The notes under the pieces were generated by a model that was given only the letters and a program-made list of their open reading frames with translations, was not told the DNA's origin and searched no databases. 64,000 nucleotides of DNA, taken from contig NC_086108.1 of assembly GCF_963921235.1 (NCBI RefSeq), forward strand, positions 40,426,001 through 40,490,000, in the 5' to 3' direction. The DNA is from Mobula hypostoma (Eukaryota). Positions within the stretch are counted from its first letter, which is position 1; each line of letters begins with the position of its first letter. Both the position numbers and the translations under genes were made by a program. This document shows, in pieces, positions 1-64,000 of this stretch.

Positions 1-170
1 TATGGTCACTCTTACCCAAGGGGCCTCTCATGACAAGATTGCTAATTAACCCTTCCTCATTGCTCAAAACCCAGTCTAGAATAGCCTGCTCTCTAGTTGG
101 TTCCTCGACATGTTGGTTCAAAAAACCATCCCGCATACATTCCAAGAAATCCTCTTCCTCAGCACCTTTA
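1..170 (-). mobile_element. CR1 LINE ORF2 fragment (end of APE endonuclease)
   Basis: Minus-strand translation GAEEEDFLECMRDGFLNQHVEEPTREQAILDWVLSNEEGLISNLVMRGPLGKSDH, typical of the CR1 endonuclease C-terminus. Confidence 0.85.
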
Positions 171-1840
171 CCTGTTCTTGCATATTCTTCAGTAGTTTCT
201 CCACTATAGGGGTTTATTCCTCTTGCTGTGTCCAAGAAACCCAGTCCTGATAGGTAACCCTTGCCTTTTGAAGCTTGCAGTTCTGACAACAGATCTGCAA
301 ACTTCTGTAGCTTCTGTGATTCTTTGTGTGAGAGCTTTGGAAAATGATTGAGTCTGCTGAAGGGAGATTCTTCGATTGTCTCTGGAGAGCCAAAGAATTG
401 CCCATCCTTTGCCACAACATTTGTAAAACCTTAGCTGGATTACTATGTGCACTGCTCTAACCCTTCTTGCATGTTACAGTGACTCCCCACCAAGCCACTT
501 ACAAAGAAGGTCTAGCTCTTTGCTAGGCCTGAGACTTAATCCAGCCATGGAGTTATGAAAGCTTGACTTCCAGGCCAGATAATTGGCAGACTGGTTGTCA
601 GACACTTTTAGTCCTGCTGTGACTAGTCTCAATGAGCTAGACACCAAGCCAAATCTTATGCACCTGCAGCTCCAGAATGAAGGCAATGGGTGTCGTAGGA
701 TAGATGGAAGTTCCGTCTGTCCATGTCTGTCAAATGGGATTGGCATCAGTAGTAACACTTGACTGAGGTCTTTGCTGTGGTGAATCTGCAGAAAGGTGTG
801 TTGTGGGTCTTTGTTTTAAGACCTTGACTGTCTTAACTGGATTACGTCAAAGGCCTGTTGGCTGTCTGGTGTGGACAGCTTCTCCTTGTAGAGCTGAAGC
901 TCGGTCTTTTTTTATAGCCAAAAGTAATTTGGACATATTCTTTAGTAAGCTTCATTGTGTGTTGTGATGGCAAAGCATGGCAGATTCTAGTTATAAACTC
1001 ACCCCTGTCAGCTGCTGCTTCATACACTTTTGCTTCTGCTGAGGCAGCCTCGGCTTCACACTCTTCCTTGAGACCACTTAAAGTAGCCTCTACACTTGCT
1101 CTCTCCACGTCCATGCGAGATTTCTCCATTTTACACCTCAGCTTTACACTTAACATAAGCTGCTGTCATTCTTGCTGCTTCAGCTCTGGCATACGGTCAT
1201 GCTGTAGTTACGCTAATGGTGGATTTGTTTGAGCATCGCTAAGATACGGTTGATGCGCCACATTCTGACCTGACTTCCAGTTCTTGGCAATTGCTGTTGT
1301 CCGGGTCGGGAGCTGACATTGTCATATATGGTGTTCAGATGCATCTCCAGTCTGCGGGCGATGCCTCTGAAGATGAATTAACTTTTTACTCTACTGTTCC
1401 CTCTCAGAGTGTACATACAAAGTTGTTCAGCAAATTAAACACCTTCTCAACTGAGACTGAAGTTTTCTTTAGGATATTTAATGAGATCTTAGTTGTGAAA
1501 GTATATTGTTGTTTCAAAGGCAAATAAAGAGAGGATGGAGATGGTGTGCCTCAAAGTGAAATCTAAATTAACCCACACAGAAAATGATATAAAAACAGCT
1601 TACGTACAGGAAATGATGTTCATACAAAGCGAACTGTGCCTCCAGAGACCAGAGCATCCACAGTAACAATTATTTTGTTCTCCTTTACACTTGCGTACAG
1701 GAAATAACATTAAACAATCTTCAGTCTTGAATTCTGAAGTTCTCAATGAATGCCTCTCCAATGAACATCAATGAACATGATTTTATGTCCATTATATTCC
1801 ATTGCATCGCTTCAATGGGACAGAATCAAAATGTCCCACA
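171..1840 (-). mobile_element. Decayed BEL/Pao LTR retrotransposon 5' portion (gag, probable LTR ~1394-1840)
   Basis: ORF pieces 842-1156 (coiled-coil EAEAASAEAKVYEAA) and 474-758 (NYLAWKSSFHNSMAGLSLRPSKELDLLCKWLG) resemble fish BEL/Pao Gag (DUF1759 region); LTR limits approximate. Confidence 0.7.
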
Positions 1841-1908
1841 CCCAGTGATTGGTTTCAAATGCCTCAATGTATCAGTTGAGGTTACATTGTAAACCGATTT
1901 ATTTCCTG

Positions 1909-2043
1909 AACACGAGAGATTCTGCAGATGCTGGAAATTCAGATCAACCCACACAAGATGCTGGAGGAACTCAGTGGGTCAGGCAGCATTGATGGAGAAG
2001 AATAAACAGTCAACTTTTCAGACCGAGTCCCTTCACTAGGACT
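1909..2043 (-). repeat. Penelope terminal-repeat-derived short element
   Basis: ctgcagatgctggaaat...gctggaggaactcag...ggcagcat, homologous to the terminal repeat at 49960-50100. Confidence 0.7.
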
Positions 2044-2471
2044 TATTGCTTTTTTGAAGACCTGTTCTCATTTTAATTGATACATAATTATACCATCTGT
2101 AATTTCATATCTCCAGAATAACCCATAACAGAAGATACTCAAGTTTTTCCACTTTCGTGTTCAGAATATTAAACTTTTTTTAACAAAAGAAACTGAACCT
2201 GTTGGGATTCTCACCAAGATGGGCAACTTCCATAGACAGATTAAAAAAAAGTTAATGCAAGTTAACAAAGTTAGATGAGGTGGATCTGAATGGTTAATTC
2301 TCTTTCTTATTCTGCAGATGTCTTCTGACTTGTTGAGTGTTTCCAACATTTTCTCTTTTTGTTTCAGATTTCCAAAATACTGTAGACAGTTTTTTAAAAA
2401 AGAGCTTGTGTGAAAATTGAAAGAAAACATACTCAGAACATGTTTATTAAAAAAGATTTTTTTTTTCACAG

Positions 2472-2597
2472 CCCAAGTGTGCTCAGTATTGGCCCACCAT
2501 GGATGTAAAGTCCATGTACTTTGGTGACTTCTCTGTGAGAATTAGTGAGGAGAAGTTGTGTCCAGACTATGTTATTCGGAAGCTCTTCATTTCACAG
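2472..2597 (+). CDS. PTPRC: CD45 exon, PTP D1 (PKCAQYWPTMDVKSMYFGDFSVRISEEKLCPDYVIRKLFISQ)
   Basis: tttcacag acceptor and gtaaat donor; KCxxYWP motif; aligns by eye with human CD45 NKCAEYWPSMEEGTRAFGD...CPDY. Confidence 0.95.
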
Positions 2598-2693
2598 GTA
2601 AATCACTCTATTGCCTTCTGTTCCAGTCATTCTTAAACTTTGCTTTGGCTAACTAAAGAGACTATTAATTGATATTTTGCTGAATTCCTTCAG

Positions 2694-2848
2694 AAGGAAA
2701 AATCTCCAGAGAGAGAAGTCACACACATACAATTCACCAGCTGGCCAGACCATGGTGTTCCAGAAGATCCACATCTTCTTCTCAAATTGCGTCAGAGAGT
2801 TAATACCTTCAGAAACCTATTTAGTGGTCCAATCGTTGTACACTGCAG
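2694..2848 (+). CDS. PTPRC: CD45 exon, D1 WPD loop to HCS ([52 protein letters not shown])
   Basis: AG/GT boundaries; near-identical to mammalian CD45 D1. Confidence 0.97.
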
Positions 2849-2959
2849 GTAATTGGGGCATGGCTCTGTCATAGCCTGGAAGTAATTGCTTTCTTGTTGT
2901 TACTAATTTGCTTGTCTCATAAATGGAATTATCATAATGCAATATAGAGATACATCCGA

Positions 2960-3930
2960 GAATACACTGGGATGCATAATTAGTGATGTAAGCTGGGGTC
3001 ATTGGGTGTATTGGGTCTTTCAACATCAGGCACTCTCGCTCAGGTGACCCAGCCAGTGTTGATCAGGTGCCAGCTTGTGTCGTAACAGTATTGGTCCACA
3101 GGTCATACCTCTTGATCCATAGTCATCTGGAGGCATCAACAGCATCCTCTGTGACGGTTCAGATAGCTCTTCTCTTTCTAGCTCCCAGTAATGCCAAGGA
3201 GAGAGTAGGTTCTACAGAGTGAGCAGCCAGCAAAACCTCTGTGCCCCATCACTACGGACTGGCATCGTGCCCTCCACCCCTGTCTCTGGTGCTGCTCTGC
3301 CAGCTGCTGGTATTCGGCCTTCTTACGTTTGGACACCTCCTTAATCTGGTATTCCAATTGCATGTCAGTCCTACCATGACCACCTATTTTGAAGTGTCTG
3401 GCAGAATGACCATGTCAGGTCTCAGTGATGATGATGTAATGAAGTCAAGAAACTTTAATTGCTTACCAAGATCGACTGTCAGTTGCCAGTCAGATGCCAT
3501 GGCGAGCAAGCCTGCCGGTAATCTGGGCTGAGGCTGTGATTGGTCTCCAGTTTTGACAAAGGCTATGGGCTTTCTTGGTTGGCAGAGGTGCTTACTGTTA
3601 TTAATGGCCAAGGAGATATTTTCTTCCATTACCTTCAGTACCTGCTCATGGTGTCAGGAGTAGCGGCCTTCTCCCGAGGCTTTCAGGCAGCTGTTGAGGA
3701 TGTGTCCCAGGATCCCACTGCTAGGGCAGAGAAAACATAATGGTGCCTCACAGTTGCCCCATTCAGAAGGTTCATTAGACTATGCAGGATGTCATACATA
3801 GCCTGGATCACGAACTTGACGCACTGGGATTCTGTCTGCCGGGTGCTGGACCTGGCAATGCCATGCCCAATGTGATCAAAAACTATACATCAAGTGAGCG
3901 AGCTAATACTCCTGTTTGAGGGTGATCCTA
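2960..3930 (-). mobile_element. 3' fragment of an RLE-type non-LTR retrotransposon (HERO/NeSL/R4-like) in a CD45 intron
   Basis: ORFs 3384-3629 and 3178-3363: DWQLTVDL...LRPDMVIL...KRKKAEYQQL...GW...GHRGF, the restriction-like endonuclease motif series. Confidence 0.75.
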
Positions 3931-4724
3931 TATAAGGAAAATACAATTAAATATTCTTGGTTTTGTGAAAGTAGCATAGCTATTCTTTGAGTGAAAATGT
4001 TTTCTCTGCCTCTCTCTGATCTTTCAACTAATGACTTCAATTTATCTTCCTTAATTCTCAACTGGTAGGAATTGACCCTTCCTGATCACTCTGCCAGGCC
4101 CCTCATTACTCTTTACACTTTAGGAGAATTTTCCCTTAATTTCTTTTGTTTAATGAGTACAACATAGCCTGGTGTACACTTTCCCAGCACTGGTCAAATC
4201 TTTCTAAATCTCTTGTACACGCTCTGTGGTACTGGTCCATCCTTCTTACTCTACACTTATCAGATTCTCCTTTCCCTTCGAATGTCTGTTACTGGCTATT
4301 CATAATGTGAATGAAGAGAGTGCATTGAATAATAAATATACCAATTAACATCATCTTCATTCATGTGGTGGGAGTATGAGTGTGATGTCCAACAAGCTCT
4401 TTTTCTTCCAGAAAGAAACATCCCAGGAATCAGGTCTATAATTTATGTGTATTTATCAGCCATTTGCTTTTAGATATGAAACAATTCTATTGATTTTATT
4501 CACATGCTTTAGCTTCCATTTTGTGGCAGTTCTTCAAAATATTGCAGTTGTTATAAATTCTAACACAAACCAGAAAATGCTGGAAACTCTCAGCGGTGGT
4601 GGAAGGGGGGATGTGAACTCTTTCTTGATTCACACACAGATTCCTGAGCGCATCTGGCGAGTTTGAATATTCTTGAGAGCATGGTGAGACAGCATGTTTA
4701 ACTATTTGCCACATTTCTTCACAG

Positions 4725-4860
4725 TGCCGGGGTGGGTCGCACGGGCAGCTACATTGGAATTGATGCCATGTTGCAGGCCCTGGAGGCTGAAGGACGAGTG
4801 GATGTCTATGGTTACATAGTTCAGCTCCGTCGGCAGCGCTGTCTCATGGTGCAGGTTGAG
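4725..4860 (+). CDS. PTPRC: CD45 exon, D1 P-loop ([45 protein letters not shown])
   Basis: Completes the catalytic [10 protein letters not shown] motif; cacag/gtacg splice sites; phase consistent. Confidence 0.97.
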
Positions 4861-5459
4861 GTACGCTAATCATTGCATCACTCGCTCTCTCTGCTGAATT
4901 ACAAAGGACAGGGAGAGAATTCAAGCTTATTGACACATCCACTTTCTATAAGTGCACTATCTCGGCAATGGGGATTGGAAACTATTCAGTGAGATGCAAT
5001 GCTTTCCCTGTATTGGATATGCTTCACATTTCATACCTCTCACAATATATGGATACCACTTGGCCAGTCAGATCTTGGGTAGCTCTCAGAGCGATCTCAT
5101 CAATCTCATTTCTCCACCTTACATTTTCCCAGCAATCTCTTCTTTCACACATCCATCTATCCCACCCTGCTTCTGCAACCAAATTATACCGGGAAACTTG
5201 CATTGACCAATTAGTCTGCATATCGTTGAGTAAGGGCCATTGAAATTGTCACAGTGCCACACAGCACAGAAATGCTGAGTCAACACCAACCATCGAGCAC
5301 CCATTTTAGAGTAATTCTTCAGCAATTTCAAGTAATTCTCCCACAGTCCCATTATTTCCTCCACTGCACTTTGCCCTTCACACATCAGCATTCTACACAG
5401 ATTTGTGCAGTGTGGCAAATTTTGTACTGATTGCTCAGCCCATTCTTCCTTTCACAGAG

Positions 5460-6910
5460 CCAGAATCAGGTTTAATATCTCTGGCATATGTCATGAAATT
5501 TGTTGTTTTGCAACACCACTACATTGCAATACGTAATAATTATTTAAAACTTTAAAGGGCAATAAGAAATATATATTTAAAATTAAATAAGTAAGTAGTG
5601 CAAAGTGAGAGCAAATGAAATAGTGAGTTAATGTGATTGGGTTCATTGCCCATTCAGAAATCTGATGGTGGAGGGGAAGAAGCTGTTTCTAAAACATTGA
5701 GTGTGTGTCTTCAGGCTCCTGTTTTTCCTCCTTGACAGTAGCAATGAGAAAAGAGCACGTACTGGGTGATGGGGTTCATTTTGATTGATGCTGATTTCCT
5801 GAGGCATTATCTTTTGAAGGTGTCTTGCATGCTGGAGAGGCTAGTGACCAGTGTGAAGAGTTGGATGTGTTTATAACTTTCCTCAGCTTTTTCTGATCCT
5901 GTACTGTGGAAATCCAAGCAACACATACAAAATTCTGGAGGATCTCAGCTGGCCAGGCAGCATCAATGGAAAAGAGTAAACAGTCAACATTTCGGGCCTG
6001 ATAGAGGGTCTTGACCCGAAACGTCGACTGTACTCTTGTTTGTAGATGCTGCCTGACCTGCAGAGTTCCTGCAGCATTGTGTGTGTGGTGCCTGATACTC
6101 AGGTTTTTGTTCTCACACAACTTGTCAAGACTCTCTCCCACCTCTCTGTATGCTGACTCATCATTGTTGCTCATGAGGCCAAGCACTGTTACATCATCCG
6201 CGAACTTGACGACGTGGTCTGAGCTAGATTTGTCAGTGCAGTCTTGAGTCAGTAGCATGAACAGCAGTGGGCTGAGAACTTAGCCCTGGGGGGGCGGAGG
6301 GGGCACCAGTGTTCAGTGTGATGGAGCTTGAGATGTTACTGCCAACTCGGACTGACAGGGGTCTTTCTGTCAAGACAAGATCCAGTTACAGAGAGGGGTG
6401 TTAAGTCCAAAAGAGAACAGTTTACCAACCAGCCTCTGAGAGATGATTATGTTAAATGCCAAGCTGAAGCTGATGATATGAGGCATCATTTTCTAGGTGG
6501 GAGGCAGGGTGGAAAACCAGGACTATAGCGTCATCAGTGCGTGGGTCTGAGCAGTAGGCAAAATGGAAAGGGCTAATGTAGCTGGAAGGTGGGATTTTAT
6601 ACAATGCATTGCCAGCTGCTCAAAGCACTTCATGATTGTACTTTTGTGTATCGGAATAGTGGTGGCTGATTTGAAGTCTGCAGGGTCAGTGAACTGTTGC
6701 AAAGAGATATTAACTATGTCTGTAAGACCCTGTTAGTTGGACTACACAGTCGCTCAGCACCTGACCCAGTACATTGTCTAGCCCCTCAGCTTTGCATGAG
6801 TTTATCCTGGCTAGGATCCTCCTCACCTCAGCTGTGGCCCTACAGGCTACCTGTTCCTCAGGGGGAGAGGAGACTTTCCTCAATGTTATGTCATTCATTT
6901 CTATTGAAAT
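5460..6910 (-). mobile_element. Rex1/Babar-like LINE fragment interrupted by a Penelope-repeat hairpin (~5905-6090)
   Basis: VVKFADDVTVLGLMSNNDESAYR RT motif in ORF 5776-6258; inserted inverted-repeat segment containing gaaacgtcgact. Confidence 0.75.
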
Positions 6911-7094
6911 CACCTCCCTACCCATTTACAGCTGAGAGGGAGAGGATTATAAGGCAAGAAATAAACTGTGGTTCTGTAAAAATCTATTGAGCTGGCAAGT
7001 AAGAAAGTTGAGATAGGATCTCAGGTTAGCTTGCTTTCGAAGCTTAGATTCTACTGCATTCTTTGTCAAATGAGATACCTTTCACCTACATACT

Positions 7095-7098
<4 letters not shown>

Positions 7099-7149
<51 letters not shown>
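7099..7149. repeat. (GT)n microsatellite
   Basis: About 25 GT units. Confidence 0.95.
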
Positions 7150-7151
<2 letters not shown>

Positions 7152-7319
7152 TGTGAAAGATCCATCATTGGAATTAGACTTAGGAAGATCAAGTTAGTTT
7201 TCAGGATTGCTAATTGATTCATCCAGTCACCCCGCTATCTGAAGCACTTTCAAAACCAGTGATTAACAATATTGACTTCATCCTGTCAACCAGTCACTTT
7301 TATCATTTGGCTTTGATGT

Positions 7320-7540
7320 GAAGGTGTTGAATCTGTGGAATTCATTGCCACAGACGGCTGTGGAGGCCAAGTCATTGGGTATAGGTAGAGGAGGTAGATA
7401 GCTTCTTGATTAATGAGGGGCGTTAAATATTACACGGAGAGGACAAGAGAATGGGTTGAGAAGGATAATAAATGAGCCATGATAGAATGGTGAAGCAGAC
7501 TTGGTGGGCCTAATTCTGTTCCTATGTCTTATGGTATTAT
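7320..7540 (+). mobile_element. CR1 LINE 3' end fragment
   Basis: aatctgtggaattcattgccacag...gcagacttggtgggcctaattctgttcctatgtcttatggt, a 3' terminus repeated elsewhere (36010-36325, 44460-44635, 46600-46745). Confidence 0.7.
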
Positions 7541-7596
7541 AGTATTATGATGAGTTGTCTGAATGTATCGTGCCTTAATGCTATGTTCTGTTCCAG

Positions 7597-7746
7597 GCCC
7601 AGTACATTCTGATCCACCAGGCTTTGCTGGAGTACTACCTCTATGGTGAAACAGAGGTCAACCTGTCTGAATTGCCCAAATACCTCACCAATTTTAGAAA
7701 GAGGGACCCACCTACGGAGCCTTCCCTCCTGGAGGCAGAGTTCCAG
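7597..7746 (+). CDS. PTPRC: CD45 exon, D1 end and D1-D2 linker ([50 protein letters not shown])
   Basis: ttccag/gttag splice sites; the KRDPPxEPSxLEAEFQ motif is characteristic of CD45. Confidence 0.97.
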
Positions 7747-9760
7747 GTTAGTTCAACTAGCCAAGTACATAACCTCAGTGACAGCATGAGTGATGCCAAG
7801 CAAATGACAATTGCTGTTGAGATAAAGTTTAGAAGCCAGAATCATCTTGTCATGTTTAACTGGGATGATATACAGAAGTAATACTGAGTTGTTGCTAGAT
7901 TACTATGCATTTCACTTCAGAAAGGACATGGTATCGACTCAGTGGAACTTTACTCAGGCTTTATGGTTTAGATTCTGTTAACCAGTCTTGGATTCCTGCA
8001 CAATTTAGTTAAACTTTTAATATTTTGGATGGAATTGTTGAGCTGGATCGCGTAACAGCCAAACAAAACTAACACAATTGCTGCTGCCGGCAACCCTGTG
8101 GAGCTGCTATATTTGCAAGACATGTTCTCACTCCAATAATGGTTGCTTCAAAGTTGAAGATGTGTACTGGATCCTTTGTTAGCTATTAGCAATGAAACTT
8201 CAGCACACCTAAGCTTAATTGAGTGTTATTAAGCAGCCAGCAAAAGATACGACATCTGCCGGTCTCCAGCTACGAACAAAGCATGAATACGTGACTTATT
8301 CCTTTCGCTTTTACTATGCCCTACTCATGTGACTAGTTACCATAACAAACATCATAAACCTGCAACACAAAATACAGTGCAAAAACAGAGCAGATGCATG
8401 GTTTCTACAGATAGGATAAAATCTGTTCTCCTAAAGGTGTGAGGGAATCAAGGCATTAAAATCAGCACCAGGCCATATAGCAGAGAAATTAGGAAATGCT
8501 TCTTTATGCAATAGTTTACTGAGTCATCTCCAATAAAGGACACTAGATGCTGGTTCCATTGGTAATTTTAAACTGGGAATCAATAGTCTTTCACCAGCTA
8601 ATGGCTTTAAGAGTCAAAACACCTCAATACTATCAGGAACAGTTTACCCATGGTCTCATTGAGAAATGGAATAGGCTCTGGGGAATTTGGAGTTATGAGG
8701 CTATAGAGGAATGCATGGCAGCTGACTGACTGGGCAAACTGCTGATATTGAAGGAGCCTAGCTGCGGCACTGCTCCACTGAATGGAATTATTCAGTGCCT
8801 TAGTGATCTACTGCACAGCAACAGCATGCAGAAACTGTCAACAGCCAACCCATTTCTAGAGTCTACGATACAGAACAGAAATGGTTCATTGCCCTTTACT
8901 TCACAGTGTAAACCCGTAGTGGAGAGAAACTAGTGTTATCCCCATAATATTTGTATGTTTGATTTGGGCCATAACATTTCTGGCAAACTATTGCTACTAA
9001 TCAGTCCCCTTTTCATCACCCTTTACTACTGGTTTCTGTTAGGTTTTCATAGCTGCTATTTTAATGCTGAACACTGAGTGCTGGGATATTTAAAAGGGAG
9101 CCTTAATTTCAGGACAACCTTCTGAAATCAAATACAATATTAAAATATATGACAGCCTTTTGTTTTATTTTAGAGATCATTGAGGGTTCTTACATTTTCA
9201 TGTTTAAATTTTGAAGTGGGTGGCAAGATGAAATGAGGTCCTGTTTTTGTAATAAATGGTGAAATGATGAATAACAATTTGAAAGGAAACTCGTGAATTT
9301 GTGGAATTATGTGGGATTAAGAACTCAAAACCAAATCAGTGCCTGAAGGACACATACTGAGGAGACTTTATGTCTAACAATATCGAAAGGTGATTATAAC
9401 ATACGTTCATAATACACTGGTTAAATATGGAACCAGCTGTTGGTGATAGAAGCGGTGCTGGACTTTTGCTAAAATTCGGAAATTCTCAGCATTTCCTTTT
9501 TGAAGATCTTCACTCAACATTAACATGGGTGAGGAACCAAAAGAATCTGTTCAACTAGAAAAAGAATATCAGAAACAATTTTGAGAGGAACTAAAATGTA
9601 CAATGATAACCTGAAGAATCTGGCAATTCAAACTGTACTTCTCAATGTCATAATATTTTGGAAGAAAGCAAACATTAAATGATTTGTTTTATTATGTCAG
9701 TATAAATAGATTTTATCATGTTATACAAACATCACTATTTGTTATCCCTAAATATTTCAG

Positions 9761-9851
9761 AGGATTCCATTTTATACTGAATGGAGATCCCAGACAGCAG
9801 CAAGACACGCTGATAATCAAAGCAAAAACCAATCACTTTCAGTGATCCCAT
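9761..9851 (+). CDS. PTPRC: CD45 exon, D2 start (RIPFYTEWRSQTAARHADNQSKNQSLSVIP)
   Basis: tttcag/gtgagt splice sites; frame continuous with the neighbouring exons. Confidence 0.93.
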
Positions 9852-10995
9852 GTGAGTATTGCAATTTCTCTCTATGTCAGATTATTTTTCTCCCTTATTT
9901 TCTCTTCCACTTCTTTTTTTCCTCTCCCCCTCTCTCCCCTGCCCGCCCCCCCACACACACACACACACACGCACACGTTTCATGGGATTATTCAGATTTC
10001 TACCACAACAGCACTTTGTTCTATTTTTCTGAAGTCATACAGCAATACAGTATGGATGCAATTCCTTTGGCCCAACCACTGTTCCCATCTAACTTGTCCC
10101 AATTTCTTCTGTTTGGCCCACATCATCCCAACCCCACATCATCCATCTGCTTCTTAACTGTTACTATTGTACCTGCCTCGATAATTTCCTCTGACAGTTT
10201 GTTCCATGTACTCACCTCCTGTGTGAAAAGCTGCCCCTTCGGTTCCTTTTAAATCTTACCCCTCTCACCCTACACCTATGCCCCCTGGTTTTTGGTCTCC
10301 TCTGTCCTGGGGGAAAGAATGTTGCCATCCACCTTATCTGCCCCTCTCATAGCTTTAAATACCTCTGTAATGTGACCCCTCATTCTCCTATATTTCAATA
10401 AAGACCTGGCCTGGCCGGCTTCACCCCATGACTCAGGCCTTTGAGTCCTGGCAACATCATCGTAAATCTTCTCGGCACTCTTTCCAGTTTAGCCACATCT
10501 TTCCAATAATACCTTGACTAAAACAATATTGCTTGGCTGCCTGGAGGAAAAGCAAAGAAGCAAATTGGGTGTAAGGATTTAAGAGTTACCATGGCATTAT
10601 GGTTATTGTTGCACTGGTATCCAGCTGCCAGGATTGTTGATTTGGAGGCTAAAACATGAAGCCTGGGAAGCCAATTTCAGTAGTAGTGACTGATAATCTA
10701 CCAGCTTATCATGAGCACTTACTTGCTTCATCAGTGCTCTTTAAGGAAAATCTGTTATCCTTGCCTGGTCTAGCCTTTCTGTGACTCCAGATTAATAGTA
10801 ATGTTGCAGACCCTGCAGTCACTGTGTCTCCTGGACTCTGAAATGTCAAAGCTAGTCACCCATTTCAAGGACAATATGTATCACCCAAGCTCGTAGTTTC
10901 ACATTTCATATATGTATAAATAGAACATAATTTTTACTTTGAAACTCATCCTGAAATGCAGACTAAATGTGGTTTATGAATTTCTTTTTCTAAAG

Positions 10996-11132
10996 ATGAC
11001 TACAACAGAGTTTATGTCAAATTGGAGAGTGACAAAAGCAAGGAGAATGAAAATCTAAGTGACACTGAATCGAGCTCTGATGATAGTGATGATGAAGAAT
11101 CCACAAGATATATCAATGCTTCCTACATAGAA
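10996..11132 (+). CDS. PTPRC: CD45 exon with D2 acidic insert (YDYNRVYVKLESDKSKENENLSDTESSSDDSDDEESTRYINASYIE)
   Basis: A Ser/Asp/Glu-rich insert between YDYNRV and YINAS is diagnostic of CD45; taaag/gtatgt splice sites. Confidence 0.96.
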
Positions 11133-14100
11133 GTATGTATCAGCGTTCACATTACAATAGTGCTCCTCTCAGTGCTTTGGTGATGGGACAACTAGACACT
11201 TCTTACCTTAGGAGCAAAAACTGTCATTTTAATTTCAAACCTCCACAGTGTTGTCATGATCCTTGTATATGTTATTGTCTCCGCCACTGTTTGATCAGGG
11301 TTACCACAATGCAGCTTGGCAAAGTTTCAAAGTGCCACTTGTTGATCAGGGGGGGCACATCAGCCATGACCAGTTCCTGTCTTGTTTAAGATTGCCCACA
11401 TAGCAGGTAGAAGTCTAGTTGTTGTATTTTCTTTCTCATGAAGTAGGAGGCTATGTAGAGCATTAAGTGTGGGTCAGATTTCAAAGTATTCTCATCTGAT
11501 CACTGCCCCCAGTTATTTCCCAGAAATGTATTCTCTTGCACATGACCATTAACTCCCTCTGATTTTTTGCCACCTACCTACTCTGAGGACAATTTACTAT
11601 AACCAGTTAGCCATCTTTGGTCTTTGTAGCTGAGCAAAAGCTGCAGGTTCACAGAGAGAACTCGCAAGCTCCACAAAGGTAGTTGTCAAATTGGATACAA
11701 GCTATTTGTGTGTGAAGTTGTCTTCTTCCCAAGTTCTAGGTGCTGTGAAATGGAAGGTCCTCAGGTGCTGCGCAGAAAGGGCTTGTGGAGATCATGCTTT
11801 AGTTTGGGAGGTTTGGAAAGTCTTGAGTAGGATGCACCCATTTGTGTTTATAGAGATATGGTCACTCAACAGGAGTGCAAGAGTTGAGTGAAGTGGACCA
11901 AATGCACATTAAAATAGACCTGATTTTACATCGAGGGGAAAGCTGGGCACCATCAGGTAGCAAAGAATCCTGTGAATAGTCACTGCCAGCTGCTTCCAAG
12001 CAGGGACACAAAACAGAGAATAAACAATATCTCTGAGAGAAAAGAATGAATATTATAATTTACAGCATGAGATTAGAGACAGTCTCTCTGAAAAACTTGG
12101 GGCTGAAAATGAAACTTGTAAGGCCGGCGGAGTTGGGTTCACTATTAGTTGTCAAAAGAGAATGGTATGAATAAGTTTGAAGGGGTAACACTTGCAACAC
12201 AGTCAGGAAAGAGGAGGGGGCCAGGACTGAACCGGTGTCTCTTTTAAAGAACAGACACGGATATGATGGCCAAAACACCACCAGCTTTGCATGACTCCAC
12301 AGCAAATACTTTTTAAAAATGTCTGCATTTTTGGGCTGCCTCAGTTGCTCAGCTTGGTTTATAAATAATTGTTTTTTTTTCGGGATTTGGGAACCTCTGG
12401 CAAGGACAGCATGTGTTGGCCATCCCTGCTTGCACTTGTGAGAATGGCTGGTTGGCTTCTGATGAAAGTGTTCCCTCAGTGGTAGAGTGTTCCAGCATTC
12501 TTGCATTTAGACCCAACACAGTCAAGGAATAGTTTAACTCTCATGGAGCTGGGAATTTCAATTTAAGCAAAAAATAAAAAAAAACTAAGTCCCGGTGATA
12601 ATAACCACAAGCCTACCATTTATTACAGAAATCCATCTGGTTCGTTCATGATTTTCAGGGATGGAAATCAGCTAACCTTTCACTTTCTGGTATGTCTGTG
12701 GCTACAGGTATCACAAACATGGTTGCCTCTTAACCATTCCTCATTTTATGAGCAATTAGAGATGGTCAGTAACTGCTGACGTAGCTTTGAACATCCACCT
12801 TCTGTGAACTAACAAAGAGAAAATTCCAAGTCAAGATGCATGCTGGAGGGGGAAACTGCAGGTGGCGGTGCTCCTGTGCACATATTGCCCTTGCCCTTCT
12901 TGCTGATGGAGGTTTTGGGTTTGAGAGGTGCAACTGAAAGAGCCCAGGTGATTTAACTGCAATGCAAATGTGTGGTGAAATGCTGCTGTTAAGCTCCACA
13001 TCAAAAAAAAATGCTTCCAAAGACCTTGACCTTTTGAGAATCCCCGATAAAATGCCTCACAGGCACCTGCCCACACATTAAGCAACGGCGTTTTCAAAGC
13101 ATCCTGCAATGAGTCAGAAATGTGCTCTGCCTCCTGCTTGTTTCAGCCCAATAATTTTCACCAGACTTGCCAGACAAGAACTTGCCATCCTGTGGGGTGC
13201 AGCAATAACCTCTCACCTCCCCTCTCTACTTTTCTCCAATCACTTTAAAGTTATGCCCGCTCATATTTAGCTCCCCAGAGAAGCAGTATTAGCTGCGATT
13301 TCCCTAAGGCAGGAAGGAAGGCAGGGTTTAAGCAGCATTAGGGAGGGCAGTGTGAATTGTGATTGCTTGAATGAGATTGGAGGCATAAGCAGCAATGCAC
13401 GTTTGCGAAACGGAAGGGCCAATACAAGCTACGTGTAGAAAGAAGTGCCAGCATAAACTAAGGGGAGGAAGGATGTTTAGTGTGTTTGCAAGGAAGGAAG
13501 AAAGGAATAGCAGTAGGGGGAAGACTGTGCCATCATGGACTGAAGAATGGAAGAACAAGATATACATGTCTGTATAAACTGAATGAAGAATGAGGGCAAC
13601 GAGGAATATTGCAACATAAGGGACAAGAATAAAGAGAGGGAGCACCAGAGTGACATTGGAAGGAAAAAATATGAGAAACGACAGTGCAATCCATTGGAAG
13701 AAAGGTTAAATTCTAATTTGGGGAGGGAAGCCAAAAGTGATTAATCTTTATGAACAACAGGAATAGGAAGTTTGTGAGGGGAAACATGATAACCATCTGT
13801 GTGTCAACCTTTGGGTTGTAAGTAGCAATTTTTGCCATAAGCCTCCAAAAACGCGTCCTTGATCTGGTAATGTATCATTGTCCACTTAGGTATTGTTTTG
13901 AGTTATCTTTTTTATAACTACTTTTAACCAGTGGCTTTCTTAAAGCTCTTGGCCAACCATTGTCTATTGTCCAGAATGATTTGGCATATGAATCCATATG
14001 TTGAGACTGCTTTGTTTCACCCCTGAGAAAGATGTATAAAAAATTTGGTGGAACATGAAATTTTTGCCTGCAATTAGACTTGGGTCTTTAAGAAGTAGAT

Positions 14101-14311
14101 AGAAATAAAGGGAATATGTTGAACTTTTCTGTTAGAGGAATAGAAAAATGATAATTTATTCTATAGACAAAAAACAGAATATTGAACCTGAAAAAAATGT
14201 GTAGAAATGCCCTAAGACAATGTACGCAAAGGTGGATCTGAATCCACAAGGCACATCAGTAGCACTACAAACTGAAACACCACCACCCCCACTCTGCATT
14301 GTATCTTCCAG

Positions 14312-14443
14312 GGATATTGGCATACTGAGACACTGATTGCGACACAGACTCCACTGCCTGAAACTATTGCTGACTTTTGGTCGATGATCTATCAGAAAAA
14401 GGCAAAGCTCCTCATATTTCTGGGCCAAGTAAAAGACGACAAG
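14312..14443 (+). CDS. PTPRC: CD45 exon, D2 (GYWHTETLIATQTPLPETIADFWSMIYQKKAKLLIFLGQVKDDK)
   Basis: IATQxPL and DFWxM motifs; ccag/gtagg splice sites. Confidence 0.95.
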
Positions 14444-15326
14444 GTAGGAACCAAGACTTCCCGGTGCTGACCTTGCCATTTAATGCTTCATTTTATGTTT
14501 CAAATCAGAGCATTGCTTTGATAGCTTTTGAGAAGGTACTTGCAACACAATTAGTTAAAATCAAAGATGGTCTTGCACTAGTACAAGCGTAATTACTGTG
14601 AGTATCCTAAGATAGTCCAGGGCAAGAGAGGTGCAATATTCCGAAGGTGACGAAATTTGGCTATTTCATTGCTGCCCGTATTGCAGATCTAAGGCCACAT
14701 AGGAATAATATAAAATGGATTATTTTTATCCCTGATTTATTGGTTCAAGAATAAAGATATAAGGCTTGTAAATTTGTGCTAAAGCATGGGAAATGGAGGG
14801 GATGGTGGGAATTCTGCCCTCTGATGCCCATGAATCACATGGGGATCATAGTAGCTTTATGCTCACTTAGACATATTTGCAAATCAAATTTTTGGAGAAT
14901 TGGGCGATGTGATTACCCAGACCAAATAGAAAGCCATCCATTGAGTCAAACAATTGTCTGGATTGACTGACAATATTTTGAGTCCTTAAGAATACCCCTG
15001 CTGTAGGGACAACCCCAGCCATCCTTTTACCAGAGGCTACGAAAGAGACTATTTCTATGCTTACTCCTTGACTGTCAGAGATCCTGTCACAACAAAGGTT
15101 TAGGTGTGAGGGACAGTCAGGTTTAGACTGAGTTTCCATCCATTCCTCTTGGATTGTGTTCACATAAAAAAACAGGGTGTTTTTAGCATACATAGATGCA
15201 CTTTTCATGCAGATTTTGTGTACCACAGCATAGCAGGACAGGTGCTGAGAGTTAGTTTTGCAGTTTTATATATTATTTTATTCTATATGCCTCAATATTT
15301 TAAGAGTTGTGTCATATTATTTTTAG

Positions 15327-15446
15327 GATTGTACACGATATTGGGAAGATGAAAAGAAAACTTATGAAGATATTGAGGTTAAGTTGACTGAATGCAATGA
15401 ACAACCAGAGTTTACTGTTCAAGTCTTTGAAATAAGACATATAAAG
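15327..15446 (+). CDS. PTPRC: CD45 exon, D2 (DCTRYWEDEKKTYEDIEVKLTECNEQPEFTVQVFEIRHIK)
   Basis: CxxYW motif; ttttag/gtaaac splice sites. Confidence 0.93.
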
Positions 15447-15621
15447 GTAAACACTTAATGATCTTCTATGGTTTAAAAGCTATTCACAGAGTTCTCTCAC
15501 ATTCTGAATCGCACAAGCAAGAAATTTAATTCCACAGGAACAACATGGACTATTGAATTCCTAGTCCTGGCTATCGGTGTAGCAGCTATTTATCAAACTG
15601 GTATGTTACTAATTGCACTGA

Positions 15622-16346
15622 TTGAACCACCACCATAAACTGGACTGGTCAAAGAACACTGAGGCTGTCTACAAGAAGGGTCAGAGCCGTCTCTATTTCC
15701 TGAGGAGACTGAGGTCCTTTAACATCTGCCGGCCGATGCTGAGGTTGTTCTATGAGTCTGTGGTGGCCAGTGCTATCATGTTTGCTGTTGTGTGCTGGGG
15801 CAGCAGACTGAGGGTAGCAGACACCAACAGAATCAAAACTCATTCGTAAGGCCAGTGACGTTGTGGGGATGGAACTGGACTCTCTCACGGTGGTATCTGA
15901 AAAGAGGATGCTGTCTAAGTTGCATGCTATCTTGGTCAATGTCTCCCATCCACTACATAATGTACTGGGTGGGAACAGGAGTACGTTCAGCCAGAGACTC
16001 GTTCCACCGAGATGCAGCACAGAGCGTCATAGGAAGTCATTCCTGCCTGTGGCCATCAAACTTTACAACTCCTCCCTTGGAGGGTCAGACACCCTGAGCC
16101 AATAGACTGGTCCTGGACTTATTTCATAATTCACTGGCATAATTTACATATTACTATTTAACTATTTATTACTATTTTTCTATTACTATTCTATTACTAT
16201 TTATTATTTCCATGACTATTACTATTTACTAATAGTAGTATTACTATCACTATTTCTATTACTATTTATTATTTTCTGGTGCAACTGTAACGAAAACCAA
16301 TTTCCCCCGGGATCAATAAAGTATGACTATGACTATGACTATGACT
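15622..16346 (+). mobile_element. Rex1/Babar-like LINE 3' end with (ACTATG)n tail
   Basis: KLDWSKNTEAVYKKGQSRLYFLRRLRSF...SFLPVAIKLYN C-terminal domain; AATAAA followed by gactat repeats. Confidence 0.85.
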
Positions 16347-16899
16347 AACTCATCTACCTTATTAAATATGAGATGTGGGTTCAGATGAAGAACTTTAAGC
16401 TTTGATTTGCATTCTTTACCTTAAGCTGGATTTATTTTCTGTAGCATGCCTTTATTTTTATTTTCTGGCCCTTCCTGTTATGTCTTAACTTTCATTCCCA
16501 ACCACACCGCCCCACACACCATCCTGTCTCACTTCTCTCCCATTTTTCTTTCTCTAATTGATTCAAAACATTTTCTACAGCCCCATTTACATTATTTCTC
16601 CAGTCCCAGTATGATTCAGATGAATTTTTTTCCAATGGAACATTCTCCCCTTCTCCTTCATACTGATGTTGGTGCTCTATGAATTGAAGCCATTTCGCCA
16701 ATACAAAAAAAAGATGTGGAACATGAGACCCGAACTGTCAAATGTGTTGCTGTGGTGCTTTAAGTTATGCATATAATATCCTCTAGCATTTCTTTCTGTC
16801 AGTGAAAGTGGAATTGCAGAATGTAGATCTATTGCCAGAAAATTACTGAATAAAAAATGCTGGGAAACGTTAGTCAGAAAAAAGATTCAGAGCACTGGA

Positions 16900-18300
16900 G
16901 ATAAATTGATAAATTGGTTTATTAATATAACGTGTACCGGAGTGCAGTGAAAAACTTGTCTAGCATACCATCCATCCAGATTAATTCACTACTACACTGC
17001 ATTGAGGTAGTACAAAGTAAAGCAATAGCAAAGTGCAGAATAAAGTGGTACAGTTACAGAGGAAGTGCAGTGCAGGTCGAAAGTATGGTTTCAAGGTCAT
17101 AATGAGGTAGACTGTGAGGCACCAGTCAGGTTTCTTTACCATGGCATCAATGTGGTTATGCTAGGACAGGCTATGGGTGAAGCTCACTCCTAGGAACTGG
17201 AAACTCTTAATCCTCTTGATGTCAGCACCATTGATGAAACAGGAGCACATGCACTGCACTCCTTCCTGAAGTCAATGACCAGCTCTTCTGTTTTGCTGAC
17301 ATTGAGGGTAAGGTTGTTGTCACGAAACCATATCACTAAGCTCTCTATCTCCTTCCTGTACTCTGACTCATCATTGTTTGAGATATGGCCCACTACCGTG
17401 GTATCATCAACAAACATGTGGAAGGGATTAGAGCAGGATCTAGTGTGTTTCATAAGTGTACAGGGAGGCGAGAAGGTGACTGAGTATAAAGCCTTGTAGA
17501 GCACCAGTTGTGGGCACGTGGCCAAGTGTTAAGGCATTGGACTAGTGACCTGAAGGTCGTGAGTTCGAGCCCCAGCTGAAGGAACGTGTTGTGTGTCCTT
17601 GAGCAAGGCACTTAATCACACATTGTTCTGCGACGACACTGGTGCCAAGCTGTATGGGTCCTAATACCCTTTCCTTGGACAACATTGGTGTCGTGGAGAG
17701 GGGAGACGCAGCATGGGCAACTGCTGGTCTTCCATACAACCTTGCCCAGGCCTGTGCCCTGGAGAGTGAAGACTTTCCAGGCGCAGATCCATGGTCTCGC
17801 AAGACTAACGGATGCCATAAGAGCACCAGTGTTGAGGATAATCCTGATAATGGTGCTGTTGGCCATCCTTACTGACTATAGCAGGAAGTTAGCCAGGAAG
17901 TCAAGGAGCTATTGCAAAGGGAGTTGTTGAGTCCTAGATCCAAGTGTTTGGAGAAGAATTTAACAGGAATTATAGTTCTGAAGGCTGAGCTGGAGTCAAT
18001 ATACAATAGTCTAACATTGGTGTCTTTACTGTCCAGATATAATAGTAGGAGTAAGGAGATGACATCTGCTATAAACCTGTTTCAGTGATAGGCAAATAAC
18101 AATGGGTCAATGTCAGATGCTAAAATTTAAGTGTGCCATGAAGAACTTCATAATGGTAGATGTCACAGCCATCTAGTGATAGTCATTAAATCATGTTCCC
18201 TTGTTTTCTCAGGTAACAGGATAATAGTAATATTCCTAAAGCAGGTGGGAACATCAGATTGAAACAGGGAGACGTTAAACACTTCTGCAAATACACCAGC
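16900..18300 (-). mobile_element. Rex1/Babar-like LINE fragment
   Basis: FVDDTTVVGHISNNDESEYRKEIESLVIW...LTLNVSKTEELVIDFRK in ORF 17190-17525. Confidence 0.75.
17509..17819 (+). mobile_element. tRNA-derived SINE with 11-bp TSD
   Basis: A-box TGGCCAAGTGTTAAGG, B-box GAGTTCGAGCC; direct repeat agagcaccagt at 17498-17508 and 17820-17830. Confidence 0.85.
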
Positions 18301-18449
18301 AGCTGAACTGTCTAAAACAAAACATTTTGGAAATACTTGGCAAAGTGGACAGTTATCTTTGGAAAGAAAAATAGAATTAATATTTTCCGATCAAAACCTC
18401 ATTGAAATTAGTCAAGAATTAACTTCTGATGTAACTGTTTTATTTTCAG

Positions 18450-18619
18450 AAGGAAACAACTCAGAAAGTATACCAGTATAACTTCCGTGAGTGGAAAGAA
18501 TCTGGGCTTCCTGAAAGTCCAAGTAACTTTATCACCATGATGAGAAGCATCAAAGAAAAACTGTCAGTGCTTAAAGATGATCAAAATGGCATAGTACCAC
18601 CCATCATTGTACATTGCAG
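18450..18619 (+). CDS. PTPRC: CD45 exon, D2 (KETTQKVYQYNFREWKESGLPESPSNFITMMRSIKEKLSVLKDDQNGIVPPIIVHCS)
   Basis: VYQY and IIVHC motifs; tttcag/gtaaag splice sites. Confidence 0.95.
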
Positions 18620-19654
18620 GTAAAGTCTGCTAGCATTAAAGACTATCATTCCAGCAAAAGTACATTTTGAGTGCTTTTGAGATCATGCATCACCTTTCGA
18701 GGACAAAAATGAGCCTCAGTTCTAAACTTATTCTATAACCTATGCACTCACTTCCAAGGAATCTGCAGCCCATGTTCTTAGTATTTGTTTATTTGTTTAT
18801 TCAGTATTTACACAGATTGTCTTCTTTTGCACATTGATTGTTTGTCTATCTTTCTGTAGTTTTTCCTTAATTTTATTGTATTTCTTTGTTCTACTGTGAA
18901 TGCCTGCAAGAAAATGAATCTCAGGGCAGTATATGGTTACATACACATACCTTTGATAATCAATATACCTTGAACTTTGAGCTAAGTAGTTCCTTTGGTC
19001 TGTGTGTTTTATTAGGAGGAATGTTTGGCAGAGGAGAATGATAGCACCTCAGGAAAAACAACATCTCATTATGAGCAATAACCACAAATTTAGCAAGTTT
19101 TATTGCAAAATCGTCCAAAATCAAGTTTATTATCATATGCCCAATACATGTATTGTAAAGGTAGAATGAAAATCTTACTTGGGGCAGCAGCTGCACAGAT
19201 GCATAGCATAAGATAAACGGCACTCACAAGATAAACATAACTTATCCACAGTTTTTGAAAAAATGACACAACACTGAACTAATATGAACCAATTTGAAAT
19301 ATTCAATTTCCTATTTTGTTTATTCGCACAGATTGTCTGAAACATTTTGGCTAACTAGACTTACTGAAACTATTTTGCTCTGTAAGGTCTCATGGAGAGC
19401 CAGCTGTTGAGAAGCAACAAACTAATCAATCAGGAACATTAGACAAAGGAGAATTACCATGCCTCATTTCAATTTACATTCAAAGCCAGGTCTCAGAGGA
19501 AATCTTGTGGGAGACAAATACACTCTGTGAAGAAAAAAAACTTTCTCAGTACATCTTCACCGGTACTTTGTCCACTAATGGATTCGCATTTTGTTAAGAA
19601 GTGCTGAGAATAATCATTGTTTAAAAACAAATCTCTAAGAAAGCCATTGCTATC

Positions 19655-19832
19655 TATAAGGAGTTTGTGTGATCTCCCTGTGACTGCGTGGGTTTCCTCC
19701 GGGTGCTCTGGTTTCCTCCCACATTCCAGAGACCTACAGGTTAGGAGGTTAATTGTTCACATGGGTGTAATTGGCCAGCATGGGCTTGTTGTGCCAGAAA
19801 GGCATGTTACTGTGCTGTATCTCTAAATAAAT
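19655..19832 (+). mobile_element. V-SINE (HE1-like) fragment
   Basis: ggagtttg...ctgcgtgggtttcctccgggtgctctggtttcctcccaca V-domain consensus. Confidence 0.75.
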
Positions 19833-21325
19833 ACTAAACTCTTCTATCAATTCCATAGTGAGAATTGCAGCATCAACTTGATTTCAAGCCAAGAGCAAAT
19901 ACATCTGAATGTAAAAGTCACAGTAAAATCAAAGTACTGGCTTTTGCATGTAAACAGTCTCTAGCAATCACCATAACTAAGGCTGCAATTGAACAGCCAT
20001 GCATGGCGTTCATATAGGCAGAGTCAGTGTGAGAATTTTCAGGTTGCTTTCAGAATTGCTCTTTTCCACCACAAGCTTCGTTGTAACTCAGCATGCACAT
20101 AATGTGTGGAATGGTATGAACTGCAACAAACGCTACTTGATATCACTAAAATTCCTAACTATTCAAGTGTAAGCAAATCTTTAATGGCAGGTTTTAAGTA
20201 CAGTACTGCCAATATCTGTGGTTCTGAACATTACCTTTTAAAACTGTTAATCTCATTCATTTGTGGTTTTATTATTTCTATCAATATTTAAAAGAGTTAA
20301 AATTGCACGCTTAACAAACAAGAGAAAATCTGTAGATGCTGGAAATCCAAGCAACACACAGAAAATGCTGGAGGAACTCAGCAGGCCAGGCAGCATCTAT
20401 GGAAAAGAGTACAGTCGACGTTTCCGGCTGAGACTTATCAAGAAAATTGCACACTTTCTCTTTTTTTAGTTTTGTTTTTCTTTCAATCTTGTTACAGAGA
20501 CTCTCAATTTCTGGTCATGATTTATGTATATTTAGCATCAGATGTGGGTAAGGTCAGAATGTAATGCCCATTCCAACCTGCCCGTTAGAAGGTCATAGCG
20601 ATTCAACTTCATGATTTGCAGCAGATCTTCAGGTGAAGATAGAAATATCAGTTATTGCCTTTAACGACGAAGGATCAATGTTCAGACAAGAGCCATATTC
20701 TGTTTGAAGACAGAGCAGTACTTGATCTTTCTAATCTTTGGGAAATGAGGAGTATTATGAATGCTGATGGTTTATTTCTAATTAATCGCCAATAAAGGAG
20801 CAAAGTGATGGCCTCCCCCTAACTGATTCGTCTCATTAATCATCCTGTCGTCAGCTAATTAATTTTAAAAAGATTCAATCAATGCACTGGTAGGATTTAA
20901 TATTTGAGAATAGTATATTCACAAGTTACTGTGCTGCTAATAGAATTATATCATGTATAAAAAAATCTTATTCAAAATACCAGGGGGTAAACTCCAATGA
21001 AGATCACATCTGGGAATTGCACCTGAACTCTAGATCCAAGATTTCTGGATAAGTTACTGTGAGACAGTGATCTGCAGATATGTTGTCATTGTGTCTTTCT
21101 CCATAATTTTTGTTCAGGGCATTACAGGGCACTACTTGTGTAGTGCCAGGTTAGAAGTTCAGAACCGGTCTTGGTGTTGTGAGGGTCTTATTTTAACACC
21201 GTTGCAATGGAAGGAAAGATTGTACAAGGCATGTAACTGGCAGTCTACTGTGCCACCTTTGTGTGTACCTGTGTACCCGGGACAACTTGGGTTTCTTCAT
21301 GTTGTGAAACCTTCTTTTCTTTCAG

Positions 21326-21461
21326 TGATGGATCCAAGCGGACAGGAATGTTCTACGCTCTTTGGAACCTACTTGATAGCGCAGATAATGAAAAGATAAT
21401 AGATGTTCTCCAGGCAGTCAAAGCATTGCGTAAGCAGAGACCTGGAGTGATCCCGACCTTT
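21326..21461 (+). CDS. PTPRC: CD45 exon, D2 pseudo-P-loop ([45 protein letters not shown])
   Basis: ttcag/gtaagt splice sites; matches the human CD45 DGSQQTG...VKALRKARPG segment. Confidence 0.96.
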
Positions 21462-22418
21462 GTAAGTATTGCTCAGCCCATCCCACTCATCGTGTTCATA
21501 TACTGCACATCTCTGAGTCAATCATCCACTTCTCTCTACATCATCCTTCACATCAGCTGATTATATTTGCAACAGAAATAATTTTCAGGATGAAATTAAG
21601 TTGATCCATAGTATTAACTTTTCCCATGAGATATGTGTTACCATTAATGTGCCACTAAATGCATCAACCTCTATGCAATTTCCTTTTTCCACATTCTTTT
21701 AAAGCAATGTTCAGGTTTTGCATCCACTACCAAGAGGTTTGTAAATGGTTCACTTGGACAGGAGAGCCTGCTGTGCTGCTGGGATTTATGGTGCAACTGA
21801 TTTCCCCTGCCCTTCCTCCATTATGAGGCTTTGATTAGAGATTTCTAGTGTAAAATGTTGAAAAGTGCAGGTCAGATGGAGTAAAATTCCATCAATCTGC
21901 TATGCCCAGGACTTTGGTGTCAGGCTGGCAGATATTCTGAACTATTGGATATTATTCCATGTCATACACTATTTTATTAGTAAGTTTAAAGGGAATATTG
22001 GAAGTGAGAGTCTGGTGAATTCCAAGGGAGGGTAGAGAAACTGACCGAAGTGAATTTAACAGCAGCACAGGGTGTGTTAAAGGGAAAATGGAGATCAGTA
22101 CCCAGTGAGCCTGTTCATAATCACTGGGGTTTCTAAACTGTCAGTCAGTAGATTATTGGAGTTTTACTTTGTGAGGAAAAAAATGGCAGTTCCATCACTG
22201 ACATCATTAAAAATATGATATGAGAATTCTGAGTTTTTGGCTAGAATGTAGTTCTGGGTGTAGAACCTGCAGTCTCGAGTGCAGGGATTGCCAACTTCTT
22301 TAATGCCATGGACTCCTTCCATTAACCAAGGGATCCTTGGACACCAGGTTGGGAACCCTTACTCTAGTGTCTAGACATTAACAAGAAAACTAACAATGTG
22401 TTTGATCTATTTTGACAG

Positions 22419-22694
22419 GAGCAGTATGAGTTCCTCTATGATGTTGTTGCTAACACATACCCTGTGCAGAATGGGACATTAATCTCTGGCAATGGCTCAT
22501 CACAAACCTCTGTTGAGGTCATCTCTGAAACCCCCTTGGAAAACAAATCCCAACAAGAAGCCGGTTCTGATTCAATAGAAAATAAGAAAGAGACATCTGC
22601 TGAGGAAGACAAAGCTAAGTCTGAAAGCAGTAACATCAAACAACCAACAGAAAATCCTACTAATGGACCTATAACTAGTGATGAAAATGTGTGA
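22419..22694 (+). CDS. PTPRC: CD45 terminal coding exon (EQYEFLYDVVANTYPVQNG...ITSDENV*)
   Basis: tgacag acceptor; EQYxFLYDV..TYPxQNG as in CD45; TGA stop ending at 22694. Confidence 0.95.
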   Translation, partial: EQYEFLYDVVANTYPVQNGTLISGNGSSQTSVEVISETPLENKSQQEAGSDSIENKKETSAEEDKAKSESSNIKQPTENPTNGPITSDENV

Positions 22695-22956
22695 AAAAAA
22701 ACTGTTGTTGTGCATGCAGTACTGGTATTAATCAGTATTTGTGTTACTAAGAGAAATGCCTAAGTGTGGCTGTTAATTTTTATTTGCATGAACTTGGTTT
22801 ATCACTGGATGCACCCAATATTTTTGCCAGTACACAGTTCAACAATGGCAATCAGCTCAAACGTAAGTATGAATGTATTTCCATGATGATATTAGTTTCC
22901 TAATTTAAAACCTAGTTTAATGTTTTTGGTCTTTCAAGTTACACCAGTAACTCTAA

Positions 22957-22962
22957 AATAAA
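22957..22962 (+). promoter_or_regulatory. Candidate proximal poly(A) signal of PTPRC
   Basis: AATAAA in AT-rich sequence after the stop codon. Confidence 0.3.
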
Positions 22963-22990
22963 GCAAAAAGACCTTTTAAAGAAAGAACTT

Positions 22991-23025
<35 letters not shown>

Positions 23026-25140
23026 TTTATTGTGTGTATTGAAAATCTAAATGCTAATTTTGCTTGGGGATGTATTATTTTTAGCAGTTCATATTTTAAG
23101 ATATGGCAAAAATGGTCATGTATTGAGTGTGAAGAAATTTGGCAATTTTATTAAGCCCTGTAATTTTTAGCTTTTTATAATGCAGCCATTTTTCAATTTA
23201 CAAATTATTTTTATAGTTATTTTTTCCAAGTTAAAGCTGTGCAGTTGATCTGCTTAAAAATGATAATGTATATAGCTATAAGAAATTAGATCAAAACTCA
23301 TTATATGGAAGCAAACTGATTATTTGTAGCAGATTCATAAAACGGCTAATGATTTGTAAATGGAAATATCACAGTTCACTGAAAAAGACCACAGACATGA
23401 AGCCTGATTGCAGAACAGATTCAGATTCAGATTCAGATTCATTTATTTATCACATGTACGTCAAAACGTACAGTGAAATGTGTCGTTTGCGAGAGCAACC
23501 AACACAACCTGAGGGTGTCCTAGGGCAACTCATAAGTGTCGCCACACATTCTAGCACCAACGTAGCATGCCCACACTGTTCAGCAGAACAACACAAGCAA
23601 CAATAACAATACAACAACATCAACTAAACAACAACAAAACAAGCCTCTTTCCTCCCACCCACATGCACAGACTGACCTCCAACCCCAGGGCAGACTGCCT
23701 CTATAGTCCTTGGTCCAGCACTCTGTCTCACAGACATTAGGTGCAGACTTGCAGTTGCCAACCGGCAATCATCAGGCCTGTAGATCAACCCAAATGGCCA
23801 CAGAGCAAGATAAAAGTTTATGTTTAAATCAGTATTTAAACGTAAAAGAGAAACCTCATTTCAGGTGAGGTGTCTGAGGAACAGTGCAATAGTGTGGTAG
23901 CATCAGATAATGTCACTGGAGATTTGTGGAAAAGATTCAGAAAGTGCTGGAAAATCTCAGCAGGTGAAGTGTTATTTGTGGAAAGAGACGTGGTTAATTG
24001 TCAGAAATGAGAAAGGGTCTAGGTTGCAGAAACGGTGAAGGAGGGCAATGGGTTGAATAACATGGGAGGGAAATCTGGGGATTTATGGGTTAATAATCCA
24101 GCCTGCCTGACATGTGGTAGAGCTCAAAAAAATGGCCACTCATGGTGATGTGAGAAGTTATAAAGTCTTATCAGAGATGTACTGTGAACCTTTGTTGTAA
24201 ATTGTCCTGGGAAGGAAAGGTCTCGGAATCCACCAATAATTCCATTTCCATTTATCAGTGACAAGGAAAATTATATGTCCCAACTGAGGTAAAAAATAAC
24301 TCTGAAAAATAAACTTAAAACCAAACTTTTTCCAAAGATTTAGTTGATTACATGTTCATTAAGAACTCCTAAAAGATTCTGTGTTCAGTGACAATTGCTG
24401 CTAGTATTTTTTTTTTGGTTCCTTTGCTGTCAGTAAATGGTGATAAAGCTGTTCCTGTTGATCACTTATAATCAGCTTCCTGGCTTCATGTTAACATGTT
24501 TCCAATTGAGATAAATTATTCTTGGAGTAAGCCTTGATTTCTTGCATTCCAAATAACTCCAACAATGGCAAGCTGTACAAAGTACAAAGTATGACCTCAT
24601 TTCTATAATGTAATTCATGACCTCAAGACATCCCAGAGTGTTATACAACTAATTGAGCAAGTTCTGAATTGATGGCACTGTTTTGATGTAGGAAATGCTG
24701 CGACCAGTTGTATCAAATCATAATGTAATAATGATTTGCAATATATATTTTAATGAGGTTTGTTAAAGGTTTACAAATTGGCCAGGACATCTTGGATTAG
24801 CTCTCTCTTTCTTCTGCAAAATGTTGCACATGATTTTGCATCCTCTGTAGAGAGCAGAAAAGGCCTGGCTGTCCATTAAAAAGTGAAGTTGATTTCCATA
24901 TTATAACAGTGTTACTTGATTAGTAGTTGAGAAAATGCATTGCTTCAAATAATGGAAAAATGATTTCTAGAAATTTGTTTGGCTTGTTGCATTCAAACTG
25001 GATTCTGTACATTTTACTCAAGATAATGCTATTTAATTTTGTTTGGATTTTTTTCAACAGCTTACAGTTTTCTAATGCATATTTCTTTAATTCAGACGTT
25101 CTTTGTACAACAAAAGATTTTTGTACTAATAGTGTTCTTG

Positions 25141-25146
25141 AATAAA
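25141..25146 (+). promoter_or_regulatory. Candidate distal poly(A) signal of PTPRC
   Basis: AATAAA preceded by U-rich sequence with TGTA motifs and followed by GT-rich sequence. Confidence 0.4.
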
Positions 25147-26519
25147 TTAAATGTCACATCATGTTGTGCAGTGTGACGACAATTGATGTACATGTCTCAG
25201 TGCAATTGATGTACATGTCTCAGTGCAGGAGCTAATATAGTTTAACATTTCAACCCCCCCCCCCATTTCATTTGCATCACTTTGGAGACTGTGAACAATA
25301 ACGTAATGTCAATCATGTCTCAGCCTTTAATAGTTTTAAACTGTCTGCAGTTTATTTGGACAAAAAGCAATTTGTTGAGCTGGAGGATGATGGGGTCAGT
25401 AATGGGTAAGGCTACAGTTTCTAGCCACTGTTAATATGAAGCATACAGACCATTCTTGACCTACCTTGTGAGCAGCTTCCCTTGCAGTTGGTGACAGTGA
25501 CCTAGGTTCATGAATGGAAACTAGCTGGTCAGGAATCCTGCAGCCAATTACTAATCGGATGAACTCAGATTGAACAGCCTCCCAACACTCACGCTGAAAT
25601 GGCAAACCACCACTGTGATATCACTGAATCCTCTATCTGAGAAGCAGCTGTGAAAAAGATGAAAAGCAAAATTGCCATAGATGTGAATAACCACAATGTT
25701 CAAACTCCAAACTTTGAGAATCTGATCAAAACAAGGGACTTCAGAGGATTTACAAGTATGTTCTTCTGAACATTTAAAGCAGCAATTAATAAAAAAGTGA
25801 ACTATGAACTACTTAGATTTTATGAATGTGGAAAAACTATAATATATCATAAATTATTAGTTCCAGTTATCTTCAATTGGTCCTTTGGTACTTTCTTCTG
25901 CATCTTCAGATCCTAGCAAGTAACAATGTTTAGTACTGTGACTGGCATTTAGGTGTAACATCTTTATACCCCAAAACAGTTTCCATCCATTAAAGTAATT
26001 TGAATATTATCCCTAATGCAGTAGGAAACTCAGCTGTCAGTTTATGCACAGTAAGATCTCATCATTTTTTAGGCAGCTCCCGAGATCGATGATTACTCAC
26101 ATCCATTCCAGTTTTGCAGGTTCTGAGGTGTCAGTCGAGGGCAATGTGGGAACTGCAGACTCTTCTGAGGAAAGCAGTAGTTGACACGTTGTGGGCGGTT
26201 AGTGAGCTGGTGGGCCACTTCCACTATTTACACTGGGCCTCTGACTATACCCAAAGCAGGCCCTCTAAATTCTCAAATACAGCACAATTCTTCTCCATTT
26301 TTGCTTGTAATCATGACTGGAGCGTAGTTATTAGCCAGGACAGTAGTGGGAATACCTCTTCTGTTTTTCCTCAAAATAATGTCTGCAATTTTGACATTTA
26401 TCTTCTCAGGTATTTGTGGGTATTTAATCTTACATGATGTAGTTCCGAGAAAATAATGAACCCTAAGTAGATACATACAATGTTTAAATGCTATCTGGGC
26501 AAGTACATGGATTGGAAAG

Positions 26520-28190
26520 ATTGGAGTTCTTTCTGGCCAATGCCCTCCAATCTACAAATCAGTGAACAGCAATGAGGCAAGGGCAATGGAAGCAGAAGTA
26601 TTTGACATTGCCATATGTTTGCAGGAATGGAGGCAGCCACACTGTGAGCTGTTTGGTGAACTGATTCTTGCTTCGGGATAACTTAAGCACAGCAAATGAA
26701 CATGGACACAATGAGCTTTCTACTGAGACCATTTTCCGATGAGAAGTTATTTATTATGTTAAATGCGGGCTTGGGGGAGGGACATCCTATTACTTGGTCA
26801 ACTTGTTTAGCTGACCTGGTTTGAACCAGTCTGAGTTGGACAGAACAAAAGACACAGGGCTGAAGAGAGAGGCATAAAGCAATACTGCTTCTAGCCTTGG
26901 GCCATTTCCAATAAGAAGCTGACACAGGTCAATCAGATGACCTTGAGCCAATAAAATTGAACCATCATAGATTGATCTGATCAGGGAAAAAAAAAGACTG
27001 GAGAATTTTGGGAGAACAGGCAGCGACATCTCTGTGGAGACCAACCATTGCAGAAGTGGATGAGCCTATGTTGAAAACATGGAGATTACATTCTGATCAA
27101 GAAGAATGTCTGACCAGCGTAGACCCTTTTTTCCTGGGTACTGCCTTTTCTATTTGACTGCTCATGGAGGATCTGGGAATCCTAGTGGGTGTACACACAG
27201 GTATTTAGATTTGTAAACTCACATGCCTCTAACTATGCCTATAAAGGTACTTGTCAGTAAATGTGGATTCTCTCTGTGCCTAACCTATCATTATTATTGA
27301 GTTTAATTGTTTTAACAGAATTAGCATTCCTATTTGGGGCTCGAGGATAAATCACCTCTGTTGAATCAGCAGGTGACTTGAGTCAGACCATCTAAGTGAG
27401 GTACAGAGAGATTTGGGGTTGGGTAGTTAGCTGTTATTAACCCAAGATGAAGAATTTTGGGAAGTCTGCATGTCCCAAGGACTAGGATTATTTTGAATGG
27501 AGGGGACTCCTCTAAAAATCCATATTAGGGAAATGCCCGCAACACAGGGCCATTGCTGGTCACACCGCTGGTAAAAGGAAAACGACTGGTGAAGCTCTTT
27601 GGAAGATTGCTCAAGGGAAATTGTCAAACAAGGAACTTAAGTAATTACAGAAGCCAGTAGCAATTGTCTCTTTCATTGAGGATGGGCTAGAATGTTGGCA
27701 GAAAGCTAAAGCAGAGTGAGACAGATTCAAACTGGAAATCTGAAGACTTTGCAATGAGGTAGTGCACCTTAAAGAAAAGGTTACTGATTTACAGGGGCAG
27801 TATGGATTCCATGTAAATGTACCTGTTTGAGCTGAAGGGTGAGAACTGATTGCAGAAAAGAGTAAGCAAGAAGAAGAAGCCCAAATAACTAAGAACAAAG
27901 TGAGAAAACATTGCAGTAATTTAAAGACTGCTATGAATGTGACACAGAAATAAGTATGGCAAAAGAAAAATAACACTGGAGATCACACAAAGTCTTTAAA
28001 GTGGCTGAAAAAGCTGTATGACTAACTTGCTGCCCAGAGAGGAATAACGTGTGCTTTTGGATCCTACAGAGGGGAGGAAGGTGAATATGCAGAAATGGAT
28101 TGGAGTGATTTAGCAGATAAGGCGAACAGATATGGATATGATGAGGAGCCTCCTCCCAAGGATCCCCCACTGATGTACAACCAAAATGAG
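26520..28190 (+). mobile_element. LTR (to ~27318) plus decayed internal gag-like sequence of an ERV/LTR element
   Basis: 26530-27318 is homologous to the solo LTR at 42541-43468 and ends ...TAACA; broken coiled-coil-like coding sequence follows. Confidence 0.6.
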
Positions 28191-28196
28191 CCGGTG

Positions 28197-28450
28197 CTAC
28201 CATTTGCATGACTGCACGCCCCATCCATGATGATATGAATCCATCAGCTGGTGAACACCTTCCACCATCCTAGGTTCCAGTGGTGCAGGCTCCGGTGGAT
28301 TAAATGGTCCATGAACACCAGGGTTGAGGCAGGACACATGGAAGGTCGGTGTGATCCTGAGGGCGGTGGCAGCAGGAGATGGTAGGTGACTGGATTCATG
28401 CAATGGGTAATCTAGAGGGGACCAGTGAACGGCAGCGAGAGCTTGAGAGA
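28197..28450 (-). mobile_element. Gypsy (chromovirus/sushi-like) integrase C-terminal remnant
   Basis: LRITPTFHVSCLNP motif (cf. IHPxFHVSxLKP). Confidence 0.65.
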
Positions 28451-28650
28451 GTCGATGTGCAGGAGCTGATCTTGGGTGGACAGCTAGACACGATCCACAG
28501 GCCAGAGCAGTCTGACTTGTGGCCTGGTGGCAGCAGGCACGGTTGGCAGCTAGGATGGCCCTCCAGGCCCTCTTCTAAGCATTTTGGCAGCAGCAAACCA
28601 AGGCCCTGGCAGACGGTATCTCCACCATTGCCTTCACCGCAGCGTGCAAA

Positions 28651-31420
28651 TGTAATGTTGAATCAGGTTTGCGGGCCCAGAAAGTGAAACAGAAAGCTTT
28701 CTCTGTGAATGGGTATATTAATCATTTATTTACAAAGAATAAAAATTTGACCAAACATTCATGTTCCTCAAGTTACAGACGCTACAAATCTGAATATTCA
28801 ACAAGCATATGCACACTCAACAAACATACTTTGTTAAAAGTGCATGTAGAGTATTGCTTCCCGATCATCATGTGCATCCTTGCCTTAAACAAAGGAGGAA
28901 GAGAGCAAGCCCCTTCCACATGCTATTTTATATACTCAAGATATTCGAAAGTGGACCCCAGTCATCTATCCAAATGGAAAAGCAGCTTCAGCTTCTAAAC
29001 TAACCAATCACAGTGGAAGTGACTTTAAACAATCAGAATAAGACATGCACCCATAGGACACTCCACCCCCGCCGAAAACTGCAAAAGTGATGATCCAACC
29101 CTCAGACTTGTATGACACTCACGAATTGCCAACTAAGTTACACATAAAACTCGAGTATAATACCCAGTACTGTAAACCCAATAGTCACCTCCCAGTATAC
29201 TAGAGTAGAGTGCCAGTCTCCCTATGCCCCAAAGGATGTCAGCCCCACCCTGGAATGTAATAGCTAATGAGTTGGTCTCCCACTTAACCATATATACTGA
29301 CCCTGAGATATGGTCAACCAGGGGAGTGATGTTCACCAACCCATCAAGAGTGTTGGTGCAGCATTTTTAACCAATAACAGTCCAAGCGCCAGCCACCTCC
29401 CTTTGTGAGCAGGTAATCCAAGGTAATTGAAATCAGTTCCCAGGATAATCTAACTGTACCCTGCTGAGAAAGGCTATCATTCAAAACATCCTTCCCTTGT
29501 AATACCACTCTTACCAACCAGCATGGGTAAGGTTTTCATCCAGGTTTACATATGGCACCACATAACAACTGCACCACCCTGTGGGAACAACGGGCGGGCC
29601 TACTAAGTGTCCAGCTTCACAACAGCATTTGGCATTGCCACAGTCATCCCAGGATACTGTTCCTGTTCACACTTACTGTCTACCTTGCACCTTGTACCTG
29701 TACTCAACATACCACCTACACTAACACCCCCGGTCAGGTGTGTGAATCACCTTAAGAGTCAGAACATCCTAATTAAACAAATGGTACATGGGGAAATACC
29801 AGCCCTTAAAACACTTACTCCACCAAAACTATTGAGGCTCAACTCCCTTAGGGCTGTTACCATACTCTGGGCTAAGGTTGGCTGAAATAGACTACTCCCT
29901 CCTAGCTCCCCCAAAACAGAAAGCCAAAACCCAAGAAACCAGATAATTTCCCCCAACAGTTTTTTCTTGTCATCAAAGGGATTGATATCAGTGGTATCCC
30001 TTCTGTCATGTAGACAAGAAGTCCTCATTCAAATTCAGCCATCTGACCCATTGGTTCAGTATGCAAATTTGAACACACTTCACAGGAATGTATGATAGGA
30101 TCTTCCACCACAAATCAGCATAAACACTTTTCCATTCTGTAATGCAGGGAGATACCAATGTGCTCACTCCTGATTAGTCACTGTATATTTAGAAAACACA
30201 AAAACAATACAATTGCTCCCCAAATGCTCAATTCCCTCTGAAATATGGGCATCTCATATCTAGAATAAAGTTGCCCAGATTTCAACTCAAATTTCATATG
30301 GCCAGTATGAACAATGAGTCATCTGTAAAAACCAATTATATGGGGAAACAAGTAACAAAATAACAGATTAAGACACAGTAAACACATAACAGATTTAAAA
30401 AACAAGAAACAAAGTGACCAACTAAACAAACACAAGAAGCAAAGTAATAGGTTAAACATAAAACACAAAGCCCAGGCTGTATTCATCTTCTTTTAAAGCT
30501 TCACATAGAATCTGCAAAAACTTAAAACAGACCGTTCATTTCTCAGAAGAGAAACAGCACTTATCACAGAACAACTGATAAGGAGTAAGCAACTGGGTGG
30601 GGCCTAACACATTCACAGCGTCTCTTAAAGGCAAACTCCATGCATGCGTGCACATGCACACGCCCACACACACAGGAAGGAAGTGACTGGAGTGTGGAAC
30701 TGACATTTCTCTAACTTGCAGTGTAGTTGGTTTTCGAGGAGACCAAACTGACATGGCAGGCAAGATTCAAAGTTCAAAATGCACATACAAATTATCAAAG
30801 CATGTATAAATTATGCAGCGAGATTCACCTCTTTACCGGCAGCCACAAAACAGAGGCTTCAGAAAGAATCCACCACAAAAACAAAAAGATTGCCAAACAC
30901 CCAATGTTCAGAGAGAGAGAGAGAGAAAGAACAAATCATGCAAACAACCAAAGCAAGCAAATTGCTTCAGAACTGGAGTTTTACGAAAGACACAAAAGCC
31001 AAGCATTACCTCAGCTGGTGCAGGCAACAGCCACAGTTCAATGCCAAGCTGAGTAAATGTTGCGAGGTCACAGATGTGAAGCCAGGTGTCGCTGCAGCTA
31101 GCAATGCAGTCTAGCGTAGAGCCAAGCAAACATTACAGAGCAGCAAGATAACTTGGCCCATACCTTGCCTCTGGTCCTGACACCCAAACCCAGTAATTCA
31201 TAACAGGGGCAGCTACATTCTGAGGGGGTGTTAGGGGAAATGGAAGTCGTCGGGGGGTGTTCAAGATTCTTGGGTGGGGGGGGATGGTAAGCAGCTCACT
31301 AACTTCAGGCATGAGACCTGACTCTCTGTTAGTGGAGCAGGCACTTCCAAGAAAAAAGAAAAAGCATGGGAACTCAAGATGAACCACAACTCTGCAGGCT
31401 GTGGGCACTCGTCGTCACAA
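28651..31420 (-). mobile_element. Decayed LTR element: 3' LTR 28651-29060, PPT 29061-29070, env-like remnant
   Basis: TGT...ACA-bounded segment with minus-strand AATAAA; adjacent purine tract GGGGGTGGAG on minus strand; hydrophobic segments in broken minus frames; possible TGTGACGACGAG PBS relic near 31405-31416. Confidence 0.55.
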
Positions 31421-31859
31421 TGTGTCTAAAAACTCAGCAATTTCATCTGATCTTACCAACCAAACAGATATTATTGGAGATGCATAAATTAGCAACCAGC
31501 TTGCCCAACTGTTAAATTACATGAACGGCATGGAATGAGTTCATGTAATTTAACAGTTGGTATGTCAAGTACACCCTCTCAACTTTCTCTACAGATCTAT
31601 TGAAAACAGACTGCATAACGATACAGCACTGGCTGGAACCAAATGGAGAAATAAAGCCAATCAGTGAACCAGCTGACCCCAAAGATTTCTCTTGAGATGT
31701 TCAAAGTGACCTCAACTTCATATGTGCAGTCAAGAACCATCTTTAGGGATTATGAGACCTTACGTGGTTGGACAATCACACCAACTGGAATTGTATAAAG
31801 GTAGCTTGCCAAACACCGGCTCTATCCCAACTAACATTCAGATTCCAATCTGAATCCTT

Positions 31860-33800
31860 GTCAACGTAATTTTCACTTTGTGATCATCTTCATCTTCATC
31901 TCGCTGTTCCTTTGCGTGCTACAATCATCGGTATCAACTCACTGTCATCATCAATATCCAATAGACATTCCTAGTTTGTGTTAAATTTTTATTTTAATTT
32001 AGTCCTGTTAATAATGGATGAATACATAAGACGCGATCTCTATGTGTCCAAAGGCTGAGAAACCTTGAATTCTAATACTCCTAGGGAACAGAAACTACAG
32101 AAAGTGCAACAACACAATGTTATGTACCTGGAGTGTGGTTTTATTCCATTTCCATCAGATCAGCGACGCCCCGTGTGTCTTATTTGTAATACTGGACTGT
32201 CTATTGAAGCCTTGAAAGTATCAAGATTGCAGGAACATTTCCATAAAAGACACCCTGTAAAGGCTACTTAGTTATTACTCAGTTCCAGAAGATGAAAGAA
32301 ACATTTGAAAAGCATTGCACAGTCAAGTCATTTGCCAAGAAAGCCAAAAATAACCTTGATATGTGGAAAATCTCAACTATTCACAAAGCTACAAGAAACA
32401 GAATTTAGGATACAACTGGATGAGTCAACTGTGCAAGCCAGCAAGGCAATGCTAATGGCATATGTATGGTTTATCAAAAATGGAAAAGTTTATGAAGAGG
32501 TTCTCTTTTGTAAATAGTTAAAAACAATTGTCAACAGAGAATCAATCTATGATGAGTTCAAAATGTATGTTGAGGATAAAAATATTCCAAATAGGAACAT
32601 GATTTCTTGTGCAACGAATGGAGCACCGTTCAATGACAGTTCACCACACTGGTTTAGTGGCATTTATGAAAAAAGAAATTCCAAGTCTGTTTGCAGATAA
32701 AAATCTTAGCCAGTGACTTTTTCAAGCATTATTCTTATAATATCTGATATCAACGAAATTAAAGCTCATCCATTAAATAGATTATTTCATCAGTTATACC
32801 AAGATAACGATGAAGAGTTTGAATACTTGCTCCTTCACACTGAAGAACAATGGCTGTCAAAAGGCTCCTGCTTAAAACGCTTCTTCAATCTTTTTGACAC
32901 TGTGGTTGAATTTTTGCTCAAAGCCAACAAGAACTTGGGAAACACAATTGAACTTCTACATGGAGATGTGGCATACCTAGCCAATCTGTATGACAAAATG
33001 GACATTCTACATATGAAACTCTAGAGTGAGCATTTCAATTTAATCCAGGCAAAAAGTGCAGTGTCCACTTTTATCAGAAAATTGGAAATATATAAGCAAA
33101 ACATTGAAAGAAGAATGTTCTCACAGTTTCCCTGCATGTAAGGTATGGCACTCTCTTTCACAGAAGGTAATTTGCAGAGTACTACTTATACCTGCAGTCA
33201 CTGAAGAAGGATGTTCAGAATCAATTGAAGGATTTGAATGATCTGGAATTTCTGGACTGAGTAATTAAACCATTTCTTTGCAAGGTAGAAGAACAGGAAG
33301 AGAGCTTTGAAGAAGAAATTATTGAAATACAGAATGATGAAAATGCAAAAATTCTTTTCAAAAATGTCAGCCTTTGTGTTATGGGGCTACACTGTCCTAT
33401 GAAGTTTCCTGGTCTTTGGAGAAGAGCTAAACTGCTCTTCATTGCATTTCCATCCTCCTACCTTGTTGAAAGAGGCATCAGTGCAGCGAACCACATACTC
33501 ACAAAAACAGAACCGCTTGGACATTGTTACATTTGGGGACTTAAGGCTTTTGCTGTCACAAATTGAACCAGGGAATTAAATCTTGCTGAAAACCATCAAA
33601 CTCAAGGATCGCATTGATATCGAAGCTGCTGTACAGCTCACAGGCATTGTGTAAGCTAGGTTTCAAGAGAAATAAAAATTTAAAGCAGAATCATTTTTCT
33701 CATGTTAGCATATGATAGACATGTTTTTACATTATGGGGGCACCAGAATGTATATTGTGCCTAAGGGGGGCATTGACAAGTATGAAAGTGCTTTAGGGGC
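31860..33800 (+). mobile_element. hAT (Charlie/Buster-type) transposase pseudogene
   Basis: YLECGF...PVCLIC...RLQEHFHKRHP zinc finger, IQLDEST, LLLHTEEQWLSKG, FPSSYLVERGIS across several broken ORFs. Confidence 0.9.
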
Positions 33801-34149
33801 CTTGGATTCTGCCCTAACGTTTCCAATCAGGCCTGGTGCTTAAATTATCCAAATATCTGGTCATTCCTTGCTCTCAGAATGCTCAGAATCCTGGAGACCA
33901 CTGCCATGATTCGGCCCGTACCTAACCTTTCCAGTGGAGGCTAGCATAGGGACTTTCTTCACTCTCAGGGACACCACGACTCTGCCTTGACTCTGCTTCG
34001 TCCTCGACTCCACTTGCAATGACCAGGCCTTCCCTGTGCCTCCCCCACCACTAGTCCTCATTAGCCACTGCCTGCACCTCCACCTCCACTTGTCACAACC
34101 ACCCTTTGCCCGCCTGTCCATTGTCAGCATTGTTAGTATTGATCGTTAT

Positions 34150-35580
34150 TAATAAAGTGTTAATAGTAAGGTATATAGTAGTTCCTTTTGTTTTTCTATC
34201 ACCATTAAGTAATCATTGGGCATCGCCAGTGCCATCTTAAACCAAAACGTTTTGGGGGCCCTTGGAGAAACTGAGGATGTGGTTAAGTCAGACAATCCCA
34301 GGCTCCAAGGGATGCCTGTCAATGGCCTCGATGCTGAAGGGATGAGAGATAGGCTTGGTAGGGAGTTCAAGCTGCACACATAGACTCTGATCCAGAAAGT
34401 TGCCTGCTGCACCAGAATCCAACAGAGCCTCCTGTGTGAATAGAATGATTGGGGTGTGGATAAAGGCAGAGAGAGTCAGTTGGCAATGTTTCTCAAATGA
34501 GTGGCTGGAGGGACCTTACCAGACAGAAGGCCCCTCATCTCTACCTGGTGGTTCCATTTCCAAGTGCAGAGGGCATTTGACGTGAGGGTGACCAGCTTCT
34601 CTGCGGTAAGAGCAACTTGTTTCTCTACTGACACACACGCACATCCTTTGGAGGGAGTGGCTTAAGGGATCCCTGTATGGGTTCTGGAGGTATTGCTGAT
34701 GCAGGTCCTGCAGCCTGAAATGGTTTTGTGAATGCAACTGGGTTTCTGGCTGATGATCTGGAGGGTTGTTCCATAAGAGGTTTGTCAATGCAGAGGGCCA
34801 GAGTGATAAGGCTTTCAAAGTTCATTGGGCATCTCCCAGATAGACAGCTCATCTTTAAAGTGCTTTGCGACGTTGTGAGGTAATGGGCCAGCAGTGCTTC
34901 TGCGTTCTGCTGTGAGAGTCCTGAGTTCCAGAATGTAATCCAGCACCAAGGGGAGCCTTAACTCAGACAAAGTTTCTGATCCATTTCCTCCCTTCCACTT
35001 CACGGACGGCCATAAACCTCGCATATCTCAGCAGTAAATTCCTCATATTTATTGCAAATGGTGGTTCTGTTGTCCCACTTACCAGTGGCCCAGGTCAGAG
35101 CTCACCCAGTCAAGAGAGAGATGACAAAGGCGATCTTGGTCTGGCCCATACAACACAGAAATAGCTGGAGCTCAAAGTGTAAGACACACTAGGACAGGAA
35201 GTTGAGACATTGAGTTGTAGATCCATTGAAGTGGTTGGGCACCAGAATCCATGTTGCTGAGGGATGAGGTTGACTGGTGTGAGGTTGCTGTAACAAGATG
35301 GAGAATTGGTTGAGTTGTTGGAAATAATAAGCCACAAGAGGCCACAAAATGAGAGAGAACAGATACTAAGCACTGCAGGCAACAGGGTTACTGAAGGCTA
35401 GAAGCAACTAGTTGGGGTGGCCAGTTGGATGGGTGAACCAAGACTGTGGATGAGATCTAGGTTTAAATAGGATGCAGGTGATGAGTTGGAAATGAATGGC
35501 ATGTGACTTCTGTTTGTTGGACGGAGACTGGGAGGTGTTTGCCTGTGCAGGCCTAGCAAGAAATATAAGCATGGACATTT
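34150..35580 (-). mobile_element. Gypsy (sushi-like) gag-protease remnant
   Basis: VLDYILELRTL...FKDELS, LITLALCID Gag motifs; degenerate knuckle CSYRREAGH; protease-like site near 34390-34415. Confidence 0.65.
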
Positions 35581-36586
35581 GTTTTGTTGTGTCTGTGTTT
35601 TTAGTTTGTTTCCTTATCTGTTTTCTATGAAATTGGTTTTTGAGAGAGAATCAGATTTCATGCTGGCTGTGTGGAATCTGGGTTAAGGTGATGGAAATCT
35701 GTGCATCTCTATTCTGTACATGAAATACCATTATTTCAGAGGGAAGTGGGCAATTGGGGAAATTGCTTATTGATAGACAGTTAAATTGAGAATTTGGAAT
35801 TGATATTTTGGAAGTTTGGAATACTTAGGGAGCAATCCTGAATGTTGTTTTGACTAACAAGACTGCTTTCTTTTTACAGAACATAAAAGTTGTTGCTCAA
35901 GGCTTTTGACATATGGATTTTGAGAATGAATTCTTTCGAAAATAGTTTTATTGCAATTATAGTTTTTGTTGTGTAAATTACAAATAAAAGTTCAATTTTA
36001 ATATTTCCTATGGTGGGAGAGTCTAAGACCAGAGGGAATACCTTCAGAATAGAGGGGTGTCTTTTTAGGTGGAGATGAGGAGGAATTTCTTAAGCCAGAG
36101 AGTGGTGAATCTGTGAAATTTGTTGCCACAGGCAGCTGTGCATGTCAAGTCTGTTTGTATGTTTAAAGCAAGGGGTTGATAGATTCTTGATTGGTCACGG
36201 CATGAAGGGATACAAAGAGAAGGTAGGAGAGGAAAAATAGATCAGCTATGATGAAATGGCAGAGCAGACTCCACTGGCCAAATAGACTAATTTTGCTCCT
36301 AAATCCTATTATCTTGTGGTCTAAAGCAACACAAAAGTGTACAGGTGCAATGGATGAATTCCTGCGGCGATAGCAATTTGCAGCTAGTTCACCATTTTAT
36401 AACACTGATGTGTTATTGATCACGTGCTAACTTGTGTGGTTCATTTAAATGCATGATTTGGTACTCTGTTGAATGGTAGTTTGTCTTTTTTAATTCATTT
36501 TAACTATTTCCATGAAACTTCTGCTCATTGGGACAATCGCTTAACTGGGTCAAAATGTACTGGACTCGATGTGTCCCATTAACTGG

Positions 36587-37417
36587 TGTGACGGGGTCCT
36601 GAATTACCCCTATGAACTGTGCTTTTGAAAAGAGAGAGAGGGGGGTGCTCAACCACAGACACCTGTTAAAAAGAGAGAGAGAAAGAAGGAGAGAGAGGGA
36701 CGAAGACTGCTCACAGTTTGTTTATACTTTCCCAAGGACGTTGCCTGTTTGTACATTCTTACAGAAAGAGAAGAGAGGAGCTGTTATTTGAGAGACAGTT
36801 GGTACTCAGTACGGGGAGATAAATAGAAGATCAGATGATAGACCACAGACACATGGTTTTGGACACTGAATGAGCTTTGTTGTGCCCACAGAAAAAGTGG
36901 GTTTTGGAGGATCGATTTGGCGGATCAATCAGTGGCTCTCACAGGGTGAACAGGGTGTGACCGGTGGGGAGTTATTTGTGTGTCCAACCCTCATCTGGGT
37001 TGATAGCTCCACCACAGAAGAGTGGTCCCCTTTTGTTGAGGTCACAGTCAGTGACTTCTAAAGGATTTTGGAGGACAACGGGAAGATCGACGGCGTCAGC
37101 TCACCTGAAGACTCAGATCTCTCCCTCTCTCTTTCTCCATCACTACTCAACTCAATACCACGAACTGAACTGAACTTTACTCATCATCGTAAGACTATCT
37201 ATTTACCCCTGGACTTGAAGAAGCTTGGTTTTCATATATTTCTACACTAACTGATATACTTACTTATGTATAATTGTTGCTAATCTGTTTGATTTATCTG
37301 CAGTTATATTACTGTAATGCGTAGTTACTAATAAATATCATTAGTTAATAGCAATACTGGACTCCAAAGTGTTTTCCATTTCTGCTGGATTTTTAACCCG
37401 TCATGGGGTACATGACA
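36587..37417 (+). mobile_element. Solo LTR with 4-bp TSD (CTGG)
   Basis: TGTGAC...ATGACA termini, CTGG on both flanks (36583-36586 and 37418-37421), internal AATAAA near 37330. Confidence 0.85.
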
Positions 37418-37989
37418 CTGGAATCCACTATTTTTTTCTGTGACTGTATGTTTACTGCTTCCTTATATGTGCTACATGTGCCTTAGGTTGTGTGTGAATG
37501 TTAAACAGCATTTTACACCTTGGCTCCAGAGGAATGCTATTTCATTTGCCTGTATTTGTGGGTAATCATGTGCGGCTGAATGATAATTAAAACTGAACTT
37601 GAACTTGAACAGATGTGTCAACAGTGATGTTGTCATGCGAAGAACATTTTGTGATCAAAAACAACTTTTCTCAACAGAATGGGGTAATACAGGGCTTATC
37701 AAAGGAGGAATAGAGGACTCAAATTTATATTATTGTGGGGTGGATGATTTGACATGTGTCGACAAAATACTAGAGATCCCTGAGAGAACAAACATACAAT
37801 TTTTATATAAAATTCTTCAGATGACATTATCAAGTGTCCCTGAGGGAATAATAACTAGTTTTTAGGTCCAATTACTGAGCAGCCTTCGGGTAATGAAGGG
37901 CAGAGTAAGATTACAACTCTGTGGAATTCACACTCATGTGAGTATTGACTGATGCAGTAATTCACACAAGAGATGAACTGCATAGAAAA

Positions 37990-38600
37990 TGTACTCACAC
38001 CCCACCCCCAGGAAGTTCTCATGTTTTATTGTTTAACAACATTGTATCACAGTGGACTTAATTTGGCTTTTTTTTTGACACTGATCAACAGAAAAAGACT
38101 CTCGTGTCAAAGTGAAAACGGGTCTCTACAAAATGACCTAAATTAATTACAAATATAAAACACAAAATAATTGATTGCATAAATATTCTCCCCCTTTCGT
38201 ATGCCACACCAAATCATCACTTATGTAACCAATTGGTTAAGTTCCATAATTAGTTAAGGGTGTCCTAGCTATATATAAACCTATGAGCAGTCAAGGATTT
38301 TCAACTGATTGTAGTAAAAATACACCTGTATCTGGAAAGTCCAACTGCTGGTGAGTCAGTGTCCTGGCAAAAACTCCACCATGAAGACAAAAGAATGCTC
38401 CAAGCAACTCTGCAAAAAGTTTATTGAAAAGCACAGGTCAGCCATCAGGAAATGTAAGAATATGGCACAGCTGAAGATGGCAGACCATCATCAGAAACTG
38501 AGTGACTGTGCAAGAAGGGGACTAGTGAGAAAGGGAAGGCCACTAAGAGACTTATGACAACTCTGGAGGAGTGGCTGAGATGCACTTCAGTTTGGAAAGT
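37990..38600 (+). mobile_element. Truncated Tc1 element (left TIR and start of transposase)
   Basis: Homologous to 40176-40930. Confidence 0.8.
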
Positions 38601-40175
38601 TAAGAGCCATGTGTCTAAGGAGAACAGGCTCTGTAGAATGTGGCCTCAAAAGTACGGGCACACAGCTTACATTAACTTTCCGAAGATATATGACCCAGCC
38701 CTAATTGATTGGGATGATAGTGTAGAAAGGCACAACTGAGCCACTGCAGCTCACAGACTCCAGCAGAGCTGTCAGACAGCCAGCTCCAGGATTTTAATCA
38801 GGCAGGAATAAAGGAATGTCAATGCATTTCCAAAGCAGGATGGGCATCTTTGAGGGGTACAAGAAAGAAGTATTCCCACACACTTGTCTCACTGTATCTT
38901 GTAGAGTCTGGTACATTGGTTCTTGTAGGAATGAAAGAAGTGGTTGGCATGCAGGACTGCTTACTTGGTGTTTCTGGAGCTCCTGTCACTATTCATTAAA
39001 GTTTTGGAGGGACTTGCCACAGGAAACCTGGCTTCTAACCTTGTCACCACAGTATGTGTTTGACTGGCTCAGTTAAGGTTAATGGTAGCTCCCAAGTTGT
39101 TGTTGGAGGACGTTGGAAGATCAATTGGAATAAACATTAAGATGTTCAAGATATGGTTTGTATAGTGATGTGACCAATGGACATTCTTGTCAACATCAGA
39201 CAAACAGAAGGGAAAAACACAGCAGAATGATATCTACAATCACTGGATCTGCATGAAGTTGGAACAAAGCAAGAACAAACTTCCTTCCCTAAAGAGGTTT
39301 GGGCCTTACAGCAAAGCAAAAATTTCATCACCAGTGCCAACTATTTTTAATTGCCAAATTCAAAATTGCAAACTACAATAGATTTTGGATGAAATCCCCA
39401 GACTGTTGAGCGAGACCTTAGAATATACAATATCTGTAGTAATGTAGCCACTGTAACATCAGACCTGATAGGAACACAATAAGTTGGACCTAAGCCACTT
39501 TTTTTTTGGAACTTGCTCATTAAACCTGAAAGCAAATCCCACAAGGGACAACCTCCAGGTATTAATAACATTGATGTCAAGGTGTATTCAGAAACCAAAG
39601 AACATCCGTTTCATTTAATCTTATCACTGGAGCAAGAATCGGCCAGTTGATCCCGTGGACATGCCCCACCATTCAGTAAGTTCAATGCTGATCCAAGTGT
39701 GATCTCATTATCATTTTCATATGTCTCTGCATACCCCTTGAAGTTCCTGTAAACATCTGACAGTCTCTACCTTAAATATACTCACTGTCTCTGTTTCCAG
39801 ATCTCTCTGGAATAGAGAATTCCAAAGAGCCACGATCCCTCCAAATGAAGTGGGTGATGCTTATTCTGATCCTATGCTGCTGGTTCTAGATTCCCCCACT
39901 GAGGAAAATAATCCATTGATTACACCGCCATCAGGCTCCTGCACTAGTGTGGATAACATCACCCACCTCAATGCTGAACTGAATCCTCTACCTATAGAAT
40001 CATTTTGAAGGACGCTACAGCTCATTTTCTCAGTATCATTTGCTTATATTTTTATTATTTGCATGATTTGTCTTTTTTTGTACATTGGTGTTTGTCAGCC
40101 TTTGTTATGTAGAGTGTTTCATGAATTCTATTGTATTTCTTTATTTTTAAGTATATGCCTTCACTCAAGGTAGTA

Positions 40176-41731
40176 CAGTGCCTATAAAAAGTATTCACTC
40201 CTCCCTTAGAAGTTTTCATGGTCTATTTTTTACAACATTGAATCACAGTGGATTTAATTTGGCTTTTTTGACACTGATCAACAGAAAAAAGTGTCAAAGA
40301 AAAAACAGATCTGTACAAAGTGATCTCAAGTAATTACAAATATAGAACACAAAATAATTGATTGCATAAGTATTCACCCCTTCACCCCCTTTAAAGTGAC
40401 ACACCAAATCATGACTGATGCAGCCAAAATTGGTTTTAGAAGTCACATGATTAGTTAAATGGATATCACCATGTGCAGACATGATATTTCAATTGATTGT
40501 AGTAAAAATACTCCTGTATCTGGAAGGGCCAACTGCTGGTGAGTCATTGTCCTGGCAAACACTACACCATGAAGGAAAAAGAACACTCCAAGCAACTCTG
40601 CAAAAAGGTTATTGAAAATCACAAGTCAGGAGATGGATAAAATAAGATTTCAAAGTCACTGAATATCCCTTGGAGTACAGCTTAGTCAACCATCAAGAAA
40701 TGGAAGAATATGGCACAGCTGTAAATCTGCCTGTAGCAGACCATTTGTCAAAAACTGAGTGACCGTGCAAGAAGGGGACTAGTGAGGGAGGCCACCAAGA
40801 GACCCATGACCACTCTGAAGGAGTTAGAAGCTTCAGTGGCAGAGATGGGAGAGACTGTGCATACAACTGTTGCCCAGGTGCTTCACCAGTCACAGCTTTA
40901 TGGGAGAGTGGCAAAGGGAAAGCCACTGTTGAAAGAAACTCAAATGAAATCTTGACTGGAGTTTGTCAGGAGGCATGTGGGAGATTCTGAAGTCAGCTGG
41001 AAGAAGTTTCTATGGTCTGATGAAATCAAAATTGAGTTTCTTGGCCATCAGCATGGTCTCCCTACCATGAAGCATGGTGGTGGCTGTATCGTGCTGCAGG
41101 GATGCTTCGCTGCAGCAGGCCCTGGAAGGCTTGTGAAGGCACAGGGTAAAATGAATGCAGCAAAATACAGAGGAATTCTGGAGGAAAACCTGATGCAGTC
41201 TGCAAGAGAACCGCAACTTGGGAGGAGCTTTGTTTTCCAGCAAGACAATGGCCCTAAGCATAAAGCCAAACCTACACAGGATTGGCTTAAAGACAACAAA
41301 GTTGATGTCAGAGTCCAGTTGAAAATTTGTGCCTGGACTTGAAAAAGGCTATTCACTCTTGATCCCTATGCAATCTGATAGAGATTGAGCTGTTTTGTAA
41401 AGAAGAATGGGGAAGAATTTCTGTGTCCAGATGTGCAAAGCTGGCAGAGCCCTATCCATATAGACTCAAGCCTGTAATTGCTACCAAAGGTGCGTCTACT
41501 AAATACCGATTTGAAGGGAGTGAGTAATAATGCAATCAACAATTATGTGGTTGAATAATTGTCATAAATTTAGACCAATTTGTAGAGATCTGTTTTCACT
41601 TTGTCATGAAGGAGTCTTTTCTGTTGATCAGTGTCAAAAAAAATCAAATTAAATCCACTGTGATTCAATGCTGTAAAACAATAAAACATGAAAATTTCCA
41701 AGGGGGAATTGAAAACATTTTATAGGCACTA
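40176..41731 (+). mobile_element. Tc1/mariner DNA transposon with long (~200 bp) TIRs; transposase pseudogene
   Basis: TA|CAGTGCCTATAAAA left end and TTTTATAGGCACT right end; WSDEIKIE, KHGGG, FVFQQDNGPKH motifs with stops and a deletion. Confidence 0.92.
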
Positions 41732-42540
41732 TTTATATATTGGGGCAGTTGCAACTAAGCATTTTCCAAAGATTTCTTCAACTATTATTAACTATACATA
41801 GGAGCACATAGTACAAGGGGGAAGTAGAATGAAAAGGTTCACAATGTGACAGGTATCATGAAAGTACTTCTGGCTTCAGTTGTAATGGATATTGTTCTTT
41901 GTTTTTTGCCTGTGAATAATCAGTCTTTATTGCAATATGCACTAGTGTGACTGATGTATTATACAGCAACAGCAACCACAAATTATACCAAGGAATGGAA
42001 AATAGTGCCCTTTGGAAAATCATAATGTCACCATTGCAGTTGTGACTTTAGTTCTGGCTATAGGAGGATGAACTTTGCCTCTGCCAGCAGTAGACGCGGT
42101 AATGAAGGAAAACCTCACAATCCTACGCAGTGATATGGATCAATATTTGAGGGGCTATGTTATTACTGAGTTGCCACCAGTTCCACACTTGGCTGCAGAC
42201 TGAACATGAGTTGTGGAGGAGGTAGGGAGATGATCCATCAATGGACTAAACACGCAACTGAAGTGTCGAGTGACTCAGGTTTTTGGAGTAAACTTTGGAA
42301 TTGGAGATCGAATGTTCAAATACACTCATGGATGAGAACAGAATCACCTGCTGCTGTAATACTAATTTAATGTATGTTGATAATTGTAAAATTCAATGTG
42401 TACCAAGTAAGAAGATGGAAGGCTGAAAATATGTGCAAATAGGATAATGATGCTCTTATAAAACAGAAGAGATGATTGTCAGTATAAAAAGTGTGTGAAT
42501 TTACTAAAAAAATGATATTTTGACCTTTATATAAGGTGAG

Positions 42541-43468
42541 TGTATCACACCTACTGGGAGTCCATTGCAGTCCTATGGGCAATCAACAAAACGAGAGGAG
42601 GATAATGATCCTAAGATAAATTTCTTTGGATCAAGAGGAGGGAGATATTGGCCAGAAAGAACTCCAATCTACAATCAGTGAACAGGAATAAGGTAAAGGC
42701 AGTGGAAGCAGACAAAACAAATGTGTTTGTTCTTGTCATACAGTTGCAGGAATGAAGGCGACCATATTGTGACTGTCCTTGCAGCCGCCATTTTATGAAC
42801 TGTTTGGCGAACCAATTCTTGCTTCAAGATAACTTAACCAGAACAACTGAGCATGGGCACTGCGAGTTTTCTGCTGAGATCATTTTCAGATAAGAAGCTC
42901 TGTATTATGTAAAATGCAGGCTTGCAGAAGGAAAAGCTTGATATCTGGTCATTTGGGCCCAATTTTTTGCTGACCTGGTTTGAACCAGTCTGAACAAAAG
43001 GCACAAGGCTGAAGGGAGAGGCATAAAGCAATACTGCTTGTAGCCTTGGGCCACTTCCAATGAGAAGCTGACACATATCAATCAGATGACCTTGAGCCAA
43101 TCAAATTGAACCATCATAGATCGATCTGATAAGGAAAAGTATAAGATTGGAGGATCTTGGGAGGGCAGGCAGCAATAACTCTGTGGAGACCAACTATCAA
43201 AGAAGTAGATTACCCCAGATCAGAAACATAGAGATTACACAGGATCAGGAAGGACGTCTGGCCACTGTAGACTCCTATCCCCGGATATTGCTTTTTCTAT
43301 TTGTTGACTGCTCATGGAAGGTCAGAGAGACATAGTGAATCCAAACATGAGTATTTTGATTTGTAGACTCACAAGCTTTTAACTGTGTCAATAAAGGTAC
43401 TTGTCAGTAAGTATAGATTCATCCTGTGCCTAACTGATTATTATTATTGAGGGTTAATCCTTGTAACG
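42541..43468 (+). mobile_element. Solo LTR, same family as the LTR at 26.5-27.3 kb
   Basis: Extended similarity to 26530-27318; TG start; imperfect TSD tgag/agag; left boundary uncertain. Confidence 0.65.
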
Positions 43469-46400
43469 AGAGCAATATGGGCCAGAAGCATGATGTTTGA
43501 TAAGATAAGTATCTTAGTACATGTCTGGCTGAAGAGCCTGTTTCCCTGCTGTATGTCGCTGTGCTTTATCTTGGTCAGCTAGCAGAAGGGTGAAACTTTG
43601 ATGCCCTGAGTAATAGTTAAACAATTAGTTGACATGATGAAATAAAAACAGAATGCCGGGCATGTGACTCCTTGGAAAGACAATAAATTCTCATGTTCTT
43701 CAATACAAAATTGACAGAGGTCAGATTACTCTCTAACGTCAAGATTAAATTGAAAATATTATATTTTCAACAATGCTCAGAATGGAAAAAAAGTTTAGAA
43801 TGAAACTGTTCAGCTACTTGTCAGTACCTTTTAACACTGCAATAATTGAACAGTTGCAAATAAAAGGCAGCAGTAAAGTATATGCTTTTGGATTAAAAAT
43901 AGGCTTTGCTAAATTTGATAGGGCAGAATGCATCAGGAGGTAAATCTTGTGGCCACTCATTTGACAATTTGTCCAATGCTCTTACAATATGCCTGCTCTC
44001 AACTTTTTGCCTCTTTTCAAAGCGCACTCTGTTTCCTACATCCCTGATCCTCCACTCTCACTTTCCATCTTTTCATTCATCAAAATTTTAAGAATATTGT
44101 ATCCATGTAGTTGAAATTACCAACTTCTTGTTAAGATAAGTTTGACAGACATTTTGTTTCAGCAATTTCCCTCAAAGAGCAGTGAGAGAAATCAGCTGTT
44201 AAGTGGGTGTGGGTATGTGTCAATGTGTGTGGGGGAGGGTTGGTGGGTGTACTACCGTTTGTAGAAAGCATATTTTCCCTAAGTTGATTGCCATGTTTCA
44301 TCTGTTTGAGAGAGGAGAGTTTCAGCATAAAACACATGTTGAATTCTAACACTTTGTCATGTTGATGTGTCAAGTTTGATGTAGAGATAGCTACTTCCTC
44401 AACTGTGTGCTTGCAAATAAGCTCAGGTTTACACATGACTTCTTTATGTTTATGCTATGTTTAAAAGGAAGTTAGATATGGCCCTTGTGGCTACAGGGGT
44501 CAGGGGGTATGGAGGGAAGGCTGGGTTCTGAGTTGGATGATCAGCCATGATCATAATAAATGGCGGTGCAGGCTCGAAGGGCCGAATGGCCTACTCCTGC
44601 ACCTATTTTCTATGTTTCTATGTTTCTATGTTTACAAACTTAACCTTAAAATCTAAGAATGTGAAGAAGTGAACTGCAGTTGATGGCAGAGCATTAATTT
44701 TAGAGAGGCCTGGGAGTGGACTGCCTATAGAAGACAAACGTAAGGGAATGAAACTGACAATGTGACTTAGTGTAGATATATTTCTATATGCCTAACCCAT
44801 GGGTGTGTAATGATGAGAAGACGAAGAAGAAGAAGAATAGCCCTTAACTCGACAGTGGAGTTATCGGGGCACCATCTTTTCCCAAAAGTGTCAGTTTCAA
44901 AAGAAGTGCTCTGTAAGAATTTCAGTGTTGAAGTTCTCAAGGACTACACAGGACTTGGTTAAGACAGTGCCTCGTAAACAACCTGCCAACTCCCAGGCTG
45001 CAAGAGGTGCAAGGGGTCTGTAGATCTTGGGCTGCCTGGATGTCTGCCAGAACTAGATAGTGAATAGGAGATTCTTGGTTTCTGTAATAAGAAGAACCTG
45101 GACTGCTGTGCTGAGAAGCACGAGGTCATCTAGCAATTAGGAGCAATATGCGTTGAGGGACTGGAGGCTCCACCATTCCTCCACTGAAGTGGAACAGCTC
45201 TACATGCATCTGAAGACAGAAGAAAACCCACAAACTGAAATAATGTTGCTGTATGAAGAGAGAAGAAGAGACTCAGCATACTTGACACATGCAAATGTCA
45301 GCACTGTTCTAGACATCAGTCAAGACCTCACTCCACAGAGAGGCAAGAACAACCGAGAACTGATCAATGGCAGTTGGCCAGTTCACTACTCAGTGCTCGG
45401 CCATGACTCTGTATTTGACATGATCGCCCTTGCCTCCAACCCACAGCCTCTTCGTGCCAGCTTTGTTGCCTTTCTTGACTGACGAGGGACTAAGAAAGCT
45501 ATACCCCAACTTGTAAATAATAAGGACTAGGAGACAGAGGATATCCCAGTTGAAACTCTGGTATTCAGCTTCAAATACGAAGCCACACTGGCAATTTCAG
45601 AGTTGCCGTAATCGTGACCACCCTCAAGAGGATATGACTATTATAACTCTAGAGGCGTCCCACAATGTGTGCTGCAAGGTTCTCCTCAACTACTTCCTCC
45701 CGGTGGTCAAAGGGATGATTCCCAAGCACAGCATGAACAAAAATTCCAAGGGAAATGTATGGAATAGAACCAGCCACCAGATGAAAATCAAAGGAGTAGG
45801 AAATCTGAAGTGAAAATTATAAAGTGTTGCAAGCACTCGGCAGGCCAGGCAGCATCCATGGAAAGAAAAGCAGAGTTAATGTTTCAGATCAAAGGCTGTG
45901 CATTAGAACTGGGAAAGTGAGAAAATAAGTTAAAATTAAGTTGCAAAAAGGGTGGGAGTGGAAGGTGAAAAACAAAATGAATGTCGCTGATAGGGTGGGC
46001 CTGGAATTGATAAAATGTCAATGAAACCATCTGGTTCATCAATAAGGATAGTTAGAGAGAGAAAATAAATAAAGAGATGTAAAAATGTGGTGTAGCTCAA
46101 AACTAGGAATCGCTCACCAGAGTTTTCCTCTCTGCACTGAGCTAATATTACAGACAGAATTCTAGAAAGCTGGTTGGTTCTGATATGAACAGAGAAATTG
46201 CTAATAAGATTGGGATTTCCTGAACATGTTTTGCTTTTCTTTATGTCTTTGTTTTACTCAAAAGATGCATCCTATCAGCTTGTGATTTATTCTGAAAGCA
46301 AGGGATTTCAAGCAGAAGTGCCACTAAACTCTTGGTAGGCCTGCTGGAGTTGGATTTGATTGATTCTGTAAGATTGCTGTGTCTCATCATTGTAATGGCT

Positions 46401-46828
46401 TTCTGTTCTGCCAAAGAAGCTGCATATTAATGATGCTTAGGCCTGTACTAGCAACTGTGAGGACTTAACAAATATGACTGTTAATTGAATGAATGAACAA
46501 GTTTATACAAAGCCATATCCACTATTTTCTGGAACATGGAAAATGAGCCACAAATGGACCACTCAGAAGGCTGGTGATCTGTCACTATTTATGGTAGAGC
46601 TCTTAAAGATAGCGGAATCAAAGGTTATGGGGATAAGGCAGGAACTAGATACTGATTGTGGATGATCAGACATGATCACAGTGAATGGTGGTGCTGGCTC
46701 GAAGGGCCAAATGGCCTACTCCTGCACCTATTGTCTATTGTCTATTGATACTTGATAAAGTACCCTTTTCTTGCAATAAAAAGGAATGTAGGTTCGGGTG
46801 GGGAAAAAAAACTAACTTCCCAGTATGC

Positions 46829-46981
46829 TCAAACACGAGGAAATCTGCAGATGCTGGAAATTCAAGCAACACACACAAAAAATCCTGGTCAGGACGAAGG
46901 GTCTCGGCCCGAAACATCAACTGTACCTCTTCCTATAGATGCTGCCTGGCCTACTGCGTTCACCAGCATTTTTTGTGTGTG
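46829..46981. repeat. Penelope terminal-repeat fold-back insertion with 13-bp TSD
   Basis: ttcccagtatgct duplicated on both flanks; contains gaagggtctcggcccgaaacatc. Confidence 0.75.
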
Positions 46982-47520
46982 TTCCCAGTATGCTATTGTA
47001 TCTGAACATTTGCTATTTGTCAATAAAGACAAGGATATCAAATAGTGGAAATCCTTTCTCCTTTGATCTCCCCTTCAGTCAAGATTAGTCAGCCAACACA
47101 TCTTTGTTCCCAGCATCATTTTATTGTTCGGGGTAGTGTGGGATTGTCATGCGATGTAATTGTGGACCTTTGTTGTATCTCATGTCAAAATATTGTTATT
47201 AACCCCACAAGTTACAGCATGTTCTATCTATCCTATTCCATTACTATTGATAATGTAACAGAATTATAGTCAATACTTTAATAACTGCTTCCCTAGCGTT
47301 ACCTCAACCTGACTAGTTTAATTGTCCAAAATAAATCCATACTCTGTCCTTTATTATCAGACTTGCTTTGTATAATTTTTTTAAAGTTTTCATGTACTTT
47401 CAGAATTTTGCACCCTGTGCCCCTTTACGTTACTTGTATCCCAGTTCTACTATTGCTACAACACACATCAAAGTTGCTGGTGAACGCAGCAGGCCGGGCA
47501 GCATCTCTAGGAAGCGGTAC

Positions 47521-47556
47521 GGTCGACGTTTCAGGCCAAGACCATTCATCAGGACT
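47521..47556 (-). ncRNA. Minimal hammerhead ribozyme motif (inverted copy)
   Basis: Reverse complement reads AGTC-CTGATGA-ATGGTCTTGGCCT-GAAA-CGTC-GACC. Confidence 0.7.
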
Positions 47557-47612
47557 GTACCTCTTCCTAGAGATGCTGCCTGGCCTGCTGCGTTCACCAG
47601 CAACTTTGATTT

Positions 47613-49673
47613 GTGTTGCTTGAATTTCCAGCATCTGCAGAATTCCTGTTGTCTATTATTGCCCCCACCGATGACCCCTTCTCCCGTCTTCAACCCTCCT
47701 CTTCTTCATGGACACCCCGCTCTGGTCTTCTGCCTGCTCTGGATCTCTTTATCGCTAATTGCCGACGGGACATCAACCGTCTCGACTTCACCGCACCTTG
47801 TCCCCATTCCAACCTCACTCCTTCGGAACGCTCTGCTCTCCACTCCCTCCGCACTAATCCTAACCTTATTATTAAACCCGCCGATAAGTGGGGTGCTGTT
47901 GTAGTCTGGCATACTGACCTCTACCTTGCCGAGGCACAGCGACAACTCGCGGATACCTCCTCTTATTTACCCCTCGATCGTGACCCCACTAAGGAGCACC
48001 AGGCCATTGTCTCCCACACCATCACCGACTTTATCCGCTCAGGGGATCTCCCATCCACTGCTACCAACCTTATAGTTCCCACACCCCGCACTTCCCGTTG
48101 CTACCTCCTACCCAAGATCCACAAACCTGCCTGTCCTGGCCGACCTATTGTCTCAGCTTGCTCCTGTCCCACCGAACTCATTTCTGCATACCTCGACACG
48201 GTTTTATCACCCCTTGTTCAATCCCTTCCGACCTATGTTCGTGACACTTCTCACGCTCTTAAACTTTTCGATGATTTTAAGTTCCCTGGCCCCCACCGCT
48301 TTATTTTCACCATGGATGTCCAGTCCTTATATACTTCCATCCCCCATCAGGAAGGTCTCAAAGCTCTACGCTTCTTTTTGGATTCCAGACCTAATCAGTT
48401 CCCCTCTACCACCACTCTGCTCCGTCTAGCGGAATTAGTCCTTACTCTTAATAATTTCTCCTTTGGCTCCTCCCACTTCCTCCAAACTAAAGGTGTAGCT
48501 ATGGGCACCCATATGGGTCCTAGCTATGCCTGCCTTTTTGTTGGGTTTGTGGAACAATCTATGTTCCGTGCTTATTCTGGTATCTGTCCCCCACTTTTCC
48601 TTCGCTACATCGACGACTGCATTGGCGCTGCTTCCTGCACGCATGCAGAACTAGTTGACTTTATTAACTTTGCCTCCAACTTTCACCCTGCCCTCAAGTT
48701 AAACTGGTCCATTTCCGACACCTCCCTCCCCTTTCTAGATCTTTCTGTCTCTGTCTCTGGAGACAGCTTATCCACTGATGTCTACTATAAGCCTACTGAC
48801 TCTCACAGCTATCTGGACTATTCCTCTTCTCACCCTGTCTCTCGCAAAAACACCATCCCCTTCTCGCAATTCCTCCGTCTCCGCCGCATCTGCTCTCAGG
48901 ATGAGGCTTTTCATTCTAGGACGAGGGAGATGTCTTCCTTTTTTGAAGAAAGGGGCTTCCCTTCCTCCACTATCAACTCTGCTCTTAAATGCATCTCCCC
49001 CATTTCACGTACATCTGCTCTCACTCCATCCTCCCGCCACCCCACTCGGAATAGGGTTCCCCTGGTCCTGACCTACCACCCCACCAGCCTCCGGGTCCAA
49101 CATATTATTTTCCGTAACTTCCGCCACCTCCAACGGGATCCCACCACTAAGCACATCTTTCCCTCCCCCGCTCTCTCTGCATTCCACAGGGATCGCTCCC
49201 TGCGCAACTCCCTTGTCCATTCGTCTCCCCCATCCCTCCCCACTGATCTCCCTCCTGGCACTTATCCGTGTAAGCGGAACAAGTGCTACACATGCCCTTA
49301 CACTTCCTCCCTTACCACCATTCAGGGCCCCGAACAGTCCTTCCAGGTGAGGCAACACTTCACCTGTGAGTCGACTGGGGTGATATACTGCGTCCGGCGC
49401 TCCCGATGTGGCCTTTTATATATTGGCGAGACCCGACGCAGACTGGGAGACCGCTTTGCCGAACATCTATGCTCTGTCCGCCAGAGAAAGCAGGATCTCC
49501 CAGTGGCCACACATTTTAATTCCACATCCCATTCCCATTCTGACATGTCTATCCACGGCCTCCTCTACTGTAAAGATGAAGCCTCACTCAGGTTGGAGGA
49601 ACAACACCTTATATTCCGTCTGGGTAGCCTCCAACCTGATGGCATGAACATCGACTTCTCTAACTTCCGCTAA
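47613..49673 (+). CDS. Penelope-like RT plus GIY-YIG endonuclease, uninterrupted 686-codon frame
   Basis: IIKPADKWG, YLLPKIHK, TMDVQSLYTSIP, GVAMG, RYIDD, FLD, CKRNKCYTC linker, VIY...YIGETRRRLGDRFAEH, GMN; the true N-terminus is missing and the listed start lies in the terminal repeat. Confidence 0.93.
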   Translation: MLLEFPASAEFLLSIIAPTDDPFSRLQPSSSSWTPRSGLLPALDLFIANCRRDINRLDFTAPCPHSNLTPSERSALHSLRTNPNLIIKPADKWGAVVVWHTDLYLAEAQRQLADTSSYLPLDRDPTKEHQAIVSHTITDFIRSGDLPSTATNLIVPTPRTSRCYLLPKIHKPACPGRPIVSACSCPTELISAYLDTVLSPLVQSLPTYVRDTSHALKLFDDFKFPGPHRFIFTMDVQSLYTSIPHQEGLKALRFFLDSRPNQFPSTTTLLRLAELVLTLNNFSFGSSHFLQTKGVAMGTHMGPSYACLFVGFVEQSMFRAYSGICPPLFLRYIDDCIGAASCTHAELVDFINFASNFHPALKLNWSISDTSLPFLDLSVSVSGDSLSTDVYYKPTDSHSYLDYSSSHPVSRKNTIPFSQFLRLRRICSQDEAFHSRTREMSSFFEERGFPSSTINSALKCISPISRTSALTPSSRHPTRNRVPLVLTYHPTSLRVQHIIFRNFRHLQRDPTTKHIFPSPALSAFHRDRSLRNSLVHSSPPSLPTDLPPGTYPCKRNKCYTCPYTSSLTTIQGPEQSFQVRQHFTCESTGVIYCVRRSRCGLLYIGETRRRLGDRFAEHLCSVRQRKQDLPVATHFNSTSHSHSDMSIHGLLYCKDEASLRLEEQHLIFRLGSLQPDGMNIDFSNFR

Positions 49674-49967
49674 GGCCCCACCTCCCCCTCGTACCCCATC
49701 TGTTACTTATTTTTATGCACACATTCTTTCTCTCACTCTCCTTTTTCTCCCTCTGACCCTCTGAACATATCCCTTTCCCATCCTCTGGGTCCCCCCCCGC
49801 TTGTCTTTCTTCCCGGACCTCCTGTCCCATGATCCTCTCGTATCCCCTTTTGCCTATCACCTGTCCAGCTCTTGGCTCTATCCCTCCCCCTCCTGTCTTC
49901 TCCTATCATTTTGGATCTCCTCCTCCCCCTCCAACTTTCAAATCCCTTACTCACTCTTCTTTCAGTT

Positions 49968-50003
49968 AGTCCTGACGAAGGGTCTCGGCCTGAAACGTCG
50001 TCT
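49968..50003 (+). ncRNA. Minimal type I hammerhead ribozyme motif in the Penelope terminal repeat
   Basis: AGTC-CTGACGA-AGGGTCTCGGCCT-GAAA-CGTC-GTCT; core boxes intact; palindromic ACGT stem III; one stem I mismatch. Confidence 0.75.
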
Positions 50004-51199
50004 GCACCTCTTCCTACAGATGCTGCCTGGCCTGCTGCGTTCACCAGCAACTTTGATGTGTGTTGCTTGAATTTCCAGCATCTGCAGAATTCCTGTTGTT
50101 TGCATCTACTATTGCTACCTTGTTTTGTTTTGCATTTTTCAGGGACTTGACTACATTTACACTGGCCACTTTCAGATTGGCTCTTTAGTGGCTAACAGTA
50201 CACCGTGTAGTTTAATGCCCTTTAATTTGTGACAAAGTTCATCATATGCAGTCTCATTTTGTTCTTTCTAGTATTACATTCTTCCTAACAGCTATTATTG
50301 TTTTATAAACCAATCTTACTGTATCCATCAGTGAAATTTTGTTCGTGGGACCACTCCTTCACTTTCTAGGATTGAATTCTTTCTCCCAGCTATTATTAAT
50401 TTCGAAACTGATCTTACTGCATCCATCAATGAATTTTTGTTCTTTGCACCGCTCCCTTCATCTTCGTAAACAGAGAAGCAGAAATGTCAATTTACCATTC
50501 ATACTGTTTTCATCCATGAGGAAAAAGTTTTTTCTTTGGGTGGGGGCTGAGAGTACAGAACAAAATTGGAGCAGGGGTTGGCCACTGTCCCCCTCTAGCC
50601 TGTCCGCTGTTCAATATGGCTGATGTGTCCCCAAGTTACTGTACCAGTTCCACATTCTTTCAGAAATGTACCCACATCCTCTTCAAATAGTTCTATTGAT
50701 TTAGCTTCCACAACTCTCTAGGCTTGAGAATTCTAAAGAAGCATTTCCTTCTGTGAGAAGAGGTGGGTTAGCATGATTTATCACATTGATAAAAGGCACA
50801 GTAGTTAATTGTAGAAAACATTTTTATGAACTTGTCTTTTAAATGCTACTCGATTGCTTCTGCTTCAACCTCCTTTATACCTCAAGCTCAAAGCTTTCAT
50901 GCTTTTGAATCACTCATTTTCTGAGTGAGTTAAATGTTGGCAATGAGGCTCCCAAAGGGATATTAAATCTGCCAATTGAAACCACATAGACTACTAAGGT
51001 CACAGGGTTGGTTTCCCCCACATGTAACCAATTTGCTGATCATAGCAGTAGTTTGTGAGTGCCTCAGCCTACTTGTATATTTGTTTTTTTTACCAAATAG
51101 AGAGAAGGAACTAATTAATTTTCTTATCATACACCTGATCAAGCTGTAGTAACAAATGCCTCTATGGATAAGATGCCGTGGAGTGGCTAGTTCCTCAGG

Positions 51200-51700
51200 A
51201 AATTGAAATGAAATGAAATGAAAGAAATGAGATGAAATAACTTTATTGTCATTGCATAGTACAATTTGTCATGCACCAATACAGCGAAAATGAGTTTGCA
51301 ACTCTCATACTCAATGCTATAAAACAACAAATAAAATAAATAAACAATAAATAAAATCAGGTAACCAGCCAGTACAACCAGCAACCATAAAACCAGTATT
51401 AAAGTAGCAATATAACAAATTTATGGATGATGCTTGATCGATTGGTTCAGAGCAATTATAGCTCTGGGGGATAAAGCTATTTTTCAGTCTGGAAGTGCGG
51501 GCATAGAAAATCTTACAATGTCTGTCAGATGGAAGAAGATCAGACAGATGATTGCATGGGTGTGTATTGTCCTTACAGATGCTTGTAGCTTTCCTTAGGC
51601 AGCGAGAGCTGTAGGTGTCCTCCAGGGCTGGGAGCTGTGTCCCGATGATCTTCTGCGTGCTAGACACGACCCGCTGAAGTGCTTTCCTATCAGCTGCTGT
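51200..51700 (-). mobile_element. Rex1/Babar-like LINE 3' end with (CATTT)n tail
   Basis: ADRKALQRVVSSTQKIIGTQLPALED...RTSRLKNSFIP in ORF 51317-51754. Confidence 0.8.
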
Positions 51701-54700
51701 TGATATTGTTTGAAATTGATATTGTTTGGTAGCATAATTCCTTATGAAGGGCACTGAAGGAAGTCATATCAAACTTATAACATATATTCTATAATTGCCA
51801 ATATTTTAACCAAGAGGCAGTAAGTCATTCACAGCCAATTCAATGGATCCACTGGAGGCTATGTTATAGGCCCGTTAAAAATGGAGTGTGTTAAAACAAT
51901 GTCAGACAATTCCCTCAGGAAAGATAATGAGGAACAGTGAAAGAAGAAAAAATAATTTACATTGAATTAATAATTGCTCACATAATGAAGTCCTAATTTA
52001 GTTCAAAAGTCAGCCAAAGCTTGAACACATACTTGTAATAGGTCGACAAATCTCTAGATTTGTTGTCACAGTTAGTTTCCTGTTTTGAAGACGGCACACG
52101 ACCTCCATTAAGGTGCCACGCCTCTGAGAGTTGGTTCAGACAAAGCATATGCATACACCACAACCCCACAATAAATTTTTTGTTCTATGACTTTTTCTCA
52201 GACTCAAATTTCCTTGGGTAACTTCTCAATAGACATCACAACTCCAATGAATCTCTTTGCTTACCAATGGTGGAAAGGAAGTTTGAGCAAATGACAATTG
52301 TCTTTAGCACTGTAATAGCAGTTTGATACTTGTTTTGGCACTGTGCTTTCCTATAATCTGGCAATTAAATTAATATTTCCACATTTCCTGTTTTCTTTCT
52401 CTTTAAAGTATGCAAAATTCTATATTTGGTGAAGAGTTATCATGTCAGGATATTGTCACCATGTTTCAAAACTTGAGGTTTGAAATGCTTGTCTAATATG
52501 AGTCAATTAAAATTAATAACCGCTGCTTAAAAAAGGGAAATAATCCTCTGGAGGATGGCATGTATGTATGATGTGAAGATCAATGCACGAGTTTAATTCT
52601 ATTGGAATGTATGAATGTATTTATGCTTTTTAGCAAGTTTTATGAGAACTGTCAGCTCATCACCAAGCTATTGAATTCAATCAAAAAAATCTTTACCCTT
52701 TCCTGTTGATGAAAGTAGATCCTTTGGTTTTACCGCCTATAGACCTATTTGTTCCAATAGTTTTCTCTTGGCCAGTCTCCAACCCTATACCATTTGTAAA
52801 TTAGAGTTAAACCCTCCTACCAGTGATCTAACTTGTACCAGTTCATTCCTGTACGTATTCATCTTTGTTGGCTCTCGGTTGAGCAATGACTTAATATTAA
52901 TATTATTCTCTCTACTACCTCATTCCTCCCTAATTCTTGAATATCCTGGAGTTTATAACCCTACGATATCAAAGTGCTGCACCAATTCAGGTCTGTGTGT
53001 ATGACTAATTTTTAAGTTTTGGTACTGATTGTGGAAGAGCAAAAAGAGGGAGGCATAATCAGAGGAACTGTTGATAACAAGGGCAGATTCCAACTAATTC
53101 CGGTTGTCACACACAAAATGCTGGAGGATCTCAACAAGCCAGGTCAGCATCTATGGAAAAAAAGTACAGTCGGCTGAGACTCTTCAGCAGGACTGGATGA
53201 TTTAAACTTTTTCACGGTAGGCATCCCTGGAAGAGACGTCGCAGTGTAGCAATCCAATCACAAACAAGAGAAAATCTGCCGATGCTGGAAATCCAAGCAT
53301 CTGCATATTTTCTCTTGTTTGTAATTCCAGTTGTATCCATTAAAGATATTGCAAAGTCCCAGGTCTTCTATAGATATATATATAATAAACAATAATCAAC
53401 GATTCAAATCATGAGGACACACCCTTGCCTTTAAAGGCCATTACAGATAAAGAAGGCAGCTGCATGGCTGCATCCACTTGATCTCACTGTTTCTTGAAAC
53501 TGGTCTCAGCATACGGACCTTGACAGAAGTTTTGGCAGATGAAATCCTAACTTCCATTGCTTTTATAAACATAGATACATGTTTATTCAATGCTGGTATA
53601 GACAGCAGATGTATTCTGGGCCAGGACACATTCTGGCAGACTTGGCCAAAAGTGCAGGGATCACCTTGGGACTAATGAAACCAAAGTTAAAGATAGCAGG
53701 AGTCCACATTTACTCCTTGAATCCCTCAGCTGGGAAACACTGGTGAGATAAGGACAAGGGGAACAACAGTTGAATGCTTTGTTATATCCATGTAGAATGT
53801 AACATCCATTGATAGTTTGCAGGCAAATTGTGAATAGACAGAGCATTAGGGGCACAACAGATTTGAGAATTGAAGTGTCTGATAGCATTATAAAATGATG
53901 GGAAGCTGGTTTATTATTGTTACGTATTGAAGTATAGTGCAAAGCTTTGTGTTGCATTCCTTCCATATAGACCATTTCAATACATCAGTAAATTGAGGTA
54001 GTGCAAGGGAAAAATAGTAACAGAATACAAAATACAGTGTAATGCTTAAGAAAAAGTGCAGTGTAGGTAGACAATAGGGTGTAAAACCATGACAAGGTAA
54101 ATTGTGAGGCAAGTCATGAATGTTACAAGAGGAGACCTCTGACTTGAATTTATACATAGAATTGTGGATGGTTGGAGAAAAGCAATCCTTTGCTTAACCT
54201 TACCAAAAGTGGTCATAGTCACATGTCACACATTATCATTACAACCAAAATGCATGGAACGCAACATATTCATTCTTGGAGAAACTATCCCAGCGGATCT
54301 CAAACATGAGAAAATCTGCGGATACTGGAATTCCAAAGCAACACACACAAAATGCTGGAGGAACTCAGCAGACCACACAGCCTCTATGGAAAAGAGAAGG
54401 GTCTTGGCTCAAAACGTCAATAGTTTACTATTTTTCTGCCTGGCCAGCTGAGTTCCTCCAGCATTTTGTCTGTGTTCAAGCACATCTCCCTTGCATTTCT
54501 GTTTGTACTAAAGCTAATGCTGGATAATTGAAGTTTGAATAAAAGCTTACTGCATTTATTACTCTGGTTTTGGTGGCCTTTCATTGACAACAAGTTGCAT
54601 GCTTGCATAGAACAGAGAACAGCACAGGAACAGCCCCTTCAGCACATGACATGCCAAATAATTTAAGGTAATGATGCTTAATTGCTCTAATTTCTTCTGC

Positions 54701-55674
54701 CTGCACATGTTTGATACTGTATACATCTATTTTTTGCATGTTCACATGCCTATTGAAAAGCCTCTTAAACTGTTCCATCATCACTCCTGGCAGAGTATTC
54801 CAGTGATCCATCCCACCTCTCTGTGGGGAAAAAAATTGCCTGGCATATCTCCTTTAAACTTTCACTCTCTCACCTTAACTGCATGCCTTCTATCATTAGG
54901 CACTTGCCCCCGGAAAAAAAATATACCAGATACCTAATCCATCATGCCTCTCATAAATTTATAAACTTTTATTTAGTACCTCCATCCTCTGCCCCAGCCA
55001 AAGAAAACACCATTGGATTATCCCAGCTCTCCTCATAGCATCCACTCTCTAATCCAGGCAGCACCATAGTAAACCTTTTCCAACGCCTTTCCTTTGCTGA
55101 AAATCTTTTGGTTTGGAATCAGCTCCTAACCCTTCTGTTCCTTTACCTCTTATTTTCTCTTTTTTGAAGACATTTATAAAGAACATGACTGAGTTTTGGG
55201 CCACGTATCTAAACCACTTCCTGCACAGTTTGGTCTAAAATGAGATTTTGATACATAAAGACATAAGACAAGTATTAGATTAACTTGTCAGTAGCATGTG
55301 GGCGTCTCTTGCTTCTAGTGCAGAAATGCCAACAGCAGCACCAACTGTAGGCTCTTGAAGAAACAATGAAGATCTTATCAATATGTTTTCTAGCTTTGCT
55401 GAAAGACAGTGAAGCAGTTGAATTATTGATGTTGACATTTCTAAGAGCCACAATTATTTTACTAGTTCATGACCTTTGCTCTGATGCCAACTCTGATAAC
55501 GTGATGCCTCATTCATCAAAGTGCTTCAGTAAACTGAGGGACAAGATAACTTTAAGTAAGTCTTCAATTTGTTAGTTTTTTTAAAGTTGAGATGTTAAGA
55601 GAAAACAACTTAATAATCGGGTATTGGATTATGTGTATCAAGAAAAACATCCAGTGTTCTTAGGTAATTAAAAA

Positions 55675-58600
55675 ATTCAAAGTTCAAAGTAAATTTATTA
55701 TCAAAGTACAGTACTGTGCAAAATTCTCAGGCACATGCCTGTATATATATAACAATAGTATCTAAGTCTTTTGGCAAAGAGGTTCACTCCCAGATGAGCT
55801 TTGATGAATTTTATGCTTCTTTTAGGGAGTACTCTGGTGTTGTCTGAATCTGGCAGATATTAATTCAAGCAAGAATTAGTCTTCAGTACTTAATGCAAAT
55901 CGCAAGCAGTAAATTGAAGTTATAGTACTGTGCAAAAGTCTTAGGCACCCTGGCTATATGTATGTGCTGAAGACTTTTGTACAGTACTATATATATATGC
56001 CAACACATATCACCCTTAGATTCATTGTCTTGCGGGCCTTCACAATAGATACAAAGAAGCACAATAGATTCAATAAAAGACTGCACACAAAGATAGACAA
56101 ACATTGTGCAAATACAAAAATAAATAATAAATAAATAATATCGAGAACCTGAGTTGTAGAGTCCTTGAAAGTAAGTCCATAGGTTGTGAAATCACGTCAG
56201 TGTTGGGGTGTTTGTAGTTATCCACTCTGGTTCAGGAACCTGATGTTTGAAGGGTAATAACTGCTCTTGAAACTGATAGTGTGGGATTTAAGGCTTCTGT
56301 ACCTTTCTCCCGATGGCAGCAGTGAGAATACAATGTCCTTAATGATGGACGCTGCTTTCCTGCGACAGCACTCCTTGTAGTTGTACACAATGTTGGGGAA
56401 GACTTTACCTGTGATGGACTGGACCATATCCACTAGTTGTTCTAGGCTTTTCCGTTCAAGTGTAATGTTGTTTCCATACCAGAGGGTGATGCAACCAGTC
56501 AGGATGCTCTTCAATGTGTATCTATAAAAGTCTGTCAAAGTTTCAGATGACATGCCAAAATTTGCAAACTTCTGAGAAATTAGAGGTGCTGCCATGCTTT
56601 CTTTGAAATGGGACCTATGTGTTGGACCCGGGATAGGCCCTCTGAAATGACAACACCAAAAACTTTAAAGTTACTGACCTTCTCTACCTCTGTTGCACTG
56701 ATGAGAGCAGGCCCCTGGATCTCTGGTTTCCTCCCCCTGTTGCCAATAATCAGCTCTTTGATTTTTCTGTTGTTGAGAAAGAAGGTTGTTATTTTGGGAC
56801 CACTTAGCTAGCCAGGTTTTCAATCTCCCTCCTGTATGCTGATACATCACTACCTTTGATTTGATCACAACAGTGGTGTCATCATAAGACCATAAGACAT
56901 AAGAGCAGAATTAGGCTATTTGGCCCGTTGAGTCTGCTCTGCCATTTCACCATGGCTGATTCAATTTTGCTCAGCCCCAGTCTCCTGCCTTTTCCTTGTA
57001 TCCCTTCATGCCCTAACCAATCAAGAATCTATCAATCTCTGCCTTAAATATACATACAGATTTGATCTCCACAACTGCCTGTGGCAAAGAATTCCACAGA
57101 TTCACCACTATCTGGCTAAATCATCTATGTTCTAAAAGGACACCCCTCTATTCAGAGGCTGAATTCTCTGGTCTTATACTCTCCTCATCCACTCTTCATC
57201 CATTCCATCAAGACCTTTCACCATTAGATAGGTTTCAATGAGGTCACCCCTCATTCTTTTAAATTCCAGTGAGAAGAGGCCCAGAACCATCAAACGCTCC
57301 TCATATGATAAGCCTTTCAATCCTGGAATCATTTCCCTGAACTGCCTTCGAATCCTCTCCAATGTCAGCATATCCTTTCTCCGATAAGGAGCCCAAGACT
57401 GCTAAAAATTCTCTGTGTGAGGTCTCAGCAGTGCCTTATAAAGCTTTAACATTATATCCTTGCTTTTATATTCTAGTCCTCTTGATATGAATGCTAACAT
57501 CAGATTCAACCTGCAAATTGACCTTAACGGAATCCTGCACAAGCACTCCCAAGACCCTTTGCACCTCAGTTTTTTTAATATTTTCTCTCTATTTAGAAAA
57601 TAGTCAACCCTTTATTTCTTCTACCAAAGTGCATGACCATGCACTTCCTAACACTGTGTTCTATCTGCCATTTAATTGCCCATTCTCCTAATCTGTCTGT
57701 CCATCGGTATCCTCTCTACTTCCTCAAAACTACCTGCCCCTCCACATATCTTCATATTGTCTGCAAGCTTTGCAACAAAACCATCCATTCCATCATCCAA
57801 ATCATTAACATATAATGTAAAAAGAATCAGTCTCAACACAGGCCCCTGTGGAAAACCACTAGTCACGGGCAGCCAACCAGAAAAGGGTCTCTGTATTCCC
57901 ACTCTTTGCCCCCTGCCAGTGAGCCACTGCTTTATCCATGCTAGAATCTTTCCTGTAAAGCAATGGGCTCGTGGTTTGTTAAGCAGCTTCAAGTGTGGCA
58001 CCTTGCAAAGACCTTCTGAAAATCCAAATCCACAACATCAGCTGATTCTCTTTCTCTATCTTGTTTGTTATTTCTTCAAAGAATTCCAACAGATTTGTCA
58101 GGCAAGCTTTACCCTGAGAAAACCATGCTCACTATGGTCTATTTTATCATGTATCTGCAAGAACCCCAAAACCACATCCTTAACAATTGACTCCAACTTC
58201 TTCCCAGTCACTGGTGTCAGACTAACTGGACTGTAATTTTCTTTTTCCTGCCTCTCTCTGTCTTGAAGAGTGGAGGGACAGCAAACATAAATATGGCATT
58301 GGATCTCTACTTCCTCACAGTCATGAGTATAAAACAAGTGGAGCAGGGGACTAAGCACACAGCCTTGTGATGCACCTTTGCTGATGGTGATTGAGGAGAA
58401 GATGTTTTTGCTAATTCCAAACTGATTGATATCCATGACTGAGGAATTTGAGGATCCAGTTGCACAAGGAAGTATTGAGGCCTAGGTCTTGGAAGTTATT
58501 GATTAGTTTTGAGAGGATGATAGTGTTGGATGCAGAGTTGTAGTCAATGAAGAGCATCCTGATAAATGTGAATTCACTGTTCAAATGTTCCAGGGCTAAG

Positions 58601-59728
58601 TGAAGAGCCAATGAGATGGCATCTGCCATGGACCTTTTACTCCAGTGGGCAAATCCAAGCATGCCTAAGTCACGTCTCAGGCAGGAGTTGATATGTTTCA
58701 TCATCAGCCTCACAAAGCACTTCATCACAGTGAATGAAAGTGCTACTGGGCAATATTCATTGAAGCAGGCCGTCACGTTATTCTTGGGCATTGGTAACTT
58801 TGAAGCTGCTGAAAGAGGTGAGTACCTCAGATTTCCAAAGAGAGAGATTAAAGATATCAGTAAACGCTCCAGCCAAATGATTAGCATGGATTTTTTCATA
58901 CTTGGTCAGGTACACCATATGGCGAGATGCATTCTGTGGACTCACATTGGCCTCAGAGACTGAAATCACCAGGTCATTGGGGGCTGTATGACTTCCTAAG
59001 GGTGCGTCCCTGTATTGTCAATCAAAGTGAGCATAAAAGGCATTGAGGTCAGCTGGGAGCGAACCCTTGTTGTCACATAGGTCAATTGGTTTTACTTCGT
59101 AGGAGGTGATAGCATTCAAGCCCTGCTGCAGTGTTGAGCATAGTTCCATGATTCAGGTTTGGTTTGGAAATGCCACTTTGCATGTGAGGTGGCTTTCTGG
59201 GGGTCAAATCTGGACCTCTCGTACTTTCCTTATTTGCTAGACTTGAACACCACTTGTCTAGCTCTCAGTAGATTGCTTGCTTCATCCAAGGCTCCTGATT
59301 TTGCGGGGACACACTGAGCCACAAATGTATTTATGAAGCCCATGACAACCATGGCATATTCATACAGATCCTCTGATAAGTCCTTGAACACGTCCCAGTC
59401 TATCAACTCGAAGCAATCCCTTAGCTTCTCTTCTGCCTTCCACATCCACCTCTTTGTTGTCTGTACCTCTGCTGCCCTGCTGTTTAGCTTCCGCCTGTAT
59501 GCAGGTAGGAAGAGAACAGCTAGATGATCAGATTTCCCGACATGCAGTCTAGGGATGGAATGGTAGGCACTGCCGATCGCAGTGTAGCAGTGGGTCAAGT
59601 GTGTTGGGACTCCTGGCGATATGTTGACGATGATTGGGCAGGGATTTCTTCAAGCAAGCCTGATTGCAGTCCCCAGCAAGAATGTGGAACCGACAACACA
59701 ACAGTCCCTCATTTCCCTCCAATGTGGC
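55675..59728 (-). mobile_element. Long decayed Rex1/Babar-like LINE, host to a CR1 insertion and to the LTR element
   Basis: VALSFTVMKCF, IRMLFIDYNSASNTII, GASQGCVLSPLL (RT) and GKSDHLAVLFLPAY (endonuclease) in broken ORFs. Confidence 0.8.
56883..58240 (-). mobile_element. CR1 LINE 3' part nested in the Rex1-like LINE
   Basis: YSPVSLTPVTGKKLESIVKD, VTSGFPQGPVL, VAKLADNMKICG, LSYEERL..LGLFSLE; (ATGGTCTT)-type tail at 56883-56900. Confidence 0.85.
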
Positions 59729-60286
59729 TGTTAGAGTGGATTTCTTTTGGGTAGATGATTTGTTCACACTTAAATGACTTTGGCCGCCAGACTTCTACTT
59801 TAACTGTTTGACAAAGGACTGTGGATTGAGTCCACCACAATGGGCTTCCTAAAAGGTGTGAATACCACATACTTCTGGTAGTTTGATCTGATGCTGTAGT
59901 TTTGAAGGCAGTATTTATATACATTATAAATATTAATTGTCTTCTATGTTAGCACGGGAAATGCCAAATAAATGTAACGTAGACTTAACTTATGTTCCTG
60001 AAGACTGTGGATACCAACCCAGACATGCTGGCTTCAGGAGGAAAGGATGGTGTGATTTTGTATGTAGCTTCCATAGGAAACATTGTCTATGCATTGTCTA
60101 TAACTTTTAAGTAGCAATTGCCTTTCTGTTTAGCATATAAATATCAAGCTCACGTTGAGCCAACAGACCTTTCTGCGGAAAGCGTCTCGGTATGTAGATA
60201 CCTGCTGTACCTTGTTGTGTCGAATAAAGAAGCTACTTTGTATCTACCAGTGACTGTTTCTCTGGTAATTTCATTGCGCTACAACA
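59729..60286 (+). repeat. 5' LTR
   Basis: TG...CA ends; TATAAATA near 60136; AATAAA near 60223. Confidence 0.9.
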
Positions 60287-60288
60287 TT

Positions 60289-60306
60289 TGGTGTCAGGAG
60301 TGGGAT
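60289..60306 (+). promoter_or_regulatory. Primer binding site for tRNA-Leu(CAG)
   Basis: TGGTGTCAGGAGTGGGAT is complementary to the vertebrate tRNA-Leu 3' end ATCCCACTCCTGACACCA and lies 2 nt after the LTR. Confidence 0.88.
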
Positions 60307-60567
60307 ATCTTTGTGAGCTGTTGCGTGGCCAGCGTTCCTAGCAGTCTTAAGTTGATGAGTATTTTTCTAAAATAACACTCACACTTGGATCTGTTCAGTC
60401 GGTGGACACACGGGAACACAAGGTATCATGAATGTGGAGAGCTGAATTGGTAGATATTAAAGTAGTGTGTACGTGTGCATGTGTGTTTATGTAAGTGAGG
60501 AATCTTTGCATGTTAACTTGGTTAACTTGGAGCCACCAGTTGCACCGGTTGGGGACACCAGAGGGGC

Positions 60568-62232
60568 GTGTACACTCGTTCGGGGAGCTGCATTCTAGTG
60601 TATGTGTTTGCAAGTGTGATGCAAAGGAATACAGTAGGCATCATGAGTTCAGGTACTCAAAGGTGGCAGATTGTGGAATACATACTCTGCGGTTTTATAT
60701 TTTGCGTAGTGTGGGAACTAGTGTGGGGTTATCTCAGGCAGAGGTTTTACCCAGAGAGATCTACCAGAGTGGCACCTATTGAGATCAAGCAAAGTCAGGT
60801 TGAGAACCCTGATGATCCGAGCCAGACCTTGACTTTGATTACGACTATTCATAAGCCCTTCACCCCTGGGGAGAAACAGAGCATTTTGTCCAAGTTGCCC
60901 TCACTTGAAGTCACCTGTGGGAATTCAGAAGTCTGGCGCAAACTCAAGGAAATGGTTGAAATTCACCAGATGCACCCTAAAGATATACATGTGTTAGTGA
61001 AAGCGAAGTGCCCGAGGAATATGTGGGACAGAATGGCCCGGGGGGGGGTGCAGGATGGTACATGGACAACTACCGGGAGCACCAGTAATGAAGAAAGATA
61101 TCGCTCTTTTAAAGGGGAAGTGAGGCAGCGCCTGGGGGGAGGCAAGAGTAGCTGGGGAATGATAATGGCAGTGATTCAAAAGGCTGACGAGACAGCCATG
61201 GATTACGCAGAACGTAAATACAGAGTGTACGAGGAGTATTCCGGGTTGGATAACCCAGGGAGGGAGGACCCTGTCTTCCTAAAAATGCTGAAGGAAGGCC
61301 TGAGCTCAGCCCACCAAGAAGTTTTAGATTTAGGCGTAATGGTAGGGTCCAACTACTCTGAGATAGTTTCACGGGCCAGTGAGATAGACCATAGAAAAGG
61401 CAAGAGAAATCGTAAAGTGGGTATATTGGATGCAGCTGCTGTGATGTCCCGGAGAGCTTGTTTTGCTTGCCAGCAGCCAGGGCACTTAGCAAAGGACTGT
61501 TGGACCAGGTATAAAACACTGAAGGAGTTGCTATGTTACAGCTGTGCCCTATCTGGACGTGGCTGGAGGCAGTGTCCAAACGAGAAGGGGAAAACCCAGG
61601 CGAAGGCCACAGCAGACACCCAGTCACTCACCCCATCAGCAACCAGTCTGACTGTCGATCAGATCAAAGAGTTAGTGACAGCGCCTCTTAAGGCAGAAAA
61701 GGATGTGGCAGCGGGCTCCACCGCCAGCTCTGATGACTCACGGATGTACATAACGGTTTTGTTAAGGGGACCCTGGGAAAACATCCAGATAGACTTCACA
61801 GGGCCCCTGCCAAAAAGCAGGGGGAAAAGTTACTGTCTAGTAATCATGGACCACTTCACCCGGTGGGTGGAGGCTTTCCCAACAAGGGACTGCACCGCTG
61901 CATGGATCCTAGTTCAGGAAATCCTCCCAAGGCGGGGAACCCCAGTCCAGGTGGATTCAGATCAGGGAGCACATTTCACAGGGAAAGTGATGAAGGAAAT
62001 GTGCCGACTACTAGGGATTCAACAATGGTTCCACGTACCCTACCACCCCCAGAGTTCAGGGATGGTAGAAAGGATGAACCGAATAATCAAGAATGCGTTA
62101 GCCAAAGCTATAGCTGAGACAGGAAATACATGGGTGGATGTATTACCAGGAATCCTGATGAGATTGCGCGCAACCCCGAACCGCACTTTGGGACTCAGCC
62201 CCTACGAATTATTGATGGGGCGAGCAATGTGA
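60568..62232 (+). CDS. Gag (N-terminal hydrophobic helix, capsid-like region, zinc knuckles) fused in frame to integrase core
   Basis: CFACQQPGHLAKDC knuckle plus degenerate CYSC..GRGWRQC; GPWENIQIDFTGPLP, DSDQGAHF, HPQSSGMVERMN (D,D,E present); likely start ATG at 60619 or 60643. Confidence 0.88.
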   Translation: MYTRSGSCILVYVFASVMQRNTVGIMSSGTQRWQIVEYILCGFIFCVVWELVWGYLRQRFYPERSTRVAPIEIKQSQVENPDDPSQTLTLITTIHKPFTPGEKQSILSKLPSLEVTCGNSEVWRKLKEMVEIHQMHPKDIHVLVKAKCPRNMWDRMARGGVQDGTWTTTGSTSNEERYRSFKGEVRQRLGGGKSSWGMIMAVIQKADETAMDYAERKYRVYEEYSGLDNPGREDPVFLKMLKEGLSSAHQEVLDLGVMVGSNYSEIVSRASEIDHRKGKRNRKVGILDAAAVMSRRACFACQQPGHLAKDCWTRYKTLKELLCYSCALSGRGWRQCPNEKGKTQAKATADTQSLTPSATSLTVDQIKELVTAPLKAEKDVAAGSTASSDDSRMYITVLLRGPWENIQIDFTGPLPKSRGKSYCLVIMDHFTRWVEAFPTRDCTAAWILVQEILPRRGTPVQVDSDQGAHFTGKVMKEMCRLLGIQQWFHVPYHPQSSGMVERMNRIIKNALAKAIAETGNTWVDVLPGILMRLRATPNRTLGLSPYELLMGRAM

Positions 62233-63400
62233 CTGCCTTATGGGGTAATTATGGGTTGCGGGGAGCCTGGGGCTTACAGGGATAGAATGACCCAATATGT
62301 GAAAGACCTTTGTAACCAACTTAAAGTATTAAAGGACCGAGCGAAACAGCAGCAGTGAATCGCTGATCAGAAAGAGCCAGAGGGAAAGGGGATAGCTCTT
62401 CCACAGCCCAGCGACCAAGTTATGGTGAGGGTGCTGCCAGAAAGGCCGGGGTTTTCCCCCAGGTGGATTGGACCACAGACGGTACTCTTTAACCAATGAT
62501 ACCTGTGTCTGTGTACAGACTCGGCGAGGCAGCCAGTGGAAACACTGGACTCAGGTTAAAGCATACAACTCACCCTTTTGTTGCTCCCACAGATGGAGTG
62601 GGGAACCAAGTGTACCCAGTAACCATGTAATTACAGAGAACCTAAGAGAGGAACACCAGCTGGCCATGCCAGACCTGACCACAGCTGATGAAAACATACC
62701 CGGAGAAAACGCAAAGGCAGAAAACACTGAGAGCGTGGCAGAAGACACTGAGAACATGTTGGAAAACAATGAATAGCCTGCTAAAGTGTGATGACGATGG
62801 TACTCTGTAAAGAAGGCTGGTTGCTGAAGGTAGATGATTAATTTTATAGCATAGTATAGAAAATTATTTGGGAAATAGATGGGGAGGGATTTTTGAGTTA
62901 AAGCAGAGATGGCATGTTCCACCACTTCGATGGCATTTCAGACTGCACCCGGCATCTGAAAGCAGTCACCCCAAGTCTGAGGAGCTGGGCCCTTTTCAGC
63001 AGTTGAGCCAGTGATCAACAGAACAATTCGGAAGGGGGTGCCACCAGGGAGAGGTCCTTGCAGACGTTTATGTAGAGGCCACCCCAACCCCTTCCTGTAC
63101 ATCGATGAGAGAGCCTGTGGGTGCTCCTGGAAGGACAGTTTCAGTGACCAGAGGATAAAGGGCTGAAGACAAAGAAATGTAATTAAGCTGCAGTCAGCCT
63201 GCAGGGAAAGAGCAGGCACACGAAAGGAGCCGCATTCCTAAAGACTTGGAACAGCCTCTCTGCTTAACATTTGGTAGGTAATGCTAGGATCGATATCGAG
63301 GTACATAAAATTGGAGGGGAATTTCGAGACAGGGCATTTTTGCTGCCCTATTTGAGCAGATCCTCCTAGGCTGGCCTTTCCTGATACAAATTTAACTTGT

Positions 63401-63423
63401 CCAGGAGGGCCAAGAGGAGAAAC
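63401..63423 (+). promoter_or_regulatory. Polypurine tract
   Basis: ccaggagggccaagaggagaaac directly before the 3' LTR. Confidence 0.65.
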
Positions 63424-64000
63424 TGTTAGAGTGGATTTCTTTTGGGTAGATGATTTGTTTACACTTAAGTGACTTTGGCCACCAGACTTCTATTTTAACT
63501 AGGAAGAGGTGCAGTCGACATTTTTGGATCTCCCCCTCCCCCTCCCACTTTCAAATCCCTTACTCACTCTTCCTTCAGTTAGTCCTGACGAAGGGTCTCA
63601 GCCTGAAACGTTGACTGCACCTCTTCCTAGAGATGCTGCCTGGCCTGCTGCGTTCACCAGCAACTTTGATGTGTGTTGCTTGAATTTCCAGCATCTGCAG
63701 AATTCCTGTTGTTTTTTTTCTATTTTAACTGTTTGACAAAGGACTGTGGATTGAGTCCACCACAATGGGCTTCCTAAAAGGTGTGAATACCACATACTTC
63801 TGGTAGTTTGATCTGATGCTGTAGTTTCAAAGGCAGTATCACCTATACATTATAAATATTAATTGTCTTCTATGTTAGCACGGGAAATGCCAAATAAATG
63901 TAACGTAGACTTAACTTACATTCCTAAAGACTGTGGATACCAACCCAGACATGCTGGCTTCAGGAGGAAAGGATGGTGTGATTTTGTATGTAGCTTCAAT
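63424..64000 (+). repeat. 3' LTR (partial), interrupted by a Penelope terminal repeat
   Basis: Matches 59729-~60075 apart from the insertion. Confidence 0.92.
63501..63717 (+). mobile_element. Penelope terminal-repeat insertion with hammerhead motif (63581-63616) and 13-bp TSD
   Basis: ttctattttaact at 63488-63500 and 63718-63730; empty site in the 5' LTR; AGTC-CTGACGA-AGGGTCTCAGCCT-GAAA-CGTT-GACT. Confidence 0.88.

Follow-up and report, generated by a model that had tools for sequence, protein, structure and literature searches.

A provirus near the end of the window, a stretch of 64,000 nucleotides from Mobula hypostoma, possesses an open reading frame in which Gag is joined directly to the catalytic core of integrase (IN). 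Judged by comparison with its relatives and with other copies of its family, this Gag-IN fusion is the product of a deletion in a parent element with the order Gag-protease (PR)-reverse transcriptase (RT)-tether-RNase H-IN. The element is real and most likely an ordinary deleted provirus, and there is a fair chance that it is one member of a deletion subfamily that was amplified, in a manner already known. A single deleted provirus would be nothing out of the ordinary.

The Gag-integrase frame and its decay

The frame is free of stop codons from 60568 to 62229 on the forward strand, to which all element features below refer, and ends with a stop at 62230-62232. The 554 codons of the original prediction were confirmed but its start was not, since 60568 is a GTG and in-frame ATGs follow at 60619 and 60643. 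Pfam recognised an integrase core (rve, E 2e-14) and one zf-CCHC in the frame; it found no domain of RT, RNase H, protease or the integrase zinc finger, in agreement with the earlier statement that RT, RNase H, the protease body and the HHCC domain are absent.

The gag part (60643..61737) comprises a short N-terminus with a hydrophobic stretch (approximately 60670-60726), a capsid and two zinc knuckles, one intact and one broken. It showed 35-39% identity to the Gag proteins of P0038, P0076 and P0124 and, among the clusters of the ESM Atlas, resembled those of retroviral capsids, with a top score of 0.90. Two knuckles had been proposed; the first is indeed complete but the second has Arg in place of the His found in the sibling protein P0014. 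The designation "TM-Gag" is likewise not established. The hydrophobic stretch is real (residues 35-53, with a Kyte-Doolittle value of 2.0 for the 19-mer) but need not be a feature of the family, because the three Gag relatives have no counterpart, their alignment beginning only at the capsid start, and because other family copies carry additional sequence within it.

Gag is followed in frame, with no stop between, by the first residues of a protease (61738..61764), and P0014 runs on from the same residues to the DTG motif. Next comes the integrase catalytic core (61765..62232) with its premature stop. The catalytic residues are intact, as claimed: D409, D465 and E501, encoded at 61792, 61960 and 62068, form a D-D(35)E arrangement. 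Integrase C-terminal sequence had also been seen beyond the stop at 62230-62232, and blastx to the relatives agrees. This decayed part (62233..62575) has a second stop at 62356-62358 and a frameshift near 62490.

The copy in the window has decayed since its insertion and is dead: one knuckle is broken, the integrase core is damaged, there are two stops and a frameshift, and a retroposon has entered the 3' LTR. The damage to the core consists of a loss of three residues near 61890, relative to all five aligned relatives, and of the loss of a Trp kept in all five. Inside the frame 15 differences were listed (among 40 of 881 rows), of which 10 were private to the window, 3 of them synonymous and 7 nonsynonymous. 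Since the neutral expectation for the synonymous share is 0.27, against 3 of 10 found, the private changes look neutral and there is no sign of selection. The length of the frame needs no selection either, because a frame as long as this one survives a drift of 1.3-3% with a probability of 0.42-0.14 and a third of all deletions preserve the frame.

The deletion and its origin

The breakpoint lies at 61765..61772, after ...ITVLL, where 5-8 nt are matched from both sides. In the numbering of P0207 about 890 codons (about 2.7 kb) are missing at the junction, namely the rest of PR, RT, the tether, RNase H and the integrase zinc finger. P0207 itself runs from PR through RT, tether, RNase H and the integrase zinc finger to the core, and its integrase is 68% identical to that of the window. 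The other side of the junction is represented by P0014, a protein of Mobula hypostoma that was the best match among 1.84 billion representatives (81% identity over residues 198-410). It tracks the window as far as the junction residues, beyond which it reads on into a retroviral protease that has the DTG motif.

Other copies of the family were found in the contigs of four runs from four organisms (X1, X5, X9 and X11; 4 of 24 runs listed), which were aligned on 59700-63430. Between 5,559 and 11,216 contigs per run fitted this interval. Relative to long single pieces the median internal depth was 500- to 950-fold; this ratio is not a copy number, but the family is very abundant. In run X11 there were 16 contigs with other sequence before 61765, and this sequence reads in frame as the integrase linker of the relatives. 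Contigs with non-window letters at 61722 and 61738 had matches ending at 61769-61772 in all four runs. Here the contig value is read as the distance to the match end, a reading suggested by its stopping at the LTR edge at 59728. So read, the match ends indicate that each of the four organisms has copies lacking the junction, and that the overlap between the two sides is 5-8 nt, a length that would fit template switching or microhomology repair.

An in-frame deletion was one of two readings offered by the original prediction, and it is the one supported by these comparisons: P0014 keeps the protease, siblings keep the N-terminal linker of integrase, and the relatives have the order PR-RT-RH-IN. 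Possession of pol by other copies had been named as one mark of a simple deletion, and other copies do continue normally on both sides of the junction.

The window copy is a dead member of a high-copy ERV family of rays that has lost the middle of its pol. We lean towards the view that the deletion is confined to one or a few copies and produced a functionless fusion protein, the frame being kept by chance (1 in 3). The deletion would have arisen at the 5-8 nt overlap between the protease start and the integrase core. One possible route is template switching during reverse transcription, after which the shortened copy would have been integrated by the enzymes of an intact relative; the other is microhomology repair in the chromosome. 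A restricted deletion is consistent with database searches: none of 3317 candidates was a Gag-IN fusion protein, and none was apparent among 20 matches (examined by their Pfam lists, with 4 sequences read) or among the best 150 of a further search. This absence is weak evidence, since repeats are seldom annotated in protein databases. Scans for related loci gave two distant loci only, L001 (47% over 34 residues) and L002 (30%).

P0014 has a non-window residue at the marker position 375, and for this reason it does not prove that pol was present in the window copy's own sublineage. The protease start has lost a proline, which was considered as a hint of a relaxed sublineage; this reading was rejected, as P0207 and P0014 also lack the residue.

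Distribution of the junction among copies

The extent to which the junction is shared bears directly on the preferred reading of a single or nearly single deletion. It is plausible, at somewhat below an even chance, that the junction is common to many copies, forming an amplified non-autonomous subfamily like that of the mouse element IAP 1Δ1. A non-autonomous family that borrows RT was the second reading of the original prediction. In its particulars this explanation is more tentative: the deletion would have founded a non-autonomous subfamily, copied between tens and hundreds of times in a common ancestor of organisms A and B by the RT and intact integrase of full-length relatives, with the fusion as a mere passenger. 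The window copy retains LTRs, a primer-binding site (PBS) and a polypurine tract (PPT), as such an element would. Window-type letters at five sites on either side of the junction (61691, 61738, 61830, 62397 and 60756) accounted for 19-94% of the depth in X1 and X5 and for 0-5% in X9 and X11, the exception to this split being 61738 in X11 (46% of a small depth). At a sixth site, 61722, the window letter made up 49, 26, 3 and 0% in X1, X5, X9 and X11, respectively. The window type keeps its depth at 26 nt from the junction, where that of the other type declines, and the ratio of the junction bin to the median was 0.57 and 0.90 in X1 and X5 compared with 0.31 and 0.30 in X9 and X11. Against these observations stands the fact that no contig crossing the junction was present among the matches listed. 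Furthermore, 29 contigs of X1 and 33 of X5 with a non-window letter at 61722 never match beyond 61772, and the non-window letter at this site makes up 74% of the depth in X5. Exact junction patterns had no match in the metagenome, viral and prokaryote genome collections, a result that carries no weight given how little ray DNA these contain. Noise in the bin depths and the poor annotation of repeats make the evidence weak on both sides.

Non-autonomous spread has precedents. In mouse IAP 1Δ1 a 1.9-kb deletion gave rise to a gag-pol fusion; the element is mobilised in trans while its fusion protein acts in cis (PMC6466679). The likeness to the window copy lies in an internal deletion that joins gag in frame to distal pol, and IAP 1Δ1, too, needs enzymes supplied in trans. 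However, IAP 1Δ1 belongs to class II and is active and multi-copy, and its fusion acts in cis, whereas the window copy is decayed. A Gag-IN family was considered an unusual architecture in the original prediction; given that IAP 1Δ1 already shows gag and pol fused by an in-frame deletion (PMC6466679), such a family, even if real, would not be a new architecture. Zebrafish BHIKHARI and chicken ENS-1 are gag-only non-autonomous ERVs without RT that are mobilised by partners (10.1101/2024.03.25.586437). They differ from the window copy in keeping gag alone and in having intact young copies; BHIKHARI moreover is a lokiretrovirus relative. Non-autonomous Troyka elements have been described in sea urchins (PMC12440569). 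No Gag-integrase non-autonomous element and no shark Loki element was found described in the literature searched, whose coverage leaves out most subscription journals.

A stronger version of the amplified subfamily would have the Gag-IN fusion translated and useful in cis, in RNA packaging or integrase delivery, with the N-terminus acting as a membrane anchor. We consider this improbable. In its favour, the junction keeps the frame and lies where the catalytic core begins, D,D,E are kept, and a cis role has been reported for the deletion fusion of IAP 1Δ1 (PMC6466679). The window copy, on the other hand, shows no visible selection, and the putative anchor has no counterpart in the three Gag relatives and is interrupted by extra sequence in other copies. 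Lacking the HHCC domain and a protease to release it, the integrase is unlikely to carry out concerted integration. It is equally doubtful that rays harbour an ERV subfamily of their own, of about a hundred copies, with a selected, membrane-anchored Gag-integrase fusion and a borrowed RT, as an independent, non-mammalian parallel to IAP 1Δ1. On that improbable reading as a whole, such a subfamily would have kept the integrase core without its zinc finger.

If the junction were shared, with or without a useful fusion, it would provide a cartilaginous-fish case of defective retroviruses spreading on helper enzymes. It would also make it possible to test directly, by dN/dS, whether a fusion of this type aids its own RNA, which has so far been shown for mouse IAP 1Δ1.

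Lineage, outer parts and surroundings of the provirus

The parent family is retroviral and class III ERV-like, and it probably belongs to the clade of snakehead retrovirus (SnRV), judging by its relatives and their motifs. The order PR-RT-tether-RNase H-IN is found in P0207, P0205 and P0196, whose integrases are 68-69% identical to that of the window where measured. The RT-RNase H of P0196 scored 368 bits against MLV, compared with 177 for foamy virus and 156 for Ty3. By eye, the RT and RNase H motifs of P0196 and P0207 match the SnRV rows and not the Loki rows of the PMC7947760 supplement. The class I RT motif was absent from the six closest RT-bearing relatives. For the integrase phylogeny 194 matches were reduced to 158 by length and uniqueness, 8 near-duplicates were dropped, and a tree of the remaining 150 cores was calculated with FastTree, rooted at the midpoint and labelled by motif. 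The window integrase fell into a clade of 11 with fish and turtle proteins (support 0.92). Its sister group is formed by class I-type integrases (support 0.84), and the Loki and Gypsy types fall elsewhere in the tree.

These results bear on a further explanation, according to which integrase would be expected directly after Gag because the element has a natural Gag-PR-IN-RT order (Gmr1-like) or is a lokiretrovirus. Many of the integrase relatives are labelled NYNRIN-like, and the Loki integrase is described as close to CGIN1/NYNRIN (PMC7947760). Nevertheless this explanation is very improbable: the relatives have the order PR-RT-RH-IN, no RT-like sequence follows integrase in the window, the integrase groups elsewhere and the RT motifs of the relatives match SnRV and not Loki. 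A Gmr1-like Gypsy element was ruled out by the position of integrase downstream of RT in the relatives, and a lokiretrovirus, which foamy-like integrase matches and the NYNRIN labels had suggested, by the RT motifs and the integrase tree. Lokiretroviruses do share with the present family the fish host group, a dual RNase H and the "NYNRIN-like" database labels, but differ from it in RT and integrase motifs and in integrase grouping. One row of a published supplement reports none in three chondrichthyan genomes.

SnRV-like ERVs, by contrast, are known in cartilaginous fish (PMC4422223, PMC6001957), whose ERV RTs mostly fall into clade III (10.1101/2023.10.17.562709). The likeness to this group (clade Huo/class III, including the elephant shark CmiERV lineage I) lies in the RT and RNase H motifs of the relatives and in the tether with a second RNase H. 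In common with SnRV the window copy has TG..CA LTR ends, a PBS and a PPT, the end of its 3' LTR being outside the window, but no env was found in it and most of its pol is deleted. According to PMC2717909 and PMC13517186, SnRV has one knuckle and an amber codon between gag and pro that is read through. The window copy has two knuckles, and neither it nor P0014 has the amber codon. Since there is no stop between gag and protease in the window or in P0014, the family may use a single gag-pro(-pol) frame.

The P0196 cluster includes a protein of the shark Mustelus asterias, and P0038 comes from Heterodontus. P0124 (a Gag with 35% identity to the window) and P0207 (a full Pol) are each listed with a metagenome contig of 8,182 bases and probably represent one near-intact relative. 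No description of the parent family, with its high copy number in rays, gag and pro in one frame and no env seen, was found in the literature searched. This ERV family of rays is worth annotating.

The 5' LTR (59729..60286, 558 bp) has the ends TGTT..AACA, and matches of contigs from other LTR copies end at 59728. A 2-nt spacer separates it from the PBS (60289..60306, 18 nt), which, judged from the tRNA 3' end, is putatively of the tRNA-Leu type. No tRNA genes were found in the 64,000-nt window. The 3' internal region (62576..63411) has family-level depth in all four runs and no recognisable match to env or other genes; three reading frames scanned gave no Pfam match. One of the frames has a hydrophobic stretch at its end, and the sequence is common to the family in four organisms. 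The region could be a decayed accessory gene or env remnant; loss of env is common in amplified ERVs (PMC6466679). The PPT (63412..63422) consists of 11 purines and its upstream extension is broken by CC. The PBS had thus been described correctly as intact, at 60289 after a 2-nt spacer, while the PPT is purine-rich yet imperfect.

The 3' LTR (63424..64000) is interrupted by a retroposon-like insert of 230 bp (63501..63730) and continues beyond the end of the window, so that the comparison of the two LTRs was confined to 343 columns. With 9 mismatches (K2P 0.027) the LTRs are similar, as had been stated, with the reservation that the 3' copy is interrupted and incomplete in the window. With the two rates used in PMC4422223, nine differences correspond very roughly to 6 to 60 million years, which is a loose range. 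That the assembly had joined two repeat parts is barely credible, for although the repeat is of high copy number and no read was seen across the junction, the LTRs, flank and nested insert are coherent and a short breakpoint overlap is typical of real deletions.

A target duplication of 13 bp flanks the insert in the 3' LTR (63488-63500 and 63718-63730). The window has similar copies of the insert at other places, and one at 49909-50101 is 96% identical. A 25-nt inverted repeat between the 5' end of the insert and its own interior is suggestive of a 5' inversion. A single sub-threshold Rfam match of the insert to a bacterial sRNA was taken as chance.

Upstream, the provirus adjoins decayed LINE-like RT fragments on the minus strand (57672-59728), which match Pfam RVT_1 weakly with E 0.002 and 0.045, so that it was probably inserted into an older retroposon. 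Further upstream, at 55921-55991, there is an inverted repeat whose 28-nt arms are 89% complementary and lie 15 nt apart; a further copy of the arm is at 55707-55734, and the repeat may be the remnant of a MITE.
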